Below are positions 1-64,000 of a stretch of DNA of 64,000 bases, piece after piece. The stretch covers positions 3,100,001-3,164,000 of the forward strand of contig JAMWBK010000001.1 of assembly GCA_029953675.1 (NCBI GenBank). Reading direction: 5' to 3'. The DNA comes from Rhodosorus marinus CCMP1338 (taxonomy: Eukaryota; Plantae; Rhodophyta). Position numbers and translations under genes: made by a program. Within the stretch, counting starts at the first letter, position 1. The number at the start of each line of letters is the position of its first letter. The notes under the pieces were generated by a model that saw only the letters and a program-made list of their open reading frames with translations, was not told the DNA's origin and searched no databases.

Positions 1-775
1 CCATACGCACGCATAGTGGTTCTTTGTTGGGTTGGACCCGAACCGTGACAGTGCCAACCGTTTCCCCGTTGAAAACGAGGTCTTTGCTTACTCCCTCTAT
101 GCTCTCAAGAAGCTGACCGGTGGTCACGGAGGCATCAGCACATGTCCTGGCGTCATTGGCATCCACGGATACAGCACAGATAAACAGTACCGCAAAATAC
201 CACACCACCACCGCCTTCATCTCTTCGAAACGTTCTCAAGGGACTAGGGAAAAAATTGACCCCTCGATCGATAAAACTGATGACAAGAAACCCAAAAACC
301 TCTCTCACGGCGTGCTGAATCCTTGCTTCTCATCCTCCGCTTACCCCACACCGCCTCCACGAAAGGGAACTAGCTCTTCGTACCTGATATATCATCCGCC
401 AGGCCCTGTCCCTTGTAGTTTAGCTTATAGAAAATCAAACCCCCCCTTCCGCATTTATAGTAAACCAGCAAACCCTCCAATTAAACAAATTTATTCATAA
501 GGACCACAACCACCATTTAGCGCGAAGTCATCCGGCCAACTTCTCTTTGTAGATTTTCATTCTTACTGCTTGTTGTCAGGAAAAAAAAAAAATTCGATCA
601 TTGCACTGAATTGTGCTAGTAATTAGTCGGAACCAGACGGGACGGGCATAAATATTTAATTGTTTATTGATAATTCATGGATGACTTCTCATCGTAGTCG
701 ACCAAGATACTACAGACCAACGTTACAGCGTTGCGACCTTAACCCCGGGGGGGGGGCTACAGGCCCTAGCAACAC

Positions 776-957
776 CTTCGGGAAGTGTTCTGCGAACGCC
801 CTGAGCGTCTGTCGTCTTTGTTTACCCGTTTAAGTTTCTTGCTGTGGCGTATGAACGCTGTTTTGATGTTGGAAGCGCGATATCTTCGCCGCACTTAGTC
901 TTTTTTTCCCCCTAGCGGTTTTGTCTTCAGTCCCTGATTAAACAAATTCATTCATTT
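776..957 (+). mobile_element. 3'-terminal remnant of CRE-like non-LTR retrotransposon (family A)
   Basis: Encodes LREVFCERPERLSSLFTRLSFLLWRMNAVLMLEARYLRRT*, homologous to the C-terminus of ORF 17389..18207. Followed by the family 3'UTR (T-run, CCCCC, TTCAGTC..GATTAAA) and a TTCATTCA tail. Confidence 0.8.
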
Positions 958-1039
958 TCAACACCTGGGTCCTGCTCGCAGCTTCCAAACAATCGTTTAC
1001 AAATTAACAACATTTTGGCTTTACGACATTTTGGCTTTA

Positions 1040-1805
1040 CAACATTTTTCGAGCTACTATTGCATCGACATCATGTCCCCAGAGCCTGATACTCTGCCTC
1101 TGTGGTTGATTGGGCTACCGAACGTTGCCGCCATGACCTGTAGCTCACAACAGAAACAATCAGAGTTATCACTATCCCTCTGGTGCTCCGTCTGCTCTCC
1201 TGATCAACGCCCAATCCGAATCGCTATATTCGATTATCTGGTACGTGCGATCAGATTCTGATATGCTACCAGATTCCGAATATCCCGTAGCCTTTATTCG
1301 GCTGCTACCTACCGTACACTACTAAAACACTATGTACGCTCCATACCCAGACCCCTGTCCAGGGGTAGACATGAGGAGTGGTTAAGTGTCCCTTGCAGGT
1401 AACGGACGACTCTTTTCGCCTGTTCGTAATCACCTACCCTGTAACTACTCATCTTTCTCGCCAACTGTCCTACGGCGTGGGCAATGCTCGAGCGGGTTCT
1501 CGTGCTAATGTAGAGCAGAGAACCCACGAGCGCCTGGTAAGGTAAATTCGTCATCAGGTTCGCTGTAACGGTCTCTGCGCGCTCTTGGGTCGCCAGTGTT
1601 TTGAACTTCCGGCATCCAGACATGGCATAGGAGTGAATTAGCTCCTGCAAGTGCCCGCTCTGGTTGAGGTAGACAAATTTTCTCGGCCTATCCCTCACTA
1701 TCTTGACGCCCAAGAATCGTCCTCGCCAAGGAACTTCATTTCATACAGTTCGTTGAGCACCCTCTTCGCATCCGCTACGTCAGCCTTCCTACCGATCACC
1801 AGCCT
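1040..1805 (-). mobile_element. Ty1/copia RT-RNaseH fragment (decayed)
   Basis: Minus-strand motifs: KRVLNELYEMKFLGE, LGVKIVRDR, PYQALVGSLLYISTRTR, AKRVVRYLQGT. After a ~100 bp interruption come RNase H motifs IEYSDSDWA..RRST.G (~1190-1240) and VAQSTTEAEYQAL (~1090-1130). Confidence 0.85.
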
Positions 1806-4800
1806 CGTCAGGGAGTCGGCTTCACTTGCCAATGTCCGTCCAAATTGGAATGGCATCGTCGGCAATGTGTAGTCCAGTCTAGTCTCAGACGAGAAGCGGA
1901 ATAGAGCTACTTGCGTGTTCAGTTCTTGCGAGGGAAGATGTGCAATCTCCTCGAAGAGCTTGGCGTGGGTATTTTGGAGCTGACGTAAGGCTTCTTCCAC
2001 GTAGTGCCGAGTACCAATTGGGATAGAGTGGATGGTCACGCCTTCTCGGGAAACTTGCACATCTGCGTTATCTCGTGTGACCAGGCGCGCGGACTCGAGG
2101 TGATACCCGAAGACTGAGCACTTCTGAGTTTGTAGTTGGGCTTCGAGGGTCGGTAGAGTAGTTTTGCTCCAGAGTAGTGCTGCTTTCAGGGTCTTCAGGG
2201 GTCCAACCAGCGTGATAACATCATGTATCGCAGCTATGGTCAGGTGGGGCAATTGGCTCCGGAGCGCTTCCAGAATGGTGCCAGGGATAGGGCATGTAGG
2301 GCAGGTCCTAGCGGGTCTCCTTGCTGTACCCCGGTGGTCGCCTGCAGGTGTAGGCGGTTTTTGCTCAGGTGGCCTTCCTTGTCTTTGGGACGCCACTCCA
2401 AGAGCGTAGGGGAGTGTTCACAGTGCCTGCCATACCCCAGTCTGTAGATGGTAGCCAGTTCCGGATAGGGTTGAACGCATTGGCAAGGTCCAGCCTGAGT
2501 ACTGCCGATCATGGTTCGCAGAACAGGTGAGCGTGGACGGCGTGTAGTGACTTTTCGCAAGGCGCCACTTACTGCTAGGCCAATCTGCAGCGGTATTAGT
2601 AGCTCGCGGAGGCGCTTGGTAACCGAACTCAGGACCAACTTTGTCGCCAGTTTCCGGAGGACCTCTGGAACTCCGATCGGGCGAACTGCTGGCTTCGCCG
2701 GTCGTGGGTTGGTGGTAGAAGGCTTGACAAACGGCAGTAGTCGACTGCTGCGCAATGCCCTAGTCAAGGGGTCCGGAAATCGCTCGGGTGCCGTGGAAAG
2801 TTGTCTTATAAAGCGTAGCAGATGTGGTTGTACCTGTAAGTGTCCTCCCCGGAGGCCACTGGGTCAAGGGCTCTTGCCTTTCGGTTGTCTTGCGAGTTTG
2901 GCGAGGAGGCCCTCGTCGGCAGCTTGTCCAGCCAGGCAGCGCCCTCTGAGCTTTGCGTTGTCTCGTCTGAGAAGTTTCTGTAGAGCCTGCAATTGAGTCC
3001 GGGAGTGGTATCTCTTCAGGTTCCGGAAACAGATCTTCTAGCTGGTCCCGACGTTTGACTTGCTAGTTCCGAGGCCGTGAGGGCATGTGCTGCGTCTGAG
3101 AGTCGGCCCAGGTGTGCGAGCTTCAGGGCTTGTTTCCGGCGCCAATGTGCTTGTTACTGGGATGTGCCTGCATCCCGGGTCTCGCGAGCAGGTTTCGGCC
3201 GCTCCACATACTCCCCCAAGGCCGTCCCTACCGTATAGAAGTCCCCCGCGAGAATGTGTCCGACCTGCGTGCCAATGGAGAGCTCAGTATCAGGCCGGGG
3301 AGCCCGACAATGAGTAGGCTGGCGTCTGCTGGTGCCGTAGTGTCTCGAGCGAGCTGCAGGGCAGCACTGAAGAGGCGGCTCCAGTGATTGACCTGAGCTT
3401 CGGGGATAAACCTGCGCGTACGCACAGGGCAGTGTACAATGGGGGTCCATAGCCTGCCTCCGTCCGTGACCTCGTTGACAAATTCCGTCCAGCGTTTTAT
3501 CCAGTTCCGACAATTGAAGAAGAACAGAGGCTCTTCTCGTGGTCTTTTAGTTCCCCTTCGTCGGCTCGGCATCAATGCTGGGTTGCGTCCTGACTTTCCT
3601 GGAGCTCCATGGCCTGGGAATTGGGGGCGTTGTCCGGCTTGTCGTCAATGGATGCCGACGGCATCTCAGCGTCCATACCTGTGCCTGCCGCTGTCACTCG
3701 CGTGCGCTTCGGTTGAGGAGCTCCGCATTGGGGTTGCTTCTTCAACGTCCTCCTGAGGTAGTCGGGATGTCGCGCTGGAGGCACCCGGGGCGTCGGCGGT
3801 TTCATGGGCTGCCTGTGCATCCCTCTGAGGGGACGAGGCTTCTGGGCCTGCGTGCGCAGCAGTTGCAGGCTCAAGGGGTTCCACACACTCCCCGGCCACC
3901 GGTGGCGGGTGTTGCAGTGCATCTAAGTCCAAGGTCTTTTGAATGGCTGCTAGCGTGTTGAACGATAGATGCCGTTTCCCGAGCCGCGTACGAATCCGGA
4001 TGATGTTCGATGGCCCGATTCAGTGTCTGTGCCGCGATTTCTGCGTGTGGAATGCGTTGTCTTTCGTTATAGCCCAGAACGTTGTCTGGGTCCAGGGCCT
4101 GGCGGGTGCACAAGGTCACTTGCCTGTCGGGGTAGCGCAGGGTAACTGAGCCGAAAATCCCTGTCGTGAAGACTCCCCGGGTAATGGCGTTTTGACGGAC
4201 GCTTCTCCGTCCGTCCACCAAGGCCGGAATTGGACTTCGTCGCCTCTGCCTGCGGCTTTCTGCGCTGCGAACTCGGCGTACTTTGGCCGTGTGCTGCTGT
4301 TCCCGACGGCAGGGAATGCTTCTGTGTAGTGTGCCGGGGCTAGGACACCTGTCCCTCCCGAAGTTAATTGTTGATGGGTTCTGGCGCATATTGATTGACT
4401 GCCGCCGTCCGCGGGTGCTGCTCTGGGAGTTGAGGAGAGCTCGTAGTGGCTGGTCCACCTTGCCACATATGTGGTTTTTGTGCTAGCTCATTGAGACGTC
4501 CTGTCACTCCTTGCAGTTCTTTCGAACAATTTATGCGCGAATAAAGGGTGAAGACTGCCTGGTAAAAGTCGACGATGTCAGACTCGCCAATTCCGGTCTT
4601 GGTAGCACTGGTCGTCGCTGTGTAGCTGGTGGAGAAACGCGGCAGCTGAGTCGGCTGCAGCCTGCCCCTCTGCTCTGTTTTCTGCAGTCTTATCTGCGTC
4701 CTGTTCTGTCGTTGCCATGTTCCTCTGTTCTTCTCCGTATACTGGTGATGGTGCTGGTGCAGAGGCTCTTTCTCCTGTGGCGTAACCCCGAGGGCGGGTT

Positions 4801-4930
4801 TCCCGGGAGCAGAAGAGGCTCCGGGTACGGCCCGCGTACCTCCTTCTCTATCATTTACGAATTTATTTCCAAACCGCTATATTTTCCGATTTCCCCCAAA
4901 CTCCACCGACCCCAGACTACCCCAGACTAA
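1805..4930 (-). mobile_element. CRE-like RLE non-LTR retrotransposon, 5' region and RT, frameshifted, 3' end lost (family D)
   Basis: RT motifs LLPFVKP..RPIGVPEVLRKL, LDLANAFN (alternate frame), TGVQQGDPLGP, SIPIG, ETRLDY. N-terminal TRRFIP..W..LPGLIL region. YxDD is degenerate (AIHDV). Multiple frameshifts. Confidence 0.8.
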
Positions 4931-4939
4931 CGTAACCCG

Positions 4940-5570
4940 TAGTTTTCAAAGCACTTCTCTGGCTCCTGTTCGATGTCCATAAAGTTCCACCTGTTCAGCC
5001 ATCTTGCTATCTCCGTGCATACCTCGTCATGCCTACGTTCCCACAGGCCAGTCGACGTGAGGCAATGATGAAAGCGCGTTGTAGTCCATTAGCACCGTGT
5101 TTACCACGGCATCGAGTGCACTTTTCCGTAGTCCGCAGCCACGGAATCGCAGCCCCAGTAGTTGTCGGATATTCACCTGCTTTCGGTCGATCTCAACTTT
5201 TTCGGCTCCAGCGTCGGCAGTTCTCGCAACCAGACTCCCGATCCAGAGCCCGCGGCGGACCTGATTCGAGCACGATGTTCGCCGGAGAAGATGCGCGGAT
5301 TGGTAACCAAGCGATGAAATCGCAATGGTGTGCCTCCCGAGAGAGAGTTTGTTGTGTAGAACCATTCTTCCAATCGCCACAGTCTTCTGGGGCGTCTCCT
5401 GGGGGGTTTTCCCTAGTCTGCTGCAGGGTGGCGAGTCTTCTGATCCGGGGCGGAGTTTCGACTCGCAGAATGCGTTGTATTGCTCGAGCAGATGATGGGA
5501 TCTGGTCTGCGAGTTGTTCTGTGGACCATTTTAGTCGCGTCAGGGTGTGCGTAGCCAGAATTCTGTATGT
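4940..5570 (-). mobile_element. CRE-like fragment (post-RT linker to zinc-knuckle/RLE start)
   Basis: Frameshifted RARIRSAAGSGSGVWLRELP (cf. RARLRSLGGVISSQWLMTVP in 17389 ORF) and GLWERRHDEVCTEIARWL..EQEP (RH motif preceding the RLE). Confidence 0.6.
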
Positions 5571-5704
5571 ATAACCCCAGACTAACCGAACCCCGTAGCC
5601 TTTATTCGGCAACTACCTACCGCAGCGCCCTAAGGACAACTCTTCCGAATAATGTTCTACGAATAATGTTCTAGATCATTCTTCCAAACAAATTTCCAGA
5701 TGAC

Positions 5705-6200
5705 AGAGACAATGAATGAATCCTCAACAAACGTGTTTTTAATCGGAGACTGAAAAAGGTCGTTTCTGGCTCTTTGAGTTACCAAAAAAAATTAAGTTAT
5801 GTTCATTCTCAGCAAAAATGAGGCATCGTCAGGGCAATGAAGTGATTGATGCCCCGTTATTAAATGAATGATTGTGTTTAATCGGAGACTGAAAAAAACC
5901 CGAGGGGAAAAAAACGGGCTACGATCGCGAAGAGCGCGCGCCTCCAACATCAAAGCATCGTGCATACGCCACAGCAGAAAGCTTAGTTGGGTAAACAGCG
6001 AGGAAAGACGGTCAGGTCAGGGCGTTTTCGGAACAGCTCCCGAAGCCAACGAGAACCCACGGAATCCATAAATCCGAAACTCTCAAAGATCAACGGGACC
6101 AGGCGAAACCTTAAAAGTCCGTGAGCATCAGGGGCGGGAAGGCCGGAACGGTAGTCAGCAATTGAGAGCTCAGACAGCCACCCAGACTCTGCAAGCGAGA
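5705..6200 (-). mobile_element. Two family A 3' ends (short remnant ~5705-5760; longer remnant ~5860-6200)
   Basis: Longer copy encodes RLVPLIFESFGFMDSVGSRWLRELFRKRPD. Both end with TTCAGTCTCCGATTAAA and TCATTCAT tails on the minus strand. Confidence 0.8.
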
Positions 6201-6306
6201 TCGGTCGCGAACAAAAAATAATGTCCAGAAGAAAAAAACAAAAAACGAACCGTTCGGTCGCGAACAAAAAATAATGTCCAGAAGAAAAACACAAAAAACG
6301 AACCGT
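6201..6306. repeat. 53-bp direct repeat x2
   Basis: TCGGTCGCGAACAAAAAATAATGTCCAGAAGAAAAA(A/C)ACAAAAAACGAACCGT at 6201-6253 and 6254-6306; the unit end seeds the adjacent minisatellite. Confidence 0.9.
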
Positions 6307-6447
6307 TGGGAACCGTTGGGAACCGTTGGGAACCGTTGGGAACCGTTGGGAACCGTTGGGAACCGTTGGGAACCGTTGGGAACCGTTGGGAACCGTTGGG
6401 AAGGAACCGTTGGGAACCGTTGGGAAGGAACCGTTGGGAACCGTTGG
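6301..6447. repeat. 10-bp minisatellite (AACCGTTGGG)n
   Basis: Ten perfect units 6301-6400, then AAGG + 2 units, AAGG + 1 full and 1 partial unit. Confidence 0.97.
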
Positions 6448-6720
6448 CCGCTCCGGGTGCGCTTCTAGCACCCGGAGCGGCTCTCTTTCCGATCTTCTTG
6501 CTTGTGCGGGGTGCGTGTGAACGCTGCTTCGATGTTGGACGCGTGTGATATTCGCCTTCACTAATCCCTTTTTCCCCCTCGGTTTTTGTTTTTCCATCAC
6601 CAGTAAAACCCATTCCTTCAATCACTCTATAGACACATTCATTTCAGCGGCGGTTTTAATTACATTAATTCAGTTATTGAAGACAGAAACCATCAAACAC
6701 ATTCATTCATTTAAGTTCAA
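6447..6720 (+). mobile_element. Degenerate family A-like 3' remnant
   Basis: LRVRF*HPERLS...VNAASMLDACDIRLH* matches the family C-terminus. T-run/CCCCCTCGG 3'UTR and CATTCATTCATT tail. Confidence 0.65.
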
Positions 6721-6799
6721 CATTATTTTTGTTTTTTTTCAAATTTGAACACCCCCCCTCATTTTAAAATTAAAACAATTTTTGGCAGCGGATGAACCT

Positions 6800-7230
6800 G
6801 TTCATTTCATTTTCAATTGACTTTATTAGAATAGCCTGAAGCGCTACGCAAGGCGTGAAAGGGAACACTAAGAACTACGTAGGGAAGCGTGCAAACCCAG
6901 GCGCCTATGGCGCGCTTCGGAAAGCATGCTACTCGAATATCGCCACAGAGAGACGCTTAAACGTTCCAAGTATTCAACAGGATGCTCAGTAAAACATTTC
7001 CGCAACCTCTCCAAACCCGACTTCTCCACATGACCAAAACTTTCCACAATGAAAGGCTGGAAGCGGAGGGAGCGACCCTCAGCGCGAGGCAGACTGGCCT
7101 TACTCTCGGCATACCGTCGTTCCTCACTCGGCGAAGGGCCGAAGCAGCATATATATCAGTTGGGATCGTACGCCGTTTTGCTCGCAGATTCGGGGATACC
7201 TGAAGAGGTAGCTACAGGCGGACAAGTTTC
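6800..7230 (-). mobile_element. CRE-like 3' fragment (family B)
   Basis: Reverse complement closely matches 11040-11400 (AASALRRVKERRYAES, FQPFIVESFGHV, TTCACGCCTTGCGTAGCGCTTCAGGCTAT). Confidence 0.85.
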
Positions 7231-7273
7231 ATATTATTACTTTGTAGCTAAAGTGCACGGGATTTAAAGTTTC

Positions 7274-8780
7274 ATGAGCCGCGGGTTGGTATTATTCCTG
7301 CTCGCCGGGATTGTCGGTTTGACGGTTGGCGAGAAGACATGCGCCACATCGTTTAGTGCCACATCGTTTAACCCCCTTGTCTCCTCCTTTTCAGCTGAGA
7401 CAGGTTGCTTTGAACTGGGAGTCGGAGAAGAAGATGAACTGGTGGGAACCGTGAATGCCAGGAATGTCGTGAAGACCCAGGGACCCAACCAGGGGCAGCC
7501 CTGCATCAGATTCGAGTTTCGGGTCCGTAATGGACTTGGGATTAGACGGGCCAAGGTTGGACTATGGAACAAGGAAGTTCCTCGGAATCAAAGTCGATTC
7601 ACTCGCAAGAGGAAGTTTCTAGATAATGAACCGAGCATGGTGAGAGTAGACGCGTGCATGGAACATATACCGACCGACGACACCTGCTGTTCAGGGGAGG
7701 AATTTTCGCCATCGTTGGTACTGGAAGCGAAAGTTCGAATGGACGACGGCAAAGTGCGTACTGCTAGCCTGGTTCCAATTAGAGCACCGCCAGCTCCCGT
7801 CACGATGCGGACCCCGAATGTCCGAAGAGCACAACGTCCTCCTGATTCACTTTGTCTGACGAACACCATCCGTGCATGCGAAGTCTTTACCGATTTGGAC
7901 GCGGAAACCTTCTGGACATGCAATTTCACTATTGGGTGCCAGACCGTCGGCGGCGTGCCGGATTTTTTTGGCTTCAATCGTTTTGATATTGACGAGGGAA
8001 AAGTTCAAGTCGCGGGTTTACCTGGCGTAGATGTCGCACCGAACCGGTTCGAACTGTCTATTTACGAAATTCCAGCTTCCCCAACGCCGCCCGTCCCGGG
8101 AGCAGCCTATTATGCTGCGGAAGCACTCACGGTGGTCCGTCGTCAAGCAGTGTCAGGACAAAACAGGGAAGGGCTCCAAACGGTGATATTCGACGTGCCA
8201 GAGCTCCCTGAGATTAGAGCAGTCGCTTTTGCTTTAGAGGCCTTAGTACTGGAACAAGAAGATACAAGGTATGCCGTGAGGGAAACAGCGCGACGAGTGT
8301 TACTGGATTTTATCAGCTTCAGCGAGTACCGGGTTGAAACGAATTCAGGCCCACTCGAGCTTGAAATGTCAGCAGAAAATTCCCTCTTTGGTAGATTACC
8401 GGACACTGGCATCGTCGGACGGATCGGCAGCGCTATCTGTGGGTTTTGCTTGCCCTTAGGCGCGGAACCGAAAGGAGAATGGAGCGTTTTGCCCCCAGGC
8501 AAACCAGATGACAGCCTCAACGAGGCCCAGTTCCCACCTGAATTTGCACGGCTTCCCGGCAATTGTATTTATGAGGCACGAATCGAAACTATCGGAAATG
8601 GGTGTATGGAGGTCGATTTTGAATTCCCCGGGGTAAGGCCAAAGCTTATGCTCGTTCTCGTATCAATCTCTTTTCTTGCTAATCGATACTGGCATATGCG
8701 CGCCCGTCCTACATCTTTAGATGCTCGAGGTAGAAGAGGTTGTCCAAGGCCAGGTTGTGTGCAAGTGCGTTCTCATCTAA
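7274..8780 (+). CDS. Secreted Cys-rich protein of unknown function (~472 aa, 2 exons)
   Basis: Signal peptide MSRGLVLFLLAGIVGLTVG. Exons 7274-8632 and 8721-8780; 88-bp phase-0 intron GTAAGG...GCTAAT...TTTAG. Exon 2 = MLEVEEVVQGQVVCKCVLI*. N-terminal domain is homologous by eye to that of the 45488 RTX protein. Confidence 0.8.
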
Positions 8781-9059
8781 AACACTCCTTCATGGGCAAT
8801 CATAGACGCTGCCGTTAAACACTGCTAGAACAACTGGACATAAGTGGGACGACCATCGCATTACCACTAGGTGAAGAGGTGGCCCATCTTTTCCCAGCTC
8901 TTCGTTCGTTCGCTTTGAATGCTTGCTTTCCGATTAAGGTGGAGACTAAGCTATCTGTGTATGTGTTCGGGCGGGCAATTGAGTGATGGTTAACACTACC
9001 GTAACTAAGCAACCGTACATACGTTTGTCCCTGCAGTTACAACAACTTTGAAGTGAGTC

Positions 9060-9345
9060 GCTTTTTCAATAAATTCCTTCAATCGAAAACTGAAAGAACA
9101 ATCGAAGGGGAAAAACACTATCGCGGCAAAGCCATCACCACTATCGCGGCAAAGCCATCACCCCTCCAACATCAAAGTAGTATTCATAATCCACGACATG
9201 CGACGCAGACAGGTCAAGGATAATGAAGAGAAATAGTGATGCTTCTCGCGAAACAACTCGCGATGCTCACCAACGGAATCCATGAACGTTAAACTTTCAA
9301 TCACCAGCGAAACCAGGTCATTTATTTGAATGAATGATTTAATCG
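9060..9345 (-). mobile_element. Family A-like 3' remnants with internal 21-bp tandem duplication
   Basis: Revcomp shows LVSLVIESLTFMDSVGEH-like segment and T-run/CCCCC 3'UTR. CACTATCGCGGCAAAGCCATC duplicated at ~9117-9160. A second tail CGATTAAATCATTCATTCAA lies at ~9326-9345. Confidence 0.65.
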
Positions 9346-9349
9346 TTGC

Positions 9350-11410
9350 AAAGATCAGCTTTGGATGTGCTCGTGAGGGTGTCCGGTGCTAGTTTTCGGT
9401 GGTTTTGCGTGACAAGTGGGTTCTTCGGTGGGAGGCGCTTCTCTCTGCTGCCTTTCCCCCTGTTTTTTCGGGTTTTGTGGTTGGTAGTCGGGTCATTCAC
9501 CTTTTGGTTGTTAGGTCCTGACGGGGTTTTTTCTCCTGTGGAGTTGGGTGGTGTGTGTTTTCGGCGGGGGAATTGGTGGTTAAAGTATCGTCACTAAATT
9601 CTCTCGTGATGGTAGAGGTTTCCCCGCCCTTCTCCCTCGGGAGCGGAGCTCCCTGGCAACGAGGTGTCCTTCGGGGTTGGGCTCCGGGTGTGTCTAAGTT
9701 CGGGCCCCTTCTCTACGCAGGTGGAGCTGCAGGGCGCCACTGGTATGGAGGTGCGAGCCCTCATGTCAGCCGCATCCAAGGGTTGGAGCACCACGGCGTC
9801 GGTTTCGGGAGCAACAACTTCGTCCAAGCCTCTTGCGAACGAGCAAAACTCGGCACAAGCAGCTCACTGACGCCATTGAGCGCCTCCCAGACAGCATGCT
9901 GCAATCGGTCTGCTTGCTTTCCCGCTTTTGTGCCGGTCCCCGACTCAACTACTGGTTGCGTAGCCTACCACCCGACTGGGGTTCGTGGATCGCCGCCAAG
10001 GCCGACGAGATGACGCTGAGCCACTGGGGCACGCTCTTGGATGAACCCCTCGACCTTGAAGCGGCTCCCGACCGGGACTTAATTCGTGCCCAGCTCGCTC
10101 TACCGTTGCGCTTAGGGGGATTTGGTGTCGTAGATCGGGGACTCGTTTGCTCGCCTGCGGCGGTCGCCTCCTGGGCAACCGCGCTCCGTACCTTGGTGAC
10201 TTTCCGGATACAAAGTGCCTGCCTTTTGGCTCGAGCACTGGCTGGCGAGGACCCAGCGACCCTTTCGCCCCGGATTTTGACGATCTATGATGGTCTACAA
10301 CAGGCGTTCCAGAAGTGCAACGCCGTGCCGGACGAGAATCGATCCCGTTTTCGCTCCCGGCGGGAACTGCTATCGGGACGAACTGAGGCGATTGAGGACT
10401 CACCCATTGACAGAGTTCTTACCGATGAGGGAGAAGCTAGCCCCGGGTCACCTGTTGCAGATTACCCAGGTCTGAGCCGATTGTGGAGCTCCCGCACTGA
10501 TGTGATTCAACATAGCCTCACCTGGGGCCAACACAGTGCCGCTCACGCAGTCTTGCTCAACTCTCCCCTCACACCGCCTACCACCCCCGCTCGGCTTCGC
10601 GGCATGGGAGGCCATCTCTCGCACCTGTGGTTAACCACTCTGCCTTCGTCGCCGGGTCACCGTCTCGATGCCTTCCAGTTCCGCTCCGCCGCAAGGATCT
10701 ACTTAGGTTTTCCACAAGCCCCGTGGCACTCTAATCGGCCGTCTTTCTGTCAGGGATGTGAGAGCCGGATTGACGCTTGTGGCTACCATTTCTTGGGTTC
10801 ATGCGGCCTGTTGCGAGGTCTCCGCACGAGGAGCCACACTCGTCTCAAGTACATCCTAAGCGAATGTTTAGCTCGGGTAGGTCATACGGTTGAGGTGGAA
10901 TCGGAACTACCCAGATCGGTCTCGGACACGGCGCCGCCCCGCTGTATCGCAGATCTTCTTGTATCAGACCCTGCCGCCCGACGCTCAGCATATGTTGACC
11001 TCGCGATTACATGCCCTGTGGCGAGCCCCCATCTCACAGCTGCCGCCCGCCGCCGAGGGGCAGCCGCTTCGGCTCTTCGGCGAGTGAAGGAACGACGGTA
11101 TGCTGAGAGCATGGCCGCGTCTGACCTACGCCGAGGGTCGCTCCCACCGGTTCCAGCCTTTCATTGTGGAAAGCTTTGGTCACGTGGATAAGTCGGGTTT
11201 AGAGCGGTTGCGGAAATGTTTCGCTGAGCATCCTACTGAGTACTTGGCGCTTTTACGGCGTTTGAGTGCCGCCCTGTGGCGATATTCAAGCAACATGCTT
11301 GCCGGGGCGCGCCATCGGCGCCTGGGTTTGCACGCCTCCCTCCCTAGTTCTTATTTCCTTTTCACGCCTTTCGTAGCGCTTCAGGCTATGCTATTAAAGC
11401 CCAATAAAGC
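9350..11410 (+). mobile_element. Internally deleted CRE-like element (family B): GT-rich 5' region joined to RT thumb, zinc knuckle and RLE
   Basis: ORF 9833..11191: PRLNYWLRSLP, RAQLALPLRLGGFG, CQGCESRIDACGYHFLGSC..RTRSH, IADLLV..YVDLAITCP. The frameshifted tail contains FQPFIVESFG. RT core is missing. Confidence 0.85.
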
Positions 11411-11454
11411 CAGTACAGGAATGCAGGGCGGCTTGCAGCTCAAGAAATAAGCCT

Positions 11455-14400
11455 TCAGCGCTTTCCGCTCGCCATCAAATTGCGGAACTTCGAGATATCC
11501 AAGCTGCTCAATGTGGTTCCCCAGGACCCTCCTGCGGCTGCGTGTGGGACCAAGACACAGTTGCAGAGGCCCAGTCCCCCAAATCGCGGTGGGAGGCCCA
11601 CACGGGCACGGACAACATCACGGGTGGGTCGCGGCAGAGCGCTCAGCTCCTCATCAAGGAAATACCCAAGGTCACGGAAACTCTCAGCACCCGCACGAGT
11701 GACAAACCATCGGCCCCAAGGAGTTGGAAGTGACCGGAGCCAGTAGGTTAACCGCTGACTGCAACAATACCGAAACAACAACAACGAGCACTGGAGGAAG
11801 CCCGGAGGTATCCGTCGAAGCTCTGCAGCCGTCTGTACTTACCGAGGAGCTGCAGCAACTCGCCTTCAACGAAGGACGGCGACCCGTAGGGGATGCCTAA
11901 GTGGACAAAACCGTCTCCAAATATCCCGGAACGACGCCGGTACATGCTGATCTTGTGCAGCTACACCTCCGCAGTAGAACGATTTGTGATGATTAACCTC
12001 CAAGTCAACGCGCGAAGCCAAGGAGCGTAGACGATCATAGGGTAGCGCTAGAGCATGAGGGGGCCAGGAGGCACGCGTCATCGTGGTAGGCAACCGTAGG
12101 AACCTGCGGGAATTCGGAGCGAACACAAACCAAGACTAGTTGTAGTCCACAGAATGAAGGAAGGAGCCAAGAGGTCACCCTTTTGTACCCCTGTTCGCGC
12201 CGCAAACGTGTGGGGAGGAAGCGCAAGGGTGTCATAGCGAGTCCCACGACCAAGCGGAGACTAAAGACTACTAACAATGGGAAAGCCTACACGGAAGACT
12301 TTGCGCACCACGTGCATGAGAGCAGGACGAGAGACGCGGTTGAACGCATTGGTAAAGTTTATAGAGAGGAGCCCATAATCTGCGGAGTACGCCATTTCCG
12401 ACCGGAGTAAAACAGACAACAACTCACAGCCACCACGATAGCCTGAGGCCCACGCTAACTGCACGTGCCCAAAGAAGCGTGATTCTGGATACAGGATTTT
12501 CACTAACCACCGTGCCGCCAATTTGCGGACGACCTCAACCAGGCCAATAGGGCGAAGCGCAGGGCTCGAGGCATTGTGGCTGGGCTTCGAAAGCAGACAC
12601 TACTGCGAACGCCCGACCAGGAACCACGCGCACTCACACGGGAGATCGCCATTCCCAAGCGCTTCGACTGCCAACGGCAACGCCTTCAAACCTTCATCAC
12701 TTAAGAAACGGAGATATTCCACCCGCAGCCCCGAGAGCCTTGGGGAACGGCCCATCGGAGCATTATGAACCAACTCACGTACCGCCACCAGATTGACCAC
12801 TAACCACACGCTGGGATGTGAAGCTGAGCGGTACTCTTCCAACACTGATTCAAACGAGAAGTCCCAAGGAGAGCCTTCCGCGGGAAATAGCAAACGTAGC
12901 GGTGAAGAAAGATCATCGGAGTATGGAACCACTTGTTGTCGCTGCTTGAGGATACCAGCTGCCCGCCGCAGATCACCGCCTCTCGCTCGTCTCTGTCGAG
13001 AGACCTGAAAGCTGAGGGCGCACAAGGAGAACAGGAAGAGAGAGAAGCGAAATAGAGACGTTCGAGGTCCTCAAAGTTGGCGGAAAGGAAGATTAGCTTT
13101 TGTCGGCGAAGGTGGACCCGGCGAGGATGCGGATTGAGGAGGACCGTAGAGGAGATGAGAACGAGGCGGGGAAAAAAGAACAAGAGCTCCCACCAGGAGC
13201 TTATGAAGACGACGAGGGAGCGGTTCGGCCGAGCTCTGATGACAAAGTGGAAGGGAACCGCCCGGGTAGGAGACGACGAGGTACGAAAACCACAAGAGAA
13301 GACGCTCATTCCAGGCTGAGCGGTCACTGGTAAACAGGGGTAACCGGGGCGACACGCTCGCGGAGGAGGAAGCCTCAGACATCGAGCCTCCCCTCAGCTG
13401 GGAAGGCAGATCGAATATCCGGAGGAGGTGCCTCGGAGGGAGGCTCAGGAGTCGCAAGACGCTTACGTGGGGGGCGCACAAAGGAACTAAAAGACCTGAA
13501 GAAAGTAGACACAGGGTTTTCAGCAGCGGAGCCTTGACTGTGGGCGTCCACAGCCAGCAGATTGGGAGAGACCGATGGTACTTCTTCTATGTCGGTGTCA
13601 CGAGCCTCGAAGGCAGGGCGACGGGAGGAGGGGCGCTCAGTAGCCGGCGGCAGAAGGTCAAACGCAGGGCGGGCTTCCAGCAGGGCGGCCTTGGTGGAGA
13701 GGAAGGCCTCTAGCGCGGTGCGCAAGACCCGGGGGGAGGAAAACGCGGGAAGAGGCTCGCTTGTACGCGCGAGAGCCGCGCCACATGAGTGTTTAGGGCG
13801 ACAACCGAAGCCTGCAAAGCAGCATTCAGGTTTTGCAGGGCCGAAGGAGGAACCTAGGCGGCGTCAAACGATCGAACGCGACAAACAAAGAGACATAAGG
13901 ACTAGTCAGTATCGTGCTGGCCAGAGCACAGCGCTGGGACCCGGGGGTTCAAGCGATTGAAGGTACTGGTAAGCCGAGTCAGTAACAAGAAAACAGGCAT
14001 GAGGGCCCGTGAAGTCCGCATATAGGAATTTAGACTGGGCGACCCCAAGGGAGGAAGCCATAGTGTCGGGAAAATCGCGGCAGTGGACGTACGCGCCGCC
14101 CCGACCACGAGAGGGGGTCTGGGGACACACGCTCGTCATCCACACGAAGTGAACGGAGATAGCTGGCGAGAAAAGTCAATAGGGATGTGTCGTGGCATCA
14201 GACGCACCATTGCCGTCGTGCGTTGTTCAGAAGAGCCCCTGCGAAGGACCTGCGAATAGGTCGGACGTGGGGCACTGGAGGGAGCAGGATTCCGGCCCGA
14301 CGCGGGCCCAGGAGGTGTCTGGCCTTCGATAGGGGTAGCCCAGTCGGAATCAGGAACGACCAGAGCGGAGCGCTCTTGTCAGTTAAAGGCAGGCCCCGCT

Positions 14401-14860
14401 GCACCGCGTGAGGGTGGCCGCGGTACTAAACCCGCACACGCTGAGCTCCACGCGCGCTGAGAGAACGGCTCCGTCCACCGGAATAGGTGAGGAAACCCCA
14501 ACCATGACGAGGGGAAGGTGTAAAAAACCGATCCCCCCCACAAAAACCCCAAAAAGAGAACTTGTATCCAACGTTTGCAACCAAAAAAAAACCACCACGA
14601 CCTCCACGGGGCGCCAGCAACCCCCAGGACGCACCACACCGCTAGAAGATGCGGAGGGAAAGGTGGTAGAAAGAAGCGCCTTCCACCGAATAACACAATT
14701 CCGACTCAAAACAACCAAAACCCAGCACCATACACCCTCACGAAACCAAAAACCAAAAAAGAAAGATGACCCCACTGGGGCACACTCCTCCACGAACCCC
14801 TGGATATTGAATCTTCCCCCTACAGAGACGTACTCCGCGCCCAACTGGCCCTACCCCTGC
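11455..14860 (-). mobile_element. CRE-like element (family C), heavily frameshifted, 3' end lost
   Basis: Pieces in successive frames: PGLSGLRVEYL, SINFTNAFNRVSR, VAYHDDACLL, VNHHKSFY, HLGIPYGSPSFVE, LFRYCCSQRLTYWLRSLP, ARVGLPPRFGGLGL. GT-rich 5' region ~14500-14860. Confidence 0.75.
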
Positions 14861-14944
14861 GATTAGACGGGTTTGACTTTGCAGTCCGGCGAAAAAAATT
14901 TTTTGCTCCTGCGTCGGTCGCCTCCTGTGCCACAGCGCTTCGTA

Positions 14945-15115
14945 CTCTGGTGAGCTTTCGGCTGATAAGTGCCTGCCTCTTGGCTCGGACGATGACTACA
15001 GAGGATCCCGTCCCTCTTTCGCCTCAGCTTTTGAGTCTCTATGATGGCCTGCATAACAGGCGTTCAGTAGTTACAACGTCGTGCCGGACGAGAATCGATA
15101 TCAGCTTCGCTCGCG
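14945..15115 (+). mobile_element. Internal fragment of family B
   Basis: Nucleotide similarity to 10190-10370 (AAGTGCCTGCC..TTGGCTCG, TCTATGATGG, GTGCCGGACGAGAATCGAT). Confidence 0.8.
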
Positions 15116-15119
15116 GAGT

Positions 15120-15530
15120 TCCAGGTGATATCTGGTCATGGTATCCGCCTCCCGTGCCAGAGTGCGGCCGAATGGGTAGGGTAGGCATCGTAGAAGGTAA
15201 TCCAGGCGTGTTTCAGCGCATTACCTGAACAATGCGACCTGCGCGTTAAGTTCATGTTGCGGTAGCTGTGCTATTTCAGAGATGAGCTTTTCTTGCTTTG
15301 TTTTGAAGCGCACGACACTCGTGCTCGATATATTGCCAGTTTCCAAGCGGGATCGAGTGGATAGTGACGCCTTCTCGGGCAAAGTGTACGCCAGGGATCT
15401 CTCCACTGATGACTTGCGCCGTCGTCAGGGTTCGGCCGTATAGCGTGCATTTATCGATTTGCAGGCTGGCCCCAAGAGCGAGGAGCATAGTTCGGCTCCA
15501 GGCTAGTGCTTGCTTCAGCACTAAACTAAC
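15120..15530 (-). mobile_element. RT fragment of family D
   Basis: REGVTIHSIPLG and LISEIAQLPQHELNAQVALFR match REGVTIHSIPIG / LFEEIAHLPSQELNTQVALFR in ORF 1698..2396. Confidence 0.85.
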
Positions 15531-15569
15531 GAAACCGTTTACACTTTACAACCCCAGACTAACGCTGTG

Positions 15570-16540
15570 CACAGCACTTGCTTGTAGTCGGAGAGGGCCA
15601 CCGTTTCCGTTCGGGGCGGCCGAACATTGCGCAGTGTCACAATCACCGGATGGGTGTCCGGTCCCCACCTACTGCCACCCACCGTCGCATGAAGTTGTCG
15701 AAGGGCAGTCTGTTGTCTCATGCCCACTGCCTTCGCTGCCCGTTGCGCGTATGTACTACGTGGTGGGATAGAGCCAGAGCGGGGAAGTTCCACTCCTCCT
15801 GTCCCCCAGGAGATAGTCCTGGAGCGGACTGGCCCCCAGCGGCATGACCCTTGTCGAGCTGTCCCACTTGCAACTGTCCCATTAGTTGTTGTCCCATTCC
15901 AGGGTGTCCCGGGGCATGGTGTCCCACCCGGTTGTGTCCCACACGCGACTGTCCCATCCTGTCCCAAATGGTGGTGTCCCAGAGGAGCTTGCCCTGTGGA
16001 TTGACCTTGGATTGACGATCTGCGGGATTGCGCATTTCAGATTCGCTCTGCAAGGCTGATTTTCGGTGGGCGCCCAGAATGGAGGTTTCTCTCCCAGCTC
16101 CTCAAGGCGGGCGTTGATGCATTTCAGGTCGCCGGTGTTCCCTGGTCTGGAGTACAGCGGGTGTAACCCAGCAAAAAATCTCGCTATCTCCTTGTTGCTT
16201 ACCCCGACGTCTCGGTAGAAGTCGGTATATTTCGCCAGCTTGCCCAGGAGGTCGTGGGCAACATCTTCTTCGTCCGTAGATGTGGACGCTGTCTCCATGT
16301 CTACTTCTTGGAATTCGCGAATTCTCGTACCTGATGTTCACCAAGGAGACTTGGTGAACATTAGGTAAAAAGTGCCTGGCCCTCTCCTCAATTTCTCCTT
16401 CCTCCAGGTGATCCCCGGGGGAATAGTTCTCTCCTCCAAGTGCAAAGTCAGTGCGGGATATTTCCTCCCCACCCGGGGGGGAGGTTGTCCAACATTCGTC
16501 TTCGCCATCAACCACACCCCAGACTCTAACGTAACCTCAT
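15570..16540 (-). mobile_element. Probable 5' ORF region of a retroelement with 15-bp periodic TGTCCC repeats
   Basis: Frameshifted ORFs 15882..16298, 15718..16053 and 15539..15967. TGTCCC recurs roughly every 15 bp at ~15860-15985. Flanked by the CCCCAGACT motif at both ends. Confidence 0.45.
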
Positions 16541-17329
16541 CTTTTTAGCCTAGTTGGGACAACAAACGCTCCGCTCCAAGAGCTTCGCGATAAGGAAAAA
16601 CAAGAGGTTGTTGACTTACCAATGAGGCTTCGCTTCGGATTAGAGGCGAACGGGGTAACCTGAACTTCCGCTCTAATTAATCTCGTAGAACACTTAGAAA
16701 GAATGAAGCAGACAACTCATTAGGGGGCTACTTAACGCATCCACAGACTCCTTATTTTCTCTTTTGTGGGCGTCATTAGGGAGCTTCCTAGCAGCGATTG
16801 TCCATGAAGACGAAGGAACGTCCCTCTATTTTAATCTACTGGGCATATCGGCCACACTATCAAACCCTATTCTAGCTCCAATGCAGTAAATACTCCCACA
16901 GTTTATTTTTTGATGCGTAAGCTTCGTGAACACTGTCGCATTGTCATTTGACGCTGATGTGGCAGCCGACGTTTCTTGCTTGCCCTATCGCTATCGCCCC
17001 TCGGCTGAGAAGATGGTTCGCCCCTCCACAAGAGCGTCCCTTCATGGACGCTTAAGTTTGATTGCCTAGCCAAACGGCTTCGAACAGAAAGTGACCTAGT
17101 CAAAACGAAGCTTGCAGCACTCCTTTGAAGCGAAGCGACGAACTCTGAGCGCCGGAAGGCATCAAGCGCTTAACAAAAAGAGCAAACTTCAATATTCAGC
17201 CATCTCGGGAGCCAAAACTTCGAATCACGATGAGTGTTATGATCCCAAGGGCCTAGATGCCCTGGACCGAATTAAATCCTCGCCATCGACTCAGTTGCAA
17301 GCGTTGACTATTGTGGCCCGTTACCGGTA

Positions 17330-18330
17330 GAACGAACGAATGGTTTAATCGGAGGCTGAAAAAAAAAAACCCCGAGGGGAAAAAAAGACTAAGCGCGGCG
17401 AAGTACTCGCGCCTCCAACATCAAAGCGGCATTCATGCGCCACAGCAGGAAACTTAAGCGGGTAAACAACGATTGAAGACGGTCAGGGCGTTCGCGGAAC
17501 AACTCCCGAAGCCAGCGAGAACCAACAGAGTCCATGAACCCAAAGCACTCAATGATCAGGGGTACCAAGCGATGTGCTAGAGCCGAAGCACGAACACCAG
17601 GGGAAGACAAAGCCCCCGCGTATTTGATCTCTTTGCGGCGTCTCATGCTGGCGGCGGCAGATCCACGGCGCTCCCCCGCAGCCGGGAGATAACGACTAGC
17701 TTGAGGGTTAGGAACAGCAAGATCAACGTATGTGGTACGGCGGCTGTCGTCACAGGTGATCACCAGGTCGGCTACACGGCGTTCATCATTTTGAAAGTCC
17801 GCGACGGGTAAAGGTTTCTCACGTTCGATTTCCAGACCGGCTTGCCGGACTATAGGCCGAAGTTCCCGGTATAACAGGTTCAAGATCCGTGTATGGCGGC
17901 GGGTTCGAGCACCTTTCACCGCCGGGCAACTAGCGAGCAGTTGGGCGCCAAAATCTGCGTTGTCTTCAGTCTGAGAGCAGAGAGGGCACGACGAACCCAT
18001 CTCGTACGGCCAAGGGGGCTGATGTAAGCCGAGGTATAAGCGCAGGGAAGTACGCACTTCGAAATCCGACAGTGTGAGTGGCGGAAAGGCTGGTACGGTC
18101 ATGAGCCACTGAGAGCTAATAACCCCTCCAAGACTACGTAGGCGGGCGCGAGCGCGGGAAGATGAGACCATCTGCGCGAGGAGTCGGCCATATGCAGCAC
18201 GGTGCAAGTCCCAAGAAAGGATATTTTGCAGCGCATCCGTGCGTGCTTGAGCTCGGCTCCCAGCGCGCTGGGAAGAGATGGCTTTCCCGCGCGGTGTCGA
18301 TGTGGAAAAGTTCAGACAACTAAGATTTTG
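17330..18330 (-). mobile_element. 5'-truncated CRE-like element (family A) with intact zinc knuckle/RLE ORF and (TTCG)n tail
   Basis: ORF 17389..18207: CPLC..D..G..LLASC..ARTRRH, RRVADLVIT, YVDLAVPNP, LVPLIIECFG. 3'UTR ends CGATTAAACCATTCGTTCGTTC. Confidence 0.9.
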
Positions 18331-18801
18331 CCCAAGGCTTCTATTGGACGTGGTTCAAAGTCGTGCTCCTCAGGGCAGACTAACGAACAAGTAGTCAATA
18401 TAGGCGTCGAGTGTATTCCGCTCCTTCCTGTAAACAACTTTTTTCAAAATGTGGTAGAACAATTTCAGGGTTCACGAGATTCCGTCATCTTCAAGGACTA
18501 TCCAAGCTTTTACGCCCTCGAGTTGCCTAGTACGGGGAAAGCAGCGCCCTGAGTATTCCGTTCTTTATTAACTCGATCGTTGTCTACGGTTATTTCCTCG
18601 TGCCGGAGGACGGTTTCAGGGTTTCGAACAAATTTGCAAGCTCGATCACTTGCACTAAACCTTACCTTCCCGAGATGGAGGCAGGTAAGGGTTGCTCATA
18701 CGTAGATGTCTGCTGGTTGTTACTGAGCGAACAAGTCGTCATGTCCCTTAAAGTTGTCCACTACAGCACCACCTCATCAGGACTGTAGCGTTCCTTGTAT
18801 G

Positions 18802-19266
18802 TCATAATTCAAAGAGCTTTCTTAGCATCGTCGCCTCCCGGGCCATGTCCTCCGCGGTCCTCGGCTTCCTTTCCTTCTCGGCGTCGACCTTACGACTTGC
18901 GTGATCTTCCCGATCGATCCTATCATAGATTACATCGTTCGGCTGAAAGTCGTTTGGCTTTCTAGGCATTATGTGAACATGAACGTGGGGTACAGTCTGT
19001 CCTGCATACACGCCATCTTGAATAACGTAGGTCAAGGATTCAGCTGAGTGAAGGCTCTCCAGTCCAGGGCCAACTCGATGTGCTAATGTCCAAAGATCAA
19101 GGATTTCTTCGGCGCTTAAATCCACGCATCTGGGAGCAACCCGTTTCGAAGTCACGAGCACGTGTCCTTCTACGACTGGTTTGTAGTTAACAAACGCATA
19201 CGACAAACTCGTTTCCACGAAAACCTCACTAGCATCAATTCCCCACGGACCAAACTTGTAAACCAT
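18802..19266 (-). CDS. FHIT: Bis(5'-adenosyl)-triphosphatase (fragile histidine triad, HIT family)
   Basis: FGP..I..SEVF, AFVNYKPVVEGHVLV, QDGVYAGQTVPHVHVHIMPRKPNDF..NDVIY, RKPRTAEDMAREA. ATG at 19266; no intron seen. Confidence 0.93.
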   Translation of the reverse strand: MVYKFGPWGIDASEVFVETSLSYAFVNYKPVVEGHVLVTSKRVAPRCVDLSAEEILDLWTLAHRVGPGLESLHSAESLTYVIQDGVYAGQTVPHVHVHIMPRKPNDFQPNDVIYDRIDREDHASRKVDAEKERKPRTAEDMAREATMLRKLFEL

Positions 19267-19429
19267 TCCTGAACCCGCACCGATCAAAGGCCACGAGGTT
19301 ACTCCTACACCACCACAATGTCCTTATGAAGCCACGAGTGCTGACACAACCCCTCTCCTGACTGTCAATTCCTTCCGCGCCCCCCCTTGGGCAAATGCCC
19401 TGCAGAGCTCTAAAACCCTCTACCTCCTG

Positions 19430-19810
19430 AATAAATGAACAAAACGTCCGAATTCGCTCCAGTCGAAACACGCTAAAATCATACAGATTGGGCTCCCTTC
19501 TCAAGCACTCCATCCAAAGCCTCGCATCAACCACATGAGTGCCTCACAACGGAGGGGCGGGAAACTAGACGTTGATTACGAGCGTCCAACAACAAAGCAG
19601 GGTTCGAACGCCAAAGAGTCAAAGACAGCTTTGTGAGGAGGCTATCAGCATGACGTGGGTTGCTACGAAAGAAGCCAAGAAGCCAACGAGAGTTTCCACT
19701 AAACCTAAGCACTCGTTGGGTGGAACAAGCCGATACACAACGCAGAGTCGCGAGGGAGTGCAACAGCTCCTCAGCGTACTGCAACTCTTTCAATTGCCGC
19801 ATTGACCGAG
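19430..19810 (-). mobile_element. 3' fragment of family E
   Basis: ATRSMRQLKELQYA and DSLLTKLSLTLWRSN..LLDARNQRLVSR match 22030-22314. Confidence 0.75.
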
Positions 19811-20299
19811 TTGCAGCATCACGACGGAGCGGAACGCAGGAATGTACCTGCTCGAGGCCAGACAAGGAATGGGAAGGTCGATATACTCACCTCGACGAGC
19901 ATTCAGATCAGTCACCACCAAGTCCACCACCCGCTGCATCAGTGCCCATCAAACTGGTGGTGCACCCAAATCCAGCACATCGAATCTCCCGTCTGGATCT
20001 CATCAAGGCGTTGCGTAGACCCCGGGTGTCTATAAGGAAACTCTCGGCAAAGGTGACCGTGAACGGAAAGCATTTGTCTTGCGTGCTTGTAGAAGTGGGC
20101 ATTCTTATTTGCTTTCTGAAAAAACGAGAAGTTGGTTGCACCAAATATCATCGGTGATGGACGCGTTGGGGGTGCAACCCCACCCACGAAAGTTAGGAAG
20201 TTAGAAAGTTAGAGATTTCAGCAGCACATAAGAACAAACTTGGTCATTCGTCCCTCTTGACCGATCTATGATTAGTATGTGAAAGAGCTTTCCTTCGCC

Positions 20300-22354
20300 T
20301 GGTAGAATCATAAGCGCTGAATTCGCAATCCTTTAAAAGAGAACACGAATCGGGAGGAGCCTTTCGATACACTTTCGGTCGATTTTGCGAACGCCTTTAA
20401 CAGCGTGTCGCGTGTTCACGCGCTCGAGATAGTTCGTCAGCTCTTCCCATCGGGTTTCCGTTTCGTGCGCCGGGTCTACGGGGAGGGGCCAACTTGCCCT
20501 CGCCTTGTCACCTTGGGTGCAGACAGCCAGAGCTTTGTGTCACAGACGGGTGTTCAGCAGGGAGACCCCTTAGGGCCTCTTCTGCACGCATGTGGATTGC
20601 AGTTGGCGCTGTTGCGCGTGCAGCATCAGTTCCCGAGGGCTTCATTCTATTCGGTGTCCCTGTGGGCACTGAGAGTTTCGTGGAGCGCAACCTTCGAGCG
20701 CTGCTAGCCGCGATGATGAGCTCTTGAATGAGCTGTGCCGCCTACCGGAGGGGTACCTCCAGACCGCTCTGCTCGTCTTCAGGTTCAGTGCGTGTCAACG
20801 CCTGAACTATTTTCTGCGGCAGCTCCCTTCGACGTGGGGGGCTTGGCTAGCCCTTCGCGCTGATCAGCGTGCGAGGGACGTTTTGAGCACACTGGTGGAC
20901 GCAGACCTCTCTACTCTAGGGGAGAACGAACAGACTGTCCTTCACCGCCAGCTGGCCTTGCCTGTGCGCATGGGCGGACTAGCCGTGGGGACTTATGCAC
21001 TAATCCAACCGGCGGCCGTGGTGAGCTCTTGGGCAAATGCTTTAACTACTTGGTCTAAGGAGAGCAATCCCACCGTGCGTGGTTTGTTGCAAGGCCTCCG
21101 TGAGGGGCACTTGGACGTGACTCTCAGCTCGAGGCTCGGAGGCGTTTTTGACGAGCTGGAGGGTGCGTTTCAGAAATGTATTGCCCTGCCAAGCGGTACA
21201 CAACCCCGCTACGGGTCGTGGCGGGCAGTTCTTGACTCTTTTGGCGGATCTCGTTCGGGAAGCTCTGCGGCCGAACCGTGTCTTGACAGTGGAGCCCGGA
21301 TGGGGGCTGGCGTTTGCGCTGGAGACGATGCTGACATGGATGGTGTCGATGCTGAAACGGACGCTGTTGCCGTGCCGTCGAGGCCGCCTGAGGAGTCTGT
21401 TACCCGGTCGGGCCCGGCCCCTTCGAGAACTGATGTAGTACAAAAAACCCTTTCCTGGGACACACATCGCGACTCGTACGCCACCCTTCTAGGTTCAGCT
21501 TCCTCTCCGCCTTCCACCTTGGCTCGCCTTCGTGCTTTGGGGGGTAGCCTCAGCTCTCACTTCTTTACGGCCATTCCTGCCTACCCGCGGCTAGTGATGA
21601 CAGACTTCGAGATGCGCACGAGCTTACGTTTGTACCTTGGCTTGCCCCAACCGCCATGGCCCGCGGCTGGGGCCTCGAGTTGTAACCTGTACGGTAGCCA
21701 CGTGCGGTGCGCTGAATTCGGTGGACACCTGTGGCATCCTGTCCGCAGGTCCAGGGGGCCCGGACTCGTCGGCATACGCGGCTCAACCGGTTGCTGTTTC
21801 GCTATCTTCGTTCACAGATGCTGGGCACGGACCGGGAGGTGGAGTATGAGGGTTCCCTCTGCCCGTGGCCACGGCAATTACTGATACGGCTGACGCACCA
21901 GGGGTGCAGCGGGTGGCGGATCTAGTGGTGACTGATCTCAGCGCCCGTCGGAGTGTGTACGTTGACCTTTCTATTCCTTGTCCTCAGGCGACCAGATATC
22001 TACCCGCATCTGCACGCAGCCGTGGCGCTGCGGCTCGGTCAATGCGGCAACTGAAGGAGTCCCAGTACGCTGCAGCTATGTTGGACTCTACGCTCCGCGA
22101 TTCGGCCTTGTCCTATCGATTTGTTCCACTCATCATCGAGTGCTTTGGTTTAGTTGATTGTATCGGCTCTCGCTGGCTTCGTGTGCTCTTTCGTCACAGC
22201 CCAAGTCGTCTTGATAGCCTCCTCACGGAGCTGTCCTTGACCTTATGGCGTTCCAACGCGGCTTCACTGTTCGACGCGCGTCATCAGCGTCTTGTTTCTC
22301 GCTTCTCAGGGTAGTTAGGCTCTGATAAACTGATGATGATGATGATGATGATGA
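20300..22354 (+). mobile_element. 5'-truncated CRE-like element (family E) with (TGA)8 tail
   Basis: SVDFANAFNSVSR, QTGVQQGDPLGP (YxDD segment deleted), QRLNYFLRQLP, LALPVRMGGL, ARTRRH, VADLVVTD..YVDLSIPCP, VPLIIECFG. Stop 22314; (TGA)8 at 22331-22354. Confidence 0.9.
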
Positions 22355-22748
22355 ATCTTCTATCCAGTAAGGAAGGTCGTGAGTATCATGCTGCGAGATG
22401 GTCCGGCATATGCATATCAATTGAAGTCGGGCGGAGGCTCCAGGAGCAAATTCAAGTTTTGAAGCACTATGGCAGAACTAATATTGCCCCGATTGTCTTC
22501 TCGCTCACTACCGATTTGGATTTTCTCGATGTTCTTTCGGCATATAAACGTAGTAACAACAAAGTCTTGTTGAAGCATAGGCGCTTTCCAACATACACGC
22601 CACAACCAGGGCTGCTTACGCACCCACAATGCGGGTTTTTGGGGGTTTTTAGTTTTAGCTCGGTTTACCTCAGAATCGCGGGTTTGACTCAATGGTGGTT
22701 TTACACTGCCTCCAGTTGTATTGAGTATTTGACAAATACAACGATTCT

Positions 22749-22797
22749 GGCGATTCTCAGCCTCCAGTATCTAAGTTACTGGAGGCTGAGAATCGCC
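22749..22797. repeat. Perfect 21-bp inverted repeat, 7-nt loop
   Basis: GGCGATTCTCAGCCTCCAGTA-TCTAAGT-TACTGGAGGCTGAGAATCGCC. Confidence 0.95.
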
Positions 22798-23808
22798 TGT
22801 TTCCATTTCTACGTTGCTTCGTTTTATGGTCTCTGTTCTTGATTTGCGAATGTTGTTTCTAAGGTCTCTAATCTCGGTTTGCGGGTGTGTTGTGAATTTA
22901 TAGGGTGAGTGCTTCGGCGGCAAGGTCTGTCAACTGAATGCAAGAGGGGGAATGAGCAGTAGAGATCTCAACACCGAATTACAAGTAAACATCTTGTTCT
23001 TTGAATTGTAATCTGGACACTTTCCACGAAGAAGGACTTCGCTGTGGAGGATTATCGGAGACTTTGGTAGCGAAGGATTATTACTCCCATCCGCGAGCTT
23101 CTCCACTGCCAAGATAATGTCTACATCTCAAAGATTAAGAAATATTCTAGTACAAAAAGTTCAGAAAAATCTGGCTTGGACAAATTCTCCCACAACCAGC
23201 TTGAGGACTGAGAAGGCCAGAAAGTGACAAGTCCCATTTTCGGCTTCCTAGCAAAAACGTTCTCATCTCTTTTTGGGGGGGTATCACGGGGTTTTGATTC
23301 TTGCTCCAATAAAGATTTTGTTATAAAACTTTGAACAGGAAAGTGAAAGGAAAGGTCCTACATTTTGAAGCTCATTTTGGTTGGAAACCACTTTATCGTT
23401 GAATTTGTCAGGTTCCCAGAAGTGAAATTCTCGGCTCGAATCAAGGGTAGCGTGGATCCAAGACAGGAGACTAATGTGGAAGCTCACTCAAAATTATAAA
23501 GAAAAACTCTATCGTTATTCAATTTCTACTGTAATTGGGCAAACGGCTTCTCTAGGGGACGGCCTGCGTTTATGGTGACCTTTGTATTTCACGGGCTCCA
23601 CCGTACGCATCGACTATGGAAATGCGCCAGAATATCTGGGCTCCTGTTGTGATTTACCAGTAATACGCGGAAAAGCGCAGCTAGGAGAAATCTGACACCT
23701 GGAAGATTGGGATAAAAAGTAGACCGCTCAGGCGCTTGCAAAATTTCACGCCTTGGGGTAGTTGACGAAGCTGAGGTGCTCATGGTGCTCGTCTCCGAGT
23801 GTACTACA

Positions 23809-24873
23809 ATGATGGCGGTGTTTCATGGCCTATTGGTGATGGCGTTGGTCTTAGGGGGGGCATCAGCGGACACGTTGGTGAAAGATCCCCCAGTAAGCAG
23901 AATCAAGATGCCAATCGGTGAGCTTCTATCTCCTTTTTCGTTTTTCGGATGAAGATCTGCCCTAGGTGTGTGTGAAAGCTCCAGTCCTCAAACAGCTTCT
24001 TAACATGCCTCAGGTTTCGCTTTGACGGACATGGCGGAAGGTGCGAACAGCAAAATCTTTACGGTCGGCATACGCGGAGGCAGAGGAGAACTCATCGAGA
24101 TCAATACGAAAAAGGAAACGAGAGATTTACTGAAGAGATTCAACCGCCAGTTTGCAACAATATTGTACATCCGGTCGAAGGATTGGTTCCTCGCCAGCGA
24201 TGCAGTTAAACCGGGCCTGCTCGTAATGAATCGTGAGAAGGGCCTCACGAAACTGGCGAGATGCGAAATGCCCGGAGGGGTAGTTCCAACAAGGATGATC
24301 ATTGCGGATGAAGTCGTTTGGTTTGGTGGCGTTGACAAAAGGAACATCTATTCTATCAAGGTCAAGAACTTATTGGATTGTAAAATCAAGTCCAAGAAGC
24401 TGAACAACATTCCTAAAGGGTCTGGGGATAGCTTGGCGTATATCCAGGACGTTGCTGAGTTCAAGGGACTTTTATTCCTTGCTGTTGCCAACGCAAATTT
24501 CGAAACTCCTGAGGGGAACGGTGCAATCTACCTCTACGATCCAGAGAAGGACCGGGGAAGATTTGTGGTCAGCAACCAGTTCAACTTCAATCTGCGATTG
24601 GTGTCGGGACTCGTACGCAGTGAGCGCACGCTTTACGCCGCAGCAAAGAAGTCCCCAGCGCCAAATTTGCCCGCAGATAATAGGATTACAGCTTGGAAGA
24701 TCAAGAATTCAAAATACGGCGAGATCGAAGTATCCTATCTCGGCCGCTTCCAAAATTCGTTCGGAGGAACTGATTACGATGCTATTATTTACAGCAAGGA
24801 TAGGGTCTGCGTAAGTTCCGTTTTAGTTGGACGGGACAACGTTGTCTGCTACGACGCAACTATCTTCGGGTAG
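23809..24873 (+). CDS. Secreted protein, paralog 1 of 3 (~322 aa; possibly beta-propeller-like)
   Basis: Exons 23809-23917 (signal peptide MMAVFHGLLVMALVLGGASA..KDPPVSRIKMPIG) and 24014-24873. 96-bp phase-1 intron GTGAGC..CTTAAC..CAG. Confidence 0.88.
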
Positions 24874-26289
24874 TGGCCTCTCGCTACAAAGCTACGAAAT
24901 GAGGCCTAGAAAGTAAACATCTTTGTCACGGAAATGCTAGCCCACGCCAAAGATGCACGTGGTTGTGATTGAGAGGGCAATAGAAAACTTGTTAAGTACT
25001 CACAGAGTTGATTTGTTCGCAGCAAGCGGGCTGAAATTTGCTTTTTCCTAGCGGACACTTGGATATTCAGCAAAGCCTTCTTTGGTGAACCAGAAAATGG
25101 CTTTAGACTTGTCGATGGCTGTACTTCGGAACCTCCACTGCGCAGCTGCCCACGGCAGGGCTACAGTGTTTCTATCACTATCTAGCAGGGTACCTCCGCT
25201 ACCAGGGTTAAGTTAAAAAAAAACACAGGGAACATCGGATTGTCCAGCTGACCCGCGCGCAGGGAACGCAGAGCTCCTATCGCAAGCGCGCCTATAGCAA
25301 GCTCTGCGTCCAATTGCCAAAGGCTCCTGGTCAGCTCACTCGCGGGTCGCTCGGCTCGTTGATCCTAAGCAGAAATAGCCCCAAAAAGGCTCTCTGTCCC
25401 TCGAGAGAGATATCCTTAGGACCAAACTAATTCCATCCTGCTCAATGACAATGTGAAAGCATGCGCGTCCCGCTAGAAAGCATAACGAGAAACTTGAAAA
25501 CAGCAGCCACAGATTCCGTTACTTAACATTGCGCACGGAGGTTAGCGGGGTTGGAAACCGGTTTATTCATAGCCAACCCCTACACGACCAATATTAGCTA
25601 GACTTGAATGGTCTTGCTCTGAAAGCTTCTCATCGGATCCGCGTAGAGTCTAGAGCCCTATGGTAACTATTTCAGTATATCACCCCCCCCCCGCAAGCAT
25701 CGACACAATCTATTCAATCAATGTTGTATATTGATTGAATATCTATGTCCTTCCTTGATCGTTTTCCCGAGATTATGGGGTGGGTGCGCTTACAATTTAG
25801 TTGATTTTTTTTTTGCTGACAAACTTCCACATGTAATGCAGGTGTGTGGTGGGGAGTTGATCAAAAATATCCAGTCATGTTGTCGGAGTCGGCTAAATGC
25901 GCCACGGAATCCAGTCTCCCCCTTATTCTTTGGCGATCTAAACCCAAACTAAGCACATTCATTCAATAATGAAGCATGGGTGGTCCGGAAGACCGGAACC
26001 AGCTTAAAAACAACTTGTTGATCGTTTGTGTTGATTATGAATAGACCAGTTTCTAACCCAGTTTTTGGCACTCGGCCGACTAGAAGACAAAAAATTGAAT
26101 GTCGAACGGTCGCCGCAAATCGGCGGACTGGCATGCTCTGTGGGCGCCAGAATTTGCTTTTAAGTATTCCACATTATCCTTCATCGTTGCTCCCTTGGGA
26201 TTCATGTCCAGGATGTCGACCTCTTAGGTAGGATCCCGTATAGTGCAACCGAGGTTGTTTGATTAGCCTGCGCTCGGGATTTCAGGAGA

Positions 26290-27338
26290 ATGAAGCAGGG
26301 ACTGCTGTTGGTAGTGGTGGCAACCGCCATTGGCCTGGCCACCGCTCAGGGAGTTGTCAAGGATGACCCTGTTAGTAAGATCAGGATGCCCATTGGTGAG
26401 TTTTCTCATCTTCTCGTGGATTCGCAGTGTGTAGTGACCTTTGGCTCACAAGCACATCGCCTTCTTGAAATTTTCCAGGGTTCGAATTTACGGACATGTC
26501 TGCTGGGGCCAACAGCAAAATTTTCGTTGTTGGCACTGCTGGGGGAAGGGGTGAGCTGCAAGAGATAAACACGCGGAAGGAGACGCGGTCTTTGTTGAAG
26601 CGTTTTAACAGAGTTCTCACCACTATCCTGTACCTGCCATCAAAGGATTGGTTTGTAGCGAGTGAAGAAAAGCCTAACTTTGTTGTGATGAGCAGGGAAA
26701 AGGGACTCACGATTCTGGAGCGATGCCGTCTGCCAGTGGTTGCCCCACCCACACGCATGATCGTCGATGATGAAGTTGTTTACTTTGGTGGCAAGGACAA
26801 GCGGTTCCTGTACAGCATCAAGGTCAAGAAGCTTCTAGACTGTGAAATCAAAGCAACTGAGCTCACCTTCATTCCCAAGGGAAGGGAGGACAAGGGCACC
26901 GGCCAAGCGTACGTGCAGGATGTCGATTCTTACAAAGGACTACTAATCCTCGGAGTGATCAAACCCACAGACACATCTGTCGCTGACTCCGCCCTGTACT
27001 TGTACGACCCGAGGAAGGACAAGGGAGTGCTCTTGCTCAAGAACGATGCAAACCTCAAGTACTTGACGGGAATCGTTCGAGATGGAAAGACTCTCTATGC
27101 GGCTGTGAAGAAGGGCGTTGCCAACCCAACCAAGAACAACGAGAACAGAATTAGCGCTTGGAAGCTCAAGGGTTCTTCAATCACGACTATCTCGGCTTCT
27201 TACCTGGGCAGGTTCCAGAGTGGGTCTGCAGGAAGCAACTTTGATGCTCTCATGTTTAGCAAGGGTCGAGTGTGCGTGAGTGCCACTCTTGCTGGACGGG
27301 CCCAGATTGTATGTCATCCAGGAGATGTTTTTGGGTGA
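26290..27338 (+). CDS. Secreted protein, paralog 2 of 3 (~321 aa)
   Basis: Exons 26290-26395 (MKQGLLLVVVATAIGLATAQ..KDDPVSKIRMPIG) and 26479-27338. 83-bp phase-1 intron GTGAGT..CCAG at the same position as in paralog 1. Confidence 0.88.
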
Positions 27339-28388
27339 AAAGAAAAGATTGTGCCGGGGGTTACGTTAGTCTGGCGTGGTCTTGGGTGGACAGTAGACAC
27401 ATCAAAGAAGCTATCACTCTTTTGACAGCTGTTTGAGCTATGGTGTGGACGTGCTCCTCTGTACCAACTTTTTACTTCCTGATGCGCTTGATCACGTCCA
27501 AAACTTGCATGTTTTTTCTAGCGCTTCCCCCATCCTACGACTCCATTGGCCATGATCGCAAGTTTTTTGATAGTGCATACCATCTCAAATTAGAGCACAT
27601 TTGTTAAAAGGGGGTTTGGCTGTCGCAAAAAGATTCGTCCAACGGGCTGCAGACAGAAGCTACTGAAACCCATAGAGGTCTACTGCCGTAGGAACCGTAT
27701 CACCAGGCTCAGTCTGTAGTTCCTATTACTATTGAGGCCCATTCTCTTGGTTTAGGCTAGCCCTCTTCGTCTCAGGATTGTGTGCTACCTGTAGTTGCTG
27801 AAAGGTGGGCTGCTCTCGCCAAATTTGCTTTCATTGCAGAACAAGCATACGGTTTGTTCGTTTCGGGCGTGAGGGCTGAAATCTCACTCCAAAACCCAGA
27901 ACGACGAAAAAAGCTGGCCGCTCACCAATTTCAAAAATATGGTTCCTGACCGTTATCACGTGGTCAAGAACCATATTTTTACCCCGTCCCGGCTCCTAGA
28001 ATACTTGCGGCCGAATCTGAACACTTGGTATAACAAACCGTGAAATAGATCGCGGATTGTATGGAGTCAACGAGCAGGGTGAACAAGTCCTCCCGCTTCA
28101 AAAATCTTAAGTGGAATGCAGCTGTCGTGGTTGTGAACATCAGCAAAGAAAACTGCATTCATTACGCTGGAAGGCGCTCGAAATTCGTGGGACAACTTGC
28201 TCAGCGTTTTGATTATCATTCATGTGGTGAAGAGCCCTATTCACTCATATTAATGATTTGCAACGAGCAGGTCCTGTTCACGCCGATGGCCTTGTAGACC
28301 AACACTCCTGGTACTAAACCTACTATCATCGACAGAAATTCTAGGGCCTTGACGAGTGTCAAATTCTGAAGCGGTTTAATGATCTTGT

Positions 28389-30989
28389 CTAGAACACCCA
28401 CTTGGCAACTTTGTGAAGCAACACGACGAGATTCGAAGAGTTTGTGTGAAGCAGATCCGGAACCGTAAATCCGAGGCGGAAGAGGATCCTAAACGGCATC
28501 AACAACCATGCCGCAATGGCTGGGGGTACCATAGTTGTGTAGCATGAAGCTAGAACCCCATCAACGACAATATCCCCTTGCTCAGTGTGAGGATTAAATG
28601 CGCCCTTCGCAACAACTCTGTCAACGGCGTCAATCGCTACAGCTCCATTCATGCTTGTCACAAGCCTATCGCCCACAATGAAGTCACGGGCGGCTCTGAG
28701 CAGACCTTCTTCCGTTACTAGGTAGTGAGATCCGGATGCTCTAAAGAAATCTCCGTTGGCAAGTTTGAAGGACAAGTAGCCAGCAAGGATTTCAGAGTCC
28801 TTGTGTCCCATCATGAAAACGCTGCTGAATCCAGTGGATGTACGGATCTTGTCCCCAACTGCTACTTGGTCCATGCGAACTGTCTCCCCAGTCTCCAGCT
28901 GAACGGTTGCCGATCCTGGGAAGCACACTGGCTCAGGTGACGGACTTGGGGTCGCGGTCGGGCTCGCGGTCGGGCTCGCGGTCGGGCTTGCGGTCGGGCT
29001 CGGGCTCGCGGTCGGGGACACGGACGGAGGAGGACTGGTGCTAGGAGACGCCTCTCCATCCGCGACTTGGTCCTCAGCAGCCCAGATTAATGCAGCATAG
29101 TTGTAGAAAGCGTCAACTATAGCGTCACGATCCCCAATCGATACATCAGAATACAAGGGTCCATCGCCATTTGCCATGCCATCGAAACCAGCAGCATCCA
29201 AATTGTCGAACATTGATACAATCTCCTGGTACGAATTCTGCAATCCCGTAACCGTCGCAGCCGGCAGCAGAGGGTAGAACGGACTCAACTGTAGTAGTCA
29301 AACAAGAAACACTCAGCCATTAGCACTTCTCCCACTACTCTCGCTGAAGTCAAACCCAGCCTTCCTTCAGCCACCATCATTACCTGACTTTCAATTCCCT
29401 TCGCGTTGTTCGTGAAGATTAGAAGAGAGTGGTCACTCCACGTCTCCTCCTCAGACGATATCTTCTTGGCCGGAACCTCAACGGAAAGTGCTTTCAGTCC
29501 GTCCCAGGTGTTCTCAAGGTTGAAATTGTCAGGATCGTTTTCGGCGTTGTCAATCTTGTCACACAGACTGTCGATTGTGCCCTGAACATCAGTTACAGCC
29601 GCCCTCGCACAGTCCAGATCGTCGTCCCGAAACAAGCAGTACTCAACGACGTGCATGCCCCTGAACTCCTCGTCCAGCTCGCCTTTGTTGTGGGCGTACG
29701 GTCTCGAGTCAATGTTTGTGTCCTTCGCAACGTTTACACATAACACATAGGTTCAGTTCAGTGCTGCTTCGGGCAGAAGATCCCTGGACCGCGAACACTA
29801 CGCGTTCTCTTGGATTTCTTACCTCCTCCTCGAAAGATCCAGCAAGCACTTCGATCTGTTCGTACGGTGGCCTCGCCGCAACATAAGCATCCCTCGATGC
29901 GTCCAGGTCACCAGAGTCGATCGCAGTAAGCAGATCAGCAGCCAGCTCCTGCTGAGACGCACACAACTCCACAAACTTGGCAACACCTTCAAGAACAGCT
30001 TGGTTCTGTCGCTCAGTCGCTCGGGAGGTAACTAGCGAACCCATCTGCACGCGCGTCGCTCCCTCAGGAAGATTCTCCGCTTCCTCACCATCTCGTACCT
30101 CATTGTTGGCCGCCTCAAGCGCAAGGAAGAACGCATAGATGTTGTCCGAGATCAGCTTCCGGTCCTCCACAGACACTTCCGAGTAAGGCTTCGCAGCGGC
30201 TCCCTCGCCACCGTCAAAGCCGTTCTCAGGGTCCACCTGATTCATCGTGTCAACCATTGTGTTGAAGGCCGCTTCCAGAGCTTCGTACGTCTCCGCTTCC
30301 ATCTCATCTTCGAACGGTGAGATCACAGACCATATACCCTTCAAGTTCTCCCGGAAAATCAGGAGGGACAGGTCGCTGTACGTTTCCTCTTCCGAGGCAA
30401 TCTTCTTAGACCCAATCTCCACCGTGAGCCCCAGTGCTCCGTCCCAGGTTTTCCCTCGGTTAAACACCTCCGTGCTACCCTCATCCAAGACGTCGCAGAG
30501 CTCGTTGATCGTTCTCCGGAGCGGACGACCATAAGGTCTCGCACACTCAATGTCCTCCTCGCGATAAATGCATGCCTCAATTCGGTGGAATCCAACAAAG
30601 TCGTCCCCAAGCTCCCCTGTGTCGAACGCGTACGCCCGAGCATCAATGGCTTCGTCCTATTAGCAGTTCGAGGCGAAACTTTCAGATTCAACATAGCAAG
30701 TCCTTTGTCACAGGACAGTGATTGCTCAAACCCATCAACCTACCAGATCTTCGAAGCACGCTGCAAGGACTTCAATCTGCTCATACGGCGGGCGAGCAGC
30801 CTGATACGCAGCCTTGACCGCGTCAAGGTCGTCCCCGTCAAGTGCATCCACCAACTCCGCAACACTTCGCCTCTGGATCTGACACTGCTCCGCGAGCGCC
30901 GCTACTCCAGCATCCACACGAGGCTGGAGCTCCTGCCCAGTTACGCATGCGAGGAGAATTACACACGCAAAGAGAACCTTGAGCTTCAT
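28389..30989 (-). CDS. Secreted tandem imelysin/EfeO(FEA1)-like iron-binding protein fused to a Hedgehog-type Hint module (~772 aa, 4 exons)
   Basis: Exons 30989-30744, 30656-29823, 29722-29384, 29288-28389; three phase-0 GT-AG introns of 87, 100 and 95 bp. Signal peptide MKLKVLFACVILLACVTG. Two repeats of ARPPYEQIEVLA..D..ID.R..G(F/M)H..E..KKI.SEEET(Y/W)SD. (PTAS)n linker, then CFPGSATV..GD..H..GDIVVDGVLASCY and a hydrophobic tail. Confidence 0.88.
28950..29016 (-). repeat. 12-bp coding tandem repeat encoding the Pro/Thr/Ala/Ser linker
   Basis: (GCGGTCGGGCTC)n on the + strand; translates as SPTASPSPTASPTASPTASPTAT on the - strand. Confidence 0.9.
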
Positions 30990-31599
30990 CTTGACAATAT
31001 GACCATACACCGTGCACGCGAAAAGGACAACCACCAACTCCACGCCGATCCCTCGAAACGACCCGCGGATCCTGACTCAGAGGGAGCCTTGTAGACAAGG
31101 TGCGATACTTAAGTACATCGGAGATGACAGCGTGAGCAATGATCTCCTGGACCTACCAAAAAGGATCAATATCGCTCTGCTTGAAATCTTCAACTTTTCC
31201 GCAAGAAGAAACAAGCTCCATCAACGGATCAAATCCTCGTGCGAAGAATTTACTCTTCAAACGATATTTCCAGTGCTTCTGCCAAGGGGGTTATCTCAGC
31301 CTACCACCGGCGTACCAAAGACCCACGATCTTTTACCCAAACCCGCAGAGCACTGATCGACGGCACTAGAACGCGAATCACGCTCACGTTTCTGCACCTT
31401 GCTACGAAGAATTTTATTGGTTGTCACAACTAAAATGTAGACTTTTCAAGAATATATGATCATCCTGAAGACCCCTCCTCTTTCTCTCTCAGTGCCAGTT
31501 TTCTAGCTGTCAGTTCGCGAACCACACAGTTTCAATGCGATTCATCCTCCGTTTATCTTGAACTTATAAAACAAAACAATTTGCCAGCACGAATCCGAG

Positions 31600-33370
31600 A
31601 TATGCAAATGTCGACTTGCCGCATGTTGGAGCTGCTCGCGGAGTTCCTGTTTTGGCCGCTTGCGCAGCAATCTCCTTGTGGAGTCTCCATATTCCTTGGA
31701 AACATTACGTCAGGGACGAAAACGAACTCATTCGGAATATAGTATATAGGGGTGATATAGCGAGGGAGGGAAGGCTTTTCATCTTTCTCGAAACGGTGTT
31801 GTTGAGTTTACATAATGAAATTCTTGGAACCTGGCGGCTCAATTTCTTCCTTCATTTCTTACTTTCTGCAAGGAGGTCCCATTCTTGGTTTTGCCGGGTT
31901 TTTTGGCGTACTCGGGCCACCGACGAATGAAACTAAATTGGAAAATATTTCTCAGTCATTTCAGAAAGTCGGTTTGTTCATGAAATAACACACTTTTTCT
32001 CAGAAAGTTGCACCCTTTCCTTACAACAAATCCACGGCAGCTTCGTTCCCAGAAACCCGCCTGCCTTCGTGTTACCGGACGACGTTGGTATTCAGAATGT
32101 TTCTGGAAATCAGAGATTTGTTGTGTTCACTCCATGAAATTCTTGGAACCTGATAGTTCAATTTCTTCTTCATTTCTTACTTTCTGAGAGGCCCGGTTTG
32201 TTTTTGCGTACTCCCCACCTAGATCTCACCCTAACAATGTTGATTAAGATCAGCATGTTGCCCTACTTTTAAGTGGCATACGATCTAGATATGTCAGGTC
32301 GACTCTTGCTCACATCTATATTCTTCGCAGTTCGCTAGACTACTTATAAAGGTCGACATCACCCGGGTCTTAAATGGAAATTTGAGGAAGGACGAGATGG
32401 GGATTGAGTGAGTTTTGCGATTGGTCTCTGAGTCAGCAATGAGCCATCACACCCCAGTGCGACCCTCTTTCCTTTGTCCGTACTTTCTTCCTGACCGACA
32501 ACGGTCATGCAGGGGAGGGTCTTTTCCTCCCTTTGGAAGTCTTTTTGGCTTTTCTCCTTTGGGATGTTTTGTCACGCGAGTTTGTGGCACATCTCCGCTG
32601 GCTTGGAGTAAGATCACCCAGCTAGTTCAAGCATCGGAGTACCAAGCCTGTGTTCTCTGAGGTTCAATAGAGCCTGGTAAGGTTTCCCTGCGCTGGTAGT
32701 GTTGTAAAGGAGAGTCTAACCAGTTATTTTCTGGAACGAGTTTTGTCCGCGAGGTGATATACGACTACTTCCTTAAGCGAGGCGTTCCTGAGTTGAAGGT
32801 ATGGTTGTCTAGTCTCCTTGGATGAGAACCCATGAGACCAACCAATTCTTTTCCGGCGGAAACCGCCGTCAATCACGGACGACCACTAGCACGGTATCCC
32901 CATGACCAAGAACCAGACGACGGACGGGAGCTACCGATGTGCGTTTCGTAGCCTGCCAACTAGTCCCTGCAGGAGGGAGCCTGTGTCCGTTCCACTTTCA
33001 ATTGCTGTCTTTCGGGGTTAGTTCTTCTGTTTCTTACTTCCTCTTCCATTTCTTGTTTTTGGCCTACTTGCCCATAGTCTTCAACCGTGCACTTCGTCTT
33101 GAAAGCGGGGAGCCTGTGTCCGTTGTTCCACTTTCAATTGCTGTCCTTCGGGGTTTCGTTTTTTTGTTTCTTACTACCTCTTCCATTTCTTGTTTTTGGC
33201 CTACTTTCCCGTATTTGACGATCTAGATCTTTGCTTTCCGCATGATTAAGAGCCATTTTTCCCTACTTTTTAGCTCAGTTTGAGCTAGATATGTCAGTGG
33301 TATTCTTGCAGTCCATATTTTTAGTGTCTAACTAGACTACTTTTGAGGTCGACTTGACCTAGCAGTTGGG
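31600..33370 (+). repeat. Two diverged tandem relics of an unidentified repeat, each with internal direct duplications
   Basis: Shared ends (TGATTAAGA..CCCTACTTTT..CTAGATATGTCAG..TAGACTACTT..GGTCGAC) at ~32240-32360 and ~33243-33355. Internal duplications: GAAATTCTTGGAACCTG..CATTTCTTACTTTCTG (31817, 32137) and ~130-bp GGAGCCTGTGTCCGTT.. (32976, 33109). Confidence 0.6.
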
Positions 33371-34000
33371 TTCCGATGAATTTAGGGGAGATGTTGTTCA
33401 GCTCGTTCACGAGGAAATCGTGCTGCATGCACAAAGTTGTCGTGCAGAACACACAAGCCTTGGAGAGACAGGAACGCGAGAGTTCGGATCGCCTTCCAAC
33501 CTGTGCACGGCAAAAATCGAGGGTTGGTGCTTCCCAGGGTTCAAGGCGTTTCGCGAATTGTAGCAGAAGGCAGGGGGTGTGTCACAAGTAGCGGAGACTC
33601 GAAGCCATCCAGCTCAGCTACCCCTCATACGCTGAGCAACATTGCGGCATTCAAGTCTTTGCACACCATTTTGCGGTTCTACAGACCAGGGATTTTGGAG
33701 GCCTTAGCCCCCAGTTTCATCACCACTTGTTGTGAAAAAAGAAAAGCCCCGTAAGCAGCTTCCAAGAAAACCAGCAGGTTTCTGCTTTTTCTCATGTCTG
33801 GGGTCTAGCATGGGGTGTTAGCCTTACAATTTCCGGGTGCTTTCGTGTGGATACCATGCGGGACACTCGCGTCGAGCCATTTTTATCCCAACAAGAGCTT
33901 GCTAACAAGCTGTTCTTTTCCCGCTTCTCAGCCGGGCATATAGTGGGATCACTACTCTACCCTTATTAAGCCCACGTTGTGACATGCTTTGGACCACACG

Positions 34001-34040
34001 GAGCCGCGTGGAGCCGCGTGGAGCCGCGTGGAGCCGCGTG
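34001..34040. repeat. 10-bp tandem repeat (GAGCCGCGTG)4
   Basis: Four perfect units read directly. Confidence 0.95.
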
Positions 34041-35471
34041 TGGTGCTCTCCCCCCCGTGTCCAACCGTCTCAAGGTCTGCACTGACGGTATCTTGAATGA
34101 TACAAACAATATCGAAACACAGCCCCAATCTGTTTGTTATCCGTCCCATATCTCTTTCACCGGCGGGCGACCCGGACCCTTTCGGATTAATTGGATCCGT
34201 ATCGGTAACACAGAGCTTTAGTCAGTTTCGTATCTTCTTCGTTCGTTACTGAGTCAGACTTGGTGGTTGCCAGTTTGATCCCTGTTGATCTCTAGTTCAA
34301 GTTGGCAGACTTGTTTCTTACTTGCAAGACTTTAAATGGATGCATACAAATTGCACGCGAACATGCTATTCACAAAGTCGCTGCGGAGTCGAGCATGCGC
34401 ATTGCCGCCGAGAACCTGGCCCGAATGTCGGATGTTACAGAGGTAGTCAGAACTACTAGTTTCTTCTGGTTGGGAACTTTACACTTCGACAGGTCCTCAA
34501 CCACTTCGGGTGGGGGGGGCACAACTCAGCAGTCGCACCCGCAAGTTATCTACCTCCAGCTCTGAGCTGCTGCCCAGGGTGTTGCAGCGTGAGCAAAGCG
34601 AATCGCCTTAGGTCGCTGCTGGCATTTTCTAAGATTAGCATCGAAGATTATGCTCAAGTCTCAGTGGAAGAGTGCCTTTGGTACTCGAATCTCCGGCAGT
34701 ACTTGCAATCCCGACCTTTCCGTTCGCGGAGAAAACACTGCCCACCTGCATTCCGGATTGACGCGTTTCGGACCGCGAGAAGCAAGCGGAATAGGCAGCC
34801 AGGGATTCAAACCGACTCCTGTTTTGACGACGGAGCTAAGCAGGAGAGGAGAGATAGGGAAGGTGATAAGAAATGCGGACTGCGCAGAATTTTTAGCTTG
34901 TGTACTGAAGGGTAGAGGGACATGTGAGGACCACCTATGCATTCAGCAGTTCCGTCAGTTGACTAGTCGCTCGAGTTGGGAAGTTGTTGGGAGTTGGTGA
35001 AGATGTCGAGCAAACATGTGATCAATCAGAAAATCTAGTCCGGCGTGGAGACAAGCTACTCGTTCACAAACGGTTTTCGGACCTGACAACCCAAGGTTTT
35101 CTTCTCATAGGGAAAGTTTGTTAGGTGGGCGCCGCAGCCTTCCGCCCCCCGAAGGAGTTGAGCAACCAACCCTCCCTATGCTGGTTTGCGATGGAGACGA
35201 CAACAAAGAGTACAAAGCGCGAGGACCCGCTGTGCCAAAAAACAATTTAAATAGAACCACCGCGGCGCGCTTTGCTAAAACACACCCGCTGAGCAAAGAA
35301 GCGAATTTTGGTAGTTCAAACATCAGCTGGGAATATGACCCTAGCGCTAATCCGTCACTGGCCTCCTCGGTGACCTCCTCGGTAACCTCCTCGGTAACCT
35401 CAACAACCCGCCAAAGCGCTTTGTGGAAGAGCATCGACACAATGTTCTGAGGTTGTGGGAGTCAAAGCATT

Positions 35472-37565
35472 TCACTTCTTTTCAAATCTGCTCAGTGCTT
35501 CTTCTCTCGCGTTTCCGAAATCACATGTCCACTGCCCCCGGACGTTCCTAATTCTGCACATATCCCCATGTAGTTTGAAGTTGTTCCTGATATGACATAT
35601 CAATCCAGTTGCCCTTATAAAATCGTCTGGACCCAGCCCACGGATCGGATTGTCGCCAGCGGCCAAGAACACTCCCTTCTCCGCTCTGCATCGCTCGGAA
35701 CGTGCCAGGGCGGTATTAGATTTACACCGATTCCTTGTTGGGTCTAGCATGCAACATTCTTGAGAATCAGATGTGTTATCCGTTCTGAACCCGTTGCACC
35801 GAAGACAGTAGAACCAGCGGCCTCTTCTTCCCAACCCAACACAAGCCATTCCAGGTGGACAGAGGCCACGGCATCCATCCTCTCCGGGAGGTTCCGAGGG
35901 TACGGGCGTCGGAGAGGGAGTAACTCTGCTCCCACAAGCTGTTTCCGATATTCCCACTTCCTCCCAGGCGTCGATAACATGGTCTAACAAGCTCATACCC
36001 TGGGCAACACTCGAAGATGCGATTCTCAAATCGCAGAAATCGGCATCCACTGGAAGGCTCCCGTAAGCTTTCCAGATAATTGCCATGGCTTTCTCGATCC
36101 CAATTCCCTTAACCGTGGAGCCTGTCCTCCTCCTCGCGTTTGCGTTAGTTCCACCTTCACTTAGGAGGTAGAACCAATGATTGACAATCCCATTGTTCTT
36201 GTGCACCCCGCCGTTATCACCTTGGCTTCTATCGTAATCCTCAAAGTGGCTCGGATGCCCAAACGCTCCCGGGTCCTTCATGCTCCTCAAACCCCCGGCT
36301 TCGAAGAAAGCTTTTTCCCCATATATCCAGTTGTAATCTCCAATCAATTCAAAGAGAAAAGACGCCGCAAATATATCCGAAAATGCCTCGATAATTGCTC
36401 CTGATTCGTGCCTCGGGATTAGCTCGACTAGCTCAAAACCGACGGCATGACCAATTTCATGAGCAACAATGCCACCGTCTGATGACAGCGGCCTAATTGT
36501 CTTGCCATCATCTCCACTACCGAAACCGAAGACAAGACCGTCCCAGAATGCGTCCTGAAAATCCTTAAACAGCCTAACGACTCCTTCCATTGCACCATAA
36601 TGCTGCATGAAATCGAATTTGAACTGACTGAGAAGGTACTCGTCCACCTTCTTCATCCAGTACTGAGCGTCCACGACTTCAGCCTGCTTCTTACTGTCCC
36701 AAATGTCATCGGAATCCGTGGCAATCTGCAAAGTCCCTCCCGAGTACCTGGCGTCCCATGTAATCTGTCGATTATCATCTGCATACATGTAGAACAGTGG
36801 GCTGAAAAAAGATGTGAGCCCAGAGAGATCGCGTTCTTCATGGCAAACCCCAAACCCAACCCCAGAAGCAAAATTCAAGTTATTGTGCACGCCCAAAATC
36901 GATCCCGTGCCCGTCAGGGCAGCATCAATCCAATATGTATGCCAGTGTGCTAGCGCCCTTTCGTGCACGATGCAGATCGGCCTCTGCTGGAGTGGATCAA
37001 TGAATATTCTAGTCTCGTATGAAAAAGAATTGCTACCGGGTTTCATATCCAACGACCTGCCTAAACGAGCACCAGTCTCGCAATCGTCCCTGCTCTTGAC
37101 CACTGGCGGAAGCACGTCGAAGTCACAGTGCGTATGAGCTTTTCCGAAAATGCTGACTACGGCTCCATCCCTTTTGATAACAGTCAACACGCCACCAAGA
37201 ATCTGAACTCCATCGAACCACTCACTAAAAACTGTCTGGCTCTCCGTTTGAGACTCGACGACCCACCTTCTAGTCGAGGCATTCGCTGATAGCAGTTCAT
37301 CTGCGACTTCTCTAGACCCGTACTCATTTCCAATGACATCAATTATTCGTGGCTTACACGCTGACAATCGGCGCAATGCAGCCCGATCGTTCAAAGCGAG
37401 GTGCTCCGTTTGCTCAATCTCCAAGTCACGCAGTTCGTTCCAATCTGCGTTGACTCCATTGAGACAAATTGCAAGCGCAAACATCCAGAGACATACCGCA
37501 GAAAACATCAAGGAGGACCATGTGCTTCGCATCGTACTCAAAGATCTATCTCTACGAGACTTCAC
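35472..37565 (-). CDS. Secreted M4-family (thermolysin-like) zinc metalloprotease with Cys-rich C-terminal domain
   Basis: Signal-like N-terminus; propeptide (F.EWFDGVQILGG); HEIGH, IEAFSD and DNGGVHKNNGIVNHWFYLLSEGG motifs; PSPTPVPSEPP linker; Cys-rich tail. 697 aa, no intron; true start Met uncertain. Confidence 0.92.
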   Translation of the reverse strand: MKSRRDRSLSTMRSTWSSLMFSAVCLWMFALAICLNGVNADWNELRDLEIEQTEHLALNDRAALRRLSACKPRIIDVIGNEYGSREVADELLSANASTRRWVVESQTESQTVFSEWFDGVQILGGVLTVIKRDGAVVSIFGKAHTHCDFDVLPPVVKSRDDCETGARLGRSLDMKPGSNSFSYETRIFIDPLQQRPICIVHERALAHWHTYWIDAALTGTGSILGVHNNLNFASGVGFGVCHEERDLSGLTSFFSPLFYMYADDNRQITWDARYSGGTLQIATDSDDIWDSKKQAEVVDAQYWMKKVDEYLLSQFKFDFMQHYGAMEGVVRLFKDFQDAFWDGLVFGFGSGDDGKTIRPLSSDGGIVAHEIGHAVGFELVELIPRHESGAIIEAFSDIFAASFLFELIGDYNWIYGEKAFFEAGGLRSMKDPGAFGHPSHFEDYDRSQGDNGGVHKNNGIVNHWFYLLSEGGTNANARRRTGSTVKGIGIEKAMAIIWKAYGSLPVDADFCDLRIASSSVAQGMSLLDHVIDAWEEVGISETACGSRVTPSPTPVPSEPPGEDGCRGLCPPGMACVGLGRRGRWFYCLRCNGFRTDNTSDSQECCMLDPTRNRCKSNTALARSERCRAEKGVFLAAGDNPIRGLGPDDFIRATGLICHIRNNFKLHGDMCRIRNVRGQWTCDFGNAREEALSRFEKK

Positions 37566-39699
37566 CGTTCTCTCAGCGTGGGAAACTGCAACAACATTCG
37601 CCTCTTCACACGTGGACTACTTTGATTCCAAGTAGTGTGAGCGAGTTCAAATCGGAGTCCTCCTTAGTCTCAAAAGGTCGTTCTTCAAACTACGTCCAAA
37701 CCCACTTTGCAGCTGTATCGCACGTTTTCTCTCCCCAACTGCGTCCGAATCTCCATCCGTCTTATTCACCCACCGCGACAACTTATTCACAGCAATCAGT
37801 TCTCAATGCCATCGATAATCACTCGACAACACTGTAGTCGGGTTTCACCTCATCTCTCAGAGAAATACTAATTCACCAAGCAGTAGGAAGCTGGTGGTGT
37901 ACTTCCAGACTCGAGCATCAACTACACACGGAGTAGAAGATAGAACAAAATCTACTACAGAAACACAAACCCGGAAGCACATGCTCCCCTGCCCAGCAAA
38001 AAAAGAGCTGTCCGTTGACACAATATACCCAAACAGAGGATATCTGCCTCTCCTCTTTTCCGCGGAATATGAGAAGGAAAGCACTTCTATCACCTTTCCC
38101 CTAGGTCCTCTGAGAAGGGCGAAACCTGATTTGTGCTTCTCACCAGAAGCTCTTGACGCTCAGTACCAAAGCCCGAAAAACAATTCAAAAGGGGAATTTT
38201 CGCTCGTCCCCATGTCTTTTTCCTCTGACCACTCCTTGGCTTTCTGACAGATATAATCTCAGAAATCCAGGCCCCCTAACCCAACCAACCCATCTTCGCT
38301 AAAAAAGATATATACGATACAAGTTCTCGTATACTGTATTTTTTTATCAATAATCTTCAATAAATCCGTCCACGAGGAACGGCGCTCGGTATAAACGATT
38401 AGCCCAAAGGAAAGGTTTCCGTTCTCCCCCTTCGAGGCTTTCGTGGACAGCAGAAAGAGCCATGCGGGGGCACTCGGCTAGTGAATTCCTAAGAAAACCG
38501 AAAAAAATTGATCGAGTTTTTACAAATTTCTCGTGGGGCAAAACTAAAAAATCAAAATCATAAGGCAGCTGCTGTGTGGGGGGTGTGTTGGGGTGTCGAG
38601 CGCAATTTTTGTTTGCTCGCTGCATAATAATTTTTTGAAGTTTTTTTGAAAGTTTCACCCCATTTTTGCTAACATATCCCAAAAATATCGACCGAAAGAA
38701 AAGTTTCTGAATTACAAAACAATCACCAAACAATTCACCCATTATCCCAGCAAGAATTCAGCTAATGTTGATCAGCATCAACCGAGAACCGAATATTGCA
38801 CGGGTCGTGGCGCGGCAGGGAAGAGAATCCGTTGACGACCACAATTTAAAAACGCTGTCTTGTGAAGGAAAGCTCGGAAAGAATTCTCTCTCCCCACTTG
38901 CGCAAGATTTTCTTAGTTGGGAGAGCCAAATTTGTTGCGTGAAACTGGCCCAGAGCACTTTTGCTCGAGCTTTACGTCGTAGTGTTCTTGGAAGCGACTG
39001 ATCGAAAAGATCGGATGCTCTGAATGAGCGCAGCTCGTACAAAATGACCGCGCCAGCTCAACGAGAGGGGGGGGCTAATCCGGGAGAAATCGTCTGAGCA
39101 AGTCCGACGCAAGAATCCATGACCCCAATTCATTGGTCTGGTGAATGTGAATCGTGGATTCAGAATTCAGTTTCGGTCCAGGTGTTTGTATAATTTTTTG
39201 ACAAACTGTCTTGTGTTTTTTCACTTAGGGGCGATTGCCGAACACAAACGAGAAGACGCGTGGATTGCCGAGAGAATTGCGAACAGAATGCAATCACACC
39301 TCTGATCAACACGGTCCCACGTCTGAATTCTCTCTTTTTTGAGAAGGTTGGAGTTCATGCTTTCCCTGGAGAAGAAGAACTGCGGTCACGTTTCGTGCAT
39401 GAATTAGTCTCTTCACCTAAACCCACGCCGACTCAAGACGCTTAAGGGCCCTCCCCCCCCCCACCCACCATAGATGGTGGAAGTGAGTCTAACCACATTT
39501 CTAGCTTGAGTCCCAGCAGCTTATAATCTTCTTCTCCTTTTCAATGCGCAGAATGGAGCGCATCTCCATGCCACGTAACCCCTGCTGCCGGGTGAATCAA
39601 CCTCACGCGGATCAGCGCTTTTCGATACCAGCAGCGATTGTTCTCCCAGTCACTAAATAGTGATCTCATCGCGACGAATGGTAAACTTTTCATTCTAGG

Positions 39700-39760
39700 T
39701 CCCTAGTTATTAGTTCATCTTCACGCCTTGCGTAGCGCTTCAGGCTATGCTAGTAAAGTC
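39700..39760 (+). mobile_element. Short 3'UTR remnant of family B
   Basis: TCCCTAGTT..TTCACGCCTTGCGTAGCGCTTCAGGCTATGCTAGTAAAG matches 11341-11399. Confidence 0.8.
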
Positions 39761-40379
39761 CAGGGGGTAGTGTTCCGAACTTCTTGAGTTTCTGTCTGGG
39801 GTGTGAACTTCACCTGATACGGTTCACGAATATTCAGGAGATTGAAGATGGTTTATTCAGGTCTGAGAGCAGAAACTGCGGCCAGAAGTTCTCCAGCGAT
39901 CAATGCCGGTTGTCTCTGCCATACACGTGCAGAGACAAATTGTTTCTGAACATATTGATCATAAACTCGATTCAGTCTCGAAAGGGTACCTGGAGGTTTG
40001 AAAAGCAAAGGCAAGGACACCCCTGTTTTCTACTACGTGCTTTCCCATCTCTCACAGAGGGTGGCGGTAAAAAGAGCTAAAGCATATGAGAAAAGATGGA
40101 GATGCGTGCAATATCTCAACGGGCCAACTTTTCATAGCAAATGGACTAAGAATCAGGAACGAAGTGGGGGCGCGAAACACGTCGGCTAAGAACTCAAATA
40201 CACGGATCTTGCAATCGTACAGGAGCCCCTGACTCAGACCCACGGACAAAAGCATTCGTTTAGAAAGCCTGCAAAAATTGCTTGACGCGCTTATCCTAAT
40301 TTCTCCTGGTTGTAGCCGCGTGAAATCGTGTCCAAAACTTGATTTCAGGTGGTTACTAAATTGAAGGAGAGTGGCGGAA

Positions 40380-40810
40380 CCCGTCAGGTCGTGGCTAGCA
40401 TTCAGGGCAACCGGAGAGGTACGGATGACTTGTCTAGACTGAGAGAGACTAAATGCCCGTCATGGTCCAGTCACCCAGCAAGTCATTCACTTCACGAGCA
40501 GTCTGCGCGGCAATATGGGTATGTTGTGTTGCGTATGTGGTCTATAGTAGGTTGTCTGGGCTTCAAAGTCTGCGCAGGTATTGCATCCAGAACAAGCAGC
40601 TCTCCGTTCTGTTGTCCGTTGTGAGGGCCTTGTCCTTCCTTTTAGTCGGCGACAACCGAAAAACGAAGACGTCTTGATGAAAAAGCTCGTTAACGCATCT
40701 GCCCGGGTTTTGCATAGTTCTAGTACAACGACATCCGGTGGCACTTCTCATTCCTAGTAGATACGTGCCTGCGCTTTTTTTCCTCGAGTCAAGAATTGCC
40801 ACCGTTTCGA
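40380..40810 (-). pseudogene. Degraded TraB/PrgY/GumN-family (TRABD-like) fragment
   Basis: TYLLG followed, out of frame, by PDVVVLELCKTRADAL, resembling the TraB PD.V.VELC..R motif. Later AAQTAREVNDLLGD; stops and frameshifts throughout. Confidence 0.4.
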
Positions 40811-41336
40811 GTACATGCTACTGCGCTGGATGGCATTGTCTGTGGCGTCAGTTTTCATTAGGAAAAGGTGAGGGGAAACCGCAGAGGCAACGAAAAGGTG
40901 GTTGTCAGCGGGCAAACGGCTCCCAACCTAGACTCTTGAAAGGCCGTCGATTTGCAGGAGCGACGACCTTCTGTGCTGGAGCCCTTAGGATCAAGATCAA
41001 AAAGCGGCAGCTTGTACTAGCGACCACGTTGTTATCGTACAGGGTGAACACACTCCTCGTCCGTACGATTTGGAAACCGAATGAAGTAGCCACGCCCCGT
41101 CGACTAAATTTTTTACTGATCGATATTAGAGGCATGTGAGCTGAGTAGCTTCCCGCACAGTCTATCGCGGACTGGACCTTGCGTTGGCCTCTAGATTGAT
41201 ACTATTACCGGAACACCATATTAACGCTCTTCCTCGTCACCCGCGTCCACTATGAATCCAGAGATTGAAAACTCAATCATGAGACTTAACGTCTCAACGA
41301 AATGGATAGAATCGCGCGGAATGTCTTCTACGGTCT

Positions 41337-42441
41337 CTAGACGCTGAAGACATCCTTGAAACAGACGACCGATTCCTTGGATGACCTCCTAGAGTTCACA
41401 CAGATCTTCTTGGAGTTCCATGCAATGCCGTTGAAATCAGAACCCGCTGAGTTGCTTTGGTAGCGGCCCAGCAGTTTGAGTTTGATCTCCCCAAAGCCCT
41501 TGCCAATGAGCCTGAAAACGGTGATTCTCTGCTGCCTGGCTTTGGTTGGGTTAGACACCCCCTGCTTGGTCGCGGCAAACAATGTATTCCCGTTCGCTGC
41601 GATACTCTTTAGCCATTTCAGGTCTCCGCTGTTCTTTAAGAGTATCCTGGAGTTCCCATTTGCCGGGTTGTAGAGATGTAGAGAGGATGATACAAGGCTC
41701 CCCTTCGCGGGTTTGACGGAGCCCACAACAAGGTAGCTCTTAAATGCTTGTACATCAACGACGAAAGCCTCTTCCGGCTTCTGCGGAATGAACTTGAGCT
41801 CGACGGGATTTTCAAACTGACATTTCAATAGCGCGTTGACTCTGATCCTGAATAGCAGACGTCTTCCTTCCCCACCGAAGTACAGGAAACCATTCAGGGC
41901 TGTCATTCGTGTAGCCGTGGTTCCCGTAGGAATTCTGCAGCGTTTGAGAATCTTGAACTGCTTCGTGGGGTCCATCACCACAATATGCGAACCATCCTCT
42001 CCGCCGATGAACCAGTTCTTAACCCTCAGATAAAAGAGCGTCTTAAACTTCCTGTTGAAGCGCTTAAGCGTTTTCTTGTCCTTCGTCTGCGTGTTAAGCT
42101 CAATGATCTGATTTTTTCCCTTTGTTGCGCCAGATACGAAGACCTTGTTTCCTGTTCCAGTGAAAATGTCCTCAAACGAAAACCCTTAAGGGAAGAAAAT
42201 AGTTATGAACAGTTAGCTACGCAGCCGGTATTGATGCAATGAAAATCAGTATGGAAAAAAGTGCGCTGTGAGACAACGGGTTGATAAAGATTAGCGGAGC
42301 GGGCAGTATATACGATCCACAATTCAACCTACCATTGGGCAGTCGAATCTTTGTCTGAGGTGCCGTTTCCACAACTCGCTGCCCATAGCAGAGACCTAGC
42401 AACATTGCCACAAAGGCACACACACAAATAAATCGCCCCAT
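41337..42441 (-). CDS. Secreted protein, paralog 3 of 3 (~318 aa)
   Basis: Exons 42441-42333 (MGRFICVCAFVAMLLGLCYGQ..PQTKIRLPNG) and 42184-41337. 148-bp phase-1 intron GTAGGT..TAAG at the same position. Shares KRFNR, WF, RC..P, YFGG, LLKC, YNP, TLFAATK, LGRYQS..GSDF motifs. Confidence 0.87.
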
Positions 42442-44167
42442 TTCTGGTCTTCAGGAAGAATTCAAGCAAAAATCTCTGGACTTTGAACCCCGATCATGTT
42501 CCAGCATCTCCAACCTAGATGCGCCAGGCTCCCCTCTTGTCCATGAAGTTTTCGTGAAAGCTTCAGCGCAGTCTAGCTCATAAGCCAATTTTCGAGTTCT
42601 ATGGGGGGAATCCGTGCGGTGAATAAATATTCTTTCCCCTTGACAAATCAGCAGCTGCCTGCTTAGTGCCACCTGGTGACCTCAGAAACAGGTCCAAAAA
42701 CAATCGACGTTGGAATCCACCTATATGTAGACATTTTAGGAATTCACCTGTCCAAAAACAACCTGTCATGATCAAATTCGGCGCACTCTCTAATTCAAAG
42801 ATTGGAAAGCGTTAATTCATGACGGCCTTGACAAACAGGCCAAGTTCTTGTGAAGAACAACAAACAATATGTTTCCTCAAATTTTTGATTTTCGCCTTCA
42901 GTTGATACCGCATCAAAACGTATGTCTGTTTGACCCAAGAACTGCGCGATGTAGTGAAATATCGGCACCAATACTTTGCAAAAAGCAAAAACATTCATCA
43001 TTAAAGGGTCACGCCTATTTTCTGAACCCCTGGAAGCGGATTGCTTCGGAAATCGTCGAGAATTGGCTGCTCAAGGGATCTGTTTATTCTGAGACTGAAA
43101 ATTCTCTATTGTTGTTCACATCCGACTTAGCAGTCCAGCCGTTTTTTCTCTGAAAATTCTAACTTTTTTAGGGCAGGGGCTATGTTTGTAAGCAACCGTC
43201 ACAACGTGCAGATTCCATTTGGTGAAAAAATACAAATCCAATGTTTGGCATCGTACGTCATGGTTCCGCGTAAGCTGAAGTGTAAGCGCGTGTCCAATCA
43301 GAGCGCTGTTGTTGTTCCCTAATTTTAGATTCCGTTGGGTTGGAAAAAGTATATCACATGGCATGTGGTACCTCAGCTTTAGCATGGTATCCTATTTCAG
43401 ACGAATCAGATTCATTTTCATATGAAATAACGTTGAGGTACTTAAAATTTTGGAATAATAAATAAGATTCCTCCTTCCGTAGACGACGTATATTTGTAGG
43501 GGTTCATTGTTACTATGCAACTGCCCATTTTCAGGAGCCTCCTCCTAGCCTTGAAATTTGCTAGTACATGCTTATGGTTCATGATCAAAGCTCCGAAGCC
43601 GCATTGCATGACTTGTGGGCTTAACAATTGTGACCATCAACATGCTTTCCAGCCCTAGAGTCAACAGCTTTACGAGAGCATTCTTACTCATTCTTACCTA
43701 AGGTGTTTCCCACTATACGCAGCCCTTGTGCTTCGTCCAAACAGCATTTCAGCTCAACGCCTTAGTGCACCATGCTTCCTCCCGTCTTCAACCAGCGCTT
43801 GTCGTGCTCTCCTCACCGTGATAACTGCCCAGAAGGAGCACGCTGCCCGTATGCAGCGACTGAGTTCGAGCACATGACTTGCTGATAGATACATAATGAA
43901 CTCATCACCAGCATCCCATAAGTTCCATGCGTCTCAAATCCGGGCAAGTCCTCAGATCGGTCTCCATTCAGACGGCGCCGGCGGACAGTAGTTTGGCAGA
44001 AATTCACATTCACCCAGCAGAGCACCCCGCTGGAAAAGTTGCTAGAAAACGATCAGTTCCATACTAGGGACAGAGCTCTGTTAGGAGCATTCTCTTACCC
44101 AGGAAGGAGGACAGGTCTTTTTCAACTGAAATATGAGGTAGCTTTTGAGCAAGTATATGCCCCAGGT

Positions 44168-44530
44168 CTACTAACTCATCAGCAAACACTAAACACCAAA
44201 TACTAAAAAGCTAGCTTTTTAGTAGTTGGTGTTTAGTTCACTGCTGGGTTAGTAGGTACACACCTATAATAGGGTTGTGCCAAGTGGGTTGGGTTTTTCG
44301 CTGTTTACGGACCCAGAAGTGGTTTACCCGCGTTTAGTAGTTGGTGTTTAGTTCACTGATCAGTTAGTAGGTATACACCTATAATAGGGTTGTGCCAAGT
44401 GGGTAGGGTTTTTCGCTGTTTAGGGGGGGGGACCCAGAAGTGGTTAAACCCGCGAAAACAGGGGGGTTTAAGGGGGTGGGGTGGGTCGTAAACAGCGAAA
44501 AACCCAACCCACTTAGCACACAGAACCCTA
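44168..44530. repeat. Fold-back/MITE-like structure: palindrome, ~115-bp tandem duplication and inverted copy
   Basis: Imperfect ~45-bp arms centred on AAAAAGCTAGCTTTTT (~44205-44220). Unit TTTAGTAGTTGGTGTTTAG...GGACCCAGAAGTGG twice (~44218, ~44333). 44483-44530 is the reverse complement of TAGGGTT..GTGGGTTGGGTTTTTCGCTGTTTACG. Confidence 0.85.
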
Positions 44531-45487
44531 CCTATAACTTCCCTTTGCCTCTCGTAGGACAACCCATTCGAGATCGTTATTTTTCTGGTAAACCACACCA
44601 GCAACCTCAAACGGTCAGACAAGAGCACTGGTCGGCAACGCTGAAACATCGTTTCTGATCTGGAATAAAGGGTGGGTGCCCTTTGGAGAAAGGAAATGGC
44701 GAGAGGTCCTTAAACCAAATATGTCGCTCTTGCGCCCGGTACAACCTATCCCGCAAATTCCTTCTGTTGCAAAGGATGCTATGATTTTCTATTTAAATTT
44801 TGAAAAGCGACCTTAAAGTAATATTAAGATGAAAAATGGTAGCCGGCTTTGAGTTGCCCAGCGAAGGGGCAACAGAAATGGTAACAGAAGCGAATTTACA
44901 GTGGACCATTGTCAACAGCACTGGGGACACACTGTAATCCAATTTCAATCGCAGAACGGGTTTTTGCAAATTCAAATCTTCAACGGAGAAGCACAACCCA
45001 AAATCCTAACCTGTCCGCTTGTATATGCAACCGTCAACTAAGATAATCTCATAATTTAAAATAACGAGGACAGTTCCTGTTTCCATAAGCCCCAAAAATC
45101 TGCGAGTTTCAATCCGGCTGGTCAGAAATAAAATAAATTCAAATACCCGAACGGAAATAGAAATAGTGTTGTCGTGGTTGACTTCGTCATTGTGCAGTTA
45201 ATGCTGGTCTCTCCATTCTCAGGCTCTCAGCTACAGCTGCTTGAAGTTTCAGTTTGGTTGCAATGGAGGATATAGTCAAATCAGGCAACAGTAAGATGGA
45301 ATGTCATCGCAGCGAGAAACGGTAATTCTTGGACCTAGGTGTGAGACGGAGAGGCGTAAATTCTCCTCTTGATAGAGCTGCGACTAGGTAGGTCATGGCG
45401 AGGGCAAAGCGGGAACAATATGGGGTCATTTGCTTGATCAAGAGGGCGAAGTCTGTACACTATTTTGGCGTTTGTGCTTAGTAAGAA

Positions 45488-47308
45488 ATGCATCTCTGCA
45501 CGTCCTTCGCCGTAGCTCTGTGTCTCATGTCCGTGTTATGGGCAGTGGAAGGACGAATACAGAGCTGCCAGAACGCGCTGGAGGAGAATCAGGCGGCTCA
45601 GTTTGAAGAGTCGTGTGTGCTCTTGGTGGATTCGAAGAATACGGAGAGGGGAATGGTGTGTACCACAACCGCGAGAATGGGCTCTAGTCCGAACAAGCGG
45701 AGACGCTGCTTGGCTGCCACAATTACGGTTAATTCTGGCATCATTAACCGAGTCAAAGCGGGTTTGTATAAGGACTGTTCAAGCGTTCTTCAGCCTCTCA
45801 AGTTCACCAAGGACAAGAAAATTAAGCCGAACAAAATGTTCAAGGAGTTCACGACTACTATCTGTCCAGAAGAAATTAAAACCGGAAAGACGTGCTGCGG
45901 TACAAACGTGTGCATGATCCTTGAGATTTCAAACCAGCTCGGGGCCAGGAACGTGCAACTCCGTCCAAGACCTGCTTTCCGTTGCCGACGGAAGATCGGA
46001 CGGCACCAAGCTTGTGATTTGGCATTTTCTTGCCTCAACGTCATCTACGCAAACAAGAAGAACCCGAAAACTAGGGGAACAGAAGGTGCTGATCTCATCT
46101 ACGGTACGGATGGAGATGACAAAATATTTGGAAATGGAGGCGACGACATCATCTACGCGAGGGGGGGGAAAGACCTCGTCGATGGGGGCGACGGGAACGA
46201 CCTCTTGTTCGGCGGAGAAGGAGGGGACAAAATTCTTGGAAATTTCGGCAATGATACGATCCATGGCGGCAAAGGTGCTGATGAGGTCAAAGGTGGGGTG
46301 GGCAACGACAGGATCTATGGAGATGAAGGCAGCGATACTCTGTTCGGAGAGAAGGGTATGGACTTGGTTGTGGGTGGCAAAGGGAAGGACAACCTGAACG
46401 GAGGCATGGACTCAGACAAGATAAGAGGTGATGAAGGAGATGATTATATCACCGGCGGTTCAGGTGAGGATATTATTTTCGGGGGTGACGATAACGATAC
46501 GATAAAAGCTGGAAGTGGTTCTGATCGGATCCACGGCGGAACCGGCGCGGATCTGATCTTCGGAGGCTCTGGGAATGACGAGGCGCGGGGAGAGGACGGT
46601 GCAGATAGGATGTACGGCGGTGAAGGGACCGACAACCTCAACGGCGGGGATGGGGATGATTTTCTCAGTGGAGAAGATGGCCGCGACTTACTGTATGGTG
46701 CAGACGGTGCAGACGAAATTCTAGGAGGTTCTGGACAGGACAAGATAGACGGCGGGAAGGGAGATGACGAACTGCAAGGTGGTACCGGTCCTGACTTTAT
46801 CCTTGGAGGAAGTGGAGAAGACAGAATGTTCGGTGGAGAGGGCGACGATCGGATGCTTGGAGGAGAAGGAAACGACTCAATGTACGGGGGTGAAGGCAAT
46901 GACACAATTCGAGGAGAACTTGGAGATGACTCAGTCAACGGTGAGCTCGGCGACGACACCATCGATGGCGGAAGGGGACGTGATTTCTTGGAAGGTGGTG
47001 ATGGGGCTGACGCCATCACGGGCGGAAATTTTGAAGGGGATGTCATCAACGGCGGGAATGGGGGGGATACAATCAAAACCAGCGTTGGGAGTGACGTGGT
47101 GCAAGGTGGTGGGGGAAATGACGTCGTCCGGGATCAGGGCGGGAACAATCTCGTTTTCGGGAATGAGGGAGACGATGATATTCTGGTCGGTGAAGGGGAC
47201 GATCGGGTTTATGGAGGGCCGGGAGACGATAGGATCGCATCTAACCAGGGATTCGACCAACTGGAGGGTGGCCCGGGAAAAGACACTATTATTTACGGAA
47301 TATCGTAA
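45488..47308 (+). CDS. Secreted RTX-like (hemolysin-type Ca-binding GGxGxD) repeat protein with Cys-rich N-terminal domain
   Basis: Signal peptide MHLCTSFAVALCLMSVLWAVEG; ~180-aa Cys-rich region; roughly 45 nonapeptide repeats (e.g. GGDGNDLLF, GGEGNDTIR). 606 aa, intronless. Confidence 0.92.
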   Translation: MHLCTSFAVALCLMSVLWAVEGRIQSCQNALEENQAAQFEESCVLLVDSKNTERGMVCTTTARMGSSPNKRRRCLAATITVNSGIINRVKAGLYKDCSSVLQPLKFTKDKKIKPNKMFKEFTTTICPEEIKTGKTCCGTNVCMILEISNQLGARNVQLRPRPAFRCRRKIGRHQACDLAFSCLNVIYANKKNPKTRGTEGADLIYGTDGDDKIFGNGGDDIIYARGGKDLVDGGDGNDLLFGGEGGDKILGNFGNDTIHGGKGADEVKGGVGNDRIYGDEGSDTLFGEKGMDLVVGGKGKDNLNGGMDSDKIRGDEGDDYITGGSGEDIIFGGDDNDTIKAGSGSDRIHGGTGADLIFGGSGNDEARGEDGADRMYGGEGTDNLNGGDGDDFLSGEDGRDLLYGADGADEILGGSGQDKIDGGKGDDELQGGTGPDFILGGSGEDRMFGGEGDDRMLGGEGNDSMYGGEGNDTIRGELGDDSVNGELGDDTIDGGRGRDFLEGGDGADAITGGNFEGDVINGGNGGDTIKTSVGSDVVQGGGGNDVVRDQGGNNLVFGNEGDDDILVGEGDDRVYGGPGDDRIASNQGFDQLEGGPGKDTIIYGIS

Positions 47309-47559
47309 CCTCTTTGGTCGGCTTCGGAGCCACGGGCGTTATTGTAATCTTATAGCGACCACGGTGGTCTGCGGATCTCAAAACTAGGCTAACCGGCTTG
47401 CACGAGTTCAGAGTTCAAACTCTCTTGCTAGTGTTTCTTCAGCCACTTGACTAAAGACAGTGAACGGATAGTTACTCAGCCTCGGAACTGTCCCAGCTGC
47501 AGACAGGAAATGCTCTTGCGAGTCAGTAGCTTACTCAGGTCACCTCATCACGACGAGCA

Positions 47560-47790
47560 AGTAGTGACAACGGACAAGCGGAGGCCGAACTGCGGCGACG
47601 AACTTGGCGTTTCTATAGGCACTCGTTACTGGCATCGGCTAGCCCCGGAGCAGCGCAAGACGTTCCCACTAGTGGCATACTATGCCTGTGTGTGGCACTC
47701 TTTTTGCACGGCATTAAATCTCACACTCCTACGCGCAAACAGTGGGCACGGGATACTGACAGGGCAACCCCAGCACCTGCGCTGCAAGAT
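47560..47790 (-). pseudogene. Possible degraded IBR/RBR ubiquitin-ligase fragment
   Basis: Stop-riddled YPVPTVCA*ECEI*CRAKRVPHTGIVCH*WERL..ADASNECL*KRQVRRRS resembles the IBR C..C...H.G..C pattern. Confidence 0.3.
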
Positions 47791-48582
47791 AAACCAACCC
47801 CCAGCGATACTCTTAAGTTTTTGGAAAAATTCAAGAAGCGTCTGGCGGGGTGCACACAGATTGGTGGCACAAACTAGGAAGGGGTTAGGAATTGAAACTT
47901 CAGAGTTTCCTCTCCTACCTATTAGTTGGAAACAGGCCAAAAAAGTAAAATGAATATTTTCGAACATGTTTGGGAAAACGCACAATCCTAGAAGGGGTAG
48001 ATTTACTTTGCCGGGCAATTTTCACGTTGATTCGCCAAGATGGGGTAGAAAAGAAAAGAAACTAGTAGGATTTCAATTGCATAACAGACAATTTTCCTTC
48101 ATAAAAATGAAAAATGAAAGAAGAATAAAAAAATAGGCAAACGGAATTCGAGCATATGAATCCGATTCCAACGTTGTCCAAAACCGTTCTACTCATCCCT
48201 ACCCTCTCTACCCCTTGGCCTTGGGTCAGTGGGAGTTTTCCTATGGAAGGCAAAATCTTTTGTAAGAAAGCAAGAACGCATTATTCGTTGAATCCCGATT
48301 TGGTATGGCAGGGGGGGTGTACCAGATTTTAGATATTCGCTTCTATGTTTTCAGATATTAAAAAAAAGGTCTAGCATCCGGCACAGTGCGCAAAAGTAAA
48401 AACTGGTCCCAGAGATGAAGGGCAGGCACTAGCTAGGAAGAATGCCGACGTATATGCTTATGAGATTCGGCAGAGACGAACAAGTTAAGGGGAAGGACTT
48501 TAGTGAGGCGACGTTGGTCTGAGGCGACAGTGTGGTACGACTCCTGGTATAAGAGGTTGGATCTCTTTGTTGATCTGTAGAC

Positions 48583-50280
48583 TTGTACGATATGGCAAGT
48601 GAGAAAGAAATGGACAGCGTAAAGGAATTGGACAAGAGAGTGGCTACGCTTGAACATCTGTACAGCGCCAATGGTCTACCATATCACTCTTCCGAGTATA
48701 CAGAAACTTTACAATGCCATACGAGCAAGTTTCCTGAGTACGGAATGCCCGCAAGACATGTTCATCAAATAATTGTTGATACTCACGCGATGGATGAGAA
48801 CGAAAGGCTCAACACCTCCTCGTACGTGAATGTTGTCTTCGAACCTGAAGAGCTCGAAGTGGCAAAAATAGGGATGAGCATTAACCTGGCAGATCAAACT
48901 GTGTATCCCGTCACCTATCAACTTCACGACCAGGTGATCAATCTCCTTGCAAAACTGTGGAATTGTCCTGATTCCGATACATTCCTTGAAAACGGTGTTC
49001 ACGCGGGGGCTGGTACCGTGGGGTCAACAGAAGCATGCTTGTTGGCTGGACTGGCCCTCAAGTTCCGCTGGCGCGAATGGTACTCGCATAGGCATAATCT
49101 GTCACCCCACGAGGTTCGGAGGGAGGTCCCCAATATGGTGATTACCACAATGTTTCAAGCGTGCTGGGAAAAGTTTTTCAAGTACATGGATGTTGAAGCC
49201 CGAATCGTGAAGCCAAGCTACGAAAGCATGGTTATCTCCCCTGAAGACGTCGAGAAGCAGATCGACGAGAATACCATTGGAGTCGTTTGCGTTCTTGGCA
49301 ACCACTACAGCGGGCACTATGACCCTGTACACGAAATCGACGCGGTTGTGAATCGAGTGAACAAAGCGCACGGCTGGCAAGTTGGAATCCACATTGATGG
49401 AGCATCCGGGGCCTTCATCGCTCCGTTCCAGGAGGATATTCCCCCTTGGGATTTCCGGCTGCCCAGCGTATTGTCCATCTCCGCGTCAGGTCACAAGTTT
49501 GGAGAGTCCGTTTGCGGAACTGGTTGGGTGGTTTGGAGGCAAAGAGAGCAACTCTCGGAGCATATTGCTATATCCGTCTCATATTTGGGAGGAAATGCAG
49601 ACTCGTACACGCTTAACTTCTCAAGGCCAGCTAGCGGGATTTTGGTCCAGTACTACAAGATCCTGCGTCTAGGCTTCAGGGGTTACAAAGCTAAAGTATC
49701 GCACCAGATGCACATTACGAAGTACCTGCGCGACAGGCTGAGAGTTATGGAAAAGGATGGGGAGAAGAGATTCGTAATGCTTGATGCTGGATCCGATCAG
49801 CCATGCCTTCCCGTGGTGGCGGCGATGCTCAATCCGAAACTTAAACTGCCTTATACAGACATTGACTTGCAGCACACCATTAGTGACGACCGCTGGTACG
49901 TCTGCGGATACCATATGGAGTACACGAACCCGAACACAGGAGAGGAGGAGGATCTCTTCGATAACATGGACGCCAGCCAAACCATGTTTCGGATTGTCGT
50001 GAAGAGCAACCTTACGATGACCATGGCGGAAAATCTTGCCAACGTTTTCGAGCGAGCCGTTGCGTGGCTTGATGAGAACTTCAGGGAAGTGGAACTCGAT
50101 AGTTTGTCGCCACTCCTACAGAGCGTTATGAAGCAGACACCTGTGTCTCCAGATCAAGTAGCTTCGAGGACACCAACGAGACGGAGGCTTCTCTCTGCTC
50201 GGGTGGTAGGAGGTGATACATCCGCTTCAACCCTGAGCGGTCGGATGTTTGAACGCACCCAGAGTCATGCCGCATGTTAA
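48583..50280 (+). CDS. GAD: Glutamate decarboxylase (PLP-dependent group II)
   Basis: LNTSSYV, INLAD..YP, GTVGSTEA, CWEKFFKYMDVE, IDENTIGV, IHIDGASGAFIAPF..WDFRLP.V.SISASGHKFG (PLP Lys), SYLGG..TLNFSRP. Confidence 0.95.
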   Translation: MYDMASEKEMDSVKELDKRVATLEHLYSANGLPYHSSEYTETLQCHTSKFPEYGMPARHVHQIIVDTHAMDENERLNTSSYVNVVFEPEELEVAKIGMSINLADQTVYPVTYQLHDQVINLLAKLWNCPDSDTFLENGVHAGAGTVGSTEACLLAGLALKFRWREWYSHRHNLSPHEVRREVPNMVITTMFQACWEKFFKYMDVEARIVKPSYESMVISPEDVEKQIDENTIGVVCVLGNHYSGHYDPVHEIDAVVNRVNKAHGWQVGIHIDGASGAFIAPFQEDIPPWDFRLPSVLSISASGHKFGESVCGTGWVVWRQREQLSEHIAISVSYLGGNADSYTLNFSRPASGILVQYYKILRLGFRGYKAKVSHQMHITKYLRDRLRVMEKDGEKRFVMLDAGSDQPCLPVVAAMLNPKLKLPYTDIDLQHTISDDRWYVCGYHMEYTNPNTGEEEDLFDNMDASQTMFRIVVKSNLTMTMAENLANVFERAVAWLDENFREVELDSLSPLLQSVMKQTPVSPDQVASRTPTRRRLLSARVVGGDTSASTLSGRMFERTQSHAAC

Positions 50281-53200
50281 GAGTGGAGAACGGGCGACTC
50301 CGTTGCCAGCTTGTTGGCCGCGATGATTCGCTCAACGGAAAGGGCGAGAGTAGACTCTACAACGGACTACATGAGTTAATGGAAACTAGCTCAAGCATAT
50401 GAAAAATGAACGAAACACTCTTGCATGGCTTCACAGCTGTATCCATGCTAGATCTATGAACTCTGTGCCGAACGGATTTTAAAGGCCGAGACATTATTTC
50501 CTCTCATCTCAGCTTGCTCAATAGTGCGAAGAGCATTGCCCGCGAAGTTCTTAACAACATGGCCCGCACGAATTCAGGCCCATTGGTGCATTGCCGTCTT
50601 CTCGTCCCACCGAAGTTCCATGGAATCCCAATGGAGTTGTCGTTTTGAGATTCTGATCACTGCCGATGGAGCTCGGGCCTGGGGACTGTGCAGGTCCTTG
50701 GGTGGCGACCACAAAAAATTAGGCTGAGGCGATGACCTCGTCCAAACCTCTGCACAAGCTTACCCATTGTACAATATTTGTCTGGGATATACACCTAGGT
50801 GCTAGCGTAGCTAGAGCAACACATACCTGCAAAGTATCATCCGCACCTTGATTTGGTAGGGAGAATTGAATCGCCATGAATTGGCGGCTCAATATCGATG
50901 TGACAAACTAGTCATGTGCTTACCTCACGCGTAGAACCGGAGGAGGTGAAAGGGTTTGAACGCGTGAGCTCAATCCCAAAGCAAGCCCCGTAATACTCGT
51001 CCTGCCGAGCCCTTGAAACCGCGACCTACGACGGTGCAAAGTTCTAATGGAACCATGTACGGAGTTTGCAGGAACAAAATGTTCGGCCATCTCGAGGTCG
51101 GGGACCAGCAATAGCCGAGGCTAGTTTGTGCTCATGGTCTGATGAGCTGACATGAGAATTACAACAGCTGCTCAGCACAATCTTCAACCGCTGACGACGG
51201 CGTGCTTCGCTAATGCAACTCTAGAACTTTTCCGAAACCATAACATGCCTCAGCACGATGATGACGCAAGAAAAAATTCAAGATACGCTATGCGGCGCGT
51301 CCAGAGCATGACTCTAGTGCGTGCGTAATCAATAGCGTAGCTGCTAGGCTCGCGGGCTCTTCGAAAGTGCTGACACCAATCCCCACGAACGAACAGAGTC
51401 CGCACTTCGAAAAGAACGGGAACGGCATGAACTGAGTCTTGTACGGCAACCCAGTATTAGTGCTTCGATGAAACCATAACTATTGTAAGCGATTGGATGA
51501 AAGGCTTGTCTGCACCATAACAGGGACCTTGCGGTTATGTACTAACGGATTGCAACTATTAGCGAATACACACAGGATTCCAAGGCTCTGATTGGCAGGG
51601 CCCGAGATTCAATCCAATTCGGTCGATTGATATTACTAGGAAACTCCCCAACATTTAAAACTAATCATACTCCGGCGGAACGTATTGATTGAAGGAAAGC
51701 TGCAACTGACTGGCCGAGCTACCTATCAACGCGTAGTGATAGGGCAGCCCGGAAAGAGCGGGCAGCTTGTCATCACGTTCTCAGGTCGTTCGGCGTGCTA
51801 TTTTTGTTGGAAGCCGCTCTCTCTCGTGTCGTCATCTGCTTATTCAGAGAATCCGCTGGAACACTCCAATGTTCCGTGACAGTCAAATAGGGAACGATTT
51901 GCACGCTTTCAAACTCTCTAGTATGCATAACTACGAAGTTGTTCGATCACTGATAAACACATGAATCTTCTCGGAGCCTAGTATATTGAATAAAAACCCA
52001 AAGTTTTGCTTACTCTAAGAGTATAACTAAATTTTCATCCGTTCTAGCTTCCACCACAAGCTTGGTTACCAACCTAGATGGGTAATTGACGGTCTTTCGG
52101 TACCAATCCTACGACTGGTGCAGCTCTGCGCCAAGGAAATTCGCAAAAATTCGTGAGAGCCCAGTCCAGTCCATCCCGCGAACGACAAGCACCGGGGAAG
52201 GGGGACGTCGTTTAGGTGAGAGAGGTTTGGTTGCGGAAGGAGTCAGAAAGCTGGAATGTCGAGCTGCTTGCCTGCCGAGGCTCTTCCTTGTTTGCTTTTT
52301 CGTTCATCCCTTTCCAGGCTGGTTGTTTCTCGTTCCGTTCTAACTCGCAGAGGGAAAATCCCTACCGAGCTCCCATGCTGCGGACTCAGTTCGCCAGGAG
52401 TGAGAACGCAGCTCGGAAGGCGGTGACTCTGCCACACAGCACCGGCGGAGAATCCGCTGTCTTGCTGACCAAGGCGTTTTATGAAAAGTGAAACTAATTC
52501 ATGGTAGAAATGGCAAGCCGTAGTTAATTCCTTTACTGTTGACAAGGTGCGGAGCCTCCTCATGCATTCTCCGGTGTCGACTATCCGTTTGTGGTGCATT
52601 CAGTGCTCTCATTGGGGAAGATTTATGTATTGAACTGGGATGGTTTGCCGACGTAAGAGCTGCGCCCTAGCCCCATGCAATTCCAAACCCGCAGCCCTTA
52701 TGCGCAGCTACCTATCGCAGCGCAAGGCTAACACTCTCGAGGCGCTCTAAACATATCCAAACCTCCCGTCCAGATATATCAGTCATCTGAAAACTAAACA
52801 GCGGAAGCCTAGAGCATACATCCGACCGCTCGGACGATACGAGCAACTATATCAGGTCGAATCCCAGTCCAAACGAGAACTGTGGCTCTGCAGATATCCC
52901 CGTGAACGACCAGAGGTTTAACTATCTGCTGAGCTCCCCCTGGAACCCTTCGCGTCCTCCATTTCGGATCCCTAATGATGTCCTATACATTTATGCGGCG
53001 TGAATTCCTCTAACATCGTGGGGTTGGCCACAAACGGTACTGGTAAATGCCCGGCCCAATCCGGGCAGAGTTAGTCCTATCAGCACTCGAATGCTCCGCA
53101 TCATCTTTGGCCTGCTCAGCTTCCTCGGGCCAGTTGCGAGGAAGTCTCGCATCCAGACCCCACGCCCAGATCGTGCAGCAGACCGGATACTTGCTCTATC

Positions 53201-53643
53201 CATGCCGAGACTCGATTCCATTGGACCGGAGCTTCATCTGGGGGACAACTGAGCAGTTTGCTAAAGTACTGCATCCGCATGTTCCGCTCATGGCAGACAG
53301 GATCGTACATATTTAAGAATTGTATTGTATTAAATAAATGATTAACGGGGATTGATGGAAGCTGAAACCTCTCCATTTCTGCGAATATACTGGATAGTAG
53401 CGATGGACTGTCAGCGCTCCTAACTTGAAACAATAAAAAAAAGGGGCTAAATAAATGATAATGATTTCGACGTTGCGGCTGGAGTTCGCTCAGGTTTTCC
53501 AAAAAACTAAAAAAAGGACGTAAGTGATTGGTACTATTAAAAATTTTCCTCTAAATGGATAGCAGGGCTGTCCACCGCTACGCGACACCCTCGGATAGAC
53601 AGAGTATCTCTTCCTTTTTTTTTTTGAAGGTTTCGCTGATAAC

Positions 53644-53723
53644 GAACGAACGAATGGTTTAATCGGAGGCTGAAAAAAAAACCCCGAGGGGAAAAAAAGA
53701 CTAAGCGCGGCGAAGTACTCGCC
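53644..53723 (-). mobile_element. 80-bp 5'-truncated family A insertion with candidate 6-bp TSD (GATAAC)
   Basis: Identical to 17331-17410 except for A-run length. GATAAC at 53638-53643 and 53724-53729. Confidence 0.85.
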
Positions 53724-54052
53724 GATAACAGGGCTGTCTACTAGGGCGACACCGGCAGTCAGCCTGAATATCAGAAAAAGGTTTCGCATGTGCAATGTGA
53801 AATCTTACTGTTTTATCGTCCAGAATGGCTGACACGAATCATTGCACGCAAAGCATCTTTCGGCCGCGCAAAAGCTATTTCGGGCAGAGAGTTCCGCGCA
53901 GTTAAGAATACGAGAACTTGAGTAAAGCAATTTTTGGTGCGTGCGTGATCCTCGAAGGAGCGCCGTGCTGTGTTTTGGAGTGCAATGACAACAGCTGGTG
54001 TACATTGTCGTTGAACCGAAAGTGGATTACAGAAAGACTTCTAATGTAACCG

Positions 54053-55921
54053 ATGGCGGGGTATATAACGGAAAAGTTGAGAGCCGGTTCCCCAAGCCTT
54101 CTGTGCTTGCTTCTCAGCAACGCGTTTTTTATTGTCTGGTTCTTGACTTTGTACTTCAAAAGAAACATGGAAACCTGGATGCGCAGCCTCCCTGGAGTGT
54201 GGTGGGAGAGCAACGACGAGAAGGCCCTGAGAGGACTAGTGGAGAATCGGGTTAAAGTTGATGATACGCGGGCGAACCCTGCTGAGGATGAGAATTGCAG
54301 ATGCTTCAAACGTGCTCAGACGGACAACGTATCTTCGCCTGAGCAACTGAGACAGCATGCTTCGGGCAAGCTGGGTATGAAACCACAGGTGTGGACAGCG
54401 AAGAAGGTAGACAGTTTAGGGTACCAGAACGCACACAGCAAGTTCCTCACAGACTTTTCGGAGTTTGCGGAGACTGAGCAGCGCTTTCAGGCTATCCGCG
54501 ACAAGGACTTCTCCTGTCTTGAGGAGCAGGAGCTTACGTACTTGGACTATACTGGATCCATGCTGACACCGCTATCCTTGATAGACTCTCACACGGAGTT
54601 TCTTCGGAAGACGATTATCGCAAACCCTCATTCGAACAGCTTACCGTCTGAGATGGCATCGGGTGTCGACGAGCGGGCTAGGTTGGCTGTTCTCAATATG
54701 TTCCACGCTGATCCGAGTGAGTATACGATTATCTGGACGCAGAATGCAACCGGTGCGCTCAAACTCGTCGGCGAGAGCTATCCTTTCGGGGAGGATGGCG
54801 TGTACATGTACTCTCCGGACTCGCACAACTCGGTGCTCGGGGTTGCGAGATATGCAAAGCATTACAGGATGTTCCCCTTTGTTAAAGGCTCATGGATGTG
54901 GGACGCCCCGGCGGCCTACAAGCTCATGACATCGATCTCGGAAGTAAGCAAACGCGCAAACAAACTCGTGGCGATTTCAGGACAGTCCAACGTCAGCGGT
55001 ATCAAACATCCACTTGGCGAGATGGTCCGCACCGCCCATGAAAACGGATGGGATGTCATGCTGGATAGCGCGGCAATGGCTCCCACCTCACTGCTAAATC
55101 TGAGTGAGATTGGCGTAGAGTATGCATGCGTGTCGTTCTATAAGATGTTCGGATATCCCACCGGTATCGGAGCACTGGTGGCCAAGAAATCAGCACTCCA
55201 GAAGCTAAACCGCCCGTGGTTCTCCGGTGGAACTGTGCGGATGGTGAGGTCTGACGCAGAGAAAGGCTTGTACGTCATCATGCACAAGAAGGACAACGCA
55301 GAGTATTTTGAAGATGGCACGCCCAACTTTCAGATGTCTGCAGCCGTGGAGCAAGGTGTTAGATACGTCCAGTCGATTGGAATCGATCGAATCAGGGTTC
55401 ATACGTCATGCCTTATTAGGTGGATTGGCGGGGAGCTACGGGAGCTTTACTGGGATGAGGACAGGCATGGCAGGACGAAACCCCTGCTTAAGTTCCCTGA
55501 ATTGAAAAGCGACACTGGCTGTATCCAGGGCTCAAGCTTGGCATTCGCGATGTACACCAAGGAGAACAAGCTGATTCCACATCAGCTTATCGGCAACTTG
55601 GCTCGAGAGCGTGGTATTGCAATCAGGACAGGTTGCTTCTGTAACCCCGGTACAGGATTGGAGTTCTTCCAATCCTCCATGCACAACCTGTCCAGCGGCA
55701 AGTTCTTCGAGTTTGCGGATGGCAACTGTGCAGAAGACATCCTCGACGAGTTTCGTGGGATAGGATTCATCCGGGTGTCGGTGGGCTTCCCTACCACGTT
55801 CATGGATGCCTTCAAATTCGTCACCTTCTTGAAGGAGGACATCTTGCGAAGGCCGAAGGTCATAAGCGCCCTGGCCGACGAGTGGCTGAAAAAAATGGAG
55901 CCGCCAGCTAGCCTTTGCTAG
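54053..55921 (+). CDS. Molybdenum cofactor sulfurase-like class V PLP enzyme (no MOSC domain) with N-terminal hydrophobic segment
   Basis: YLDYTGS, ANPHSNS, WTQNATGALKLVGESYPF, DSHNSVLG, QSNVSG, DSAA, SFYKMFGYPTGIGAL, PWFSGGTV, FEDGTPNF, IRTGCFCNPG, RVSVG. Confidence 0.9.
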   Translation: MAGYITEKLRAGSPSLLCLLLSNAFFIVWFLTLYFKRNMETWMRSLPGVWWESNDEKALRGLVENRVKVDDTRANPAEDENCRCFKRAQTDNVSSPEQLRQHASGKLGMKPQVWTAKKVDSLGYQNAHSKFLTDFSEFAETEQRFQAIRDKDFSCLEEQELTYLDYTGSMLTPLSLIDSHTEFLRKTIIANPHSNSLPSEMASGVDERARLAVLNMFHADPSEYTIIWTQNATGALKLVGESYPFGEDGVYMYSPDSHNSVLGVARYAKHYRMFPFVKGSWMWDAPAAYKLMTSISEVSKRANKLVAISGQSNVSGIKHPLGEMVRTAHENGWDVMLDSAAMAPTSLLNLSEIGVEYACVSFYKMFGYPTGIGALVAKKSALQKLNRPWFSGGTVRMVRSDAEKGLYVIMHKKDNAEYFEDGTPNFQMSAAVEQGVRYVQSIGIDRIRVHTSCLIRWIGGELRELYWDEDRHGRTKPLLKFPELKSDTGCIQGSSLAFAMYTKENKLIPHQLIGNLARERGIAIRTGCFCNPGTGLEFFQSSMHNLSSGKFFEFADGNCAEDILDEFRGIGFIRVSVGFPTTFMDAFKFVTFLKEDILRRPKVISALADEWLKKMEPPASLC

Positions 55922-56285
55922 CCCTTATTACCCCCAGGGAAGAGTACCTCTGGCTTGCGTTTATTGCGTATCGGGGGTTGTTGGGCAGGCAGCTATGCAG
56001 GACAAGGGATTCTGCCGGAAGGGGACGAGCGTTTCGCTTAAACTAGAAAAGAAAAGAATTTATCTAAGTAAAACCCATTTGAGCTATTAAAATCCATACA
56101 ATTGCCGAATCCGAAATGGAGCTTTGCGAGCTGTTCGCCAGAACCTCTCTCGACTATGCCTTTGGCTCCCGGCACTTAGTTAGTATTGATCGATGATTCA
56201 AACATCGATCGGAGCTACCGTCTGATTCGAGGAACCAATTATCTCGCCCCGTAGTTGGCCGGTGACTGGACTTGCAGATGTATAG

Positions 56286-57401
56286 TCAGCAGCAAGCGCC
56301 TGGAGCAGAAGACTCTTGAGTGGAGGCTGAAGGGGTGCAGTCGAAGAGTCCGTAGTGGACGTCACGAGATCCTACGATCCGAAAGTACTTCCCGAGCCAG
56401 CTTTCTCCAACCATTGACGCGGAGTTTCCGCACACTCTGACAGGAAGATTGCGCTCGAAAAGATGATGATCATCGAGCCTGTAGGCGTTTGCGTTTCCCT
56501 CTATCCCACCTTCGTAGATGGCAATCTGACCATAGTCCTCGCACAGCGTTTCCAGCTCTGGAAGCTTGAAGCAACGGAACAAAATGCTGTAAAACTTTGC
56601 TTCGCCTAAAATATCCGCCAGGCCCTCGTCTGTGACCTCGATTGGGCAGCAGCTCATCATCCGCGGATCGGTGAAACCGGCATTGTGGCAGAGTCTCTTA
56701 AAATCTTCAATATACAATGCTCCGGCCAAGCACTCTCCTAAAAGAACCTCGTGTTTACGAACATGTTCGGGTAGTCTCCGAGAGCAGTACACGTCAGAAA
56801 AGTAGAGCTCACCACCCCACTTCAAGCTGGCATACACTTCGGAGAGCACTCGCGGCTTGTCTGGAGACAGGTTTATCACACAATTCGAGATTACGAGATC
56901 CATGGATTCCCTTTCAATACCAGCCTTCTCCAAGAACTCAATGTAACCGGGCACGAAGCGAAGGTTCGGTTTCGGGTACCCAAGCTGCCTTGTGTACTCA
57001 GATACATGAGTCTTTGCTACCTTGAGCTGTTCTTCGGTCATATCAACTCCGGTCACTGTTCCGGTCGGGCCAGTAAGTGCAGCCGCTACATAGCAATCGC
57101 GGCCGCTCCCACATCCGAGGTCCAACACGTTGAGGCCCTCAATTCCCGACGGCAGTGGGGTCCCACATCCGTAAAACTTCTCCAGAACTTCCTCGGGAAC
57201 CTTGACAAGGCGATCGCGGACGTACTTGGGCGGTGAATCAGCAACACAACACGCGGTTGTCTTCAGGTCAGACGTGGAAGACAGAACTTTCCCATAGTAC
57301 TCTTGCACACGCGCGTAAATTACCCCAGGATCTTGAAAATGCTGAGACCCAATCCCGTTCGAAGTCGATCCATTCTTATTCTCCGCTGTTAGATTAGTCA
57401 T
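56286..57401 (-). CDS. arsM: Arsenite (As(III)) S-adenosylmethionine methyltransferase
   Basis: VQEYYGKVLSS..DLKTTACC, FYGCGTP, VLDLGCGSGRDCY, GVDMTEEQL, GYIEFL, ISNCVINLSPDK, GECLAGALY. All four canonical cysteines present; C-terminal CC. Confidence 0.96.
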   Translation of the reverse strand: MTNLTAENKNGSTSNGIGSQHFQDPGVIYARVQEYYGKVLSSTSDLKTTACCVADSPPKYVRDRLVKVPEEVLEKFYGCGTPLPSGIEGLNVLDLGCGSGRDCYVAAALTGPTGTVTGVDMTEEQLKVAKTHVSEYTRQLGYPKPNLRFVPGYIEFLEKAGIERESMDLVISNCVINLSPDKPRVLSEVYASLKWGGELYFSDVYCSRRLPEHVRKHEVLLGECLAGALYIEDFKRLCHNAGFTDPRMMSCCPIEVTDEGLADILGEAKFYSILFRCFKLPELETLCEDYGQIAIYEGGIEGNANAYRLDDHHLFERNLPVRVCGNSASMVGESWLGKYFRIVGSRDVHYGLFDCTPSASTQESSAPGACC

Positions 57402-59409
57402 CTTCGAAAAAAAGCACCAACACAGCTGAAGTAGTCAATCTGCTTTCCCAGCGTTCCAGCGTTCCGAACGAGAAGACTCCTTTCCAATGGCTCTCTCTCC
57501 TATAGCTAGTTGATAGGACAAGCTTCGCATACCCTACTCTAGAGCACGTACTCCACCCAGTGACGCCCGAAGACTGTCTTCACTTTTCCTAAATCTGCCA
57601 GCGCGCTGACGCTCCCAACACCTCTCAAAGAGCTAAGAAAAACAAGTTTCCTTCCGAAAATCTTTCAAAAGCTTATCCTCCTGAGCCTCTTGTGGACTTG
57701 GCTACAATCGCTTTCTCCTGCAATCCCGTCCACAGTGACTGCAGCGAAGCCTATCGCACCCACTATTCTAAATGCCGTTGGGCACACTATCCAACAGCCT
57801 CCAACTCCTCAACCAACTCTTTCATCTGAAAAGGTCCCCCCCTTCCCCCTAAAATCCATCCCTCTTTTTTCACCGAAGCTCCTATCCGAAGATGTTTTAC
57901 ATTTTGTTTATTGATCTTTAACTCAAAAACCAAAATACTTCTTTGTGATGAGATGCGATGACCCCCAGGGCGAAAGAAGAGCAATAAAAATAAATAAAAA
58001 AAAGTTATAAACTATTTTGCACGATGGGGTCGAACTAGTGGATCCATTATGATACATTTTCCTTTCATCCATCCGATCATGAGGCAGGACACTCGATTGT
58101 GCACCATATTCGGCTTCGTCAGTCAAAATGGCTGATTCTCTCTTCCGTTCCTCTTGAGTAGAAAAGCAAAAAGATTGCTACTCGGCTTGTGAACGTGAAT
58201 ATCGAAGTCCTTGAATTCCACGATACTACCTAAGTTTTGAAAGACTCTTCCGAATTATTTGAATTAATGAGATTTAAGTGCCAGTTTTCTGCGAATGAGT
58301 CTAGAATTAATGATACTAATTTCTCTCGCTTAAATTTTTCGAGGGATCACCTCCCAAGAGGGTCGTTGATTTGAGTAGAAATGGCCCTTGGGCCAAATGG
58401 AAAATAAAATTTTGAAATATGGAAATAACTTCCGTTGTACAAGGTTTCAGAGGAACAACAGCCGTTGGAGCCGTTTGCTGGTTGGAAGACTATGGCGAAC
58501 TTTGATCAAGAACAATTTCTCCTTCTTCCAATCAAATCTTCAACACGTGTCCTTGAAAGACTTCCAAAACACCCCTTTCTATGACCCACTCAAGGTTGAG
58601 AGTCGCGAGCAATCTTAAGAAGTCCTGATGATTGCGCCCGAAACCATCTTGCCTCGAGTGGTGCCGGTTTGAGCGACCTCTAAAGGACCTGGAGCTAATC
58701 GTCTTCATCACCGTATTTCTTATTTACGACCTTCAGCAAAACCTCATTCCTATCAGGACAGCTATTTGCGTCTTGTCTGTTTTCCCGGCTCATACGAAAA
58801 CACAATAGCAAATGGCCTTTGACCCGCTCACTTCGTAGTACGCTACTAGAGGTCAATACGGTTAGATGTGCAGAACGAGGTCCGGCGATGGTGAGGGCAA
58901 AACAGGGCAACCAATGGGCGTTCGTAGCCCTAGAAAGTGCTCCTTACGTTGCTATGTCCTCGTAGATAAAGTTCTGGAGAGGCGCCTCCCCTAGGCTCGC
59001 GGAACACCACTGAACATCCTGAGGGATCTCCGGCGACAATTCAGCTCAAATGAGGTGGAGTAATACACGACGCTACCGACGGAGCGGTAGGTGTTCAGGT
59101 CAACGTGGCACCCGGGGACCAATGCAGCAGTGAAACTCCGGAACCGCATGGTGCAGGAACTCAAGCTACGCTGTATGTGAGATCCAGGGGAGGTCCGATT
59201 CGTCCACCGGACTTGTTCGCCCTCCCGGCGAGCACGGCGATGCAGTTTCGAGTCAATCGCATAGCTTTTGAGGCTACTTTTTGAGCCACTTAACATTATT
59301 TCAGTTCGAATCAAAGGCATCGACCGCGCTCATCCTTTTCACGCGTGTTTGGACCATCTTTCTGGGTAAGCACCTTGCAGCCGATTCAACTGAACAGTTA
59401 AATCATTCC

Positions 59410-59616
59410 TGTTAGAACTTGCCCTGACAGCTGCGTAATCTGTGTAAGACACTCCCTACTTTAGTGTAAGACGCTTGTGTGCTAGTATCCAACAGTTTCT
59501 ACTTTACTGTCAGGTACGTCTTAGTTTACAGCAACCAAGACTATATGAGACCTAGCTTTGCTAGATCTTGAGACCTAGAATTAAGCAAAGACAAGTTGGT
59601 TAGAAGAGTTCCAACA
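59410..59616 (+). repeat. 5' LTR of Ty3/gypsy element (207 bp)
   Basis: Begins TGTTAGAAC and ends GTTCCAACA (8/9-bp terminal inverted repeat), followed after 1 nt by TGGTCTCATC (PBS position). The 3' LTR is outside the window, so this is unconfirmed by a second copy. Confidence 0.7.
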
Positions 59617-59705
59617 GTGGTCTCATCACTCAAAGGGTTAAGAGGATACGAACGGAGGGAGGGGCGATCTAGCGGAAGCAGGAGGACTCGAGTAGCCAAC
59701 TTCAA

Positions 59706-61123
59706 ATGACTACGTTTACTATACCCCCGCCCGAGGCTTACGACGGCAAGCGGGATTTCGTCAGGATTCAGACGTTCGTGGCCTCACTGCGTGGCTACCT
59801 GAACTTCCATCACGTAGCAGACTCCGGCCGCCAGTCAGTCCAGTACGCGGGACTGTTTTTGAAGGCCCAGGCCCAGGTCTGGTACCAGGGTCTTCGGCAG
59901 GCGGCGGATGGCATCCCGGAGGCACTGGACTCTCTCGAAGATTTCGGACAGGCCCTGCGAGGACAGTTCGAACCTCACGACCATATCGAGCGAGCCCGGG
60001 CCAAACTGCCCAGCGCTCGACAACGCAGCTCTGATGTCACCCGTTATGTCGACTATCTCAATGAACTTTTCATGCAACTGGGCGAGTTCATCAGCGACTC
60101 TGAAAAGCTTGAGCGTTTTAAGGCGGGCTTGACTGGTCGTGAGGTTCGAACTGTCCTCGCAGGGCCTGTTCGAAATCTTCGAGAGAGTCCAGTGCCTCCG
60201 GGATGCCATCCGCCGCCTGCCGAAGACCCTGGTACCAGACCTGGGCCTTCAAAAACAGTCCCGCGTACTGGACTGACTGGCGGCCGGAGTCTGCTACGTG
60301 ATGGAAGTTCAGGTAGCCTCGCAGTGAGGCCACGAATGTCTGAATCCTGACGAAATCCCGCTTGCCGTCGTAAGCCTCGGGCGGGGGTATAGTAAACGTA
60401 GTCATTTGAAGTTGGCTACGAACCTCACGACCAGTCAAGCCCGCCTTAAAACGCTCAAGCTTTTCAGAGTCGCTGATGAACTCGCCCAACTGCATGAAGA
60501 GTTGATCGAGATAGTCGACATAACGGGTGACATCAGGGCCGCGTTGTCGAGCGCAGGCCCAGGTTTGGTACCAGGGTCTTCGGCAGGCGGCGGATGGCAT
60601 CCCGGAGGTACTGGACTGTCTCGAAGATTTCGAACAGGCCCTGCGAGGACAGTTCGAACCTCACGACCATATCGAGCGAGTCCGGACCAAACTGCGCAGC
60701 GCTCGACAACGCGGCCCTGATGTCACCCGTTATGTCGACTATCTCGATCAACTTTTCATGCAGTTGGGCGAGTTCATCAGCGACTCTGAAAAGCTTGAGC
60801 GTTTTAAGGCGGGCTTGACTGGTCGTGAGCGAGACTTCGTCTATTATGGTCGACCCAAGACCTATGAAGAAGCGAAAGCAATCGCATTAAGCCTGGCGGG
60901 TGCCCACGAGATGCCGAAGGAAGCGACGAAGGGATCCTCGGATCAACCAAGAAGCAAGCCCCGCACAACGTCACCGCGTCGACCACACACTCGAAGCATG
61001 GGAGCGCCGCCAACCTGCTACCTGTGTCGAGAGATAGGACACGTTAAACGAGACTGCCCCCAACGACTGGCATATTTGCAGGCGGAGGTGGCACGCTTGT
61101 CGAGCCTGCAGGAGGAAAACTGA
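59706..61123 (+). pseudogene. gag: gag, disrupted by forward/inverted/forward triplication
   Basis: ATG 59706. Forward copy to 60143; inverted copies 60134-60419 and ~60419-60554; forward copy resumes ~60555 and ends at TGA 61121-61123. Confidence 0.9.
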
Positions 61124-61140
61124 CGGACTTCGGACGAGGG

Positions 61141-64000
61141 ATGCCGTCCGAGAGTCCAACGACCAGCATCCCAACCGTTGGGTTACAGCAACGGGGTAAT
61201 GCAAGCCTAACTGCAATAGGCGTGGTGGCGGCGGAACCGGTGGAATGTCTCATCGACACCGGTGCGGTGACGGCAATTAGAGAGGACGTTGCGAAAGTCG
61301 CCAACCTACCGAGGTACGACGAGCCACGGACATACGGGTTGGCTGTCGGTGAGGAGACCGTGATCAGCCCCGGAGTGACGGAGACAACGATCACACTCCA
61401 GGGACGACAATTCAAGACGAAGCTGCGAATATTCAAGTACCTAAGCCACGATGTATACTTAGGTCTCGACCTCTTGAGGCAACATCGAATAACTATTGAT
61501 TGTAGCGCGGAGCCCCTACAGCTGGTACTGGGAGCGGAAGACACCAGCATGCGTGGGATAACAAGTATGGAAACTGAGGAAGAAATAGGGGAGAGGTCTG
61601 GCGCGGTCATCCGGAAAGAGGAAGGCCTAGAGAAAGGCGGAAAGGACCAGGTTGCCGACCAAGGAAAGAGGTTTGGTACGGTCATCCGGAAAGAGTTTCC
61701 CCAAGTTTTCCAAGATACATTGCCGTTGCCACCGAAGAACCGGCAACGAGATGCACTCAAAATCGAATTGGAACCAGTCGCGAGTACACCAGCTCAACGC
61801 GCATATTCGATGTCACGGGTCGACCGAGAGCGGCTACAAGGAGAATTGCGCGACTTGGAAGAGCAAGGATTTATCTCACGGAGCAGAAGTCCGTATGCTG
61901 CACCTGTGTTGTACGTGGACAAAAAAGACGGTGGGCGACGCCTCTGCATCGACTATCGCCGGTTGAACCGGATCACCGTGCGAGAAAGAACGACCCCGCC
62001 TAGAGTGGAGGAGCTATTGGATACCCTGAGCAGCGCTCGGGTTTTCACAACGTTAGACCTTTGCTCGGGATATTGGCAGTTGCCAATTGAACAAGCATCA
62101 CGCGAGAAGACGGCCTTTGTCACGTGCTTCGGACAATACCAATGGAATGTCATGCCGTTTGGGTTGAAGAATGTGCCCTCGGCATTCATCCGCTACTTGA
62201 CGGACGTATTATATGATCTTCTCAACCAGTGCGTGGTGTTATACGTTGACGACATTCTGGTATATTCCCCAGAGGACATACAACACCAGGACGATGTTCG
62301 AAAGGTGCTACGACGCCTCGAGCAGCATCAGTTGATCGTCAAATACTCGAAGTGCGGTTTTGGATTACGCCAAGTTTGCTACCTAGGCCAAATCTTGGCG
62401 GGAGGCACTCGACGTCCCGATCCGGAGAAGGTCAAAGCAATTCAGAATTGGAGGACGCCACCGACGGTTAAGGAGCTACGGGCCTTCATGGGTTTCGCGA
62501 ACTTCTTGCGCCCCTTTGTACCACACTTCGCCCAAGTGGCGGCGCCCCTCCACAGGCTAACGAAGAAGGACCAGAAGTGCGGTTGGCACGCGGACGAACA
62601 ACAAGCCTTTGATGGGTTAAAATCCGCCATATCAGCAACCACCATGCTGTACATGGTTGATCCGATCCTCCCCTTCACCGTGCAGACGGACGCGAGCGAC
62701 ACCGGGGTGGGTGCTATCCTATTCCAGACCCGCCAGGATCAGGAGGTGCCCGTGGCGTATATGTCCCGATCCTTCAATAGTACCGAGAAACGCTACAGTA
62801 CGTACGATAAAGAACTCTATGCCATCGTCCTGGCCATCCGCAGGTGGTCCGTGTATCTTGATGGGCACCACCAGTCTCTAACGGCAGGCCATTTCGGCGA
62901 ACAAGCTACTAACCGTGTGGTGCGACGACGCTATTACTGGCCTACCATGAGGAAAGACATTTTCACGCGCGTACAACAATGCGAGATATGCGCCCGTGAA
63001 CAACCGCTTCGGCGCAACCAGGGCGAGCTGCAACCGCTCGCAATTCCGGAGAATCGCGCGGTCGACTGGACTATGGACTTCATCACAGGCTTTCCCAGTA
63101 TCGCGGGTAATGACGCTATACTAGTTGCGGTCGATCGACTCACGAAGTACGCCGAATTTATCCCGACGACGAAAATGGTAACCGCGGAAGGAGTGGCAAC
63201 ACTTATCCTGCAACATATCGTCGCCTGGTTCGGATTGCCACGGAGTTTTGTCACAGATCGCGATCCAGTCTTCACGGCAAATTTTTGGCGCCACCTAATG
63301 AGACTAACCAGACACTTCAAATCATGCTGAGATGCTGCTCTACAAATCGCACGTGGGTGCAGAGCCTCCCGCTACTTCAGCTGGCGTATAACAATCATCC
63401 CTCAGCCAGCACGGGGTATTCACCATATTTCCTGTTAACAGGGGGGCATCCGCGGCTCCACTTGGATGTCTCACTACCTACCACGCAAATTGAGAACCTC
63501 CCCGATGCCGCTACTGCGTTCTCCCAACGACAACAGCGAATTCTTGCAGATGCACGCAAATCACTGACCCTGGCACAAGAATTATCTGCGGCATCCGCTA
63601 ATACCCACCGTCATGCGAAGGTGTTCCACGTCGGCGATTACGTCTATTTGTCAACGAAGAATCTCTCACTGGAGGGCCCAACCCCGCTTCCAACCTCGAT
63701 GGTTGGGCCCGTTTCCCGTGATCGAGAAACACTCTAACGTGGCATACACTCTGCAGTTACCGGATGAGATGCGCATACATTCGACATTTCACGTATCCTT
63801 GCTAAAAGGTGCCCCTACGTGTCCTCCGAATTCTCCGATGCGGATTATCCCTCTCCAATCGGATCTCTATTCAACGCTACCGATCCTGTCGGTATTGGGG
63901 GTCCGCCATGCGGCTAATGGGATCCGACAGTTCCTATGTTATCGCGAAAAGGAATCCTGGACTGATGCGACTTGGATACCCGAGCCGGACTACCCGACCG
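61141..64000 (+). pseudogene. pol: pol (PR-RT-RH-IN-CHD) with internal deletions and frameshifts
   Basis: ORF 61141..63330. RNase H jumps from YLDG directly to HQSLTAGHFG. Frameshifting deletion at ~63300 and a further frameshift near 63690. Confidence 0.9.

Follow-up and report, generated by a model that had tools for sequence, protein, structure and literature searches.

The minus strand of the window (the whole stretch of 64 kb that was analysed) carries a gene of four exons, the coordinates of which are collected in Table 1 together with those of the encoded features. All three introns are of the GT..AG type and of phase 0, and their removal gives a CDS of 2319 nt, stop included, which is free of internal stops and encodes a protein of 772 amino acids. 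This protein consists of a signal-like N-terminal segment, two Peptidase_M75 (M75) domains in tandem, a stalk rich in Pro, Ser and Thr, and a C-terminal Hog module of the Hedgehog type. Its start position matches that of the Rhodosorus proteins P0001 and P0002 in an alignment. When the two M75 repeats were aligned with each other, intron 2 was found to lie in repeat 2 at a site homologous to that of intron 1 in repeat 1. All the motifs quoted in the original prediction were located in the spliced protein, namely GFHRIE, ASEEETYSD, GMHVVE, SSEEETWSD, V594/C595-FPG, ASGSHY, VVDGVLASCY and AIAAWLLMPFRILF.

Table 1. Features of the M75-Hog gene and of its predicted product, in positions of the window.
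Feature	Position	Strand	Remarks
Exon 1	30744-30989	-	aa 1-82; start codon 30989-30987; signal-like segment; M75 repeat 1 begins here, its first helices carrying Y62, E70 and E73
Signal-like hydrophobic N-terminus	30936-30989	-	aa 1-18
Intron 1	30657-30743	-	87 nt, GT..AG, phase 0; directly before the D83 codon
Exon 2	29823-30656	-	aa 83-360; remainder of M75 repeat 1 (D83, D87, H106-x-x-E109, S170-EEE-T), acidic inter-repeat linker, beginning of repeat 2 (Y340, E348, E351)
Intron 2	29723-29822	-	100 nt, GT..AG, phase 0; directly before the D361 codon
Exon 3	29384-29722	-	aa 361-473; core of M75 repeat 2 (D361, D365, H384-x-x-E387, S450-EEE-T)
Intron 3	29289-29383	-	95 nt, GT..AG, phase 0; CTAAT branch-like site and pyrimidine tract; in-frame stops
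Exon 4	28389-29288	-	aa 474-772 and stop (28391-28389)
Last helices of M75 repeat 2 (exon 4)	to about 29067	-	to about aa 547
Pro/Ser/Thr stalk (exon 4)	28926-29066	-	aa 548-594
Predicted autocleavage site V594/C595	28923-28928	-	Cys1 codon TGC at 28925-28923
Hint module (exon 4)	28536-28925	-	aa 595-724; Pfam Hint
His635 codon	28803-28805	-	Hedgehog Asp46 position (general base for sterol attack); alignment to 6td6, 1at0 and 6tyy
S658-G-S-H661	28725-28736	-	counterpart of TxxH (Hedgehog T69/H72)
Cys722 codon	28542-28544	-	counterpart of Hedgehog C143 (branched-thioester residue)
ARR/SRR-like tail (exon 4)	28392-28535	-	aa 725-772; alignment to Drosophila Hh-C

The gene model was compared with transcript contigs of two close Rhodosorus relatives (L001 and L002), which show 75-85% nucleotide identity to the window across the aligned gene segments. 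Introns 1 and 2 are missing from both contigs at exactly the predicted borders, and each contig extends from exon 1 to exon 4 on one RNA. Approximately 75 nt downstream of the stop, L002 ends in a short A-run, as would be expected of a poly(A) tail. The same fusion was found as a single uninterrupted ORF in Porphyra umbilicalis (L003), in a TARA scaffold (L004) and in a Logan contig (L005). The four-exon model is borne out by the intact spliced ORF and, for introns 1 and 2, by the relatives' transcripts, whereas the possibility of two separate genes is ruled out by the transcripts that run through exon 4 and by the uninterrupted ORFs of the three other organisms. The M75-Hog fusion gene is thus confirmed.

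The N-terminal part of the protein matched the Pfam family Peptidase_M75 (PF09375, E=1.1e-30) over two stretches, which share 46% identity as repeat 1 and repeat 2. The sequence matches in the PDB were EfeO (7wgu, E=1.8e-18), EfeM (7q1g) and Algp7 (3at7), all with E-values of about 1e-17 to 1e-18, and a Foldseek search with an AF2 model found the M75 fold of Algp7 and of EfeM, each with a TMt of 0.85. The prediction had placed two imelysin/EfeO-like domains in tandem here, marked by HxxE and EEE motifs, and these matches uphold it. The additional label FEA1 had to be withdrawn, as a Pfam hmmscan of the 772-aa protein gave no match to the FEA1 family even at E<=1, and a relationship was rejected on this ground; the domains are Peptidase_M75 domains of the 'M75-only' EfeM type. 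FEA1 and FEA2 of Chlamydomonas and the phytotransferrin ISIP2a of diatoms serve these algae in iron assimilation and are secreted or lie at the cell surface; the window protein resembles them by functional analogy only, a sequence relationship not having been detected.

The metal sites were mapped using the EfeM residues listed in PMC9174327 as the reference. Site III corresponds to Y62, H106, E109, E172 and E173 in repeat 1 and to Y340, H384, E387, E452 and E453 in repeat 2, and site IV to E70, E73, D83 and D87 and to E348, E351, D361 and D365, respectively. Four of the five site IV residues of EfeM (E90, E93, E97, D103 and D107) are present in each repeat, the equivalent of E97 being Ala77 or Gly355, and nine of the ten ligands of sites III and IV are kept in both repeats. 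The mapped residues are invariant in an alignment of eight fused homologues. With the bacterial EfeO, EfeM and Algp7 proteins (periplasmic components of the EfeUOB iron transporters; 7WGU, 7Q1G and 3AT7) the window protein shares the helical-bundle fold and, in both repeats, the HxxE motif, a GEEDRY-like loop (SEEETY or SEEETW) and most of the acidic site IV. It differs from them in being eukaryotic, duplicated in tandem, fused to a Hog module and devoid of an E97 equivalent, and it has neither the EfeO-I cupredoxin domain nor adjacent EfeU/EfeB genes.

The C-terminal part matched Pfam Hint (PF01079) from aa 594 to 751 with E=5.7e-21 and 75.5 bits (cutoff 29.7); together with the M75 score, this is well beyond what chance would give. 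Its sequence match in the PDB was Drosophila Hedgehog (6td6), and the top Foldseek matches of its AF2 model were 1AT0 (TMt 0.78) and 6TYY (TMt 0.81), with a probability of 1.00. The Hedge signalling domain of Hedgehog is absent, Peptidase_M75 being the only Pfam family N-terminal to Hint. The protein is approximately 23-24% identical to the Hedgehog C-terminal domain (Hh-C; 1AT0, 6TD6 and the D46H form 6TYY) and shares with it the Hint fold, Cys1 directly after the predicted cleavage site, a TxxH-type SGSH motif with S658 and H661 aligned to T69 and H72, the counterpart of C143, and a stretch that aligns with the first helix of the SRR. The differences are a His instead of Asp at position 46 and, before Cys1, a beta-branched Val where Hedgehog has Gly. 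A Hint module with Cys1 and a block-B His had been expected downstream of the stalk, and the codon given for the Cys was exact. The tail after the Hint domain, about 50 aa long compared to about 70 aa in Drosophila Hedgehog, is predicted to form two helices (pLDDT 36-65 in the AF2 model). A tail had been predicted at this place; its start aligns with the SRR helix (AIAAWLLMPFRIL in the alignment with SLAHWGLAPMRLL of Drosophila Hh-C), and its dN/dS of 0.19-0.29 across three Rhodosorus lineages is indicative of purifying selection.

To relate these residues to those of the family, 121 related Hog domains were aligned. Cys1 is present in all of them, as are the His of the TxxH-type motif and a Thr or Ser at its first position (Ser in 35/121). 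The C143-position Cys kept by the window protein occurs in only 17/121, most relatives having Thr instead, and the chemistry of the family may therefore differ from that of Hedgehog, for which the role of C143 has been described (PMC12054796). In one R. marinus strain, represented by two assemblies (L001/P0058), Cys1 is replaced by Tyr (TAC), so that cleavage appears to be dispensable or lost there. A His at the Hedgehog Asp46 position had been predicted and was found as His635 by alignment to the Hedgehog structures; the inference that the nucleophile may therefore not be a sterol is weakened and was dropped as an argument, because His is the rule in the family and no peculiarity of this protein (120/121 related Hogs, the named ones being red-algal) and because 6TYY, an engineered D46H Hedgehog with the substitution at exactly the position of the natural His635, retains autoprocessing in cells.

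Hog relatives were gathered by a full HMMER scan, as a word-index search that took only the Hog domain as its query gave almost nothing. More than 100 cluster representatives show 35-48% identity to the window Hog; ten of these were looked up, and four came from named organisms, belonging to Purpureofilum and Porphyridium. Only two of the 114 close Hog representatives carry M75, and the remaining ones carry pentapeptide repeats, pectin acetylesterase, spondin, fasciclin, Cu monooxygenase, temptin or nothing recognisable. The window protein follows the plan common to non-metazoan Hogs, in which a secreted domain at the N-terminus is followed, often after a linker rich in Thr and Pro, by a C-terminal Hog. 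The combination of M75 with Hog is found again in other red algae, as judged from their sequences. As to a single origin of the fusion, neighbour-joining trees were built from the M75 part and from the Hog part; they did not recover the fused proteins as a monophyletic group, but were themselves without resolution. P0011 is a possible further relative, the transcript of which is incomplete or frameshifted.

The red-algal paralogues of the cargo are mostly devoid of Hint and end directly after the second M75 domain. Hint-less tandem-M75 proteins, such as the 'Efem/EfeO family lipoprotein' of Gracilariopsis chorda (P0024) and the 'probable iron uptake system component EfeO' of Coccomyxa (P0044), share with the window protein the two-repeat cargo (34-44% identity) and identical invariant metal residues. 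They end after repeat 2 or carry a GPI-signal-like tail or a fasciclin domain, whereas the window protein continues with the stalk and the Hog module. The green-algal tandem-M75 homologues P0053 and P0062 have GPI-signal-like tails, and P0038 has a fasciclin domain; as these are attached to the same cargo, tethering looks like a recurrent need of tandem-M75 proteins.

Hog domains were described from red-algal ESTs as early as 2008 (Burglin 2008, PMC2362128), with N-termini that were unidentified at the time, and kelch-Hint genes have been described in Cyanidiales (PMC9812998). No description of an M75-Hog fusion was found in the literature on EfeO or imelysin together with Hint, hedgehog or algae, nor were biochemical tests of algal Hog domains found in the literature. 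The architecture had been put forward as undescribed, which the literature searched bears out for the fusion; the red-algal Hog was already known, and orthologues were present in the databases without a name, those of Porphyra and Pyropia being annotated only as 'hypothetical' or 'Hint domain-containing' proteins. The novelty thus lies in the cargo, for which no description was found, and not in the module itself.

We consider it somewhat better than an even chance (a probability of about 0.55) that this red-algal gene, from a Rhodosorus-like stylonematophyte, encodes a secretory precursor, composed of signal peptide, two EfeM-type domains, Pro/Ser/Thr stalk and Hog, which would be processed by self-cleavage into a sterol-anchored metal binder of the cell surface. 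The Hog would probably cut the metal-binding half free, and a sterol would perhaps fix this half to the cell surface. By analogy with the chemistry of the family, Cys595 would attack the carbonyl of Val594 in the secretory pathway (an N-to-S acyl shift, with S658 and H661 assisting), and the acyl group may then move on to Cys722. With His635 as the general base, the thioester would be resolved by a hydroxyl nucleophile. A sterol adduct may be formed at this step, since D46H Hedgehog is capable of autoprocessing and red seaweeds have cholesterol as their main sterol (PMC5104453), and the latter makes a sterol the likeliest nucleophile. The N-terminal fragment of about 576 aa would be freed with a lipid ester on Val594 and be held at the outside of the plasma membrane, from where the stalk, probably glycosylated, would extend both M75 domains into the wall or matrix. 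There, the conserved HxxE/EEE pockets (site III) and ExxE..D..D pockets (site IV) could bind iron, as Fe(II)/Fe(III), or a different divalent metal and hand it to a permease. The Val before Cys1, the short and poorly modelled tail, the scarcity of C143 among the relatives, the Tyr of the R. marinus strain, the intron 3 kept in the relatives' transcripts and the lack of a permease gene nearby weigh against this reading.

An anchored product of this kind presupposes that the fused frame is expressed. It is very unlikely, in our view, that it is not, and that the functional product is a protein of about 480-500 aa made from an mRNA retaining intron 3, with exon 4 as a decaying remnant. Intron 3 with its in-frame stops is present in the transcript contigs of both relatives, and if it was kept in the mRNA the protein would therefore truncate within M75 repeat 2; gene callers annotated M75 and Hint as two distinct ORFs in these relatives, database searches found no fully spliced Rhodosorus protein, and the replacement of Cys1 by Tyr in R. 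marinus would fit a remnant. However, exon 4 encodes the final two to three helices of repeat 2, which align with repeat 1 and would be missing from the truncated protein, and Cys1 is kept by both the window protein and L002. The exon 4 ORF is intact in all three Rhodosorus lineages, with a dN/dS of 0.10-0.29 that points to purifying selection on its parts, and other red algae have the fusion without introns. Across the three lineages, intron 3 has preserved its GT, branch-like site, pyrimidine tract and AG, whereas its interior has diverged and shows indels that are not multiples of three. Removal of the intron gives a continuous alignment with repeat 1 and with the uninterrupted orthologues. 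Splicing of intron 3 is thus supported by its splice signals, by the repeat-to-repeat alignment and by the dN/dS of exon 4 (0.1-0.3), and coding read-through is excluded by the in-frame stops, by its length, which is 95, 96 or 94 nt depending on the lineage, and by an interior that drifts between conserved splice signals. If the Hog is made, it might still only cleave, with water as the nucleophile, and act as a release or quality-control module that leaves the M75 fragment soluble in the wall or matrix without a lipid anchor. This we regard as rather unlikely. As most of the cargo paralogues are Hint-less, a soluble form appears to be functional; the tail is short and modelled with low confidence, C143 is absent from most members of the clade, and Burglin 2008 (PMC2362128) noted as unknown whether Hog domains other than that of Hedgehog add sterol at all. 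Yet hydrolysis alone would not need the general base that is present as His in nearly all relatives, the tail begins with an SRR-like helix and is under purifying selection, and lipid or adhesion tethers recur on the M75 cargo in other algae.

A related matter is what the anchored or released half would bind. Iron is not certain, because binding of alginate, Cu and Zn by M75 proteins has been reported as well: Algp7, one of the nearest relatives of known structure, was deposited as a protein that binds alginate, and EfeM binds Zn and Cu in vitro, its role being described as still unclear. The cargo might thus not be a component of iron uptake, but a matrix or wall protein the M75 domains of which bind another metal (Cu, Zn or Mn) or an anionic wall polysaccharide, and the junction of the same cargo with a fasciclin adhesion domain in P0038 would be in keeping with this. 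No FTR1/EfeU-like permease was detected in the 64-kb window, either by Pfam on the ten largest ORFs or by a scan for the REXXE motif, and none lies within 10 kb of the Porphyra orthologue; a ferroxidase gene was not found nearby either. Eukaryotic genes, however, need not cluster with those of their partners, the characterised EfeO/EfeM systems are all iron transporters, and the EfeM ligands, apart from the Ala or Gly at E97, occur in both repeats and do not vary among the fused homologues, so that we consider a cargo unrelated to iron uptake unlikely.

Since the discovery of Hog modules in protists and red algae in 2008, it has been an open question what they do in organisms other than animals. 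As their N-terminal cargos were mostly unrecognisable, nobody could say what the non-animal Hogs process, or why. Here the cargo can be recognised as a metal binder of the EfeM type, cholesterol is produced by the host lineage, and the catalytic residues correspond to those of a working D46H Hedgehog, which offers a clean system to ask whether sterol or lipid transfer by Hog predates Hedgehog. The protein is also a candidate surface component of iron or metal acquisition in red algae, the nori genera Porphyra and Pyropia included. We propose only tentatively, and with the odds against it, that red algae esterify cholesterol onto a tandem EfeM-like iron binder by Hedgehog-type chemistry and thereby make a sterol-anchored nutrient-capture protein. 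If true, protein cholesterylation would be demonstrated for the first time outside animals, and the transfer of sterol by a Hog that uses His as its general base would be an old and general function, later inherited by Hedgehog.

The studied gene, on the minus strand, is assembled from four exons (Table). Its spliced CDS of 2319 nt contains no internal stops, has three GT..AG introns removed and encodes the 772 amino acids of the original prediction; all the motifs quoted there were found in the spliced protein, and the Cys codon lies at the position it had given. Pfam analysis of this protein detected Peptidase_M75 (imelysin, E=1.1e-30) in two stretches and Hint (PF01079, E=5.7e-21, residues 594-751), with nothing else significant, which confirmed both the proposed imelysin-like tandem domains and the Hint module.

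Table. Features of the M75-Hog fusion gene and neighbouring ORFs (window positions)
Feature	Position	Strand	Remark
Exon 1	30989-30744	-	starts with ATG at 30989
Intron 1	30657-30743	-	GT..AG, phase 0
Exon 2	30656-29823	-	
Intron 2	29723-29822	-	GT..AG, phase 0
Exon 3	29722-29384	-	
Intron 3	29289-29383	-	GT..AG, phase 0
Exon 4	29288-28389	-	
Cys595 codon	28925-28923	-	
Downstream neighbour	26496-27338	+	280-aa ORF
M4 metallopeptidase	35472-37565	-	697-aa uninterrupted ORF
RTX-repeat protein	45488-47308	+	606-aa ORF

The nearest database proteins, P0002 (Rhodosorus marinus, 83% identity) and P0001 (89%), come from the transcript assemblies L001 and L002, and point to a Rhodosorus-like red alga as the source of the window. 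Introns 1 and 2 are missing from both contigs precisely at the predicted borders and are experimentally supported in these relatives. Exon 3, intron 3 and exon 4 are unbroken on both, and L002 terminates approximately 75 nt past the stop in a short A-run consistent with a poly(A) tail, which places exon 4 within the same transcription unit; the two separate genes envisaged as an alternative in the original prediction do not agree with transcripts running through exon 4. Independent evidence for the fusion is provided by uninterrupted ORFs with two M75 repeats and a Hint domain in Porphyra umbilicalis (L003, 826 aa), a TARA metagenome scaffold (L004, 720 aa) and a Logan contig (L005, 754 aa), all intronless. 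Introns 1 and 2 occupy homologous sites in the two M75 repeats, directly before D83 and D361 (the EfeM D103 equivalents), and share phase 0, which suggests that an intron at this position is older than the tandem duplication. The convergent downstream neighbour has no Pfam match and shares 92% nucleotide identity with the distal end of L001 (3710-4051), a contig that therefore joins both genes via either overlapping 3' ends or assembly read-through. Two other ORFs of the window encode a thermolysin-type metallopeptidase (Peptidase_M4 and M4_C), a bacterial-type secreted protease approximately 4.5 kb from the gene, and a protein with RTX calcium-binding nonapeptide repeats (HemolysinCabind, 16 matched stretches, E=5e-82), which is unusual for a eukaryotic alga; the 2 kb around the latter show a strong positive GC skew (0.24).

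Although introns 1 and 2 had been removed, intron 3 was retained in both independent assemblies, L001 (1592-1687) and L002 (1634-1727). Its retention introduces a premature stop within M75 repeat 2 and explains why gene callers annotate M75 and Hint (P0058) on these contigs as two ORFs. We nevertheless read it as a genuine intron, because its GT donor, CTAAY branch-like site, pyrimidine tract and AG acceptor are kept in three lineages with diverged interiors and near-equal lengths (95, 96 and 94 nt), it contains in-frame stops, and its removal aligns repeat 2 continuously with both repeat 1 and the orthologues across the junction. Exon 4 is moreover under purifying selection: dN/dS is 0.35-0.70 in the stalk but lower in the M75 tail (0.18-0.24), in Hint (0.10-0.29) and in the tail after Hint (0.19-0.29). 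The retention could reflect incomplete splicing, assembly preference or regulated retention, for instance in an iron-replete MMETSP culture.

Sequence matches to the N-terminal half in the PDB are E. coli EfeO (7wgu, 1.8e-18), P. syringae EfeM (7q1g) and Algp7 (3at7), and the two repeats are 46% identical over 248 residues. EfeM site III consists of Y82, H126, E129, E189 and D190, spanning the HxxE and GEEDRY motifs, and its acidic site IV of E90, E93, E97, D103 and D107; in Sphingomonas EfeO, these residues are the ones that bind Sm3+ (PMC9174327). Mapping by HMMER alignment to 7q1g gave Y62, H106, E109, E172, E173 with E70, E73, D83, D87 in repeat 1, and Y340, H384, E387, E452, E453 with E348, E351, D361, D365 in repeat 2. 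The E97 equivalent is the only site residue lost (Ala77 and Gly355). No mapped residue varies among the fused homologues; in 29 tandem-M75 proteins without Hint from red and green algae, the histidines and most of the acidic residues are likewise invariant. Since a cupredoxin domain is absent, both repeats belong to the "M75-only" EfeM type. Of the earlier FEA1/EfeO-like label, the EfeO-like part stands, whereas FEA1 found no support in the Pfam profile search. From family knowledge, the bound metal would most probably be iron; no FTR1/EfeU-type permease was found in the window or adjoining the Porphyra gene.

For the C-terminal part, the PDB matches are Hedgehog sequences of Drosophila and human. 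An AlphaFold2 model built from eight homologues, of moderate overall confidence (mean pLDDT 69.5; Hint blocks 77-92), gave as best Foldseek matches 1AT0 (Hh-C, TMt 0.78), 6TYY (0.81), EfeO, Algp7 (0.85) and EfeM (0.85). In the alignment with Drosophila Hh-C, Cys595, His661 and Cys722 correspond to C1, H72 and C143, and AIAAWLLMPFRIL aligns with the first helix of the sterol-recognition region, SLAHWGLAPMRLL, whereas His635 replaces D46, as had been noticed, and Ser658 replaces T69. A full HMMER scan over 1.84 billion representatives yielded over 100 Hog domains that share 35-48% identity with that of the studied protein; an organism was named for 4 of 10 looked up, the red algae Purpureofilum and Porphyridium. 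When 121 Hog sequences were aligned, fused homologues included, all had Cys at C1 and His at H72, and 120 had His at position 46, the rule within the clade. At position 143, Thr (88 sequences) predominates over Cys (17) and Ser (9), and the protein studied belongs to the minority that keeps C143. This large clade in effect presents a natural D46H/C143T Hedgehog active site on many different N-terminal domains. PDB entry 6TYY is exactly the D46H mutant of Hedgehog, for which the original 2019 JACS study reportedly found near-wild-type cholesterolysis and broader sterol tolerance. Its autoprocessing persists in 293T cells (PMC12054796), and red seaweeds have cholesterol as their major sterol (PMC5104453). 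Since D46H autoprocesses, His is clade-wide and cholesterol prevails, the argument from His to a non-sterol nucleophile is not compelling, and a sterol adduct on the cleaved fragment is plausible.

Hog domains with N-termini matching nothing were reported earlier in red algae, and a secreted "Ur-Hog", possibly adding a sterol-like moiety, was proposed as the ancestor (Burglin 2008, PMC2362128), and kelch-Hint genes with Thr/Pro/Ala linkers are known in Cyanidiales (PMC9812998). The Pfam partners on 114 close representatives include pentapeptide repeats, pectin acetylesterase, spondin, fasciclin, aspzincin, Cu monooxygenase and temptin, with M75 on only two (the Bangiales cluster P0007, and P0061). 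This diversity makes the Hog domain here a promiscuous C-terminal module, with tandem M75 as one of its cargos. NJ trees of the M75 and Hog parts both failed to separate a single from a repeated origin of the fusion.

Most red-algal tandem-M75 paralogues lack any tail. In green-algal P0053 and P0062, a Ser-rich segment leads into a hydrophobic tail of the kind found in GPI-anchor signals, P0038 ends in a fasciclin domain, and stalk plus Hog represents a fourth form. The GPI-signal-like tails and fasciclin are alternative surface-tethering solutions for this cargo, and their occurrence lends circumstantial support to the idea that the C-terminal appendage may serve as a tether.

The Cys1 codon is TGC in the window and L002 versus TAC (Tyr) in L001 (approximately 2009-2011) and P0058, a single change seen in two assemblies of one Rhodosorus marinus strain. 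Together with the somewhat higher Hint dN/dS in comparisons with this lineage (0.18-0.29 versus 0.10 otherwise), it suggests that autoprocessing was lost or relaxed there.

We therefore propose, with a probability of about 0.55, a secretory precursor whose Hog domain would cut at V594|C595 and probably place a sterol ester on the freed tandem-EfeM fragment, which would be held at the cell surface on its P/S/T stalk and capture iron or another metal. Counted against this are Val in place of Gly ahead of Cys1, the shortness of the tail after Hint, the Tyr-carrying strain and the retained intron 3. Cleavage by hydrolysis alone, leaving a soluble product, is distinctly less probable. Overlapping with it, and slightly less probable again, is a ligand other than iron: EfeM takes Zn and Cu in vitro (PMC9174327) and alginate binding was the first function ascribed to Algp7, whereas family knowledge speaks for iron. 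That the fusion is not expressed, or that exon 4 is decaying, is improbable, with the constraint on exon 4 on one side and the retention of intron 3 in the relatives' transcripts on the other.

Literature searches for EfeO/imelysin with Hint, hedgehog or algae found no description of this architecture, and database orthologues are annotated merely as "hypothetical protein" or "Hint domain-containing protein". Both parts are well known and red-algal Hogs had already been described; the fusion is not categorically new. It does offer a useful and directly testable case for the function of non-animal Hog domains, and a lead on metal uptake in red algae.
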